A program made the position numbers and the translations under genes. DNA of 64,000 nt from Magallana gigas (Eukaryota), in NCBI RefSeq assembly GCF_963853765.1, contig NC_088857.1, positions 38,626,001-38,690,000 of the forward strand, in the 5' to 3' direction. How positions within the stretch are numbered: position 1 is the stretch's first letter; each line of letters opens with the position of its first letter. Shown here in pieces: positions 1 through 64,000 of this stretch. The notes beneath the pieces are model-generated. The model saw only the letters and a list, made by a program, of their open reading frames with translations, was not told where the DNA came from and made no database searches.

Positions 1-470
1 ACAGATCATGCACTGCAAATTAATTAAAACATTCTGAATTATTCAAGTCACCACTCCATGTCGCCTTCGTTGATTTTGAGAAAGCATTTGACAGCCTTGT
101 CAGAGAAACGCTTTGCAATATAATGAACTGAAGCACTGTGGCATTCCAGACAAATTCATAAACATCATCAGAAATACTTTCACTGATCGCGTTTTACACA
201 AAGAACAACCTACAGAAAGCTTCGACATTGCCACAGGGATAAGACAAGGATACGTTCTTTCACTTTTGCTGTTCCTCTTAGCATTTGCTTTGATCACATC
301 AAGCCACCCTCAGTAGGTACGACGGAATCTAGTGAATCCTATATCTCACAGCTCAGCTTGATGACCTGGCTTTCACAGATGACATTGCCGTACACATCAG
401 ACAGCTATCAATAGAGACAGAAATTGATGCAGAAAAAATTGCTGAAGTAGACAGACTTTAGCTAGTACAA
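1..470 (+). pseudogene. Degenerate RTE-type LINE reverse-transcriptase fragment
   Basis: RT motifs in shifted frames: FVDFEKAFDSL (from 66), KHCGIPDKFINII and TGIRQGYVLSLLLFLL (ORF 113-316), LDDLAFTDDIA (~357-390, a decayed FADD motif). Frameshifts and stops are present; boundaries are approximate. Confidence 0.85.
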
Positions 471-667
471 GACAGAACGAGGTGAAGGGATATTGTCAGT
501 GACCTAACTTTGCAAAGTCCAAGTTTTGGTTAATAATCAGTTAAAGACATTACGTCCGCCATGTTGCCATCTTTTGTACGCTGTCGTCTGAAGAAATTTA
601 AACGGCATTCACGTGACGCGTCTTATCCAATGACATAACGTCTTCCAATGACTAGTCAAAGGGGAAA

Positions 668-954
668 GGCCACACCAATATAATTTCTTGTTCATCGGAC
701 ATTCAATGAAAAAATTACGAGCGGGCGAGCGATGATATAATAAAATTATTATTGTTTGTAGCCAACATTGTTATGGCGGTACATCAATGAATTTATCGGA
801 CGGTTATATCTTTTCTACTTGTTTCTAATTTATAAATTAAAACTATTTAAAATACGAAAAATAGAGCGGAAATAGAACAGAAAATGGCACAGAATTTCCT
901 GGATGCAGGAAATTAATAATGATATTATTTGTATAGTTTTATTTTGGTGTGGCC
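668..954. mobile_element. Short TIR element (MITE), possibly PIF/Harbinger-like
   Basis: GGCCACACCAA at 668-678 and its reverse complement TTGGTGTGGCC at 944-954, extendable to ~16 bp with one mismatch. No clean TSD; superfamily is a guess. Confidence 0.55.
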
Positions 955-3292
955 AAGCGTGAAATATATATAACCATGCCTTACAAATTTCATTGATTCG
1001 TAGTTAAATCATAAAGACACTTGAATTAAAAATGTGACGAAATCAAAATATCTGAAACAGCCTCAGAGTAGTGAATATGAACTTTATCCATCGTCTTTGT
1101 TTTGAAGTTTGCAATGATTTTGACAACACTCTCTGTCTTCTGTTGGTTAATTTAAAAAATTGCGGACTTTTTTTTTTATATGTTTCGATCAGATGAAGGT
1201 GAACGCGAGTAGATTATTGAGTGTCGAAGAGACCCTTTCGAAACATGCATTTATGTCAATATCAAAATGCAATGGTATATACATCTCTTTGGAACCTTGT
1301 GGATTACTCTTGTAAAGAGATGTGCCATTTGTGGTTTTTATCCCCAACATAAAATCTACTATGCAGAAGTTCAAAAGTAGGAAGTTACTGATGAAAAATT
1401 AAAAGAAAGATGGGTTGTCCTACTTTGATCGCTTTAATGAGAGTTATCTTTCTTTTTATTCATTGGCCTTAGAATACAATTCACAAATAGGACAGGAGTG
1501 TTTGATAACAAGGGTATACTTATTAAATATAATCATATCTTTTAAAAAAACCACAATTCCAAGTTTTAGGAAAGATGTCTATGTAAAGAGTGTTAACTTT
1601 GATAAACCTTTATTAATTCAAATATAAAATAGACGTAAGATACTTGTATCAACGTTTAAAATGTTTAAAATAACACCATTAACTATTTGTAGCCCCAGTT
1701 TTTAGTTTATACCATACATTATTAAATTACATGCATATTATATAATCTAAAATAATAACAGAATTCGTCGCGATGGAGTTAGTGAAACCTGTATTCGATA
1801 AGACTTTACTAAACGATAAAAAAGTTCCGTACATTTTACATTGATAGGAATAGCTTTTAATAAATGTCGCTATTGATTTTTCGCAGTCAGAGTGACTTTA
1901 TCCATGAAGGGAATCTTGTATATATGCATAGCAAAGCCTGTAATTGACAACTCCACGGCCATACTCTGGCGAGAATAAACTGTATACATGCTTTTATTCA
2001 TGATTATAAAGTCGTTATTTTTGTCCCTGGGGTGTGACAACTCTCCGTGCTGTCTGCGGATTTATCGTTGATGATAAGAAAACTTTGCAACAACTGCATG
2101 CACGTTTTTGTTGTCAATTGATCGACTGTCTAAAACATCTAATTTTAGTCCCGATAAGTCTTTGAAGATCACAAAAAATCCTATGCAATAAAGAAATTAT
2201 ATTTCGTTTCATCAGCTATACTGTTACATGAATAGGACAACGTGATTGTGTGTGAATACAATATATAAATTATATAGATAAATCAAGGAGATCCTTAGTG
2301 GATGTAACAATACATATAAAAACTCAAAATCGGTAAATTAAAACACAAAGGATGAGTAAAATATCAGAGTTTTCATTTTCCTCTGATGTTTTACAAAACA
2401 AACAGGGTAACGTGACCTGGTAACTGTTTTGATGCACATTTCCGCACCAAATGGTGAATGCATTTTTTTAAAATAAAAATTATCAATATAATGATTACAT
2501 ATATATGAATAACATTATTTATAGTTTGTCACAACATTGTATTTGATTGATCTTTTTGCTTAGTGTGAAATCCAAATAGTGAATGCATTGTCAATTGATT
2601 ACAGTTATGTATAACTACGTGTATATGAATAACACATTAATTGTATTCAACGATTATAATACGATAGTTTTATATCGTGAAATTTTCAGTGTGAAATTTA
2701 AACATTGATCTCCGACTTAGTATGTATTCCTTTCCCCAAGAATTCCGCGTTATCTTTTTAACCTCAGTTACAATCGAGTTTGGATATTTGGTAGAAACTT
2801 TATTCTATAGATAAAGAGGCACACATAATAATGTCGGTTGATGTTGAGTTATAGAATGTACTATATGCTACTCCAGTAATACTTTGAAGTGTTGACAAAT
2901 AGCACAATCTCTATCATGTTGTATTGTCTCCCAAGTTTTTATTTTAAAAAAAATTAGATTTCTTATTGATTTTAAATATCACGAACATAATGCACTTTTG
3001 ATTAACGTTTACTATTTATTTTCAATTTCAGCTCGCAGTGATAACAGTTTACAATCGGAGAGCTGAAATGTCACCGTTAAGGAGGCTAGGTGTCAACAAA
3101 TTAACCATCAGATCTACCTATAGTTTTAAGATGTGATTTGATTATGTATAAACTATTATTTAGTAAAGAAAAGATGCATGTATTTCACTTTATGAGTTTT
3201 GGAGTTTGCCTATATTTTTTTTTATATAGAACTCTCCTTCTAAAGGAGATCAATACAGTCTAAAAATGGCCACGACCATCAAGCCCTCTGAA

Positions 3293-3808
3293 AGGGACTT
3301 GGACACGATTTTAGATCAAAATTTTCTTCTTCTTTTTTATGTATAAAATGGTTTATTTGCTCATTTCGAATGATTGACCAAAATTTGAATTTTAAAAGTC
3401 AACTTATAAGAGAGATACAGACGAAAGAAATCATTATTATGTAAACAAAGCTCGAGTCTTATATTTCTTGAAAAATAATGTAAAGTATGGAATTACCATT
3501 TTTTTAGCAAATGGCTCATGGCAAACAAGGTAAACTGATTCAATGTGTTCATAGATAATATGATAAACAAAAAAAAGCAACATTTGATTGAGTCTTATAC
3601 CAATAAAACACATAATTATGTAAACCATAACAAAGCTCGGGCTTTGTTTACAAAACAAAGATTTTCAAGCTCTGTATCTTGCTTATAACTCAATGTTTGG
3701 CTTTCAAAATTTGACAAAGCATTAAACGTACCCATATTAACCATTCTAAACATTAAAATTGGAAAAATAAAATCTTAAATTTTGAGCTCAAATCGTGACC
3801 AAGTCCCT
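3293..3808 (+). mobile_element. Kolobok-like non-autonomous DNA transposon, family A copy 1
   Basis: TIRs AGGGACTTGGACACGATTT / AAATCGTGACCAAGTCCCT; right flank TTAA, left flank TGAA. Interior is similar to the copies at 19680 and 48008. Confidence 0.8.
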
Positions 3809-4830
3809 TTAAGTGTCGATAAAAGCATAGGCATACAAAACGACATAGCTCTCAGCTAAGAGTTAAAAAAAAAAACCCATATCAAAGAAAATATTTTTAA
3901 ACTGAAGCCTGCTTCCGACATTTATTTGGAATTCGTTGGGGAAAAAAACAACAATTTTATTGTTCTATATTGTTTTTGAATCTTTGAGAGGGGGAGGAAA
4001 GACACGGCAATCCAAAAAAAAAAAAAAGATTTAAAAAAATGAACTCGACATAGACGATAGTCTAATATTACCGCCCAAAGCATCCATCTTCATATAAATA
4101 ATCATTTGTTGATACAAACATTGTGACGGCAGTGGATCATGATCGTTTGTCTGCATGCATTACATAAAATAAACATGGTTGAAAGTAGTCGTTCCGTTAT
4201 ACATGTGTCTTTTACTTATTTAACAAATTTTAATTGTCAATGAGTCCATGATTAATGAATTAGTCATTAACTCACGTCTAGTGTTTGTTCATTTTATATG
4301 GCTTTGCGGAAACACCCCTCCCATATTCTTCCATTGAATCACAATGACTCGTATATTTAATTTTTGTTTTGCATGGTCAAAATATTTAGAATTTTTACAA
4401 GTACAAACTTGTACTTGTTTTATTTCATTCTTTTCCTTTTCATAATTCTTTCACGCATGAGTAATAGTGATAGGACCAATGCCTCGACTAACGTTACAGT
4501 GTAGAAGTCACCAACATTGCAGCCCCCACCCCTCATAAAACTGTTATTTTTCTGCTGCATTTTGTCATGTAAATCATCTCCCGATATTTATTGATTATTT
4601 ATTTTTTGCACGGGGTTTTCTTTCTCGAACTGAATCATACATATTTACGTGACTTAATAGGGCACTATATATGTCGTGCAATTCATCATACGCATATTAT
4701 CTTCAAGTAAAGTCTATATGGGTAAGTTTTCTTTATGGTATAAGGGGTATGCATTTGTACTCTATGCTTGAAATGTATTATGAATCTTTCTACTTGTAAC
4801 AATGGAATTTAAAAAAAGTCTAGAGAAAAA

Positions 4831-5579
4831 TGTGACCGCGTAGTTTTTACGGTGCTAGAGAATTCTTCTGGGTCTGCATCGGTCGTGTGCAGTACGAACC
4901 GGGTGAGGGAATGTTGGCGTAAAGGGTATAAGGTATAAGGTTGAGGCACGCTGTGGGCCGTAAGGTAAAAACGAAGGGGGGTAGGTTTGCCGTATTCCCG
5001 AAGGTCCACCAGTATACAGTTCCAGAGAAATAAACCAAGTGATGAAGGATTCCGTATTTATTGGACGAGATTCAACGATGGCAACATTAAAACATTTTAA
5101 CAGACAGACATTGTACAAACAAGTCGGATATGGCCAGTAGTGGCCTCCGGACTCAAGACTCTGGGTGAGTCGGACGTGGCCGAGGCTGGCCGCCGTATTC
5201 CAGACTGCCGATTGACAATTGTACATAATTATTTATAAGAATCTGAACAATAAGTATAAATTGACAGGTGATGACATAAGTAAGCTGAGTGAAAGGTTCA
5301 CAGATATAAAATAATTAAATAAACTCAATGAGTCTTTGATGTCCAAGACATGTAAAGCTGATAATTGCACATTGTTGTTTTAAGAGATTAACAGTCCTTG
5401 AGACGTGGCACTCTGTCTCTTTGAAATCACATATAGAGTCCGAAAAGTGTCAATCACAAAATAAACTTGTAACTTAGTAAGAAATAAATTGTGAGAAAAT
5501 ATTACGAAACAGATGTTGAATTTTTAAAGTAAAGTCCAAAATAAAGTTATAATTAAACAGTGAATTTTGCACGGTGATA
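4831..5579 (-). repeat. LTR copy A (3' LTR on minus strand), 749 bp
   Basis: Minus-strand ends TATCACCG...CGGTCACA, TATAAA at 5232-5237 and AATAAA at 5057-5062. Line-by-line identical to copy B at offset 1080. Confidence 0.9.
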
Positions 5580-5618
5580 GTTTCCCACCGCTCCGGGGAA
5601 AACACGTCCTCGTGTTTT
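5580..5618 (-). promoter_or_regulatory. Candidate polypurine tract with upstream hairpin
   Basis: Minus strand reads AAAACACG-AGGA-CGTGTTTT (perfect 8-bp stem, 5599-5618), then GGAGCGGTGGGAAAC immediately before LTR A. Confidence 0.6.
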
Positions 5619-5890
5619 GAATGGAATATCACATTTCTCCTATGTTCTTTGATTTTCTTACACCGGTGACGGACGTTTGAGGACAGCTGAAGTTTCTACA
5701 GTTGACCGTTGTTTCCTGTTGATGAACAGAGAAAAATGTCTGCATAGTTCATGGCGGCTGGCACTTTTGTTGTCCATCGTTGTTACGTTGAGACTGAGTT
5801 GATGTTCAATGGGGGAAACTTGCTGGCTGAAGAGGTCCAGGATCTGACTACTGCAAAATATATGCAGCAGCCCCGGGCGTTGTTGTTACC

Positions 5891-5908
5891 CTTAGGATTC
5901 ATCCACCA
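5891..5908 (-). promoter_or_regulatory. Candidate primer-binding site
   Basis: TGGTGGATGAATCCTAAG begins 2 nt (AT) after the LTR end. Only TGGTGGA matches a typical tRNA-Ala 3' end, so the priming tRNA is unresolved. Confidence 0.55.
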
Positions 5909-5910
5909 AT

Positions 5911-6658
5911 TGTGACCGCGTAGTTTTTACGGTGCTAGAGAATTCTTCTGGGTCTGCATCGGTCGTGTGCAGTACGAACCGGGTGAGGGAATGTTGGCGT
6001 AAAGGGTATAAGGTATAAGGTTGAGGCACGCTGTGGGCCGTAAGGTAAAAACGAAGGGGGGTAGGTTTGCCGTATTCCCGAAGGTCCACCAGTATACAGT
6101 TCCAGAGAAATAAACCAAGTGATGAAGGATTCCGTATTTATTGGACGAGATTCAACGATGGCAACATTAAAACATTTTAACAGACAGACATTGTACAAAC
6201 AAGTCGGATATGGCCAGTAGTGGCCTCCGGACTCAAGACTCTGGGTGAGTCGGACGTGGCCGAGGCTGGCCGCCGTATTCCAGACTGCCGATTGACAATT
6301 GTACATAATTATTTATAAGAATCTGAACAATAAGTATAAATTGACAGGTGATGACATAAGTAAGCTGAGTGAAAGGTTCACAGATATAAAATAATTAAAT
6401 AAACTCAATGAGTCTTTGATGTCCAAGACATGTAAAGCTGATAATTGCACATTGTTGTTTTAAGAGATTAACAGTCCTTGAGACGTGGCACTCTGTCTCT
6501 TTGAAATCACATATAGAGTCCGAAAAGTGTCAATCACAAAATAAACTTGTAACTTAGTAAGAAATAAATTGTGAGAAAATATTACGAAACAGATGTTGAA
6601 TTTTTAAAGTAAAGTCCAAAATAAAGTTATAATTAAACAGTGAATTTTGCACGGTGAT
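5911..6658 (-). repeat. LTR copy B, 748 bp
   Basis: Identical to copy A except that the terminal base at the junction with copy C is missing. Confidence 0.9.
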
Positions 6659-7407
6659 TGTGACCGCGTAGTTTTTACGGTGCTAGAGAATTCTTCTGGG
6701 TCTGCATCGGTCGTGTGCAGTACGAACCGGGTGAGGGAATGTTGGCGTAAAGGGTATAAGGTATAAGGTTGAGGCACGCTGTGGGCCGTAAGGTAAAAAC
6801 GAAGGGGGGTAGGTTTGCCGTATTCCCGAAGGTCCACCAGTATACAGTTCCAGAGAAATAAACCAAGTGATGAAGGATTCCGTATTTATTGGACGAGATT
6901 CAACGATGGCAACATTAAAACATTTTAACAGACAGACATTGTACAAACAAGTCGGATATGGCCAGTAGTGGCCTCCGGACTCAAGACTCTGGGTGAGTCG
7001 GACGTGGCCGAGGCTGGCCGCCGTATTCCAGACTGCCGATTGACAATTGTACATAATTATTTATAAGAATCTGAACAATAAGTATAAATTGACAGGTGAT
7101 GACATAAGTAAGCTGAGTGAAAGGTTCACAGATATAAAATAATTAAATAAACTCAATGAGTCTTTGATGTCCAAGACATGTAAAGCTGATAATTGCACAT
7201 TGTTGTTTTAAGAGATTAACAGTCCTTGAGACGTGGCACTCTGTCTCTTTGAAATCACATATAGAGTCCGAAAAGTGTCAATCACAAAATAAACTTGTAA
7301 CTTAGTAAGAAATAAATTGTGAGAAAATATTACGAAACAGATGTTGAATTTTTAAAGTAAAGTCCAAAATAAAGTTATAATTAAACAGTGAATTTTGCAC
7401 GGTGATA
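6659..7407 (-). repeat. LTR copy C, 749 bp, directly abutting copy B
   Basis: Same sequence as A and B; the ORF-track translations inside the three copies are identical. Confidence 0.9.
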
Positions 7408-8271
7408 AAAAACTTAAAGATGCCAAAATGCACACTTTATGGAATATAGACGATTTTAACAAATCTATTTCAACTTAATCAAAACCTCACAAAATACAGG
7501 AGTTTTTGGAGTGTTCATAAGATACAATTATTTCATGCTAAATAGACCCCCCACAACCCCCATCCCCACCCCCTAAAATAAAAAAATAATTACCCCCCAC
7601 CCCCCCAAAAAAAATTAATTAAAAAAAGAATTAAAAACACCAAAACACACAAATCTGTGATGAAAACAAATTTCTGAAAATGGACTGAGTTAAATGAACG
7701 TCATAATCGCAGTCACTCTCATGACTAAGGATGCATTCGTGATTGTCCTAATTTGAGGAATGAAATCAATTGTATCTTCACTATAATTGACTCTTGGGAT
7801 AGATTTACCAACTTAAATATAGGCTGAATCTATAGAAAGCAGAAGGACTAGTATATTCTTCTTCCTAGTATTCATTTGTCCTTCGTTCACCCCTATTAGC
7901 CAAGCTAGCCCTTCATTACCGGCCAGAGCGTCTGTTTAAATGCTACACTGGTGCTCTTAAAATAGTTCCAGTATCGCCTATGTTTGATAAATCACTCGAA
8001 TTTAGCAGCTCGTTGCATACGATTCACATGCTTAATCCAAACTGAACCGTTCAGCAGTGCGTATATATATTAATATTTCAGAAATATAGGGCGTTCACGC
8101 TGCGCTTAACACAACAACACGGTATAAGCGTCGACTTCAGCGAAGCGCGACCGAACCAGCCATCGGCCAGAATCGACATTCTATACTGAGTGTGTCAGGT
8201 GTGAGACATCCTTGGAGTTTACTCTGTGAATTTATCGAAGATATCGGATTAGTAATTTAAAAGGAGGAAAA

Positions 8272-11200
8272 ATGGCTCTTGGAAGTTGTCACACATGCAT
8301 CAAATATTTGATGTTTGCCTTTAACTTTCTGTTTTGGGTAAGTGGTCTTTAATCTATTTGTAGTTTCGCTACTCCGACCCTGACGCGGTGTATGAGTGTG
8401 TGTGTTTATATCCCACCGCACATCATGCATATTCATATTCTTCGGGTTTCGTTTAGTTCTTGGGCAATGTGAGGCCTCGGTCAAACTATCGTAAAGACTT
8501 TAAAGAAGATGACAATAGGTGCGTTTTAAATGCACATAATAGGTCTTAACTAGTGATCAATGTGGAATTAAATAACCCGGTCCCGTATTCAGACAGGTTA
8601 AGTTGGGTATGACTATGGAAGAAGTTATCCTATAAAGCGGCGGCGAAATCAATGAAAGAAATGCGCCGATTCCACACTTTTTCGTCGAAAGGGAGCTTTT
8701 AAAGACGTTTCATCTAAAGAACGCATTTTGTAAATCGATGGACAACAAGGTTCCAAGAAAATTATAAACATCGAAATGAATGATCCTGCTATGTATTTGT
8801 GGCGTTGTCTTCCTTAATTATCTCAGGAATGGCATGCACTCGCCCCACAATGTAAATAAATACAACAGCATTGCAAGCTTGTAATATCAAGAGGGATATC
8901 GGTACCCATCGTTCAAAGCTTTCGACGAAACAAAAAGGAGCAATCACTGAGATCGCCACTTAGAAAGTTAACTTCGAGAGGATGTAAGGTACCCACAATG
9001 GGATAGGTGTGGGATGCTGCAAATCTTGATCTATAAATAGGTACCCGCCCCGGTAGAAGAGGAAGCACACTGGCGGTAGTATAGACCTGAGTTTGGCTAC
9101 AGGGATAAGAATTTGTGGCACGATGAATCCGTAAACTCTGATGGTTATCAGGTGATGATACGACCCCCGCAATAGGTCGCCGCGGGGATGCCTTCCCCCC
9201 GGATGTCGAACACCTCTACACCTCCGATAAACCAACATGCATGTTTGCTCGTTACGACATTGAATGACGGATAGGACATTTATTAGCTCCCAAACAACTA
9301 GCATTTCAACAACCTTGGAATGTATGTACTCGAGCGAGCCATATCAGCCGAGCAATGCATTTTTAGGAGGGATTAGATACACACACACATGTATATACAC
9401 CCCCCCCCCCCCACACACACACACTACATGTAAGGGGATCAAAAGATGAGATTATCTCTTAACAGAGTTTGTGGCTCCTGACAGTTTGTGCCGTGTTTCC
9501 CCCCACATTCTGATAAGTTTACATGGATAGTGAATCAGTTCACGGAATCCCTGTACATGCAGATATCGACCACACTATTTGTAAAGGGTAGTCGCCAATA
9601 AATTGTACACAGACTTTAATATGTAAAAGTTATGCCCAAAGCAACGTTATAAAATGCAATAATTGTGTGATAACGAGGATATATTTTGATTAAAATGTCC
9701 GCCTGAGAAGACATATATAACTAAATAAACACCGTCATATCTTTACAAACTGTGGTTTTTTATTTGTATTTTGTCCCACACGATACCTATGCTGGGTTTA
9801 GAACATTTCATTTTTTTTCTTCAAAATATATACTCAACATATACATGTACACGTACCTCTTTATGCAATACTAGTATCATTATGATTTTCTCAAAGTCTA
9901 CAGAATTAAAGGTTTTTCATTAGTGTACATCGATAGAGGGTCCTAAATGAGGGCGGGTTGATGGGTCCCGTCTCCTCGGGTCACAGCAGCCACAGGCTGG
10001 GATGTCATAACGAGACCGCTGCCATTATCGCTACATCTGGTCCCATTTAACGCACCATCACTCAGGAGCTAGGGGGTCATTAAGGTCCCGTTGACCAGGA
10101 GCAATGTTTGTACAAATTTCGCCGCCAAAAAAATTCTTCTTTCTATATGCGAGTTGCACTGACTCCACTGGTTGTAAAGTGTATAGTTTGTCATTATGGT
10201 CTCTTGTCATTAGTGAAAACCACAGAACTGCGAAAAGCATTTTAAGTGCGCAAGTTGTCAGCAAAGTTAAAGTCAGTGAATTGGACTTCATTTTACAATG
10301 AATGAACATTGGGGTCACATGGGAGAGAATTTGTAGAATTTTTCTTTTCACGAAACTGATCGTTTTTGCCTTATTTCCAAGGTTTTCTATTTCAGAAGAA
10401 AAATGAATATCGTTTGTACACAGCACAATGTAACAATGACCTTCAACTTTGTGTAAAGACGTTTTGATCAATTACAGAAAAACCCAAATTTGAATGACTT
10501 GGTTTTATTTTAAGAACATGAAAATGCATAGTAATTCTTATGCAAAACTAATTTATTCAGATTATGTTGCGTTCTAATGAATTTTTTTTTTACAAAGGGC
10601 TTGCAAGCTTAATTTCTTTCATGATATGAATAACTCCTGTGTTTTGTATGTCTAGTTTCTTTTTTTACCCTTTTCACTTATTATAAAAGCGACGGTCGGT
10701 ACTTTCATTCAGCCCCGTGTGTTTGTTAAACCTATAACTTGCCAGCAGGTACAACTGTGCGAAATAAAGCTAACTAGATGAAGTTACAAAGGTGTGACCC
10801 ACGGCCTTTTGTGTGCGGGCATTCAGCCGAGATTATCACCTTGTTGTTTTTCGTTTTCGCACTAAATTCCTCTTTGGTAAAGACCAACAAAAATCGAATT
10901 ATAATTATATATGCAGAAAAAGTTTCAGATTGTTATATTGCGAGCAATGGAGCGTTTATACTTGTATATTTCATTGGGGGCGGGGGGGGGGGGGGGGGGA
11001 TTGCAATTTTATGCTTTTATGTCATGGGTCCTTGATGAATAAGGAGTAACAAAACCTTACCGTTGACTAAAAATTTATTACGATGATTGCGGGGGCCGTG
11101 TTGTTATTTGTACACATGCCAAGTCAGAGAAAACAAATTACACTCTTGCTTTTCTTTTGATGAAGCCTTAGAAATGTACGTTTATCTCTGTCCCTAATTT

Positions 11201-14200
11201 AATTCATTTGGAGGAGAAGACATCAGGGTTTAACGTGTATTTATAAGACTACTGTTAGTCTTTAGGACACAGACTTATCAATATCAAACTTAAACAATTT
11301 AAAGATATTGCCGAAGCTCGAGGGTTTTAAAAGATAATTTCTTTAATATTTTTTTCGTTCTTTTTCCCCTTGAGGAATTCAATTACACTTGTAATTCACG
11401 AAGGTTTAATTGTGTAGAGAGGTGACACCGCATATCCCAATAGTAGTAGAAAGACCTGTCCTGTTTTCTAGAGAATAACTTCCTTTACTATAAACTGAAT
11501 TATTGATACGGAAGTTTTACAACAAAGTTTGACAATTCCAATTTGTGACGAACTACAAGTAATCTTAGATCACCATCATACCAGAGTGTGGGAATTTTGA
11601 CATTTTATTAAAAAAATTGTGGGTTTATTGCCAATTGTGAAAAGATAATGTCCAATTTATTTACTTTTATTTATACTGCGTTTAAATCAGATCAAAAGTA
11701 TCACCCAGAGTTTAATGGTTCGTTCAAACAAAACTTTCCCAAAATTTTCTCCTCTGAATCTCTGTTTGGCATCTTTCAAATTCTTTTGTAATGGAGTTTC
11801 TGGGTTTCAACATGCTCTTCGGTACACAGTTGAAACAGGTGCTCTTAAGAACCCTTGCAGGCTTAGTTGAGTGCATTCTTTCTTAATGAATCAATGTTAA
11901 TTAAAGCATGTATATTATCTGCACAAACAGTCAAACGACGGTTGCATATCCCCATTGATCAATGCTATAAAAAGACAAATTTCGTTTTCGCTTTCCGTTT
12001 CGGTTTTTTTTTCTTGCTTTTAAAATAACGAAGAGTCAATCTTTAGGTAGCTGTTCCTTTCTTAATATATATATTCCTATCTATACCACTACAACCACCG
12101 CAAAGGAATGTCTGGCTTGTTCAAATGCCAACTAACTAAACGGTTTCTCCATTCTGTTTTATGTTGTTGTGATGAAACGTTCAAAAAACGACCCCTGAGT
12201 GTCATACCACGGCTCTCTCATGGAACTACATGCAACTACATGTACTTGTGAGAATTCTCTTGTAATTGTGTGAACACAAATTACACTCCGTGGGTCACAC
12301 TGTCAACTGTGTACAAAATGAGAATCAAAAGGTGCAGCTGTTTTTAGGGTGGTTATCTTTTACTTCTTCCCCCTGGGGTCTCAAACAGACATGTACGTTG
12401 GCTAGACATCGATTGCATAAGTCTGCACGTTGTTTTAACAAGTTTGGATCTAAAAGCCTCTGCTTATTTCATATAGACCTAAAAATAATTCCCCCAATGA
12501 GTTACGTAATTTGTTGTTTGCCTTGACAACTATTTTTGTTTTGTTTTGTTTTTTAATTCATTTTTAGCTCACCGAGACGAAGTCAAGGAGAGCTTATGCT
12601 ATACCCTCGGCGTCGGCGGTGGCGTCGGCGTCGGCGTCGGCGTCGGCGTCCGGACCTGGTTAAAGTTTTTGTTGCAGGTCCTGTATCCAAGCTATTACTT
12701 GTCCTATCTTCACCAAACTTGCATGGATGATGCATCTGGACCTACTTATGGAATTGAAAGACTTGGATGCTGAATCTGGGTCCTAAATTTTAGATGCTGG
12801 AGGAGTTTAAGGTTGTTGGACCAGGTTAAAGTTTTTGTTGCAGGTGCCCTTTGATAGCAATATCTAAGTTACTGCTTGTCCGTACTTCACCAAACTTGCA
12901 TGGATGGTGTGCCTTATGATACTGATGCACCAGACAGGCTTGAGTGCTGAATCTAAGCTATAGGTTTCGGATGCTGGAGGAGGTTAAGGTTTTTGGAGCA
13001 GGTTAAAGTTTTTGTTGCGGGTGCCCATTGATAGCAATATCTAAGTTACTACTGGTCCTAACTTCACCAAACTTGTATGGATGATGCGTCTTATGATACT
13101 GATGCACCTGACAAGCTTGAATGCTGAATCTGAGCAATAGGTTTCGGATGCTGGAAGAGGTTAAGGTTTTTAGAGCTGATTAAAGTTTTTGTTGCAGGTG
13201 CCCTCTGATGATTATATCTTAGTTACTACTGGTCCTAACTTCACCAAACTTGTATGGATGGTGCGTCGTATGATACTGATGCACCTGACAAGCTTGAATG
13301 CTGAATCTGAGCAATAGGTTTCGGATGCTGGAGGAGGTTAAGGTTTTAAGAGCTGGTTAAATAAAGTTTTTGAAACAGGTGCCCTCTGATGATGATATCT
13401 TAGTTATTACTTGTCCTTACTTCACCAGACTTCCATGGATGGTGTGTCTTATGATACTGATGCACCTGACAGGCTTGAATGCTGAGTCTGGTTTCGGATG
13501 CTGGATAAAGTTAAGTTTTTAGGAACAGGTCACATGTTTAATAGATGATAGTACTATTTCAAACTTGCATAGTTGATTTAACTGTAATATGAATGAATTG
13601 CAGAGGTAGCTTCAGATGCAGAGCTTGATCTCCATTATCAAGGATGCTAAAAAATAAATCTTAGTTATTACAGGTCCTAACTTCACCAAACTTGAATGGA
13701 TGGTGTGTCTTATGATACAGATGCACCTGACAGGCATGGATGCTGAATCTGAGCCATAGGTTGCGGATGCTGGAGGAAGTTAAGGTTTTAATTGCTAGTG
13801 CCCTCTGATGATGATATCTTAGTTATTACTGGTCCAAACTTCACCAAACTTGCATGGATGATGCGTCTTATGATACCAATGCACCTGATGGGCTTGAATG
13901 CTGAATCTGAGCCATAGGTTTCGGATGCTGGATGAGGTTTAGTTTTTTGGAACAGGTCACATGTTTTATAGATGATAGCTTGCATAGTTGATTTAACTTT
14001 ATTATAAATTAAATGCAGAGGTTGCTTCAGATGCAGAGCCTGATCTCCATTATCAAGGATGCTAAAGAAATCTCCTACCTCACTCAAACCAGCTCAATAG
14101 ATAGATGTGTTTGTTGATAAATGATATAACATGATTTCTATGATATAGTTTTGTATGATATGAAACAATATTGTTTGATATGATACAATATGATATCATA

Positions 14201-17200
14201 TGTTATATTATAAAAGTTATATGATACCATATGATATTGTATCATTTTTTTATTTTATTTTATGATATTGTATCATGATATTGTTATGTATAGTATTGTA
14301 TATTATGATACAATATTGTATAATATTATATTGTATTTTTAATTTATTATTTTATCACATGATACAATTACATAAGATATTGCAAAATATTATATTGTAT
14401 CCTATGAAACAATATTGTATATTCTATAATATTGTATCATACAATATTGTATAATATGATATTGGTTTCAGTAATATAGAATTATATCACATGAAATTGT
14501 ATTATATGATATTGTAATATTATATAATATTGTATCATACGATATTGTATGATATGATATTGGTTTTTATGATATATTATCATATCACATGAAATTGTAT
14601 TATATGATATTGTAATATATATTATTATGTCATATGATACAATATGTATAATATAATAATGTATTTTATAATATTTTACTTTATCACATGATATTGTATC
14701 ATTTGATAAGATACAATGTTGGAATCAAATTATATTGTATTATATGATATAATATCATATAATGTATCAAATATGTTTCAGTGTCATTCAATACAATATC
14801 ATACTATATTATACAATATAATATCATGTTTCAATGTTATGATGTATTATGTAATATGATATTGTAATATAATACTATATTGTATAATATTTTATGATAT
14901 TGTATTATGTGATCAAATACAATAAGGTATAACACAATACAATGTCATATTATAAGTTAGAATATCATATCTCATTATTGTTTATTACGGTATTTTATTG
15001 TATTATATGATATATATTATAAATATGACATGATGCAATATTTAATTTTATATCATTGTATTGATTAACATATGAACATATGATTATCATAAAAAAATTT
15101 ATCAGATGATATTCGATATTTTGTCAAAACAGAATCCATGAATATCCAAGATCATAAAGTATGATTTTCATATAAAATGATAAAGGTGGTCTTATGTAGG
15201 TGATGTCTCATAAGGGTGATGCTCCGTCTCGGTGAGCTTAGTAATCTATGATTACCTATGTTTTTTTCTTCAGCAGACAAATAAATTCTTATCAGAAATC
15301 TTTGTACCAGAATGTGATGATATTAGTTAGGTTACTCTGTTGGTTTATTTATATACTTTTATTTTTTAAGTGCTGTTTGTGAAAGTGAAGACGAGTTTTT
15401 CTTTCGATATGCAGCATCACTTTAATAACACTCAAGTACTTCGAAAGGCAATGCACGTGCCAAAACTTTAGGCGTTTTGTTTAATGTACTCGACTAAACA
15501 ATTTAAACTGAATTAAATACTTGAAAGAGGAGGCCAATTCATCGCCTCTTGTTGTTTGTGCCAAATCAGACGCTTTAAATTGCTTCGTGAATTATAACAG
15601 ACGCACAAAATGTTTTGAATCACCGTCAAATAATACTGAAAAGAAATGAATTATGTAGAATTCTATAGGTGGGTACTGTATACAGGGTTATTTTCGCCCC
15701 GTGTTATTTTCGCCCTTCTTCACTTGCAAACGGTTTTGCCCCGTCTTAAATTCGCCAAGATACGCTTGTGTACTAAAGAGATAATTTTGAACATTAAAAT
15801 TCACCCAGTTTTAAATTCGCCCGCTGACAACGAGGTCGAAAGGGGCGAAAATAAAACGGGGGCGGACATTTCCCCGTATACAATATATATTGGTCAAATA
15901 AAAAGAATATTTTCATTCTAGCTTATATTTAAAAATGAATGTAAATACAAATGTGACACGTGTTTCATTAATTATTCAAAGACTCCGTTTAACACCACCT
16001 ATATCGATTACAAGTCTTTGTCTCCGATTTCAAGCTAATGTCTTTTGATTGCGTATGCTTTCTGTGCATTGTATTTTCCCGCACACATTCAAGATGGCGC
16101 CGTTTCATTTCCAGATATTTCTCGAAAACAATAGTTTGAACTAGACCATGCAGTTTGAGCTATAGATATCGAGTAATCGATATCCAAGAAACGACCGAAT
16201 GATTGGAGAATAGCGATGATGAATCATTAATTTAGTGAAACAATTTGTCGTCAAATACTGGTAGAAGCAGACGACACGCCGTTACCTGGCATTTTGTTGA
16301 CGTAATAAAATTTCGATACGGTTTATATTGTCAGGCACTCTTTAAGCGAAAAAATAAAATGTATCAAGGATCTACGGACAAATTTCTTGCTGACTACATT
16401 TTTCGCCTAAACGGTTAGCCAGATGTGAGCAGCTTTCGGTTTGAAGTAAAAATAACCCTTGACCTTGGATAGTTTACTGTCCGAACACAAACTCCAAGGC
16501 AACATTATACACAATTTATAGCTAAGAAACGTGAAATAACAACATCGCCCTCCAGGTGTGGGATCTTGTTTATTTCTTCTTTATACCACTGCAGGTAAAT
16601 TTAATATCAAGTATTACGTAACCGAAATGTTAATTTTTTCTTGTGGAAAAAAGTGAATTTTTCTATTTAAATCAAATTTTTCGTGTGGGCTGGAATTTTA
16701 ACCGTAGACGATGGGAAACATTTCAAACACCACAAGCACATTTAAATATAACCTCGGAACTCTGACAGTAGAAAGCATTTAATACGAAGAGTGGGTTAAC
16801 TGGCCCTTTTATACACTGTAGGAGAAGACCAATGAAATAATAAAAGAATTTGCATGCATCGGAATTCCTCTAGATTTGAGTTCCAAATGAACAGTTAAGT
16901 TCGTTTTATTTGGCATGCATCGGAAACCATCCAGACTAAGTTTCTCGCCTGAGCTTTGCAGTCAGTTTAGTCTCGGTAGTACCTCTTACATTGGTGACAG
17001 GGAACAGTACAGATCTAACAATCACGTATAGCTAGCTATATTCTACTTAATGCGGCCTTCTCTTGTTATAGCAAATACGCATTTTCGGAATTAAGGAAAA
17101 GAGTAGTGATACCCTGACCAAGTCGTGTGTTGGTCAATTACAGCTTTTCTTAAAATGTCTTTATTGTCCTAAAGTGATAGAAACATATTGTTAGTAATAA

Positions 17201-20200
17201 TTGTGTATACCATTCCTTCCTACGTGTATGCATAATTATATATTACGATGGTAGTAAAATGGAAAGGTTATTAAAATAATAATAATTCGTATAAAAATGC
17301 ATATTTTTCTTTTTTGATATTGATATGCAATTTGCACCAGCTTTTTTTAACGGTGAGCGTGTGTAAAATGAAATTCAAATTGACCTTTTTTTAAAAAAAT
17401 GTTATTATACAATTGTTAATCTTATTCTGCGAAACGAATTTTACTTCCTGTTGAGGATGCAGGTTTAGTGCAACAGTACGTATATCATTTTTATACGTTA
17501 TGAATAAAAAAAAGCCACCCACCAAACAAACACTTAGAGCTTAAATGTAAATAATATATATGAATATTAATACATGCATTGAAACAGTCCAATGAAGTCA
17601 TAAGCTTAAGTAAGTACTGCACTAGTATCTAAATGTGACCTCTGATGAAAACCGTACAAAGCAGAATAAAACAGGGAAGTTGTTATATGACACAGTCTTG
17701 AAAGTCATGATTATAGAAGTAGTCCATATATAATCCATGGTGTGTAAACACACCACTTTCCTTGCCAACATTATTATGTAATCTGTAAACAGAAAGTGTG
17801 CACGTTGCTTGATAAATGTTCAAATGGTAATCGACAGTCTTTTATTATCTATTGCAATGGAACAGCAAGCATCACAGATCGCATGCCCTGTCAATATTTT
17901 GTCGGAATTCAGAGGTCGACAGGCACATTGTAACGTTCTGTTAGGCTATCAACAGCTCCGCAAACATTACCAAACAATGTGCTTAGATTGCCATTAAAAC
18001 GCAAATATTTAGGAGATGAAAAACTTTGTTCCAACCCAGGGTTAGGCTAGGGCCATTGCATTAAGTCAAAGGTTTTTGCCATGTAGGTTTATCGAAACTG
18101 TTGACAAAGTTGAGGCCCTTGGATAATGCACATTCTTTTAAATACATGTAAATTGTTTGTGAAGATGGGGGCGGCAAAGTAGTTGTAAGGGTCAAATTCA
18201 CAACCATAAAGCCATAATTAAAAAATGCAACATGATAAAAATAGTACGTACTCTTCACCGTTAAATTACAGGAATTTTTTTGGTTATATATCAACCACTT
18301 GAAAAAATCCCAACATTTACATGAAATCATGAGTTTAAGCTTGTCAGCATGATATTAATGTTACTTTGATTTCTACTTCAGCTGCTGGGATGTGCTATGT
18401 TAGGAGTCGGGATCTGGCTCCTCGTCAGCGATGACTTCACAAAATATTCCGATGCCGATGATAGTTTGAGTTTCATCTACACTGGAGCCTACATCCTTGT
18501 GGCTATTGGCGGCCTAATAATGATAATCGGCTTCTTAGGATGTTGTGGCGCAATTAGGGAAAGCCAATGTATGCTGGGATGTGTAAGTTTCCCATCTGGT
18601 AAACTGAATATCCGATGATTATACAGACAATTATTAAAATCCAATACTTTATATAATAAGTTAAAGGACGACGTCTTATTACCTCTCGCTCAACTAATTA
18701 ATTATAACCACAGTGACAGAATGTGGCATTTGCATTGCCTGCTTGGGTGTAAAAGCACTCTAACGAAAACTGAAAATACATGAACACATTAAAATTAATT
18801 CTATTTGCTCCTTTAAACAACTTTAGTTTACTACAGTACATGTAAATTTAAATGTTCGGTCATTTTCGTTTCGTTATGACTCCTGGCTAAGTACAGTGTA
18901 AAGTCATTTATATTCATGGATAATTTCGTGAGGATTTATTTTCGTGGATTTTTTTTTTCATTTTATTTTACTAATAAATAATTACTCTATTCAACCTCAT
19001 AATTGAGTTTTCAACTCAGATCCATGGAGCAGTGATGACTTTTTAGTGCAAGCGCCTGCTTTGAATTTTTTCCCCGAAAAAACTACACCTACTAGTATTA
19101 CTTATGTATTATAATTAATGCCAATAAATGTGGGTACGAAGATTCACAAACTACACGAAATAGACCTATAACCAATTTGTCTTGATGTACTTTGGTGACA
19201 CGCGTACATGTATTCTTAAAAAAGCTGTCGTTACAGTTTGGTATAATAAAGCAGTCTTATTTGTCTCTTTAGTTCTTTTTCCTGTTATTCATCATCTTTG
19301 CGGTCTTACTTGGGGCTGGAATCTGGGCAGTTATTTCGAAAGATGAAGTAAGTATAAAGAATTAAACTGCATAAATAACTCAAATAATGATTTTATTTAC
19401 TATAAATATAATTCTGAGTATAAAGTGGTCAAAGTGTATACCATCAACGTTATTCCATTTTCAATGTTTTTGTACACGCTTTAAAAACTTTCTTCTTCAG
19501 GTACGGTCAATAGTGAAAGAAGTATTAGATAAACAGATTGAGCGAGCATGTGACCCTAAAGAACCCAACTCGAAGAGTTTGAACTTTCTTAACCACGTAC
19601 AGGAACAGGCAAGTGTTTGGACGGAAGGGATGACATCATTTTATCAACAACGTTTACCATTTTGATTTAAAGAGTTTAAAGGACCTAGACACGATTTTAG
19701 ATGAACATTTTATCAATATGTGTAAAATGGTTTACTTGACGTGTATTTTTAATGATTCACCGAAATTTGAATGTAAGGAGTCAAGATATAAGCGAAATAC
19801 AGAGGAAAGAAGTTGTTGTTTTGTAAACAAAGCTCAAGTCTTATATTTGTTTACAAATAATGTAAAGTAATTACCTTTTTTGACAAAATAGCTTGTGTCA
19901 GACAGAGTAAACTGATTCAATAAGTTCATGAATATATTATCAACAGCAAAAAGCAACATAAGATTGAAACTTATACCAATACAACACATAAGTAAACATT
20001 AACAAGACTCGAGTTTTGTTTACAAAACAGAGAATTCTTACCTCTTCAAATAACTGCTTGTAACTCAATTTTTGACTTTCAAATTTTACATAGCATAGAA
20101 CATTCATGTTGATAATTATAGACATTACAAATGAAAAAATAATTTTTAAAAAAAATTTAAGCTCAAATCATGATTAATTAATTAAGTCCCTTTAATTTCA

Positions 20201-21515
20201 TGATATATGTCTTGAGTTTTTGTAGTCTTTTACATTGGGAACTTTTTGTCATTGTCATTTGTCAAAATCGATCATATTTCTGAATTATTGTTAATGAAGA
20301 CCTAATATGCTGCTTTTTAATAGAAAGTAACAGTATAGCTTTGGCTTCACGGAGAACGATGTAAAATTCACGTGACATAGCACCTGTAACGCATTACATT
20401 GTAAGCGCGTGTTTGTTCTTTTGTCGAACATTTGAACAATTGCTGTATCATGCTGAAATTTATGACAATATTAAAGCATGCATCATTCTTCTTCGAAGAT
20501 GACAGATAAAGTGATGATATAACATGTACTTTGTGTTTACCTTTGTATACATGAACATATTAATGATACATGTATATATTTATATAAGTTTTAATGTATT
20601 TTCTAGTTCCAATGCTGTGGGGTCAACGGTATAATTGATTACACAGATTTTGCCACGTGTAATGCCTCCTCCTCAGAACCTTGCCGTGCGTTAAACATCA
20701 ACAATGTAAGAAGGATCTTAAACTTCATCCAACTTTTTTCCACTGATAAAGTTCATTATAGGGCTTCGGCCTTGCTTATATCGTTGAAGAGTGCAGGGGC
20801 CTTTAAACGAAGGAGGCCTTCAAGATGCATTCTCAACATTAACTTAAAGAAGTTAATGTTTCAAAATCTCTTCCTCATTTAACAAGGAAGCATGCTCTAG
20901 AGTAAAGAAAAACTTGCCTTATTTTTGACAGAGTTGTATATTGTACTGGTACCGTATGCTCATGATTTAGAATTCTGTCTCTCTTTATATCAATAAAATA
21001 AGAAAGTTGAATAATATACATGTACATTAGTTGAATATCGTATTTCAGTATTTTGGAGAGAGTACTAGTTAACATGCCGTCCTCATTTATATCAAGGAAA
21101 TAATAACTTGTGGCAAGACTTAAGACTAAGAGTAACCCCCCCCCCCCCCTCCTTCCATGGAAACACATCAAGAAAGTTTAATATTATACATTATACAACT
21201 GCAATGCTCAGTTTTGTGGGTTTTTTCCATTTGTACAGGGTTGCTTAGACAAAGCTAGCGCTTGGTTCGAACAGAATATTCTCATTGTTGCTGGGGTAGC
21301 AATAGGAATTGCAGTGGTTTTGGTAAGACTTGATAGGAAATATGTACTTGTAAATTTTAAGTTAAAATATAATCATACCTCTCAGTTATCATTTTTCACT
21401 TAAATAAACATTCCTCATATTTGTGTGAATTTCAATACTTTTTGATTGTTTGTAGATTTTGGGAATGATCTTCTCAATAGTGCTGTGCTGTGCAATCAGG
21501 GACATCCAGGCGTAA
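8272..21515 (+). CDS. Tetraspanin, 230 aa, 7 coding exons
   Basis: Exons 8272-8337, 18382-18582, 19273-19347, 19501-19608, 20607-20705, 21239-21322, 21456-21515; all introns phase 0. Motifs CIKYLMFAFNFLFW, GFLGCCGAIRESQCML, VQEQFQCCG, GCLDK and four hydrophobic segments. Intron 4 has a GC donor. Confidence 0.95.
12661..14066 (+). repeat. Satellite-like array inside the HINE (monomers ~166-181 bp)
   Basis: TAAAGTTTTTG anchor at 12661, 12827, 13004, 13181, 13362 with recurring CTTCACCAAACTTG. It is followed by a duplicated variant block (~13525-13650 and ~13952-14066). Confidence 0.85.
14130..15070. repeat. Extremely AT-rich low-complexity tract of degenerate (ATATGATATTGTATT)-like units
   Basis: About 940 bp of ATATGAT/ATTGTAT words, located inside the HINE boundaries. 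Confidence 0.85.
15676..15883 (+). mobile_element. Tc1/mariner-like MITE (CTGTATAC termini)
   Basis: TA-CTGTATACAGGG...CCCCGTATACAA-TA with internal inverted ATTTTCGCCCC / GGGGCGAAAAT repeats. Confidence 0.75.
19680..20191 (+). mobile_element. Kolobok-like element, family A copy 2 (tetraspanin intron 4)
   Basis: TTAA on both sides; diverged TIRs AGGACCTAGACACGATTT / ...AAGTCCCT; interior similar to copies 1 and 3. Confidence 0.75.
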
Positions 21516-23693
21516 ATGGTAAAGGCAAAAGTAAAATATGTAGATTAACAACAACTTCGGTAAAGTTACATGATTGTATGTTTGTAAAAAAAAAAAAACC
21601 AAGGTAACTATTGATTACAATAATGGTACCATTCCAATTTTCATTTTTCCGTAATACATTAATTTAAGGTAATATTCCTTTACATTATCATAAAGTTTTT
21701 AATTTTAATCTTATATAAGTAATTGTTTTTCATTTTAATAAAAAGCTGTGTTACATTGTATTAACAGTAGTATTGTGTTTTACATTACATGGTTTTCATT
21801 TGAAAAAAGAAAGAGCTGTGTTGAAATTAATAATTCAGTTCAAACCTATTCATATGTATTCTCTATTAGGTGTGGGAAAACCCTCGATCACCATTTGGCA
21901 GGAAGACTCATTCAAAAGCAGCAGCAATATTTGTCAGATGTTGTAAATGGTGCCTTTTATGATTTTTGCTATGTGTTTTTATGTGCTTGGAAGCAAGTGG
22001 GCTCTACCTTAACCTACGTTCCATTTCTGTATGTGAAATAAAAAAAACCTCTCGATACTGCACGGCAACAGGTTTCATTGAATCCACCTGAATTTATCTA
22101 TATCACATAATTGATAACAGGAAATTAGTAACTACTTTGTATACACAGGACAACAGAAAGAATATTACTGAAATGACATATGTTATTTGTATGCATGGAG
22201 ATTATTAGACAATGTGTGTAAACGATTAAAATAGTCACGTGACTGACAGTCGATCTTGTGCTTCATTGGTAGCAGATGGTCTGAATTGTTTCATGACGTT
22301 CACATCATTGGGAAAAAATCACGAACCAAGAATAAGATCATTAAATGTATGTCATTGCTAAATGAGAGTGCAATATAAAGATTAGACTTCGATGTATCAT
22401 GGGAATGAAGCAAGAACTCTTACTTCCGGTTTTTTGACTTCCGGTCTAATTTTTCTCGTTCTACAATATCGCTCTAGTTCACAGTGCCTGATTTTTATCC
22501 CAGAGGCGCCGAAAACGATGAACATGATCTCTCAACCAGTGAAACTTTAAATAAGCAGTTTTAAACCGTATGCATACTTTGTCTTCGGTTAGTGAATGGT
22601 AGATAAAATATAAATGAATCTCGTGAATGTTGTAAAATTTTGTTAAATCATACACAGGTTTTGTCTGTGACAAATATGCATCTTCAATGTATGTATACTA
22701 TTTTTTGATTATCGTGATTTATAAATATGATTGTACACTTGATGTAAATTAACTAGTATTGTATTTAGTTGTTTTTATCAACAGTTTTTCTATTACTTAA
22801 AATTAGTTAGATTTATTTGAAATTTTAGTGTATATGCACATATGTTAGTTGTTGCTTTTTATACCTGCTAGTTACCTAGATATTTATCTTTTTTATGTAT
22901 CATCTACAAAAAAATATTGTTCTAAGTTTTTGAGCAATTTTATGTTTCCAAATATTTTAAAAAAAGGAAATTTTAAAACAAATTGAAAGTTCGGTTTTCA
23001 GCAATATCATGACAGAATTTATAAAAAAAATCAAACAACTTTGAATAATTAATTAAAAGGTGGTGATATTTTTCTTAAAATACGAAAATTAACAGGTGTA
23101 GTACTTAATGTTATTGCAAGTTTTTAAATTTATCTAAGGTATTGACTGAAGTGATGGATGACAATTTACAAGTCAAACTTTTTTTAACATTATTTGGGAT
23201 TTTAATCATTAAACTAGAAATGTATTGACACAGTTTGTTATTTATGACAAATGGTAAAGAAGAAGACCAAACATCACATGGTTGGCATACACGAATATAT
23301 TGCGGGCAAAAAATATATAATTCAATACACACTTGTAGATCTAGCCCCAATAGCTTTTTCTCTTTTTACAACATGCTATTTTACGAAGCAATGTGGACAA
23401 TGGGGCCTCTTTTTAAAATCATTTTCCAGCTACAAACATCCATTATGAGGGCGATGGTTTTGAAATCAGAATAAACTGTCCCATGAGAGGATTGTCTTTC
23501 AGCAGATCATTTTGAAACTGCTTTCAGGAGTTCATTCATGCATAAATATGGGCACACAAAACCTAAAATAGAAAAAGGCGATTAGAATGGTCCTGTTACA
23601 TGATTTGATATGAATACGTTAAGCTTCAGAACACAGCTTATTTAATTATCAATAAAAAGCAACGGTTATAATTTTCCAATAACTTGGAATACA

Positions 23694-26311
23694 TCAAGCA
23701 GATACAGTAAGCGGGAACGAAAGCGCGCAACGGTGATCCGAATAAAGTATAAAACGGAACCAATATCGATTGCCGGATTGGAAAATGAAAGGATTCATAT
23801 GAAAACAATTGTGTGTTACCTCCGGTAATGAGGGCGAATCGGTGGCAGCCTTCTCTTTGAGTCGCCGTCTGTAGAGCTCTAGAAATCGATACAGAGTAAT
23901 TAACTCATCAAACATAACCAATAGATTCAATCTGACATGATGGTGGCCGACGGATGGATGGATAATTCATTAATAGCAGAAAAGACCCCCAAATTGCAGA
24001 TAAACTATAACCCTATAGACGTAGAAAAAAACCCACCACTGCAACACAAGAGATGCGAGTGAGTGAATCCTTCGAGGCTAGCCCTATAAGATCAAGCGAT
24101 ATTGCATGTTCACAACACTTTTTTACTTGTATTTAGTATCTGATTCCATTGCTTAATGTTTCGATTCCATTACGTTTTGTTCCTTATCAGACATCTCTCC
24201 GTACAAAGCAATGTGGAGAGATATGGGACCTAGTCACATACTTTTGCAATGGTTGGTTGTTTAATGAACGGAGGATAAATTCATTCCAGCCATTATCTAA
24301 CGACCATCCGCCAATATCTCCGTTATACAGTGATTTCTATTGATTTTATAGTTCTACTCATGGGATAGTCCTAGTAAACGATGCTGGTAATCAAACAAAT
24401 CACTAGCAATATAACAACAATAGGACGCCATTGCTCAACTTACGGTGACCCGTAACGACCTTGATCACACAGTTCATGAACCTCTCCAGGGTCAAGGCCT
24501 CTCCGAGAGAGAACCGTATAATTAGTGCCTCTATCGTTTTATTGCTACCCGTGATGCCTGAAAATTAAAAGACGAAAGAAGTAAATTTGTTTGTTTTTGA
24601 TTCACATTTCTTTGGAATAATTACTTTGTAAAAATTATTAATTATCAGTTAAGGTTAAAGTTGAAAGTCCCGAAAGTTCGATTAATATTTTTTTTTATTC
24701 GATTAATATATTCATATGTATGAAATCGAAATTCACATTGACGTAGGTTGTACACGCGTACATGTACATGTATAAGATAACCCTCATTCCTACCTAAAGT
24801 TTTCAGGGCATTTCTCAAGCAGAATGTGTCCATTTCTAATTTTCCATCACTAAACTGGTTGAACACGTTCTAAACAACAAATATCAACAAGTGTTGAATA
24901 AAAGAAATAAAAGAAACATACACACTATAGTCTTGTTGCAACAATGAAAGCAATTAAGATATATTGACAGGAACGTGAAATATCTCTATTTAAATTTGAG
25001 TCAAATATACTTAGCCAGCCATCACATGGATTCTGTAAACAAACCATGCTTGAGTTTTAACAATGTTGCATGCTTCTATCTGCATTATTTTCAATGACAA
25101 AACAGGACTTTGGACAAATAAATGTAGAAAACAAATTAATGTTTTCACAGTTGCAAAAAGGAAGACAGCACAAATAAAGAACTTTGAGAGGGACCTCTAC
25201 ACTGGCTGTAAAGTTATATTGCAACTCGTGTAAACAAACTTTTATGTTACTGCTGTATTTAAATTTGGGATCTGTAGTCTCATGTTTAATCGACTAATTA
25301 TTAGCAACATACAAAGTTAGTCAAAGATATATATCCATATCAATATATTCGCAAGAAATTCTAATCTGGAAACTGCGTCGTATTGTCGTAAAAAATACAT
25401 TCGTGATGGTGTGTGGAGAACCCTTAATCAATGATCTGGGCGCCATTTCGTCAATTATGCTCGTACCTGCCACATCATGATCTTGGACATTAAGTTGCTG
25501 AATTCGTCGTAGTTAAGTTTCCCGCTAAAATCGATCTTCAACATCTTAAGGATATATGATACTTTCAAATTTGTAAACAGTACAATTGTTTTTTTACTAA
25601 AGAAGAGTGCATAAGAAAATCAGTATCACTATAAACAAATAGTTCTTTTAGGGAAATGTTCGAGACATAATGATTAATCATCTATTGATTTAAATTCCTC
25701 TCCAGAACATTTTACAGTTTCTAACATTTAGGAAAAATCAAATAATAAGTTAAAAATTTGCAAAAACGTAGGATACGATATTGGGCTCGATATATGAAAT
25801 CTATCAGTAAATGTAAAATAAATACATTTGTGAACTAAAATAATAGTTTAACTTGCGTTTTAGTTTAAAATTTGCAAGAGATGAAAACAATATTACATGT
25901 ACATCACACATAAAGCATTCACACATTCGCGACTAAAAGAAATCTATCAGTGGCGTAGAGTCTTTAATACAAGAACGAAAATAAATGCATGTATTTTTCA
26001 TAACATCGTCGCAAAATCGATAATACAAAAAATCTTCGTCTAAAACACCTGTAGATGCCTGAAATCTACAGTACTGAAAAAAGTGTTGCATATTTCAGTT
26101 TTGCAGTTGTTCTCTTACTAAAACTAGGTCTCTTTGGTCAAATCTTCCATTAAAAAGGATACGTTTGTTATTGATATGGCCGCTTTGCAAGCCTCCAGAG
26201 TCAGTTGGATTGGTTTAAATTGGAAATCTATGATTAAATGGAATTAATAATCCATATTTATACTATGTGGAGGGATCCTCAAAAAAGGATAAGAAAAAAA
26301 ATCGGAAATTC

Positions 26312-26402
<91 letters not shown>

Positions 26403-27431
26403 TTCTACAATGATAATCGATTTCTTTAAAAGCATCCAAATTGTTCAAAGTGCAGTCGTCAATGAATATTTCATGATCAATTTGAATCTATTTTGAAAGC
26501 AAACACGATATCATACAAAGGAAAAGTAAGATTCCTTGGCCTACTTTTATTGAAATAAGGTCTCCAAGTTCGATCAATATGGAAGTTAATGTTTTGTTCA
26601 CTGTTCTTTGATATTGTTTACAAAAAACAGAAATAGTAATCACAAAATAGGCTACATGATAAAAATCTGTTCAATGCCGATTTTATTTTTTATCATTTGC
26701 TTTCGAAAATCCTTTTGTACTGAAAATGACTTCTGATTTTAGAAACCTTTTGCAACCAAAAGTGGTCTCATTAACAGATCCCAAGCCATTTCCCAGCAAA
26801 ATCAGTGATTGTGTGCCCTAAAGACAGAAATCATATGAATGAAAAATTGATTGAACATCTCTACTCAAGTTAAGGATAATGGGTTTCATATCGATTTAAT
26901 TTGGCTTCTTTTGACATCTTACTGGTAGTCTCCTGAAAGCAACAAGAGTAGGACTGGGAGCGCATGCGCGACTGTAAAAGCTTTTGAAGTCCCACAGCAT
27001 CCAACCGATTCGTCTAAAATGAGAACACCGAGAAAAGAATGAAACACAATACCTGCTAAAGTACAAACATATGAGCGAGAATTCACTTTAACTTTTTGTA
27101 TTGTATTGCTCTTTGTACCCAAAACTAATCGGGCTCAACCCCTGTGAATGCATTACAAATTTATAAATATATAATTGCATTAGTCTTCTTAAAATAAATT
27201 CAGTTTTTGTATTTGACACAGATCTCTTTTGAATGTATGGATAAACTTGCATAACGCTTTTGTTCAGAAAAAGATCCAAATTGTTACGCTTTTAATTCAA
27301 TGTACTGTAGATTTCCATTCTTAGTATAATTATATGTTTACCTGTTTTGTAAGAGCACAGAACCGTTTATGCAGCGTGTATCTGGCATCTAAGTCAACAA
27401 ACCTCTCTTCTGGCTGCAAAAAAAAAAATCA

Positions 27432-27468
<37 letters not shown>

Positions 27469-30400
27469 TGATACCAAATGAGGTTTGTTTAGTGTCTCAT
27501 CATGAAACTTTTACTCGTTTGTGCGTGTGCAAGCTAAATGAACTGCAAATATAAATTCTTTTAATGCTAAATTATTGATCATTAAAAAAAAGGCTCATCC
27601 GGTGTATTTATTCAAGGTACAAATGAATATTAGTTAACTGCTTTGTGTCAAAAATAGTTTACCCAGATATCAAACATCAATTGTTCAAGCTGTCGATGAT
27701 GGCAGCTTCCAACACTAGCACGTGCTAAACCTGTATATGAATTTACTTGAATGAAACATATGGTACATGTAACTTACCGGTATATACAACATCGTATCTT
27801 CGTCATCCAGCTCTCTAGAACACAAATATGTATACAACATGTATAACAAAATTTATTTATTTTCATTTATTGTCATTTATACTACAAAATAGTAAAGCAC
27901 AAGAAAAGCGTACATATAAAATTAATTTGAACAAGGAAATTAACTGTGATTTATTTTTATTACTTAAAAGCAACTTGAATGTACATGTATATGTTCTTAT
28001 TTTTTTTTTTTACCGATCAGTTGTTAGGGAGTTTAATAAGGAACTATACTATGTAACATGTACATGTTGGATGCAAACAATATCCGCTACTCTTTTATTA
28101 AGTGTTTTCAATGGCAAACACTTCAATTGTTATATATACTATATTTAGTAACAGATTGATTAAAGGGCAATTTACAATGACTGGATCGTTAATTCTTTAA
28201 GTAAATCCTAATTCCAAAATAAAATTAATACTAGTATGTCATTTACGATAAATAAAAAGGCTGTATGGTCAAACTTTTGCCCCTTTACCATTTAGATATG
28301 AATTTTCAAGCTTATTAATGAATTAACTAATTATTTGTAAAGATACAAGTAATTCGCTTTCAATTGGCTTTCAATGTCTATTTTCCCATATTCAGCTATA
28401 TACACTGCGTTTTATGTAGTAGGTTAGAAAAGTCTTAAAATGGTCATCAATATTTAACACTTTTAACTTTTACATCAAGAAAAACGCAAATAAAACGTTA
28501 CCGAGAATAACACAAGCTTGTTGGTAGAAAAAAAGTCAACATTATAATTATGTACAACTTTTACTATTTACTTATTCATATCTATGAAAAGATAAATGGT
28601 TCTGATTTGATTAATGACAAACGACAAGAATAACAAGTTTGGGTTCGTTTTTCTTTTTCTTGATTTGTAATGTTTTGTTGTGAATGTTTTGAGGAGTTTA
28701 CTCAACCCATGAAACACCTGTGTTGCGCAGTTTGCATACATTACCGCCTACACATTGCCATTTTATCTATACCGTACAGGAAAGTCTGCCTTCCTTAGCT
28801 TTGTCAGACTTGTGACATCGCAATAACAAACCCACAGCTTTCTTTGCAAACAAATACACACCTTTTTTTCTCTTTACCTATTTTTGCACATACAACACAC
28901 AGCTACATTAACCTGCACAAAATTTCTCCTATCGATATCATTACATGCCAGCCTTACGAAGTCATCTTATAAAAGTGGCATCTATGGAAAATAAAATCAA
29001 TGGGTTTTTTTTATAGTTTATAACTTTCAAGTGACCTACCGCATTCTACATTTGCCCGAAGTAAATATTCTTATGAGATATTTTCCCTCTACATTAGGGT
29101 AGCTCGTCACCGGAAGAATGACGTAAGATCCGGCGGGAAGTTTGAAGAATCCCACGTTCTCTCTTTCCGTCTTAAACCCTGTAGTGGCATACAGTTTGTT
29201 ACTGTTGAAAAACTTTGCGGTCAATCTTGAGGACTGTCCGGGGGTAACCTATTAAAACAAAAGTAACTTATTTTTAAAAACATAATCTTCATAAATACAA
29301 TAATTTTAAACATTTCAAACCAATAGGCATTTCGAAAAACTTTTGTACAGATACCAATTTTATAGTTGTCAACAGAAAATGAGCCAATTTGAAACAAATA
29401 TAAGACACGACAAAACATTTAACTGAAATTTTGTTATACAAATCTTTGGCTCAATGTCTTGGGAAAAACTGTATAACCGGAAAACTATTATAATCATATA
29501 AAAAATTATGTTTATATATAATATATATATATATATATATAATGTTATGGTTGTGTACAGTTCGCCTTACCTGATAAATCAGACAGCCACAGGACAGAAA
29601 CCGCCTGTCGTCACCACATAGGCGGTACTTCTGCATCAGAGCTATGACGACACAGCAAGGAGATGGCACCTCCAGATAAAACTGGTTGTTGTGCCACAAT
29701 AGAGCTAAAAACCGAAAGACACGGAGAAATTGCACTGAAACATACTAATATTCTGATATAAATACTGTCTTTACATATTTAATATAATGTAGTATTAATA
29801 CATGTATAATCTAAATTCCTGAGAAGTATTTTATTCCAGAGGGGAAAAATCGAAGAATTATTAAACAAACTAAAAAGCAAAGATCATTTGACTTCAATGA
29901 GTACATTTAAAATGATGTCGCAGTATTTAGTATTTTCTTATGAGTAGGGATGATGCTTTTTGTTTTTCAGGCAACGGCTTTTAAATAGTCAAAGTCTTTT
30001 GAAGACAACCCTAGAAGTGAGGTTAGTTTTTTTACTTTAAGAGAAAACCCTCAGGCTAGCTGTATGGTTAGCGTTCACGCTCTGACTTTTGGATACAACT
30101 CTCGCTGTATGATTAACGCTTTGACTTTTGGATACAACTCTAGCTGTATGATTAACGCTTTGACTTTTGGATACAACTCTCGCTGTATGATTAACGCTTT
30201 GACTTTTGGATACAACTCTCGCTGTATGATTAACGCTGTGACTGTTGGATACAACTCTCGCTGTATGATTAACGCTGTGACTTTTGGATACAACTCTAGC
30301 TGTATGATTAACGCTTTGACTTTTGGATACAACTCTCGCTGTATGATAAACGCTCTGACTTTTGGATACAACTCTCGCTGTATGATTAACGCTCTGTCTT

Positions 30401-33400
30401 TTGGATACAACTCTCGCTGTATGATTAACGCTGTGACTTTTGGATACAACTCTAGCTGTATGATTAACGCTTTGACTTTTGGATACAACTCTCGCTGTAT
30501 GATTAACGCTCTGTCTTTTGGATACAACTCTAGCTGCATGATTAACGCTCTGTCTTTTGGATACAACTCTAGCTGCATGATTAACGCTCTGACTTTTGGA
30601 TACAACTCTAGCTGTATGATTAACGCTCTGACTTTTGGATTCAACTCTAGCTGTATGATTAACGCTTTGACTTTTGGATACAACTCTAGCTGTATGATTA
30701 ACGCTTTGACTTTTGGATACAACTCTCGCTGTATGATAAACGCTCTGACTTTTGGATACAACTCTCGCTGTATGATTAACGCTCTGTCTTTTGGATACAA
30801 CTCTAGCTGCATGATTAACGCTCTGACTTTTGGATACAACTCTAGCTGTATGATTAACGCTCTGACTTTTGGATTCAACTCTAGCTGTATGATTAACGCT
30901 GTGACTGTATGATTCAACTCTAGCTGTATGATTAACGCTTTGACTTTTGGATACAACTCTCGCTGTATGATTAACGCTCTGACTTTTGGATACAACTCTC
31001 GCTGTATGATTAACGCTTTGACTTTTGGATACAACTCTCGCTGTATGATTAACGCTCTGACTTTTGGTTTCAACCCTAACTACATGTTACATGCTCTGAC
31101 ATTTGGAACAACCCTTGCTGCCTAATTAATGCTCTGAGTTTTCGAGTCAATCCTACCTGTATGGTAAATGCTTTGACGTTGAGACACAACCCTAACCCTA
31201 GCTATATGGTAAATGGTTTGACATTCTGAGACACCCTAACTGTATGGTTAACGCTCTGACTTTTGGAGAAAACCCTGGTTGTATGGTTAATTTAGACTAC
31301 AGGAGACAACCCTAGGTGTATGGTTAACGCTCTGACTTCTGAGAGAAAACCCTGGCTGTATGGTTAATTTAGACTATAGGAGACAACCCTAGGTGTATGG
31401 TTAGTGCTTTGACTCACGTGAAGAGGCTGCCCCTCCCGCGTTGTACCCCCTCCGCCATTCCCGGTGACCCACGGCGGCCGCCCACGACTTCCGGTGGTGA
31501 ATGGACGGCTCACATTTCCAACATTCCGGACTCAGGTGACACACTTCCAGCATGGTGAAAATGTTGGAGAAATCGACAAAGGACATCCTGGAATTATACC
31601 ATACGTAAATTCAATTAATATACGTGTATATCAAAGTTCGCCTTTAACAAAACTGTTTTCCTTTCCAATTGACTGACAAAAAGGCCTAGCCCTTTTATAC
31701 TTTTAAAATTTATAATCAACAGTCTTTAGAAGCATTTTTTTGGGGTTGAAAAGCAATTTTCCTGAACTCCAACAACTCAGTCGGAAAAAGGCAACAAAAA
31801 ACCTACATTTTTTTTAAGTTGACCCAATATAATTTTACGATTTTAACATAAACAGTGCAAATACTTGCACATTATTTGTGAGTACGGATTAAATTAATTA
31901 CTTTGTTTAAAGAACATTAGGCCAGGGGAATAAGATACTAGTAAATCAAATGCCTGTTAAATTGATTACTTTGACTAAGTATTAAAATTGATTTTCAAAA
32001 AAAGTTGTTGAAAAAGATGACACATATGTCTATTGGTGTTATGGTAAAATAGCAGATGCCCGTGTAGAAATAGTAACATTTTTTTTGGAAAGGGGGGATA
32101 CTTGAAAACAAGACAATTATGTAACGTGATTCAAGCATCGATGTAATATAGAATGCAAGAGCAGTAACTCTAATTATAATACACAAGAAGACCAAGCTAT
32201 TGATATTTGCGCAAATAACAATCAAATAATTGTAATTATTGTAATTGCATTTCAAATTTATTGTGAATTTTTTTAGGGGTAGGGGTGGGGGTTGTTTTTG
32301 TTTGTTTGTTTTTTGTATGACTTAATTGATTTGCAGTAAGATTGAGCTGACCAGAATTCGCCGTCATCAGCCTTGTCTGGTCTCAGTCGTTTACGGAGGT
32401 CCTCGCTCAAAGCTTCCCAATGGGGGGACCTTCAAAGTAAACCACACCATATTTAACATTCGTAAAGATGTATATTACCTGTCTTAATCAAAATATGAAC
32501 ACGATAGTTAAGTGCGTTCGCTATATAACAAGTATAATCACCCGTCGCTCCAAGCTCCGTTCCACTCAAAATGACCCCAGGGATTTCTTAGTCGAATTAA
32601 TATGATCATTCCATTTTTAACAGGAATCTGAAGAAAAAATATAAAATGTGTGAAGACCTGTTATGAAGTATTTCAATTAGGACATAAAAAATTCTACAAA
32701 ATTTTTTAACAATAATTGTGACCTCAATATAACCAAAATATATATAGTGATACAATCCCTAAAATCAATTATGATTCTATCCTTGAATGAAATATATTAT
32801 GCCGAAATTCAACGTTTAAACCTAAACAATGTGAGAGAAAATACGTTTGCCAGGACACCTGATCGCAAATATTTGTCGTCGCGAACCACAGCATGAAAAA
32901 ATAAATTTTTTACTTAATCCAGAAATGCAATTTGAGTCTCAATGGAGAAAGTTTGATGTTCGAAACCATTGTGAAAACAGTGAGTGGCAAAATAAAATTC
33001 ATTTGTCATTTGATGTTTTTAACATATTAAAGCTGAACACCGCTCGTAAATAGGAACCGTCACACAGGTACCTGGTATATAAACCCTTCGATTTCGTTAC
33101 ACCCGATTGCACATCTGAAACTCGTGGCCGACGTGTAGTGTTCCTTTCGTTGTCTTTGGATTTTTATGCATTTAATTGTTATTTATGTGCATATTATGTC
33201 TGTAAATAATGCAATGACCAGTTCATTTGATGTTAGTACTCTCCTGGTTTGAAAAAGTGCGTAAAACTTGACAATTTCATCGCACCCGAGTAACATAGCG
33301 AGGCAAGATGTACGTCCACACAGGTGAGACCTCTACAGCGATATACTTTGAACTGTTAAGAGGTCTATGGCTTATATAGGGGTGTAGGAAGAGCGGTGCT

Positions 33401-35272
33401 GAAAGAGAAATATGGCGGACAGTGCCTATTTACGAGCGGTGTTCAGCTTTAAGGTGACCATTTACCTGGGCATATCCGGTAACACTGTACGCATGCCCAG
33501 TCACCAACCCGTTTGACAATCTCCTCCTCTGTCCTTGTGTCATATTAGTCTGCATTAAAACAAAATTTTAATGTAATTCATAGATACTAGTATTTACCAT
33601 TTCAGAATGTCAAAGGTCGTTAATATACGTCCATCTCGTCAAAAACAGAGTGTAGAAAGCATATACAGTAAAACACGTTTATAACGAAGTACCAGATACG
33701 GGCAATTTTACTTCGTTATAAACATAGTTCGTTATACCCGTCAAGTTTACAACATGCAATAAAGTCACGGGGAATGAAAATAACTTCGTTTTAAGCGTAA
33801 ATTCATTATAAGCGTATTCGCTATAACCACGTTTTAATGTATAGGTTCTCACAGAGATGTAGGTACCAACGAGGGAGGCGTTGGTCATAGACACGTCCAG
33901 GAGACGCTGTATGAGGCGGGGGTTCTCGTACACCTGGTGGTTTTCTGTGACCCCACCCGTCAGGTCCTGTAGGGCCCAGTTAGTCAGACCACCGCTAGTG
34001 TTCTCATATGATCCATAGCACCTACACAAATAGCACAGAAATTTCATATAAAGAAGAGCTTCTTTATAACATTTTTCTCCGGGCGAATTTAATATCGAAG
34101 TATTTTTGAAGATGACAAGAATTTGTAAACAGACAATATTATTTTCATAACAAACGCTACTGGATTTTTAGCATTTAATCTTAAAACAGTAGAAACTCAT
34201 TTCGTACTTTGCGTAAGCCTTTTCAAAAAGTGCTGGCCAGAATTCTTGCCGATCTAAACTTCTCAAATAAATTAGTTCCCCTGGAAAAGAGGGATGCAGT
34301 TTTAGTGTCAATGAAATTTCATCCAAGACAAACGGTTATTATAATTGCTTTATGAAGTCATCGTTTCAGAAAAGTTTACCATTAATGGTCGGAAGACGGT
34401 CGTCGATGACAACATCAATCCACTCTCCGTACCTCCAAAACCGGAAGTGAAATATTCCCGCGTATTTGTGCGTGAAGCCCTGGTCTTCTGGGATGCATCT
34501 CTTGAGCAGTTTTGGTGTCAAAGTGAGGCAAGAAAAGGCGGCTACTAGCCAACAATTGCCTGCGAAAAAATCGGAAGTCGGTATACATTTTCCCCTCGCT
34601 ATGCAAATGTAATTACCTGGCATTTGAAATGCATATGCATAACACTATACTTACCGAGCTTCCCTTGCAATAAGTCAAAGCGACTGAAGCCGTCGGCCGT
34701 GAATTTCGGATGAGCAGCAATTTCCTGAAATAGAAAAACAGGTAGATGCAGTGTCTGAATTGGAGTGACAAGATATAATATGTAAATATTTCAACCTAAG
34801 TTATAAAAACACATGTAAGACAAGATTACAATATAATTTAAACCTACGTATGGTCTTTTCCAGATAATTGGTCCTATGTTAGGTCTGTAGCTATAGAACA
34901 AGGATTTATCATCTGCTGGGAAAGCAGGGTCCTCGAACAAAATACGTCTGTATAAATGACAGCAATTAAAACATTAAAGATAAATAAAAGATTAGAACTC
35001 GAGTAAGTATATTATTAATATTAGTTTCTATGCAATACATCCCATTGCAAATTAACTCACTTTTGAATACATATTTCACGAATTTTCTCAAAGGAAAGCG
35101 TCTCTTCATATTTATTTCCGATCACAGAAGAAGCCTTAGAGGTATCGTGTACATTTCTTGGAATATAAGGTTCCGGTCTTGCAAAGTTGTTCCGAAATCC
35201 ATTAACCTCCGGTTTCCGGTTTGCTGGCACTGGAAAACTGAACGAAGTCAGTCCCCTCCTGGGACTTTCCAT
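23694..35272 (-). CDS. Calpain (CysPc, C2-like domain III, degenerate penta-EF-hand), ~793 aa, 21 coding exons; 3' end uncertain
   Basis: Exons 35061-35272, 34848-34947, 34655-34724, 34380-34559, 34208-34280, 33853-34021, 33466-33549, 32542-32627, 32352-32429, 31418-31587, 29571-29704, 29040-29248, 27778-27814, 27342-27413, 26923-27013, 26163-26227, 25467-25535, 24794-24869, 24444-24557, 24242-24296, 23694-23931; all phases join. Motifs [17 protein letters not shown] (Cys), GHAYSV (His), RLRNPWG (Asn), [16 protein letters not shown]. Confidence 0.9.
25536..26162 (-). other. U12-type (minor spliceosome) GT-AG intron in calpain
   Basis: 5' splice site GTATCCTTTTT. Branch-site-like ATCCTTAAG (25553-25545) ends 9 nt before the intron end; no polypyrimidine tract. 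Confidence 0.9.
26315..26398. repeat. (AT)n microsatellite, ~42 units
   Basis: Direct reading; intronic in calpain. Confidence 0.98.
27434..27464. repeat. (AG)n microsatellite
   Basis: Direct reading. On the minus strand it forms part of the pyrimidine-rich region upstream of the acceptor of exon 27342-27413. Confidence 0.95.
30056..31400. repeat. 39-bp minisatellite (~26 well-conserved copies to ~31080, degenerate to ~31400) in a calpain intron
   Basis: Unit CTGTATGATTAACGCTTTGACTTTTGGATACAACTCTCG. It yields 13-aa repeats in the ORF track on both strands. Confidence 0.97.
33031..33448. mobile_element. Kolobok-like MITE, family B (418 bp)
   Basis: Perfect 24-bp TIR AGCTGAACACCGCTCGTAAATAGG (33031-33054 and 33425-33448), with TTAA on both sides. 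Confidence 0.9.
33666..33839. mobile_element. Tc1/mariner-like MITE (CAGTAAAAC termini)
   Basis: TA-CAGTAAAACACGTTTATAACGAA ... TTCGCTATAACCACGTTTTAATG-TA; imperfect TIR. Confidence 0.7.
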
Positions 35273-37523
35273 GCTCGCTCAATCACAAACACAGACTGAA
35301 ATACATATAATACCACATTCCAAGAACTTGTTATTTGGAAATAATAAGATGTCCTTGAAGTTCCTTTCACCTATAGTATACTTCTGCAACAGATCCGGCT
35401 GGTTTAGCACATAACCGGTTATCATAGTATACCGCTAATCAAGATACCGGGTACATTGTTAATTGTATAGGATCAGGGTCTTGAAATATTTATGTAACAG
35501 TATGCTTAAAAAACATTCCTCAAAATATTGTTTGAAAATTTGGTTTACCTTTCTGAAGGTGCACATGATCGTATCATCGTGGTTCATTAAACTTTCAAAA
35601 TACACTTTCAGTTCATTCATTAACATTCATGCATAAATTAATTTGATGTGTGGTAGGCAAGCCCGTCTGATATTATCACCTTTATATATTATTTGTGTTT
35701 CGATCTTTGATAAGCATGCATATATTGTTAAAAATCTTATTACCCCCCCCCCCCACCTCTCTATTTCTTCAATCTTCATTTGTCATTCTATCGAGGTCTT
35801 TTTTTTTTAAATCTAATATGTAACAATAGCTAGCGTATCTGTAAAATGACCTCTAATTGGACAATTTCCTTTGTCCTGTCTTTGTTGGATTCTGTCGGGT
35901 CTCATTATTAGGACCTTGTCCCCCAGTGCCCACCCGCCGGTCATCGACTCTTTACCCACAGATGTGGGTTTTATCTATCCAGAGCCCTGTGATTCTAACA
36001 AGGGTTTTAACCTCTGAACTTAGATTTGACGCCGATCATATCTATAAAATGTTTCTAAAAAATCAGTACCATTTGTAGATTTAAAAAAACCAGAGAGTGG
36101 AAGATATTCTTGTTCAATTGTTATTGACATTTAAATCTCTATCGTGAACACAGCTATCAAAATCAAAGTACATACTAACAATCATAACTGTCAATTGCAT
36201 ACTTCATTGTGTTTTGCTTGTTTGTTTTATTATGATAGAAAAGTTAGTTGTTACAGAACTACAGTATAAATTCTTTAAAAATTAATATACGCGAAAAGTT
36301 TGTCCACATTAACTTGATAATTCAAATTCCTGTCAACTGAAGTTCTAGCACAGAAAATAATAGTATAGAAAGTGGCGCAAAAATTGGCGCTAAATCTATT
36401 TCATACAGGTGTATATAACATTACGTTGTTTACTTACATCATACAGGTTACATGTACATTACATGTCCAAAGTGATCTCACTATTCACACACTAATCCCA
36501 GTAGGTATGATTGTACATTATTGCATAGACTGACAACTCCTCAAATTTTTTTTCAGCTGGTTAATAATTCTTGGCGACGTTTGTCCAGAAATTCTCATAT
36601 AAATAAGTGTAAGTCTTGTCCATCTGAGCTATCTAACATCAACCCTGCGGAGAACACGGTCCGAGTATTATATAGACTCCGGAGGTAGCCTGCACGAGGA
36701 GAGTAGACGTTTAATAGCGGGAGACGGGTCGACAATGCATAATATAGTGGGCACCTGCTCTTCCGAAAAACCTGGGATATTTAAATCAACCAGACCAGTG
36801 TGTGTATTGAATACCATGTTGTTTGCACTCTGAATTTAGACAATAGCAATGCCTAGCTTTTTATGTATGATAATTCTTATTCTGTCAACCCTTCCAGGTA
36901 CTTTGACATAATTGTTAGTTTGTAAACCAACAAAAACTGTCACAGTGTTTGACAGTAATTATGGACCAGAATCTCGAAGCTTCTCATTGTTAATTCACTG
37001 CAATACACAATTACCATCAGTAGCTCTATGGGGGTGATATAATTTGCTGTTCTTAGGGCTATTTATCGGACTGCACAGGTATCACATGGTTAATCAAGTC
37101 TTCCACTTTGCAACTAAATAACACTGCCTGCATCTCTAATCACAAGATTGTAGAAAAGATTGCAGTTTAAAGTGGAATGTGTTCTTCAAATTTCAAAGCA
37201 ATACTACTCAACATAAACTCTATTTACGAGTTTTTAAAAGATGTTTTTATAATCCGATTTGTTTAAAAAATACGCACATATGTTATGTGAACGGAAAGTT
37301 ATATAAAGGTCCAGAAAGCAGAGACGAACACCACACAGGAACACCAGATAATAGACAACAACGCCACGCAGCCACACACGCGCAACACATAACTCGATCG
37401 ACAGGAGCCCAAGGACGACCCAACGAAACAGCAGGACGGCATGAAAGACAGACTACACATCCAACGACCGCGTACAGTACAGTCGCCTCCAACGCGTACA
37501 CTGGACATTCTACCGGTCACTAG

Positions 37524-40500
37524 GACAGGCTCGGGAGTAGGAGTGCGGATTTATCTATCATCGCATGGAATGTTAATAAAGGCCTAAAAACTAAACTAGA
37601 TAATCTAGACTTTGTAGAACATATAATAAAATATGATATAATTATTTTATTAGAATGTTGGATAAATCAAGATGATTGTTTCGATCTACATGGATATAAT
37701 AATTATAGTTTTCATAGAACAAATGGAAAAGGAGGTGGCATTGTTATCTTTATTAAAAACATGTTAGACATGAACATATCAATTGTAGACCAATTTTGTA
37801 GTACTGTTGTCTGGATACGTTTTGAACATAAAAGTAAACAAGGTACACCCATTTTTGTAGCTGCATGTTATATACCCCCAGAAAGTAGTGTGTTTTATAA
37901 AAAAGAGAAAGTTGATATTTTTGATTATTTAGAAGAATCTTATTGTAGTTTTCACCGTAAAGGTCATATACATGTGGTAGGGGACTTTAATGCCCGGTGT
38001 GGAACTTTGGATGATTTTATTTCTGATGACAAGCTTGAAAAGTCAGTAGAAAAGAATTTACAGTCATTTGTAGACTATGACAATAATGTCAATGTATACT
38101 GTAGACATAATGCAGACAGAGGAGTTAACAACTTTGGTAAAAAGTTGATTAATTTGTGTAGAACTACAGGATTGAAAATTGTTAATGGAAGAAATAAAAA
38201 TGACTATAATGGTAATATCACTTTTTATAACGCCAATGGAACTAGTACGATAGATTATTTACTTACAGATGTGTACAATTTTGACAATATTGCTTATTTT
38301 TCAACAGGTATTTTTAACTGTTTCTCCGATCATGCACCTCTTTCTTTTTGTATTAAAACTAACTACATAGATGGGGGATCAAAAGCCTTGTGCTGTGCAA
38401 ACACTTCACAAGGGAACGGGAGTATAAATCAATGTACTTCAGTTAGATGGAAAGAAGGTGCTGATTTAGAAGCTACGTGGTCAATAAGTGAACACTATGA
38501 TTTATTTTTGTCATATGTAGAAAACCAGTTATATACACAAGAAGATGTTGACAATTGTGTAGCGAATTTTAGTAAGACACTCTGTAAAATAATGAAGCCC
38601 TATTGTATTATCACTGGTGGACTGGCAAATACAGTTATGGATGCAGAACGTTGTATTGATAAACCCTGGTTTAATGATATTTGTAAATCAAAATACCGTG
38701 ATTATAGAGGTGCACTGCATAATTTTAATGTATGCAAGTCGGATGTAAATAGAATTGTACTTTGTGCAAAGAAAAAGGTTTATAAAAAAACAGTCCAGAA
38801 GTTTAAGCATAACTACGAACGATATCAGGGAGACAGAATGGAATACCTAAGAAAATGTAACCCAAAGCAGTTTTTTCGTTTATTTAAGAATAATAAAAAA
38901 ATCAGTTGTGATGTAAGTGCCAAAGAGTTTTTTGAGCATTTTAAGAACCTTTTTGAAAATGTAAAAACTACTACTTATGACAACACTAGTGATGATTATG
39001 AAATATTACCATGTTATGAAGAGTTAGATGTGTGTATTTCAGAATTAGAGGTTGAGAAAGCTATTTTGAAACTGAAAAGTAACAAGAGTAATGCTGAAGA
39101 TGGTGTAATTAATGAATTTTTTTCGAAATGTAAAGAGGTTATGATACCTATTTTGTGTAGACTTTTTAATAATATATTCGACTCTGGCTTTTACCCAGAC
39201 AATTGGTCAAAAGGTTGTATTGTACCAATTTTTAAAAAAGGTGAAATGCAAGATTTAAACAATTATAGAGGTATCACATTAGTTAGTTGCTTGGCAAAAC
39301 TATTTACAAGTATTATAAATACTAGATTGTTAGAATGGGACCAGAGATATAATATCATTACTGATGCTCAGTTTGGTTTTAAACCAGGGGTAGGTACAAT
39401 TGATGCCATATTTGTACTACAGAATCTCATAAGTAGAACTTTAAAAAACAAAAAAAGATTGTACTGTTGTTTTGTGGATTATACAAAGGCCTTTGACTTA
39501 ATTGATAGATCAAAACTATGGTATAAATTGCAAATGGAGGGTTTTGGAGGAAAATTGTTACGTATTATTAAGTCTCTATATAAGAATGTAAGAGCATGTG
39601 TTAAACATGAAGGTACATTTACAGAAACATTTAGAATCTCAGCTGGAGTTCTACAAGGTGAAATATTGTCTCCATTATTATTTTCAATGTACCTTAATGA
39701 TTTTGAAAGATATTTTATAAATAGTAATTGTACATCAATTGAATTACAAATGATTAATATGTTTTTAATTATGTATGCTGATGATACTGTCCTTTTGGCA
39801 GAATCGCCCGAGGGTTTACAGGATATGCTGAACACATTGCACAGATATACTGATGAATGGAACTTATCTGTTAATGTACAAAAAACCAAAATTGTAATTT
39901 TTAGAAACGGAAAATGTGTTAAAGACAATGAAAAATGGGAATACAATAGCAAATACGTAGAAGTAGTGAATCAATTTAACTACTGTGGAATCATTAAATT
40001 TCGTGGGGGCCAATTTTCGTGGATGACTTAAATTTTACAGGTTCGTGGGGACGTAATTTCGTGTATTCATATATATCTACAAAAGGGAATATGACTTTAT
40101 TACCCTAATTCATCAATTCGTGAAGGATGTTATTTCGTGGATGAGAGGTACCCACGAATTCCACGAAAAATGAGCCACCACGAAATCTAATGATTTCACA
40201 GTATCTTGGTATGTTGTTTAACTACAATGGTAAATTTTTATCTACACAAAAGCACTGTGCAGCACAGGGAAATAAAGCAATGTTCAGCATATCTAGTAAA
40301 ATGAAAGATTTGAATTTTAATGTTGAAACTCAATTGAATGTTTTTGATACTTATGTAAAAAGTGTACTTAGTTATGGTGCTGAAATTTGGGGATTCCATA
40401 AAGGTCAAGATGTAGAAAAAGTCCATATAAATTTTTGTAAGAAGGTTTTGGTTGTCAGAAAAAATACTTGCAACAGTGCAGTTTATTATGAAGTAGGTAG

Positions 40501-41173
40501 ATTTCCATTAGAGATTTTCAGGAAACAAAAAATTTTTAAATACTGGTTTAAATTAAGAAACAGTAAAAACTGTATTTTAAAAGCATGCTACGAAGACATG
40601 GTGAAAAATAATGACATATGGATTTCAAATATTAGGAAAGAATTGTCCATCTTAGGCTTAGCCGATTTATATCAAAGTACTATGAAAGAGTCTGTTATTT
40701 TAGATATTATATTTAATAGAATGTGTGATGTCTTTAAACAAAAAGTTGTTAACGATATAAGCAATGCATCAAAATGTATATTATATAAACATGTTGTTGA
40801 TCATTTTTGTTTACAAGTTTACCTAAAGAAACCAATTCATGTAAAATATCGTAAATTAATTACACGCTTACGGTTGTCCTCACATGACTTAAAGATTGAA
40901 ACAGGGAGGTATGAAAATTTAACACGTGATTGTCGAAAATGTGAATCTTGCAACTTAAATGTAATTGAAGATGAGTTCCATTTTTTACTTATTTGTCCAT
41001 CACTTTGTAGTTTAAGAGATGAGTATATTAAAAAATACTACTCCCGAAAACCAAGTGTCTATAAAGTTATACAGTTATTATCTACCTCTAATACTAAAGA
41101 ACTGTGTAATTTAGGTAAATATCTATATTATGCAAACAAGCAACGAACTCTCCATGTGAATTATCCAAATTGA
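37524..41173 (+). CDS. LINE ORF2 (endonuclease + reverse transcriptase), 1142 codons after removing the MITE; disrupted in this copy
   Basis: APE motifs WNVNKGL, ILLECW, GDFNAR, IDYLL, SDHAP; RT motifs FVDYTKAFD, GVLQGEILSP, YADD; C-terminal RKCESC...EDEFHFLLICP. Joining 39982 to 40204 restores FNYLG and one open frame. Confidence 0.9.
39983..40201. mobile_element. Tc1/mariner-like MITE (219 bp) inserted in the LINE RT
   Basis: TIR CTGTGGAATCATTAAATTTCGTGG / CCACGAAATCTAATGATTTCACAG; TA duplicated at 39981-39982 and 40202-40203. Confidence 0.92.
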
Positions 41174-41877
41174 TTATGTACACTTTATTTTTCTTACTGT
41201 TTATTTAATATGTATAACCTATGAGACATTTGTCTCTTGGAATAAAGAACTTGATACTTGATTATATATAAATTCCCATTGCAATTCAATGAGAACAGAT
41301 TACAACAACAATGTGTGCTAAATAAGAAATATCATAAATCAAAACCATATTTTATCATAACATTTAATGGTTGATATATAAACATTAAAAATATACAAAG
41401 CATAAAAATATATTATTAAACTTTTTTCATAGACAACAAATCCACAACAAAAAATCTTATGAATATCTCTAAATATGTACTTAATGGTGTTTTATGATTT
41501 TCTACAAAGCAATTAAATATACAGCACTTCAAATATTTTATAACCAACAGACAAACTGATCTCAGGTCAAATTTGACACTTTTTATATCTGACCAAAAAA
41601 ACCAACTGCTCATTTTGGAAAAATTGTCCTTTAATATACCACAGTAAAACAAAATTATTCACTTTAAAAGCATCTCTAAAAAACACAGCTTTTGAATGGC
41701 ATGTATTATTTTTCATATACATATACATGTATTTTACATATTTACAGGATTATTTCCATCCCTCACTGCAAAAGCAAACAGTGGTTATCTGGGGGACTGG
41801 ACGTATCACAGTTTGCAGTAGACCTAAGTACACAGCAACATATATAGATATATTTAGAATCTATATACAGCCACTCC

Positions 41878-44800
41878 TCATCCATTGGGAAGTTCATCTA
41901 TGTCAAAATGGCAGATCTCTGCAGCCTCCTCTCCAATAGAGTGACGAACATGGAGTCTGAAAGAGAAAGTGTACACGTTTAACTCAGGCACAAATCATAC
42001 GTACATGTATTTCTGTGAAGGACATTATGTTTTTGTTTTGTTGGAAGGAAAGGGAAAGGCTTACTTTAAATCATCTTCGGTGATGGTCCCATTCTGTATC
42101 ATCCTGTCAACTTCTTTCAAATTCTTAGCACCGAAATTTTCCACACATTGTCTGAAGAGTAAACAGCAATGTTCTTGTCAATAATGGTACAGCATTTTAA
42201 AAACAGTGACTAACAACTATATCTGGGGAGATCAGCATAGCTACAAACAGTATGGAATGATGTGTTTGAAATAATACTACAGAGTAAAATATATATGAAG
42301 TAAGTACAAAGTAGATGTATTTCTCTAATTCTAATACATTTGTACACACTAATTAGATGCAGATCATAAAAAAAGTTATACAAGTACCTGTTAAAGATGG
42401 CTGTTTGACGAAACTGCTTCTGTAAGATTTTGTCATCAGCAAAGAATACATCCACTGGTTCTAGTTCTTGAGCTTCACGTGCTTGATTGACAATATCATC
42501 TAGATCCTGCAAAATAAAAATGAAATCTTGCCAACAAATGTCAAATTCAATATCTTTTTGAACTTCTAAACCAAATTTCACTGTAAAGAAACTTTTCAAT
42601 ATTTCATTTGCATAAAAATTAAAGTGAATTCAATAATATAGATAAAGATATTGTATTTCAAATTTTTTTTTAAAAATAGAATAAGTACAAAGTTCCTTTA
42701 CTCACTTCACTGGAGTCATACTCCTCAAAGTCATCATCATACTCTGCATCCGAGCTGTCTGCTGCCTTCTCACAATTGTCAGGAATCTCTGCATGTTGGG
42801 AACAGAATACCATTAAATGCGACAAACTATAGTATATTTTCTATTACATCTTATGCTGATCTGTTCATACATGTATTATAAGAAATTAATTTGATAGCGA
42901 CAAAATCTAACCTCATAGTCACTGTGTTACTACAATACAGTTTCGCTTTCTTTCCAAAACAACTTTGTACTGGTAATTATAAAGCATAAACTGCACAACT
43001 AAGTTTATACTCTTGTAAAACTCTGTATCTATTGGATTTATTTGATAAGGTACTGTGTTAGCAAGAAAAAATGTTTGCAAGTATCATAACGTAATAGATG
43101 ATCCATGCAAATTGGCCTCCTTGAACTTTTCAGCTTTTTGTATCTATGCAATAAATGTACGCAGTCCATCATAGCTTCAGTTTCAAGCTATTTAACTCTC
43201 GCTCTCTACAAGTGATGTTGTATAAGGTACATGTAAGTAATTGATCCATTCAATCTTACCATCATCATCTGAGGAATCAAAGTCATCAGAATATTCAGCC
43301 TTTCCTTCCCCATTTGAATCATTCATAACTGCAATAAACAAGATATCTGTGAGCCAATGCTCACTAGTGCTACCCCCGCTCTGATGTGAATATGCAAAAT
43401 AAGCAAAGTCGACATTTAACAGAAAGCTGGCATCCGATTGGTACAGAAATATATCCCACAATATGGCATGCCTAAACAAATAATGTGTTAAAATTTCAAG
43501 CATCTGCGATAAATAGCTGCTGAGAAATCTTTGACAAAAATTTGTTTGAAAATTTTGGCTAAAATAAAGTTAAAACAAAGTACTCATTTAACAGGAAGTT
43601 GACATCTGATTGGTACAAAAATATATCCCACAAAATGGCATGCCTTAACAAACACTGTGTAAAAATTTCAAGCACCTGCGATAAATAGCTGCTGAGAAAT
43701 CTTTGACGAAAATTTGTTTGAAAATTTTGGCTAAAAATAAACAAAGTCATCATTTAACAGGAAGTTGACGTCCGATTGGTACAAAAATATATCCCACGAT
43801 ATGGCATGCCTATACAAATATTGTGTAAAAATTTCTAGCATCTGCGATAAATAGTTGCTGAGAAATCTTTGACAAAAATTTGTTTGAAAATTTTGGTTAA
43901 AAAATAAGCAAAGTCATCATTTAACAGGAAGTTGACGTCTGATTGGTACAAAAATATATCCCACAATATGGCATGCCTTAACAAACACTGTGTAAAAATT
44001 TCAAGCATATGCGATAAACAGTTGCTGAGAAATCTTTGACAAAAATTTGTTTGAAAATTTTTGCTAAAAATAAACAAAGTACTCATTTAACAGGAAGTTG
44101 ACGTCCGATTGGTACAGAAATATATCCCACGATATGGCATGCCTATACAAATAATGTGTACAAATTTCAGGCATCTGCGATAAACATTTGCTGAGAATTC
44201 TTTGACAAAAATTTGTTTGAAAATTTTTGCTAAAAATAAACAAAGTCGTCATTTAACAGGAAGTTGACGTCCGATTGGTACAAAAATATATCCCACAATA
44301 TGGCATGCCTATACAAATATTGTGTAAAAATTTCAAGCATATGCAATAAATAGTTGCTGAGAAATCTTTGACAAAAAATTTGTTTGAAAATTTTGGTTAA
44401 AAAATAAGCTAAGTCTTCATTTAACAGGAAGTTGACGTCTGATTGGTACAAAAATATATCCCACGATATGGCATGCCTTAACAAACACTGTGTAAAAATT
44501 TCAAGCATCTGCGATAAACAGTTGCTGAGAAATCTTTGACAAAAATTTGTTTGAAAATTTTTGCTAAAAATAAACAAAGTACTCATTTAACAGGAAGTTG
44601 CTGAGATAAATGCGACAGAAATTTTTGTTACGCACGGACAGACAGACAGACACACAAGGGTAAAACAGTATACCCCCTCTCCTTTGGAGCGGGGGTATAA
44701 TTATAAATACCAATTAAGCTTTTACTTTAAAAAATGTTAAAATGATAAATTGGTCGATCTGCATTTGATAAATTAACATTTTATCACCCTGCTTATTTTG

Positions 44801-47800
44801 AAACTAAAAAAAATACTGTGAAATCATTTCAATTCATGGGTCTCAATTATGTGGATTGTCATTATTCTTAAGGTTCATGGGGAAGTGAAACTCGTGGTAT
44901 CTTATCAGAATGTGTTTTAAAATAGTTCAATGGGATTGCCAACTTGTGAGTAGGGGATACTGAGGAAACTGAAGAAAAAATTTGAGCCACCATGAATTGT
45001 AACGATTCAACATTATAAAGTTATTTACCTAGACCACTGTCCTTTTGGTGTGCATGTTTCACGGCTTTCTCTGGAGACCCCTGCTTTCTGTTTATGGCTG
45101 GACTCGCAGACACAGAACTGTTGGCACTGTCGGTAAAACAAAACATAATTTCCTACTTATTTGTATAATTTTTTTAGGAAAATCAATAGACATTGCTTAT
45201 ACATGTACATGTAAATACATTTTTTACGATGAATGATGTCTTTAGAAATTAAAGCACACATCCAATGCATGTCCTAATACATGCTCATGCACATTTAACC
45301 TTGGAAACTCCATACCTATTTCCCTTACTCCTGGACTGATCCGAGACACTGAGGTATGGGGAAGATCTGGAATTTTCCTTGTTGGTTTTTAACTGAAGTA
45401 AATTTTCTTTCTCCTGGATAAAGTCCGCCAGATGTTGCTTAACATAGGGCATGTTGAGAATGGCACTGGCGCTGTAAAAAATTAAAATCTATAGGCCTGA
45501 AGATAAATTACTGATATATGTTGTTCATGTAATAAAAGGGGATGAGTTCAAAGGTTATAATGGATTGGCATTGACTAAAGTTGCTGTTTCTGATGAAGAA
45601 GGTAAAATCACAATTCTTTTTTTGTGTTTCTTTTTGTCAAAGTTTACAATAAATCATTTTATATGAAGCAACAGAATATATCTCCCATACGTTAAATTTT
45701 AACGATATAAACCAGCATGTAATTTCTGTTGAATTCATACATGCAAGCTCTTATTTTACAGAAGGGCTGAAATTTTTTATACAATTTCTTTAATGACAGT
45801 GATAAAAGAATTATCCTTTAAGAGAGCGACACTCCTTTTAAAATAGTTGTATAAAAGTAGTGAAAAGATTAATCATCAATGCAACACAGTAGAGAGGTGA
45901 GCTGACCTTGGTCTGTCCTCTGGTGTCTTCTGGAGAATGGCTGTGACAAGCTCATGCAGAGAATCAGAGTAATGGGACGGAATAGGCTAGAGAGTAGTAG
46001 AGAACTCATCCAGGTATATGTCATGCAATATTATTTACAAAATGAAAATTAATGAATCTTGGATAAAAGTTAAAGCAATATGTGCCATTTTTTTAATTTT
46101 GTTTCAAACCCCTATTTTTATAATAATTCTACAAGTAACTGAAACCTTCACAAAAAATCAAATGTAAACAAATCATGAAATATTATCAGATCCGTATAAA
46201 TTTTTTGATATGGATGATTAAGTAAATCAATTTTAGTGCAGGATGAAAATGATGAAATTTAGCTTCAGTCAGGCCATTATTAAGCATATGACTAATGATC
46301 ATTCATATATAACAGAGATTTCTTTTCATTTTTTTTTTATTGAAGGAGTAGATTATGGTAAAGATTTTCAATTCATATTTGTGTGAACATAATAAAATAT
46401 TTGTATCCAGGTCCTGACTTCTACTGATCAAGTAAGCACAAGAATATGGAAAAGCATTACCAATTGACTGATCAAATTATTAATACATGTAGTATAAAGT
46501 TGTAGATGTAAATGGATGCGACTAAAGATTGCAAAGTGTGTTTTTTACAGACAAGTTGAATTTCATATAAACCCCAATTAGTTTTCTAGTTCTCCCGATG
46601 GTTTTTATCTTTTAATGTAAAGTCTTGTACTGACCTGATATTCTGCTTTGATGATTTTGAACAGCAGGCTGACCAGATTCTGCCCATCAAATGGGGGTTG
46701 TAGAGCACACATCTCATATAAAACACAACCCAGTGCCTGCATACAATACAATTGAGTGTTATTGTGGGAATGTCAGTACCGATGCATGTACAGAGAGAAT
46801 CACATGCATGTTGAAAAATAATCCTCAAATTTTAATTATGATGAAATTGAAAATTAAAAAGTGTTTTGCAACAAGATCTACCACTAAATCTTGTACAACT
46901 CAGATAATCTTGGTTGTCCTATTCTATGTGTAGTTTATTAATAAACTTGTTTTATGCAAATTTATAAGAAACATCTTTCAACAATGTTCACAGTAGTTGA
47001 TATCACAGAATAAAGCCTCTCAGTTATAAAAGTGTTTCAAATATTCATTGAACAGAATATGTAAAGTTTTGCAAATATCATAGACATACTGGTATATAAG
47101 ACATTGGATATTGTGTTCCTGTATTAGTATATGGTTGTATCTTTGAGTATGCATGACCTTATTTTTACTTGTTGAATGTGTGCTACATAGTGATGATACC
47201 TTGTAAAAACAGTAATTGGAAGTGTATCCTAGATATTTGATGATTTTTTTTAAACTTTTAAATTCAATACACAATTTTCATCTACAAAGATATTATACCT
47301 TCAGACTAGATCTATACAGATATCAAGCATTGAGAACATTTAAGATAAACTGATACAGTACAGTTATACTGCTGAAGAAAATCTTGCCAGCCCCAGATAC
47401 AGAAATTAACAACCAGGATAATGAACTATACACCATCATTACAGTGATGTTAGACTTTGTATGTGATATATGCTACCTAGATATTGGACTGTAAGATAAC
47501 TTTCTCAGATATCGGACTTGGAGATGACTTACCCATATATTAGACAAAGAGATGACTTAACCAGATACCAGACTCTAAGATATGTGTACTTACCCAGATA
47601 TCAGACTTGGAGCTGTAAGGGATATCCTGGCAGAGTTCTGGACTGAGATATGATGGAGTTCCTACCACTGTCTTTGCTACATCTATTGTATTATCCAAGA
47701 CTTTGGAAATCCCAAAGTCACCTGATCATGTGAGAGAGAAGTATACATATTCACAAACTAAATGTAAATAGAATATATATAAATGTAAAATGAAAATTTC

Positions 47801-50800
47801 AAAGTTCTATTCATTGAATTTGATTCTCTTGAAAAGCATGCAATCAAAATGAGATTCTTCTGAAACCCAATGTGCATACTGCAAAAGTAATTTTGTTTAA
47901 CACACATAATGTACAGACCATTACTGTACACATTTTTTAAATGCCATTGCAGTACATGTATTTAACTCACATGAAATGCATATAAATCATGAAAAATTAT
48001 CCCTTAAAGGAACTTGGACACAATTTAAGATCAAAATTTAGTTTAATTTTTTATGTCTAAGATGGTTTACTGGTGCATTTTAAATGATTGACCAAAATAT
48101 TGAATGTTAAAGTCAAGTTAGAAGCGAGATACAGAGATAAGAATTGGTTGTTATGTAACAAAAGCTGGAGTCCTATAGTTGTTTACAAAAAAGGTAATGT
48201 AGAGATTTCACATTTCTTAGACAAAATGACAAGTAAAAAACAATTTAAACTAACTCAGTATCTTCATAAATACTATTATCAACAGAAGAAAGATACAATT
48301 GATTGAAACTAATACCAATACAACAAATATGTAAAAAAAGACAATGTTGGAGCTTTGTTTACAAAACAAAGAATTATGAACTCTGTATCTTGTTTATAAC
48401 TTGATATTTGACTTTGAAATTTTGACAAAGCATTAAAACTTTCTATATTTATCAGTATAAACATTGAAAATTGAAAAATAAAATTTGAAGATTTTAAGTC
48501 AAATCGTGTCCAAGTCCCTTTAATGATATTAAATCCTTGACAGAGGTAAAAAAAAAAAAATCTTGGTGACTACTATAAAATTTGCATGCAACTATTATTA
48601 CCTTTGCATATTCATTAAAATTTTCAGTACATGTACTAGTATATATTTTGGGATGAAACTTACGACAACGGAATTCACATAAAAAATGATACCCATCTCC
48701 CTTTTTTTTTTTTTTTTTTTAATAAATGGAAACATACCTAGTTTAACCAGGTTTTTCTTTGTGAGAAACACATTTTCTGTTTTCAAATCTCTGAAAAAAT
48801 TGATTAATTTTAATTGAACATAAAAGGTGAAAAGAATATTGTGTTAAAAAATAATAAAAATTAATTAAATTCGTAGAATATAGTGCTTTAAAAACTGAAT
48901 ATTATTAGTGAATATTTACCTGTGTAGGATCTTGTTGGAATGTATGTATTGGACTGCCATTAAAATTTGCACAAACCACTACAAGACAAAAATAATGGAA
49001 CAACAATTAATGTTGTTTAATAGTCATATGTTTCTTGAAGCTTAAGAACCCTCTATATACAAATAAAAGAACATTTTGGACTTTAAAAATGCATTGCATT
49101 AAGTCATTAAGACTGAGTTTATCTAGTTTCTTTCAATATGGGAAATGTGCCATTTTTCAACAGGAAAAAATAGTCAACACAACGAATTGCTTTCAAGTGA
49201 ACAGAAATCTCTTTTGCTAACTCAAATGTGTAAAATACAAATCTCTGTACATTTACAATGTCTACAAAAACCTATCTTAAATTGGTCCAATATTATATTT
49301 AGAATTCCTTAATTGATTACAAACTATGCCATACACTGTATATTATATTTTATTCTATTTTACATTAAAGGGCAGATCACTCTAACTGTAAATTAGAATT
49401 CATAGTGAGCAGTTTAGCAAACACTCATCATAACTTTTGGAAATCTGCATATATGCATACTTACATTCATAATCTGTTTTTCTTCAAAATGATTCTTTTT
49501 CTAGAAAATAAAAACATTACTTTTAAACATACTTATTTCCAAAACAAAAGAAACTTAATTTTATTGCAAAATTCATGCAAGTGTATTTAGATTGCCTTGA
49601 GAGAGAAACTTACATTTGCAGCTGCCGTAATTTTTTCATCTAAATTACCTCCATCACAAAAATCCTAAAAAAAAAAATCCTTAAACATGAATTAGGAGAT
49701 ACATTTATACTATACATGTATAATCATATATGTACTCAATTCACCACTTTTTCATTCATTCCTATTAAGGCAAAAAAGCCATTTTCCTTCGATTTTAATA
49801 ACAAAAAAAGAAAAAGAAAGAGAAAGAGAGAGAAAGCATGTAGTTGCCTCTTTCCAATTTTCTTTTCCCGCTTCTTTTTAAGCATAATTATATCAAATTT
49901 ATTGAAGCATATGAAAAGAAGACAAAATATTGAGGTACATACATATCGAAATACTACATACCTGCACTATATACAAAAAATATTCATCATCATCAAAAAA
50001 TGATTCATGATATGACACAATGTGTGGGTGCTTCAACTTCTCCAAAATTCTAAGGGAAAGAAAAAAAAATGTAAACACTATCAAAAGACACTATCATTCC
50101 TATACTATTGCTATATGAAAATAAATCAAACGTGTACATGCACTAGTATTTATATCCAGTAATATATAAATTATGCTCATAGTTCTGTAAAAGCATCAAA
50201 TTTAAAAACTAAATTCTCTTTCATATCATATTATCGCACTAAAAATCTTATCATAATAATAATTTGAATTTTCATTTTGGAATTATACATACATATATAT
50301 TGATTATTATTATCTTTTTATTGTTCTTTTTTAATAAATATTTATTAAACACAATACATTTGGATGCAAGATAATACCTCCCCAGAGGCTCTCTTGATAT
50401 ACATAATCATCTTTTTATTGTTAATAAAAAATAATGACAGTAATGTTTATGATTTCCTATACTGAAGGACAAATTAATGTGTGTTCACAGTCCTGTTACC
50501 AGTACATGTACAACAATGTACTGGTAGTAACAAATGTATAATTTCAGATGCACTGTTTTTGTTGTTTTTATAATACCTAGCTTCTTTCTGCACAGCTTCC
50601 CTTGTTCTGTTCTTCCTTGATTCATCTAATTCAACCTTCTTTAGTGCACAATACCTACCAAAAATAAAGGATGATTTAAGATTGAGACTGCTTTAGACAA
50701 GAAACACAACTGTCTAATGATTTTTCACATCTGTTATATGATCGGAAAATTTATAAGATTTCTCATGCTGAAAGTACAGTACCGATCAGACCCAACCTAA

Positions 50801-52026
50801 CACCAGAGTAAACCCCAACTAAACATGGGGTTTACTTTTGGGTTTACTTTGGGTTTACTTTTTGAAAATTTGGGTCCACTCAGGTTTACTTTGGGTTTAC
50901 TTTGGGTTTACTCGAGAATTGCTTTTGGAGTCAACTATACGCACTGAAGTGTGAAGCAGACCTGTATTTTATCTTATCATCCTACTGCCTGTGATTCCTG
51001 CCCCTTATGTATTCCGAATACACATGTAGTGTCTGCTTTCAGGGTAAACTTCTGATCGGGGTTTACTCTCTGTGTCCACTCTGGGTTTACTTGGGGTTTA
51101 CTCTGGGTCCTCTCTAGTAAACCCAGAGTAAACCCAGAAAGTAAACCCAGGGTTTAGTTGGGGTTTACTTTCTGTTAGGTTGGGTCTGATCAGTACTGTA
51201 CATGTATCATTTTTGTTTATTCACATTTTTTTAACAAATAATGAAATTTAGAATAAATTCCAAACAAAAATCAATTCTATTGTATACAGTTTTTTTTACT
51301 GGCTGTTATGACCACAGAATGTTTTTCCCTCAAGACATCTACGATATGGAACCATTTATCTAAGAAAATATTTGCCATTAATAAGGCAATACTTGAATAT
51401 AAAATAAGAAATGAGTAAATCAGATTGCAGGTATTTTTTCAAATAAAAAAAGAAGAAAATTTAATGCTGCCAATTAACAGATTTAATCAGGATAAAACCA
51501 AAATATTTTGAAGATAAAATGCAAGGAAAAACTTTATTCTGTTGCATAATACACTATTGAACATGTAGAACAAAAAATATATCAAGGATAATATATCTTG
51601 TAAAGAAGAGAGAAAATCTTACCCGGTATTCAAATTATATTCATAAAACAAATTTACAACCAAGAGTAAAGAGATTTCTATTTTCACCCCTTTTGCCCTT
51701 GTTGTCGGCAAGTTTAAATTTAAATTTAAGACTGAGAGCAAATTCAATACAAATTTGGAATTACTAAAAGTGTTATCAAGAAAGAGTATCTCTCGCACAA
51801 CTGGTGTCTGAGCGAATTTAAGACAGGACAAAACTAATGGGTGAAAAATATACAAGGCAAAAATAAGTTTGATAACCTAATCCAAATAAATTGCTATTCA
51901 TATAATAGCAAAATTAGAGTTCAGGACAAACAATGGTACTCACTTTTTGGTTTCGTTGCTACGGGCTAAGAAGACTGCACCACAACCTCCTGCCCCCAGC
52001 TTGTTAACAATTTCATACCTATCCAT
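41878..52026 (-). CDS. NIMA-related (NEK-family) Ser/Thr kinase, 482 aa, 17 coding exons
   Basis: Exons 51944-52026, 50577-50654, 49962-50049, 49614-49664, 49465-49500, 48920-48978, 48738-48790, 47594-47721, 46635-46736, 45907-45986, 45316-45471, 45029-45126, 43260-43328, 42706-42788, 42388-42506, 42065-42151, 41878-41956; all phases join. Motifs [48 protein letters not shown]. The paralog cannot be assigned. Confidence 0.93.
43336..44700 (+). mobile_element. Helentron-type HINE with ~167-bp central array, in a NEK intron
   Basis: Starts AAACAAGA; subTIR TACCCCCGCTC (43371-43381) vs GAGCGGGGGTA (44687-44697); 3' hairpin TATACCCCCTCTCC-TTT-GGAGCGGGGGTATA; (GACA)n; about seven monomers anchored by TTTAACAGGAAGTTG. 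Confidence 0.88.
44816..45011. mobile_element. Diverged MITE of the same family as 39983-40201
   Basis: TA-CTGTGAAATCATTTCAATTCATGG ... TGAGCCACCATGAATTGTAACGATTCAACA. Confidence 0.65.
48008..48519 (+). mobile_element. Kolobok-like element, family A copy 3 (NEK intron)
   Basis: TTAA at 48004-48007 and 48520-48523; TIRs AGGAACTTGGACACAATTT / AAATCGTGTCCAAGTCCCT. Confidence 0.85.
50777..51198. mobile_element. Tc1/mariner-like MITE (422 bp) with ~48-bp TIRs and multiple GGGTTTACT/AGTAAACCC repeats
   Basis: CAGTACCGATCAGACCCAACCTAACA... vs ...TGTTAGGTTGGGTCTGATCAGTACTG; TA on both sides. Confidence 0.9.
51660..51850 (-). mobile_element. Diverged inverted copy of the 15676-15883 MITE family
   Basis: ATTTTCACCCCTTTTGCCCTTGTTGTCGGC and GAGCGAATTTAAGACAGGACAAAAC match the reverse complement of that element; ends are unclear. 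Confidence 0.55.
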
Positions 52027-53464
52027 GGTCAATAGTTTTGTTTACAAACTATCTCATGTTATCACCATTATTCTGTCAGAGATTTGGTCTTGCAGCTCTA
52101 AAGAATAACAACAACAAAAAACCCATTTCAACGATTCCATCAATTGATATAGCTGGATGTTTGCGAAAAAAAAATTGATTATCATGCATGCAGCAACAGT
52201 GTAACTAATTAAGTTTTGCATTTAACTTTTGCATAACAAACTGCATGTCCAGGATATTGTGCATAAACATGCATGTATTGTACTTTTTCCCCCCCAAATA
52301 GTCTAACTACAAGAATGAAGTACACATTTATAGAATTTCCAATCATATTATCAATAGGCTGTAATCGTGGAAATGACAATTGAATTGATATTTGAATTCT
52401 CCTGACATTAAAATGTCCTTGTCTTATTTTTAATAATACTCTTGGGCAACGTTTGATAAGCTAAAAAGCTAAGAGGACAGCATCACTTAAAATAGATTGA
52501 TTTTGTGAAGTGCGTAATCAATATTCTCTTTTGAGAAGTGGACATACAGGCATAGTCTACATCCACTAGGGGGTTAATGTTTTTCAGATCAATTGGACAT
52601 AGAGATGTGCATATTACTTGGCTTTTGTTGGCAATGCACGTCCACTATAAGTCATCAATTATTATGCGCAGGATCTTACTCTTATACAGTACAGATATCC
52701 GAATCGAATGAGTTTCTCCATATGATGTCATTATATACACAAATTATGTGAGTTATTTACCTCTAAAATTATTCATTTCTATCATTCAGAAAATTCAACA
52801 CATTGAAAGATCACCTTTTTTGCAATGGTTAAACTATTAAAAACAGAGACACGTGAATTGTTACAGAATATTCGTCCCTGACTAAATTCATATCATTGTC
52901 TTCATAATTGTTTCGTGCAACGCAAACTTGTGAAATAATGGTTAGCTGAAAGTCACCAAACGATGATTAAAATTTATCAAATACCTTTTCTTATCGTATT
53001 TATATCAATTCAATGAAATCATTCCTATTTTCACTCCATCTTGTAAACAATGCAACAGGATGTGGAATTTTACAAAAGAACGATTTTCATTGGATTATAA
53101 GTAAACATTGTATCCAATGCAATTAACTGTCTCACATTGGATTTAGTTTCTAGAACCGGGATTTTTCAAACTCAGAAGAAATGATTTCTTCCCCTACAAT
53201 CCTTCAAAATATTTTTCACTTAAAAAAACATAGGCCTTTTGACTGATACTAACTCTACATAGTCATTTTAACATTAGCTGTTATGTATTTATTTCATTCT
53301 TCATGATTTTTTTTTAATTCATCAAATGTAAACATAAATGTACTCATAAACATCTATCAATAAATATACACAAAATGGTATTAAAATCATCTAAATATGC
53401 ACAACGTACATTAATTCATATTGTTTTTTTTAAAATTTGATAATATATTTGATGTATTAATATA

Positions 53465-56400
53465 TCATGATTTGAAGGTTGAAAAATAATTGTCAATGTC
53501 ATTAGCAGCAAATCGTCCATTAGATGGCACGGAATTATTATTGTAGGCTTGACGTCCTTGATTTCTCTGGCCAGCAGGGGCACTAGTCGCAACAGTGTCT
53601 TGTATAGTGATTGGTGTATTCCATAGAGTATGAGTTGGGGGAAGGATCTCCTCGTCTGGCTTTTTCTGGTTTTGTAAAATGGAGGCAAGTTTGGGAGTGT
53701 CTGTGCCAGGTTTCTGAGTTTTGACAAAATATGTTATTGGCCCTGCACTAGTAGATGCTGTTGTCTGAGAGTCATTCCTCCTAGTCATGGTGACATATTG
53801 GACTGAAGGGGTGAAGGTGGCCTGTAGGCTAACAGGAAGGAGGGACACCGACGGCTGTGAATGGTTGGAGGATGCCAATTGACTTGCCAGTGAGCTTGGG
53901 TGATCCTGGTTATCTAACTGGATGGAGTGAGCAGGATCTGCATTCATCTGGTACTGATATTGTATCTGTTTCTTAATGGGGGACATGTTTTGTAAAGGGA
54001 CTTCTTGAGAGGTGACTGCAGAGGACTGGCTGATATTCAGGTTATTTTGAGGTGAGCTATCCTGTAGCTGTACATGTTGAAGCTGGGCAGCAGGTACCAT
54101 CTGTATGAATGTTTCACTCTGAGTCTTGCTATGCTGCGCATACTGTCTCCCTGTATTTGCAAGCATAGCTTGGATTTCTTCTGTTGTGTAAGTTTTCTGG
54201 CCTTGTTCTGTGGTACTCAAGTTTTGGGAATTTCCCTGCACTAAGTTGATTGGTGTTTCTAAAGTGTAAGGATGATCTGTGTGGTGAAGCTGATCTCCAC
54301 TAACATGATTCAACAGCAGCTGAGCTGCGTCTACATCTCCTAGAGCAACCTCCTGGGATATAGGAATGTTGATGGTCTGTAACAGGTACTGTTGGGGATC
54401 CTGCAAATCAGCAGCAGATGAACTGGTTCCTGCACTTGCAGCAGTGGATTCAATCAGAGAGCTCAGGGTTGAATGCATTGGATTAAGGTCTGTACTTGAT
54501 TCACTGGCTTTGACATGGAGCTGTGAAGCAAGCTTAACAGCTCCTCCATTGACAAGAGATTCATTGTATGTCTGACTGTCTACCACATCAATCTCACCCT
54601 TCTGGTTCATCAGCATGACATTTTGTGTTTTGGTTGAGGTTTTTGACTGGCCTGACTTTGCTGATTTTGAGTCTTTCTGCACACTTGGACTTGGCTCATC
54701 ATATTCTTCATTGACTTCCACGATACACAGCACAGAAGGATTGTACTTGATGCTTTCCATCAGGTACTTGATTTCATCAGAGCTGAGCTTATGCCTGTTT
54801 GTGAGATGGATTCTCATGTTTCCCCTTGTTGTGCTTTTGTATGTACACTCTGGACACTGGAATGGCTTTTCTCCACTGTGAGTTCGCTTGTGGACCAACA
54901 ACTGGGTGCGTGTTTTGAAAGTTTTGGTGCACTCTGTACATGGATGTTTGCGCACTGTGCTGTGCTTATGATATACATGGCTGTTTAGACATGTTCTAGA
55001 TTTGAACCCTGTGCCACAGGTCTCGCACACAAATGGAGTCTGTTCAACATGAATAAGTTTATGGTCTTTTAACTGGAACTTTGTAAAACATTCTTTTCCA
55101 CAGATATCACATTTATATGGTTTCCAGCCTTTTGGTAAAGGAACACCATGTCGGAAGTATTTATGATAATGCATATAATAATGATTCGCATCCTTGGTAA
55201 CATAGCCACAGATATCGCAGGACTTTGGAGCTGCTTCTCTTTTACCAATCTCAATATGACTCATAGAATCCACCACACTCATCTCGTGAGTTTTCATAAC
55301 ATGGGTGATGCAGCGTTTAGGAAATACAAATTCATTCCCACACAAACTACAGATGAAAACCTTTTCGTCTTCAGGTACTATCTTTGCCATTTCTTCCAGT
55401 TCAGAGGCATATCGGCTTATCCCAGAATATGGGGTTAGTTTGGAGGATCCCGCAGAACTACTTTTAGCTTGCTTTTTCTTTTTCTTTCCCTTGTTTCCTG
55501 GAAGAGGTTTCATATTGGTAAATGTGGCTGTGTCATTCTTGAAGATGTAAGAAGCCATTTCTTCTACTTCTTTTTCTGCAAATTCTCTTGCTCTCTTCTT
55601 TGGGGGTTGTCTGGTAGTCTCTGACTTCAGTAAAGGTGAGTTGGATTGTGCTCTCCTTCAATATAAAAAAATATCAACTGTTTATAAATCAAGTTTTTAT
55701 CAAAAACTAATATTCACAAAATTTTAGTGACAAAAAACCATTGAAAATGGAACTAAATTGAAAAGAAAATGATCAGACATACTTTTTGCTAAGCCCTTTC
55801 TTGATGCTGCTGAGAGTTGATGATTTCTTTAATGTCCTGAAGGTTTTTCCCCCTTTCCTGGCACCCTCAAACACTGCCCTCTGCATCCCTGATTGTGTGG
55901 TAATGGAGGGAGGAGTGTAGTCACTGTCTGTGTCATCATTCATCTCCTCTTCAGACACCCCACCTAGATCCTCCTCCTCAAATTCTCCCTTCTCTCTGTT
56001 GCCTAAAGTCTCCTGGGCTAACATTGAAAGCCTCCTTTTTCTAGGATGGTTGAGATATGAGGATTGTGCAACTACTGTTGGGATATTGCTGTTTTGTTTA
56101 GGCGATACGTTTGCACGTTTTTCAGATAGAGGTTCAGGTTTGATAACTCCAGTAGCTAGTTTTTTATTTGAAGGGCTGGTTTTCTTCGATGTATTAGTGG
56201 CGGAATCATCTTTGAAAGTTTTCTTTCGGACAGAACCAGACTGAGTGCGTGTCCCATACATGTGGTTGACTGTGGTAGGAATAGGGCAGGTTTTATTTGC
56301 CTCCTTGATTGGTTTCTTTCCACTGCTGGTTAATGGCTTGTTTACATTCCGATCCTCTTTCTTTGTTGGGGTCTTTTGCACACCTTCAGGAGATGCGGTG

Positions 56401-57733
56401 GTTTTATGGGGTGAGATAGGACTCACCACAATAGAGATGTCTTCATTCATGACATTCAGTAAAGAGCTGTCAAGTTTATAATGAAGGACAAATTGTGTAC
56501 AGATTTGAAGGAGGTGTTCCAAATGAAACAATTTAGCTATTCTTGCAAATTTCCCAACATTTTCTGTAGTGATGGTGACATTTCCATCATACAGGTAGTG
56601 AATCAACTGAGAGGCCACTTCCAAAGGAATTCCAGCTGGCAGACTCACTCTAATGGACTCACCAGGACTGGGGTTGGCCATTTTGTTCATCAAGAAAGGA
56701 CTGGCTGCCATCAACACAAGCTTGTGAACCTGTTCAAATGATGTTACGTATTAATTCACATACAATAGTATCTCTCGCATAATAAATATTTACTACATTA
56801 TAACTCAACATTGTTTCTTAAAATTGAGATTTAATATTAAGGTCTGCATCTAAACTAAGATACAATCAAACATAAATTATGAAAGGTTTCACTCATCAAA
56901 TCTCTGTCATCAATACTGACCTTTATATCTTTCCCTCCAGCTACAAGAACAGCATCACAAAACATGCCTTGCTTCAGCAGTCCAAACATCTTGCTCATCA
57001 GTTCTCGCGGTAGATTAGTCTCCGTGTAGTCCTGCGTGGCGAGCTTGTCTTCAGTAGATGAGCTCTGAGGGGTGTCTTTCTCCATCCTCATCACTTTCTC
57101 ACTGATGTTATGTCTTGGCTTGTAGGGTGTTGTCTTCATGGCTGGAGGAGGATCAAGGTTCTTCGCAGGTGTGGAATCTGAAGTACCAGTAGTTGGTGCG
57201 GCTATAAGGGTGGTTTCAGGGGGATTGTTTCTGAAGACTGGGATCCCTGAAGTCAACTCACTCCCTCTGCCTGTGTATCCCTTTGGAGGTTTCACAATCA
57301 TAGTCGAGGCCCGGTCAAAGTTGAATTTTCTAACAGGAGTGCGAGGCACATCTTGATCAGGTACTATATTCACTAAAGAATATTGTTTAACGGTGCTTTC
57401 ATTTCCACACTGATTTGAAAGTAGATCATAAGAAACTTTAGATGGACTGACATAACTGGACTTGTATGGTGATATATGTGTATTGGAGTGAAACTGATCA
57501 TTAATGTTGGATGCTGATGGCATGTAATTTCTGTTAGGAGAAGTTTGCTCTGTTGCCTGCATACTGTAGTTGCTGACGTAGCCATGTTGCATGCTTGTGT
57601 TGCCCTGGTTGTTGGCCTGTAGGTCTAGAGGTTGCTGGTATAGAGCTATGTCCCCTTGTTCGTTCATTGATGACAGACTGAGGTCTGTTGCCATAGACAA
57701 GTCATGTTGATACCTCTGATGAGACGAATCCAT
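53465..57733 (-). CDS. BTB/POZ + C2H2 zinc-finger protein (ZBTB-like), ~1316 aa, 3 coding exons
   Basis: Exons 56921-57733, 55783-56729, 53465-55655; phases join. BTB motifs FCDAVLVAGG and VHKLVLMAASPFL...LIHYLYDG; six Cys2His2-type fingers including a SGEKPF linker; Q/S-rich tail. The start was placed at the ATG after the acceptor at 57738-57740. Confidence 0.9.
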
Positions 57734-58882
57734 CTTTCTGAATTCATGAAAAATCATACATAATACAGTAATATAAAATCTTTGAAAATTTTTTGGATCA
57801 TTATTATGTCTGAAAGTTTAGTCACATAATATTAACAAATGATTTTCTACTTTGATGTTAGAACCTCTGACACTGAAAACAATGCCATACATACATTTTT
57901 TTTTTAATTTCACTTTAATGACATGGTTAAAAGCATCAGCTAAACTACATATCATTATGTACATTTATATATTATCTTCGCTAAGCCAAGGGTTTTTGGT
58001 CCACTCTATTTGTGTGAGGAGACCATGGAGGATCAGAAAGCTTTGAAGGCTAGCAAAGATGGTCGATTTATCTATGCATGGATCCACAAGTACTACAATA
58101 ATCTACTACAACATGAACACAATTGTTTCTTTTGAGAATTATGGCCAGTTTTTGTTATATTAAGTATATGTATATTTATTTATACTGACTTTTCTAAACC
58201 GCTTGTTTCCTTTAATATATATGTTAAGGACTTGCATGATCTTTAGGGAGTTGGGGTGTGTCTGGACCCCCCCCCCCCCCCCACCCCCACCCCCCCCCCC
58301 ACCCATTGAAAATTTAAAAAATAAATTTAAACAGTAATATTAACTAACCAAAATTAGATCGACATTTCCTCCCTCTTAGGATAATAAAAAATATTCAGAT
58401 TACTCGTTTGATGCATTGTCTTAGGGTAATATTTTCTCATCTGCTTGATGATTTAAAGACATGCAGGTAATTAATGAGAGTATGATGATATCCAAAAAAA
58501 ATTTAAAATGTTAAATAATATAAAAATTCATGGTGCTGATTTTAAGATAACCAACATAAACAAAAAATGATAATGCATTAATTATCTATAAAATGTATTT
58601 CAAGTCTAACATTTCATGAAAGAAAAATCTACATGCAGCTATAGTTGTGAATCTGTATTCACTATTATACCACAGTTCTAAGAATACAGACATAGACTAT
58701 ACTTTACTTTGTAAAAACAGACTACAAAAGAGTGACCTTGAAAACATAAACAATCTCGTTATGTCTTGTATCAAATAAGTCCAGGTAACGCCTCACGTAT
58801 AGAAAAATCAAAGCTTATTAAACATTGTTAAAGTTGCGGAAAGTCTGTACTTTTGCTCATAATAATATACTGCTAACCTTAC

Positions 58883-59739
58883 GTTCAAGGGGAGGTCGAC
58901 AAACAGGCTACATTACGGAATAATATATCGGATGTTTTTCATCAAAATGGCTGCTGGCTATATTTATAAACCGTAATGGGGTCACAAGCTCTTCTTTGTT
59001 CCCAGATTAATGATGATGTTTTATATTTGATTTTGCATTGCATATTGGAAAACTAGTCTGATTATGTTAAACTGGTCGATTAAATATTTTGTGAACACAA
59101 CAAACATTCATTTAATATGATATCATGAAGCACTTCCTGTGCTTCTTCCTAAATATAGCCCGTTTTCGAAGTCTGTCTATTTTTAGCATATGACAACAAA
59201 CCCAGGGATCTCGCCTATTGAGCATGCTGAGTGTTTTGTCTTTAGAAGAAAAGAGATTTTTGATTCAATTATCTTGCAAATTGTCTTAATTCATACGTGT
59301 TTTAGACATGTAGATCTTAATTTATTCGCGGAGTTATGCAAGTATATTTTGAAAGAGTATATGCATCGATCCATACTGACACGCCAGTAGTTAAGCTAAA
59401 TATTGCAGGATATTTTGTTGTGATTAACAAATACCTTTGCAACTGAATAAATATTTAATGTTTAGATATAAAAACACAACTCTGTACAATTTAATGAAAA
59501 TAAATTATGTTTACGTCATTCATTACGTCGACCATCTTTTCGTTATACGTCACTGCGACGAAGCAGACGAACTTTTAGCAATTGTGTGATGTCACTACGA
59601 CGAAGAAAACAAGATAGAAACATTATATAGAAAAACACACTGTAAGTTGTATACAGTGCCAATTTTATTTATTTCGTTGTATTTTTACAATTCCGACGAG
59701 GACTGTACGTATTTCACCGCAACTATAATTGACTGCAAT
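58883..59739. promoter_or_regulatory. Candidate bidirectional promoter between the two BTB genes
   Basis: Divergent ATGs at 57733 and 59740 and locally more CpG. Motifs: YY1-like AAAATGGCTG (~58944), ETS-like ACTTCCTG (~59132), CRE-like TTACGTCA (59511) and a 17-bp direct repeat (59547-59563 / 59589-59605). TSSs were not determined. Confidence 0.5.
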
Positions 59740-62700
59740 ATGGAAGTACTCGACAACGAATTCATGGATCACCATTACCCATCAACAGTTCTCGAAAATT
59801 TGAAAAGCTTATGGCTTTCAAAAAGATTATGTGATGCAACTTTAGAGGCTGGACCCGTCAAATTTTACGTATGATTTAAAATTATTTACACCCATATATG
59901 TCAAAAGTACGTCAATTTATTCCCCCAAACAGAAAAAATAGCCTACGGGATCATATCAATGACTTGTGTGTAAATCATGGTTTTGATATGATTTCGGTAT
60001 AGGAAAATTTCACATGCAAATGAGTTAATGGATCATGATTCTCGGGTGATCTGTTAAACTAGACAAATTGCAAGAAAACCATGGTCCTGGTATGATCTAT
60101 TGTAACTAACAATTCATATCAAAACCATGGCCCTGGTATGATCTGTTGTGACTAGCAACTCATATCAAAACCATGGTCCTGGTATGATCTGTTGTAACTA
60201 ACAACTCGTATCAAAACCATGGTCCTGGTATGATCTGTTCAAGGACAATTATACAATAATTTCTTAAAGAAAAAAATGACCACTTAATTTATATTTTGCA
60301 ACAGACAATTAATTATATACTTTAATATTTGAAATACATTGTCAATTACCAAATATGAAAAATAGTATACATATATGTCACATGAACTGTATCGTTAAGC
60401 CAATATAATCTGAATTAGAACGCAGGATCAAAGTCTTCCATAATTAAGATGATAATTATACTGTTATTTCAAACTCTTCTAGCAATTATTACATGAATTG
60501 TTCAAATTAAAATATTATGTATGCATTTCAAAACCTAGCTGCAGGTCTGTAGCTCCCGGTCTGAACTAATGATACATGTACATCCATGCATTAGTTGCTT
60601 GCTTCACTTAATAAATCACTTGATAGTGTATTGTGTATTGTAAATTAGTCTTTATAAAATATTATTTACCTCAAGTGAATAAGAATATATTCCCCCAAAA
60701 TACTTCCATAAATTCACTTTATAAATATGCCAAGATAGAGCAAGATGCCCAACAATAACAAATTTTCCTGACATGTACATCACATTTAGGCCCAAGATGA
60801 ACATTCAAAATTTGCAACTCAACTTCCTGTTATGCAGAAATCTTACTTCTTAGTGGTCAGTTTATCTGGCAATTAACGAATCATTTCAAACGCATGCTCT
60901 GTTGCCTTCTAAGATAATAGCACATACCAGAATCACCAGAAAATCATAGCAGACTCAAAACCAAGAAACAAACCACATCAGGATCATACTTCCTTATTTG
61001 TCACCTATGATTTGGGTATGATTCATTTAATGGATCATGTCTAAATCATAGAACAAAATCATGAATTTGTGAGTTGGATATGATTTTTAAGTGATTCTGA
61101 TATGATTTTTTAAGAAAAATTTTTGTTTGGGCCTTTTTCATATATTTCATTGAAAACCACACTTATTATTTCAAAAGGATTTATGATGTCTTTTTCGTCA
61201 GATTTTGAAATAATGTCCATCCGAATTTTTTCAGTCCTCGGGAGCCAATGGACGACGTTTAAAATCTCTCCAATGTGTTCAATGAAATATATATAGTGAA
61301 AAAGGAAAATATTTTAAACATTCTTTTGCCACAGATCTAAGTGTAGGCCTATATAACTGTTATGATATGATTTTAAAAATGTTCACACATTAAACATATA
61401 TCGTACCTTGTGTGCCCATATTGTTACATGTAACATACAGTGTGGATTTTTTAAATTGTTCAAACTGTTATACTCCAACAATCCAGTGAGACCATAAGAG
61501 TGGTACAGAGTTCAGCATTCTATAAAAAAAAAAAGGAATGCATAATGAAATTTTTTCTCAATTCTACAATATGCTTCAATTTGTAAAATTTATATTCAAG
61601 CGTAAATTATTTTTTTTTTTTATTAATTAAAATCTGATATAGTGTAAATTCAAAGGACTATATATGATAAAAGTTACATGTAGTTTTGGCCCCAAGAAAT
61701 GAGCATTCCTACTAAAAATGTTCCAGGTGTATGATTATTTTGTTATTTTTAGATAATAATTTATAACCCATGAAATGAGTTGTTGAATATTTCAATATTA
61801 TATTTGACCTGTCTGTCAGTCTGTCAGACCAGGGTGTTTTTTATGTTAGGGCAACTCCTCTGAAAACATGCACTGAAACAAAAATTTATGAAACTGTGTA
61901 ATTTATTGGGGTGTAATGTATTGATGTGCACATTTACAGAAGAACTTCTTCAAATTTTGCCTCTTTTGAACATTAAAGTTTGGCCATTTTACAGGCATTA
62001 ATATTGAAAAGGAGCTTAAATCATTTGTTTAGCTTTATTTATGCTCCTTCAAAACCATTGACCAGAGTTTCATAAAACTTAATTTGCAGTTCATAAGGAC
62101 ATTCGAATAATGTGCTCACACGCAGTAAATTCCAGTTATGTTATTAATCTGGAAAATTTTCCCTATTTGAACTTTATAGATTATTATGAGGACATTACTC
62201 TATAGATTACTGAATATACAAAATTATATAATTTGTCAGTGGAGCTCATCTAGATCTTAAACTATATATACACTGAGCAACATTTTGTGCAACTTTGTGG
62301 TAAATTAGAAAAAAAGAAACACAGGTAAAATAAAATTGTGGTTAGATTCAAAAGATATTTGCAGAAAATTATGATAAGAGAGTTATGTTTCTTTTATTCA
62401 TTTGTTGTATTTTGTAATTTATTATGTGTAGCTTTGCCAAGTAATGTGGGAATGAGCGCATGCTCACTCGATTGTTTCTTTAAAATTTATTCACAGTTCC
62501 TCAATACATGTATTATATGTTGAAGATACAGTTCTATACAAAACTGATGTTTTGTTGTCAGTGATGGAATAATATTATCAATCAGTTGATCTATTTAATT
62601 CTTGTTATTGGTAGGTCCATCGTTTGATCCTGATTGCAATGATTCCAGGGTTGAACAAGCTGCAGATCTGTACTACAGGAAAGCCTCTTGAAGTGATTCT

Positions 62701-63921
62701 CCCAGCAACAATAAAAGCAGAAGCTTTAAACTCCATAGTTCACTACCTGTATACTGGAGCTTTGCATTTAACCCCACAGAATGCTTCTTGGGTAGAACAA
62801 ATCATACACCTTTTGGGATTGGTAAAGCTCTACCCATTTTGTAAGCAGTATCAGTGTTATTTGAAGAGAAAGAAAATGGTTACCCAGGCAGTTGAGTTAT
62901 TCAAGAATCCCGTTCTTGTGCTAAGTGAATCTGAGAAGGCAGTGCAGGTTCATTATTTGGAGTCTGAGCAACAGCTGGGTTGCCTAAAAGGACAGCTTTC
63001 CATTTCAAACTCCTCATCAGTTATAAGAAACATTTCTGTTGTCAAAAAAGAGGAATCTGATGAAAACATTGAGGGAATTGAAGCAAAGAATTCAGAGCTT
63101 GCATTAAATCATAGTGATTTTACTTTAGGAACCTTTCTAGAGTCATCATCTAAGGAGAGATTACATTTTCAAATTTGTAACAACACTAAAGATGGTGATA
63201 TATATGAATCAAACCCCTCAGAAACTACCTCTACTCAAAGACCATCATCAGAAACTTCTACATGCACAGCATCAGAGACTTGCATGATCAATGATTTGTT
63301 AAACTCTAATGAGGAAAACAGCAATGCATTAGAAAATAAAACAGTTGGAAAAGGCGCAGCAATTGCCAGTTTGAATGAATCCAAAACTGAAACTTGTGAG
63401 AAGGAATCTAAGAATGTGATGCTACAACACATTAAATTGGAACCTGTACTATCAGAAGATGAGTTGGAATGTGGTGTTGATAGGGGCAATTTTCTGGGTA
63501 AGGGTATGTATCTATCAAAAATTAACATGCTAGTAACTTTAACCAAAGTTAAAAAAGCAAAAAACAATGTCCATTAAGTTTTAATTACATGTGTATTTCA
63601 AACATTGTAGATAAGTACATAGATGGAAGGCAAGCTGTAGCCACTCAGTTGGATTGCCAATTCACAAGACAGAAGTTACACATAAGCAACCCTGATCAAC
63701 TAGGCAATGCCAAGGCTGATGGTTTATCAACTATGTCTAGAGAAAAAGATGATTTTACCATTTTCTGTCCACTCTGCTTGATCTATTTCAATTCCAGGAA
63801 GTCCTACACAGATCACCAGAGTGTTTGTTTTGATACCTTTCATCACAACCAATTGTTTAGGCTTGAGCAGAAAATACATCAGTTTTGCAATCCAGTTCCC
63901 AGAAGTAAGAATCTTTCTTGA
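59740..63921 (+). CDS. BTB/POZ protein with one C-terminal C2HC-type finger, ~440 aa, 3 coding exons
   Basis: Exons 59740-59868 (LCDATLEAG), 62615-63497 (VHRLILIAM...IVHYLYTG) and 63611-63921 (CPLC-x12-HQSVC); phases join. The alternative is an unspliced stop at 63577. Confidence 0.8.
60075..60240. repeat. 46-bp tandem repeat, ~3.6 copies
   Basis: AAAACCATGGTCCTGGTATGATCT... at 60075, 60121, 60167 and 60213. Confidence 0.9.
61805..62300 (+). mobile_element. Probable heavily decayed HINE-type repeat
   Basis: CTGTCTGTCAGTCTGTC microsatellite followed by GCAACTCCTCTGAAA...TGAAACT...GATGTGCACAT-like words partly repeated. Recognised by resemblance only. Confidence 0.4.
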
Positions 63922-64000
63922 TGACAGTTGTACATTAGTATTTCCACTATAACCATAATCATTACTTATGAGTCTTTTTTGACAATTTGTTGATAGCTAG

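Follow-up and report, generated by a model that had tools for sequence, protein, structure and literature searches.

The insertion at positions 4831-7407 of the window (the whole 64,000-nt stretch of Magallana gigas DNA that was analysed) spans ~2.6 kb, encodes no protein and is composed of three copies of a 748/749-nt repeat and a single 331-nt non-coding core. The repeats are identical long terminal repeats (LTRs) in direct orientation that flank an internal region, as in LTR retrotransposons, and direct repeats of two different periods, 1080 and 748 nt, are found in the region. The features are the following.

4827..4830, no strand: left target-site duplication (TSD) AAAA, assigned from the 4-bp family rule and the A count in the empty allele
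4831..5579, minus strand: LTR copy A (3' LTR in the element's own orientation), 749 nt
5062-5057, minus strand: AATAAA in LTR A, one per LTR on this strand
5237-5232, minus strand: TATAAA in LTR A, one per LTR on this strand
5580..5910, minus strand: non-coding core, 331 nt
5580..5594, minus strand: polypurine-tract-like run adjoining LTR A, GGAGCGGTGGGAAAC
5599..5618, minus strand: perfect 8-bp hairpin with a 4-nt loop and an invariant 18-nt centre
5846..5872, minus strand: leader stem-loop of 10 bp, conserved in four families
5895..5908, minus strand: PBS-like site, TGGTGGATGAATCC, 2 nt (5909-5910) past the LTR end ..CACA
5911..6658, minus strand: LTR copy B (inner 5' LTR), 748 nt, terminal base absent at the junction
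6658..6659, no strand: head-to-tail LTR/LTR junction, GGTGAT/TGTGACC, with no target duplication between the LTRs
6659..7407, minus strand: LTR copy C (outer 5' LTR), 749 nt
7408..7411, no strand: right TSD AAAA, assigned as for the left one
8273..8338, plus strand: putative first coding exon of a tetraspanin gene, with ATG and splice donor, 866 bp downstream of the insertion

No difference separates copies A (4831-5578), B (5911-6658) and C (6659-7406) over 748 nt (100% identity), as a preliminary description had noted for A and B and thought likely for C. LTRs A and C have one further base (A), bringing them to 749 nt, and its absence from B gives the junction its GGTGAT/TGTGACC sequence. 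The same description had the LTRs simply surrounding the core. Indeed, the 331-nt core lies between identical LTRs, but the order has to be amended to 5'-LTR-LTR-core-LTR-3'. This three-LTR order is known from the assembly only, and the sequencing runs mapped at the site carry no insertion.

The minus strand is the sense strand of the element. Indeed, the only TATAAA and the only AATAAA of each LTR sit on that strand with a spacing of 175 nt (these are the TATA and poly(A) signals already noticed in the preliminary description), TGG stands 2 nt past the LTR end ..CACA with a purine tract at the other LTR, and the ORFs of the sister families presented below are all on the minus strand, between leader and hairpin. 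RNA reads at ≥97% identity (n=17, too few to weigh) have their first mate mostly on the minus strand, which in a standard stranded library would correspond to plus-strand RNA, antisense to the proposed orientation. On the sense strand, the LTR termini are TA...CA, and not TG...CA, in 26/26 copies. The sole sizeable ORF, of 123 aa, is located within each LTR; it was rejected as a gene and attributed to chance because every one of the 20 other LTR copies compared has stops in it, in line with the absence of coding capacity initially proposed. Nor is there support for the window LTR being a mosaic or a recombinant, its differences from relatives being dispersed, bar one 8-bp duplication.

The PBS-like site, starting with TGG, the perfect hairpin and the polypurine tract that had been recognized in the core from the sequence were all located, and the internal domain comprised between the PBS-like site and the tract is non-coding, as in TRIMs. 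The purine-rich run abuts the 3' LTR; purine-rich tracts occupy the equivalent position in sister families, the one of the L070-L072 family being clearer. The 18-nt centre of the hairpin does not vary in 22 family copies, and 81 genomic sites (0 in the control), representing several families, contain this 18-mer without mismatch. In the leader stem-loop, the alignment of four families displays one compensatory change of a G:C to an A:U pair as well as one-sided changes that preserve pairing. ARAGORN identified no tRNA in the window, and neither Rfam (at E up to 1) nor ARAGORN detected a tRNA-like or 5S-like sequence in the LTR or the core. No tRNA gene was found whose acceptor stem would match the PBS-like site, and one sister family has its TGG at a displaced position; tRNA priming at this putative site is therefore unproven. 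The element would retain only cis signals, namely its LTR ends, the promoter-like TATAAA and the poly(A) signal of the LTR, the PBS-like site, a structured leader, the hairpin and the polypurine tract, the functional role of each being putative.

A polymorphic insertion upstream of a tetraspanin gene

Runs of A border the insertion on both sides, as previously described (AAAAA flanks). The base following GGTGAT is A in 26/26 family copies, and the TSD measures 4 bp in 20/26 of them and in 9/12 solo LTRs; the TSD is thus AAAA here, and not the 5-bp duplication that had been proposed for verification. The A count fits a 4-bp TSD, with six A in the empty allele and 5+5 flanking A in the filled one. 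Besides this short TSD, a precise empty site exists in other individuals. Contigs from three independent DNA runs, belonging to three studies, join the flanks precisely: X2 and X4 each yield single contigs, covered at flank depth, that link 4825 to 7407, and run X1 provides an allelic variant of this join. The insertion is polymorphic in the oyster population, a feature that had only been suspected. It is also very recent, as first thought, because its LTRs are identical and it is absent from three other oyster samples.

The downstream gene deserves its name, as an exon at 18370-18585 matches the Pfam Tetraspanin family (PF00335, E 1.6e-14). With the ATG at 8273, the distance of ~0.9 kb to the tetraspanin start previously estimated is confirmed.

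Family copies, sister families and the search for a partner

Querying the genome with the LTR yielded 592 first-look candidates, and querying it with the core yielded 101, among which full-length core matches were scored at 40+ loci. LTR-start sites number 354 genome-wide versus 0/1 in the control, and LTR/core junction sites 39 and 51 at the two core ends. At least 16 copies are complete, with a canonical LTR-core-LTR element of 1829 nt (749-nt LTRs, 331-nt core), whereas the other forms among the loci examined are many solo LTRs and one LTR-core-LTR-core-LTR. As many loci show the 331-nt core enclosed by two LTRs, the element is not a one-off deletion. Copies diverge by 3-6% within the family, which inserts into AT-rich targets, and the closest other LTR in the assembly differs from the window LTR by ~7 substitutions and an indel, so the source copy is absent from the assembly. 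Complete copies carry identical (100%) LTR pairs in 8/16 cases. The family is non-autonomous and still seems active, in agreement with the earlier proposal of an active non-autonomous family.

The ends of the core are common to sister families of ~1.6-kb LTR elements, which share the PBS-like leader with its stem-loop and the 18-nt hairpin beside the polypurine tract. Only these two ends are held in common between the core and an ORF-bearing sister family, and neither blastn nor tblastn found homology of the mid-core to the sister-family ORF. In each sister family, the LTR has one CA and one TA end, and a single zinc-knuckle coiled-coil protein of 260-340 aa is encoded, without pol. The product consists of a zinc knuckle and one helix of ~175 residues; a capsid domain was found neither by Pfam (no Retrotrans_gag match) nor by PDB profile search, and AlphaFold2 predicts no capsid-like fold. 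No named or annotated relative of this protein was found in the public protein set, a word-based protein search returning only seven unnamed clusters, all from short Logan contigs. Several families combine identical LTR pairs with intact ORFs, which suggests ongoing activity.

The preliminary description had attributed mobilization to a Gypsy-type partner and proposed a search for an autonomous element with the same LTR ends and PBS. This search found no pol-bearing partner of any type, and the dependence on a Gypsy-type partner is consequently unproven. No element associates the 14-nt PBS with a different LTR, only variants of the same family being retrieved, and among the loci compared, which did not include 20 leader-motif sites of another type, no Gypsy had its LTR ends, PBS or leader in common with the family. 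These 20 sites show the shorter spacer and have no hairpin in their vicinity; they include C1:10048339, C1:16157484, C1:45711617, C2:5370527, C2:32789953, C3:21781971, C3:59561477, C4:4178994, C4:25966768, C4:39826401 and C5:8881660. That other leader type gave 0 matches in the metagenome scan and is absent from all loci examined. The hairpin-bearing loci examined are all small elements. Several candidates were discarded: within 10 kb of a solo LTR whose flank starts like the core (L011) there is neither a second LTR nor a relevant ORF, the loci on C1 and C9 that match part of the core are deleted copies, and an intact chromodomain Gypsy lying beside one deleted copy has its own, different PBS and LTR. 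Proteins acting in trans would package, reverse-transcribe and integrate the element RNA; they may include the zinc-knuckle coiled-coil protein encoded by the sister families, together with the reverse transcriptase (RT) and integrase of a separate partner.

Origin of the third LTR

The LTR/LTR junction occurs only once in the 564-Mb genome. The absence of target duplication and the missing base at the joint are the signature of a circle or of end-joined cDNA, and not of a second insertion. We infer that the third LTR originated as a cDNA junction, in which the extra LTR would have been joined head to tail, with the loss of one base, via a 2-LTR circle or end-joined cDNA. The locus as a whole is very probably a recent, population-polymorphic, minus-strand integration of a non-autonomous LTR retrotransposon family with 749-nt LTRs, a 331-nt core and a 4-bp TSD, whose extra LTR would record such a 2-LTR-circle or end-joined cDNA junction.

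Identical repeats are more usually collapsed than expanded in assemblies, which argues against an ordinary LTR-core-LTR allele in which the third LTR would be an assembly error expanding a perfect repeat. The near chromosome-complete assembly (29 contigs, 564 Mb) also implies long reads able to span 2.6 kb, and one base is missing at the junction, as in end-joined cDNA junctions, so that the unit is not cleanly repeated. Such an error is unlikely, even though the three LTRs, being 100% identical, are indistinguishable by sequence, the junction has no second occurrence anywhere in the genome, and the mapped runs, all without the insertion, provide no insertion-bearing reads. Instead of the integration of an aberrant cDNA, a 2-LTR circle or end-joined cDNA dimer may have recombined homologously with a resident copy. 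A circle crossed into a solo LTR should give exactly LTR-LTR-core-LTR, and the family includes many solo LTRs and one tandem trimer, but this route requires that the site, empty in 3/3 other samples, was already occupied by an insertion, as well as complete identity of all LTRs, so that it appears quite improbable. It constitutes a sub-variant of the cDNA-junction explanation, and the present data do not separate the two.

In Drosophila, double insertions are known to have produced tandem TE dimers, and two insertions into a single target are expected to leave a TSD within the junction (PMC5932611). An active family with AT-rich targets could in principle have placed a second copy at the edge of the first, later reduced to a solo LTR. 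Nevertheless, nothing lies between the LTRs where a 4-bp target is expected, one base is even missing, the 4 bp flanking copy C do not match (TGAT vs AAAA), and three events would be needed without mutation in any LTR, which makes two successive insertions very improbable. Finally, the direct repeats with periods of 1080 and 748 nt could evoke a local tandem or segmental duplication, or a satellite-like repeat, rather than a retrotransposon. The hundreds of dispersed copies, their defined ends, 4-bp TSDs and solo forms, and the precise empty allele at the site leave this idea practically no weight.

Comparison with known elements and implications

In plants, LARDs (large retrotransposon derivatives) associate long LTRs with a non-coding interior of several kb having a conserved structure. 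The oyster element also has long LTRs around a non-coding, structurally conserved interior, whereas its core is limited to 331 nt. TRIMs (terminal-repeat retrotransposons in miniature) and the biv-TRIMs of bivalves resemble it by their non-coding core within direct terminal repeats, their solo and tandem LTR-core-LTR-core-LTR forms, and a presumed trans-mobilization by a partner that is often unknown (PMC6934838). TRIMs are defined by terminal repeats of ~100-250 bp and a total length below 1 kb (PMC6934838), whereas the oyster LTRs reach 749 nt and the canonical element 1829 nt; the preliminary remark that TRIM LTRs are usually much shorter is in accordance with these published sizes. The conserved inner-domain segment of biv-TRIMs gave 0 matches in the window at ≤2 mismatches, and the oyster family has a TGG-type PBS-like site that biv-TRIMs do not have (PMC6934838).

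The sister families recall the plant TR-GAGs (PMC4350172) in being short LTR elements that carry one ORF and lack pol, and the element studied is an ORF-less derivative sharing their ends. TR-GAGs encode a genuine Gag (PMC4350172), whereas the sister-family ORF specifies a zinc knuckle and a helix with no predicted capsid-like fold; the element itself has no ORF and hence not the single Gag ORF without pol that characterizes TR-GAGs. Among the matches listed, the literature under the term TR-GAG deals with plants. Rare genomic LTR-LTR tandem junctions known in Drosophila and 2-LTR circles (PMC5932611) display a similar head-to-tail LTR/LTR joint without a shared LTR, whereas the oyster joint has lost one base and lies within a TSD-flanked, polymorphic, non-autonomous insertion. 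Helenus and Cassandra-type TRIMs are likewise animal non-autonomous LTR elements with 4-bp TSDs, but they harbour small-RNA genes in the LTR (PMC10886601), for which the oyster LTR and core have no tRNA-like or 5S-like counterpart.

The element may tentatively be placed, as a member devoid of ORFs, in a so far undescribed superfamily of animal LTR retrotransposons that are small (~1.6-1.8 kb) and lack pol. The coding members of this superfamily would carry a single capsid-less protein with nucleocapsid-type zinc knuckle(s) and a long coiled coil, all families would share the conserved leader stem-loop and the invariant 18-nt hairpin next to the polypurine tract, activity would depend on borrowed RT and integrase, and the LTR/LTR joint would be one of the rare vestiges left in a germline by a circle-junction or end-joined cDNA intermediate.

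Current models are not overturned by this locus, whose main value lies in offering a tractable system and a structural-variant candidate. The related small LTR elements have a single protein, which is not a Gag of the capsid type; how such RNAs are packaged is one question that they raise, and which element provides the polymerase is another. In the LTR/LTR joint, the germline may have kept the trace of a cDNA intermediate that was circular or end-joined. For the oyster, a segregating insertion with a precise empty allele, 866 bp upstream of a tetraspanin gene, represents a concrete, datable case of ongoing LTR-retrotransposon activity and a candidate structural variant affecting gene regulation.

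Structure of the element and its family

The insertion at window positions 4831-7407 is made of three direct copies of one repeat, the LTR, with a single 331-nt spacer, the core.

Parts of the element (putative sense strand)
4831-5578, minus strand: LTR copy A, 748-nt shared part, 100% identical to B and C over 748 nt
5580-5910, minus strand: core, 331 nt
5911-6658, minus strand: LTR copy B, 748 nt, without terminal A
6659-7406, minus strand: LTR copy C, 748-nt shared part, 100% identical to A and B over 748 nt

The identity of the LTRs, already claimed in the preliminary description, thus holds for all three copies. Copies A and C carry one further A, giving 749 nt (TGTGACC...GGTGATA), and B and C abut as GGTGAT/TGTGACC, B being without its final A. 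Repeat, core, and window have GC contents of 40%, 46%, and 34%, respectively. The only sizeable ORF (123 aa, minus strand, within each repeat) is broken by stop codons in 20/20 other repeat copies compared and is therefore a chance ORF. No RNA gene was detected by Rfam search (E up to 1) or ARAGORN, and no further pieces of the family occur elsewhere in the window.

Genome-wide (564 Mb in 29 contigs, the window lying on contig C5), the repeat gave 592 first-look candidates, with 40 scored matches at 94-97% identity, and the core gave 101 candidates, nearly all full length. The first 22 nt of the repeat recur at 354 sites with at most 3 mismatches, versus 0/1 in the control, and the two repeat/core junctions at 39 and 51 sites. 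Fetched loci are mainly repeat-core-repeat elements or solo repeats, with one repeat-core-repeat-core-repeat. The base following GGTGAT is A in 26/26 copies, and the flanking 4 bp are identical in 20 of these 26 (complete elements 11/14, solos 9/12), so that the family LTR is 749 nt and the target-site duplication (TSD) 4 bp. The 5-bp TSD proposed earlier is abandoned, as that model fits only 9/26 copies.

LTR pairs within complete copies (n=16) are 100% identical in eight cases and 97.7-99.9% in the others, and LTRs from separate copies diverge by about 3-6%. Such a pattern is in keeping with several lineages, each with recent transposition. The closest LTR elsewhere in the assembly lies about 7 substitutions and an indel away from that of the window, so that the source copy is absent from the assembly. 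Two solo LTRs on different chromosome-scale contigs (C4:5820664-5821401 and C3:45815772-45816509) are the same, and so are the 20 nt next to them on either side, reflecting a segmental duplication between chromosomes or else a misplaced piece of the assembly. Four LTR starts on one strand of C1 (32648544, 32694400, 32736336, and 32778292), spaced by 42-46 kb, suggest a large tandem segmental duplication containing one family copy.

Several features are evidence for the minus strand of the window as the probable sense strand. The strongest is the ORF of the relatives, found on this same strand in the interval from leader to hairpin in every related family examined. On the minus strand, the core starts with AT, then TGGTGGATGAATCC, immediately past the LTR end ..GGTCACA, and closes with a purine-rich run abutting the next LTR. 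The minus strand of the LTR holds a single TATAAA (position 343) and a single AATAAA (position 518), and these AT-rich motifs are scattered on its plus strand. No tRNA gene with the acceptor stem implied by the primer-binding-like site (PBS) was found in the genome, and the TGG of this site is shifted in one sister family. In a standard stranded library, first mates on the minus strand would represent RNA antisense to a minus-sense element. The 17 RNA reads at >=97% identity, with the first mate mostly on the minus strand, stem from other copies and are too few to weigh on the orientation.

The insertion site and the third LTR

The insertion lies upstream of an ATG at 8273, with its end 866 bp away; this ATG begins an exon of 22 codons that closes at a GT donor. 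Downstream, the exon 18370-18585 matches Pfam Tetraspanin (E 1.6e-14) and two more exons match weakly, in agreement with the tetraspanin start initially placed about 0.9 kb away. A C-rich then A-rich low-complexity tract (7545-7640) stands between insertion and start, and reads seem cut at 7588-7631.

Reads from three DNA runs of three different studies (X1, X2, and X4) and one poly(A) RNA run were placed on window 4400-7850. X2 and X4 each have one contig running from 4825 straight to 7407, with five ambiguous A's, at a depth of 93.1 and 87.1, respectively, equal to that of the flanks. The same join is displayed by X1, whose haplotype has an additional A and C>T at 4454, only the variant allele being seen at its left flank. 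The empty allele reads GAG, six A's, and C, and the filled one has five A's, the element, and, past the LTR's terminal A, five more A's, which is a 4-bp duplication matching other family copies. Among the contig pieces listed for X1, X2, and X4, none crosses a flank/LTR boundary; the insertion is absent from, or undetected in, 3/3 other samples. The element, first described as possibly polymorphic, is therefore segregating, with a precisely joined empty site in all three. Low-level poly(A) RNA reads lie on both flanks (4632-4863 and 7416-7531) and a pair of RNA reads crosses the empty joint as well; animals without the insertion therefore transcribe the sequence ahead of the tetraspanin ATG.

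On the sense strand, the order is LTR(C)-LTR(B)-core-LTR(A). In one reading of the C/B joint, a complete LTR 3' end precedes an LTR without its first base; in the other, equally valid, an LTR end with its 2-nt spacer AT precedes an LTR without three bases. AT is common to both readings. Genome-wide, the window site is the only match to an LTR end and LTR start separated by 0-14 nt. Unequal exchange between LTRs yields shared LTRs, as in repeat-core-repeat-core-repeat, and not LTRs that abut. After two insertions into the same target, target sequence would remain in the joint (PMC5932611), and the 4 bp expected are not there. As both misfit, the joint looks like that of a 2-LTR circle or of end-joined cDNA. 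An aberrant or dimeric cDNA might have integrated before LTR recombination, or a circle might have recombined with a resident LTR. That the third LTR is an assembly error seems unlikely, even though the reads examined (X1, X2, and X4) come from samples without the insertion.

Sister families and the search for a partner

An element on C1 (locus L066) has an LTR 91% identical to that of the window over the first 232 nt and 75% beyond. Its 975-nt interior has only two parts in common with the core: about 40 nt on the side of the polypurine tract, hairpin included, and about 97 nt on the PBS side. These two parts flank a 276-aa ORF (minus strand) with a canonical CX2CX4HX4C knuckle, then a predicted coiled coil. 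This ORF has 12 near-identical copies, open in 10, and about 25 further ORFs (226-321 aa) are 25-38% identical to it; those read (L068, L069, and L070-L072) all belong to LTR elements that are about 1.6-1.7 kb long, have a single ORF, and lack pol. One sister element has 586-nt LTRs that are 100% identical. At L066 itself (C1:72988100-72998099), a LINE at 1483-7348 interrupts the middle LTR of a tandem arranged as LTR-ORF-LTR-ORF-LTR. Both its ORF1 (551 aa) and its ORF2 (1162 aa, endonuclease and RT) are intact, and a 90-bp stretch of LTR sequence is directly repeated on either side of it. At L068 (C5:21812500-21821999), the right flank of the element (8487-8527) consists of part of the family's own leader in inverted orientation, a sign that the element may be nested in another copy.

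The leader is kept across families with unrelated LTR bodies (83% identity over about 100 nt), including a conserved 10-bp stem-loop with one compensatory pair. The hairpin centre recurs without any base change at 81 genomic sites and the leader motif occurs at 74, versus 0 in control for each. In aligned sister proteins, the N-terminal, knuckle, and LxELPF-like motifs are conserved. The best PDB matches of the knuckle are retroviral nucleocapsid knuckles, weakly (E 0.002-0.1). The AlphaFold2 model shows a single, about 175-residue helix (pLDDT >90) and no globular capsid-like domain. A word-based search of 5.8 billion proteins returned no named relatives, only seven unnamed clusters, all from short Logan contigs.

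A Gypsy-type putative partner is compatible with the 4-bp TSD, and no pol-bearing partner was found among the family-related loci read. The Gypsy beside one degraded family copy was rejected, its PBS and LTRs being different. This apparently intact chromodomain-type element (C1:18815500-18825499, 1857-6970, minus strand) encodes a 313-aa gag, a 1011-aa pol with RT, RNase H, and integrase, and a chromodomain ORF, and it has TGGTGGAAATCCGG as a PBS-like site of its own. The 14-nt PBS was not found with another LTR. All hairpin sites were assigned to small elements, directly or via a spacing of 860-960 nt to a leader site. Twenty leader-motif sites have a shorter spacer, in three sequence variants, no conserved hairpin nearby, and no detectable homologue of the 276-aa ORF (for example C1:10048339, C2:5370527, and C4:39826401). 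They belong to further families, possibly pol-bearing relatives, and are the best remaining partner candidates; a metagenome scan with their motif gave no matches.

The window element works like TRIM and LARD elements, although neither size definition fits. It is not a member of the biv-TRIMs and, unlike Helenus and Cassandra, is without a small-RNA gene. The coding sister families are laid out like plant TR-GAGs, yet encode another type of protein. The element is classed among already known non-autonomous LTR elements, a superfamily reading being the more novel possibility. From the shared parts, it is an ORF-less derivative retaining only the shared cis elements, as would be expected of a parasite on the same replication machinery.
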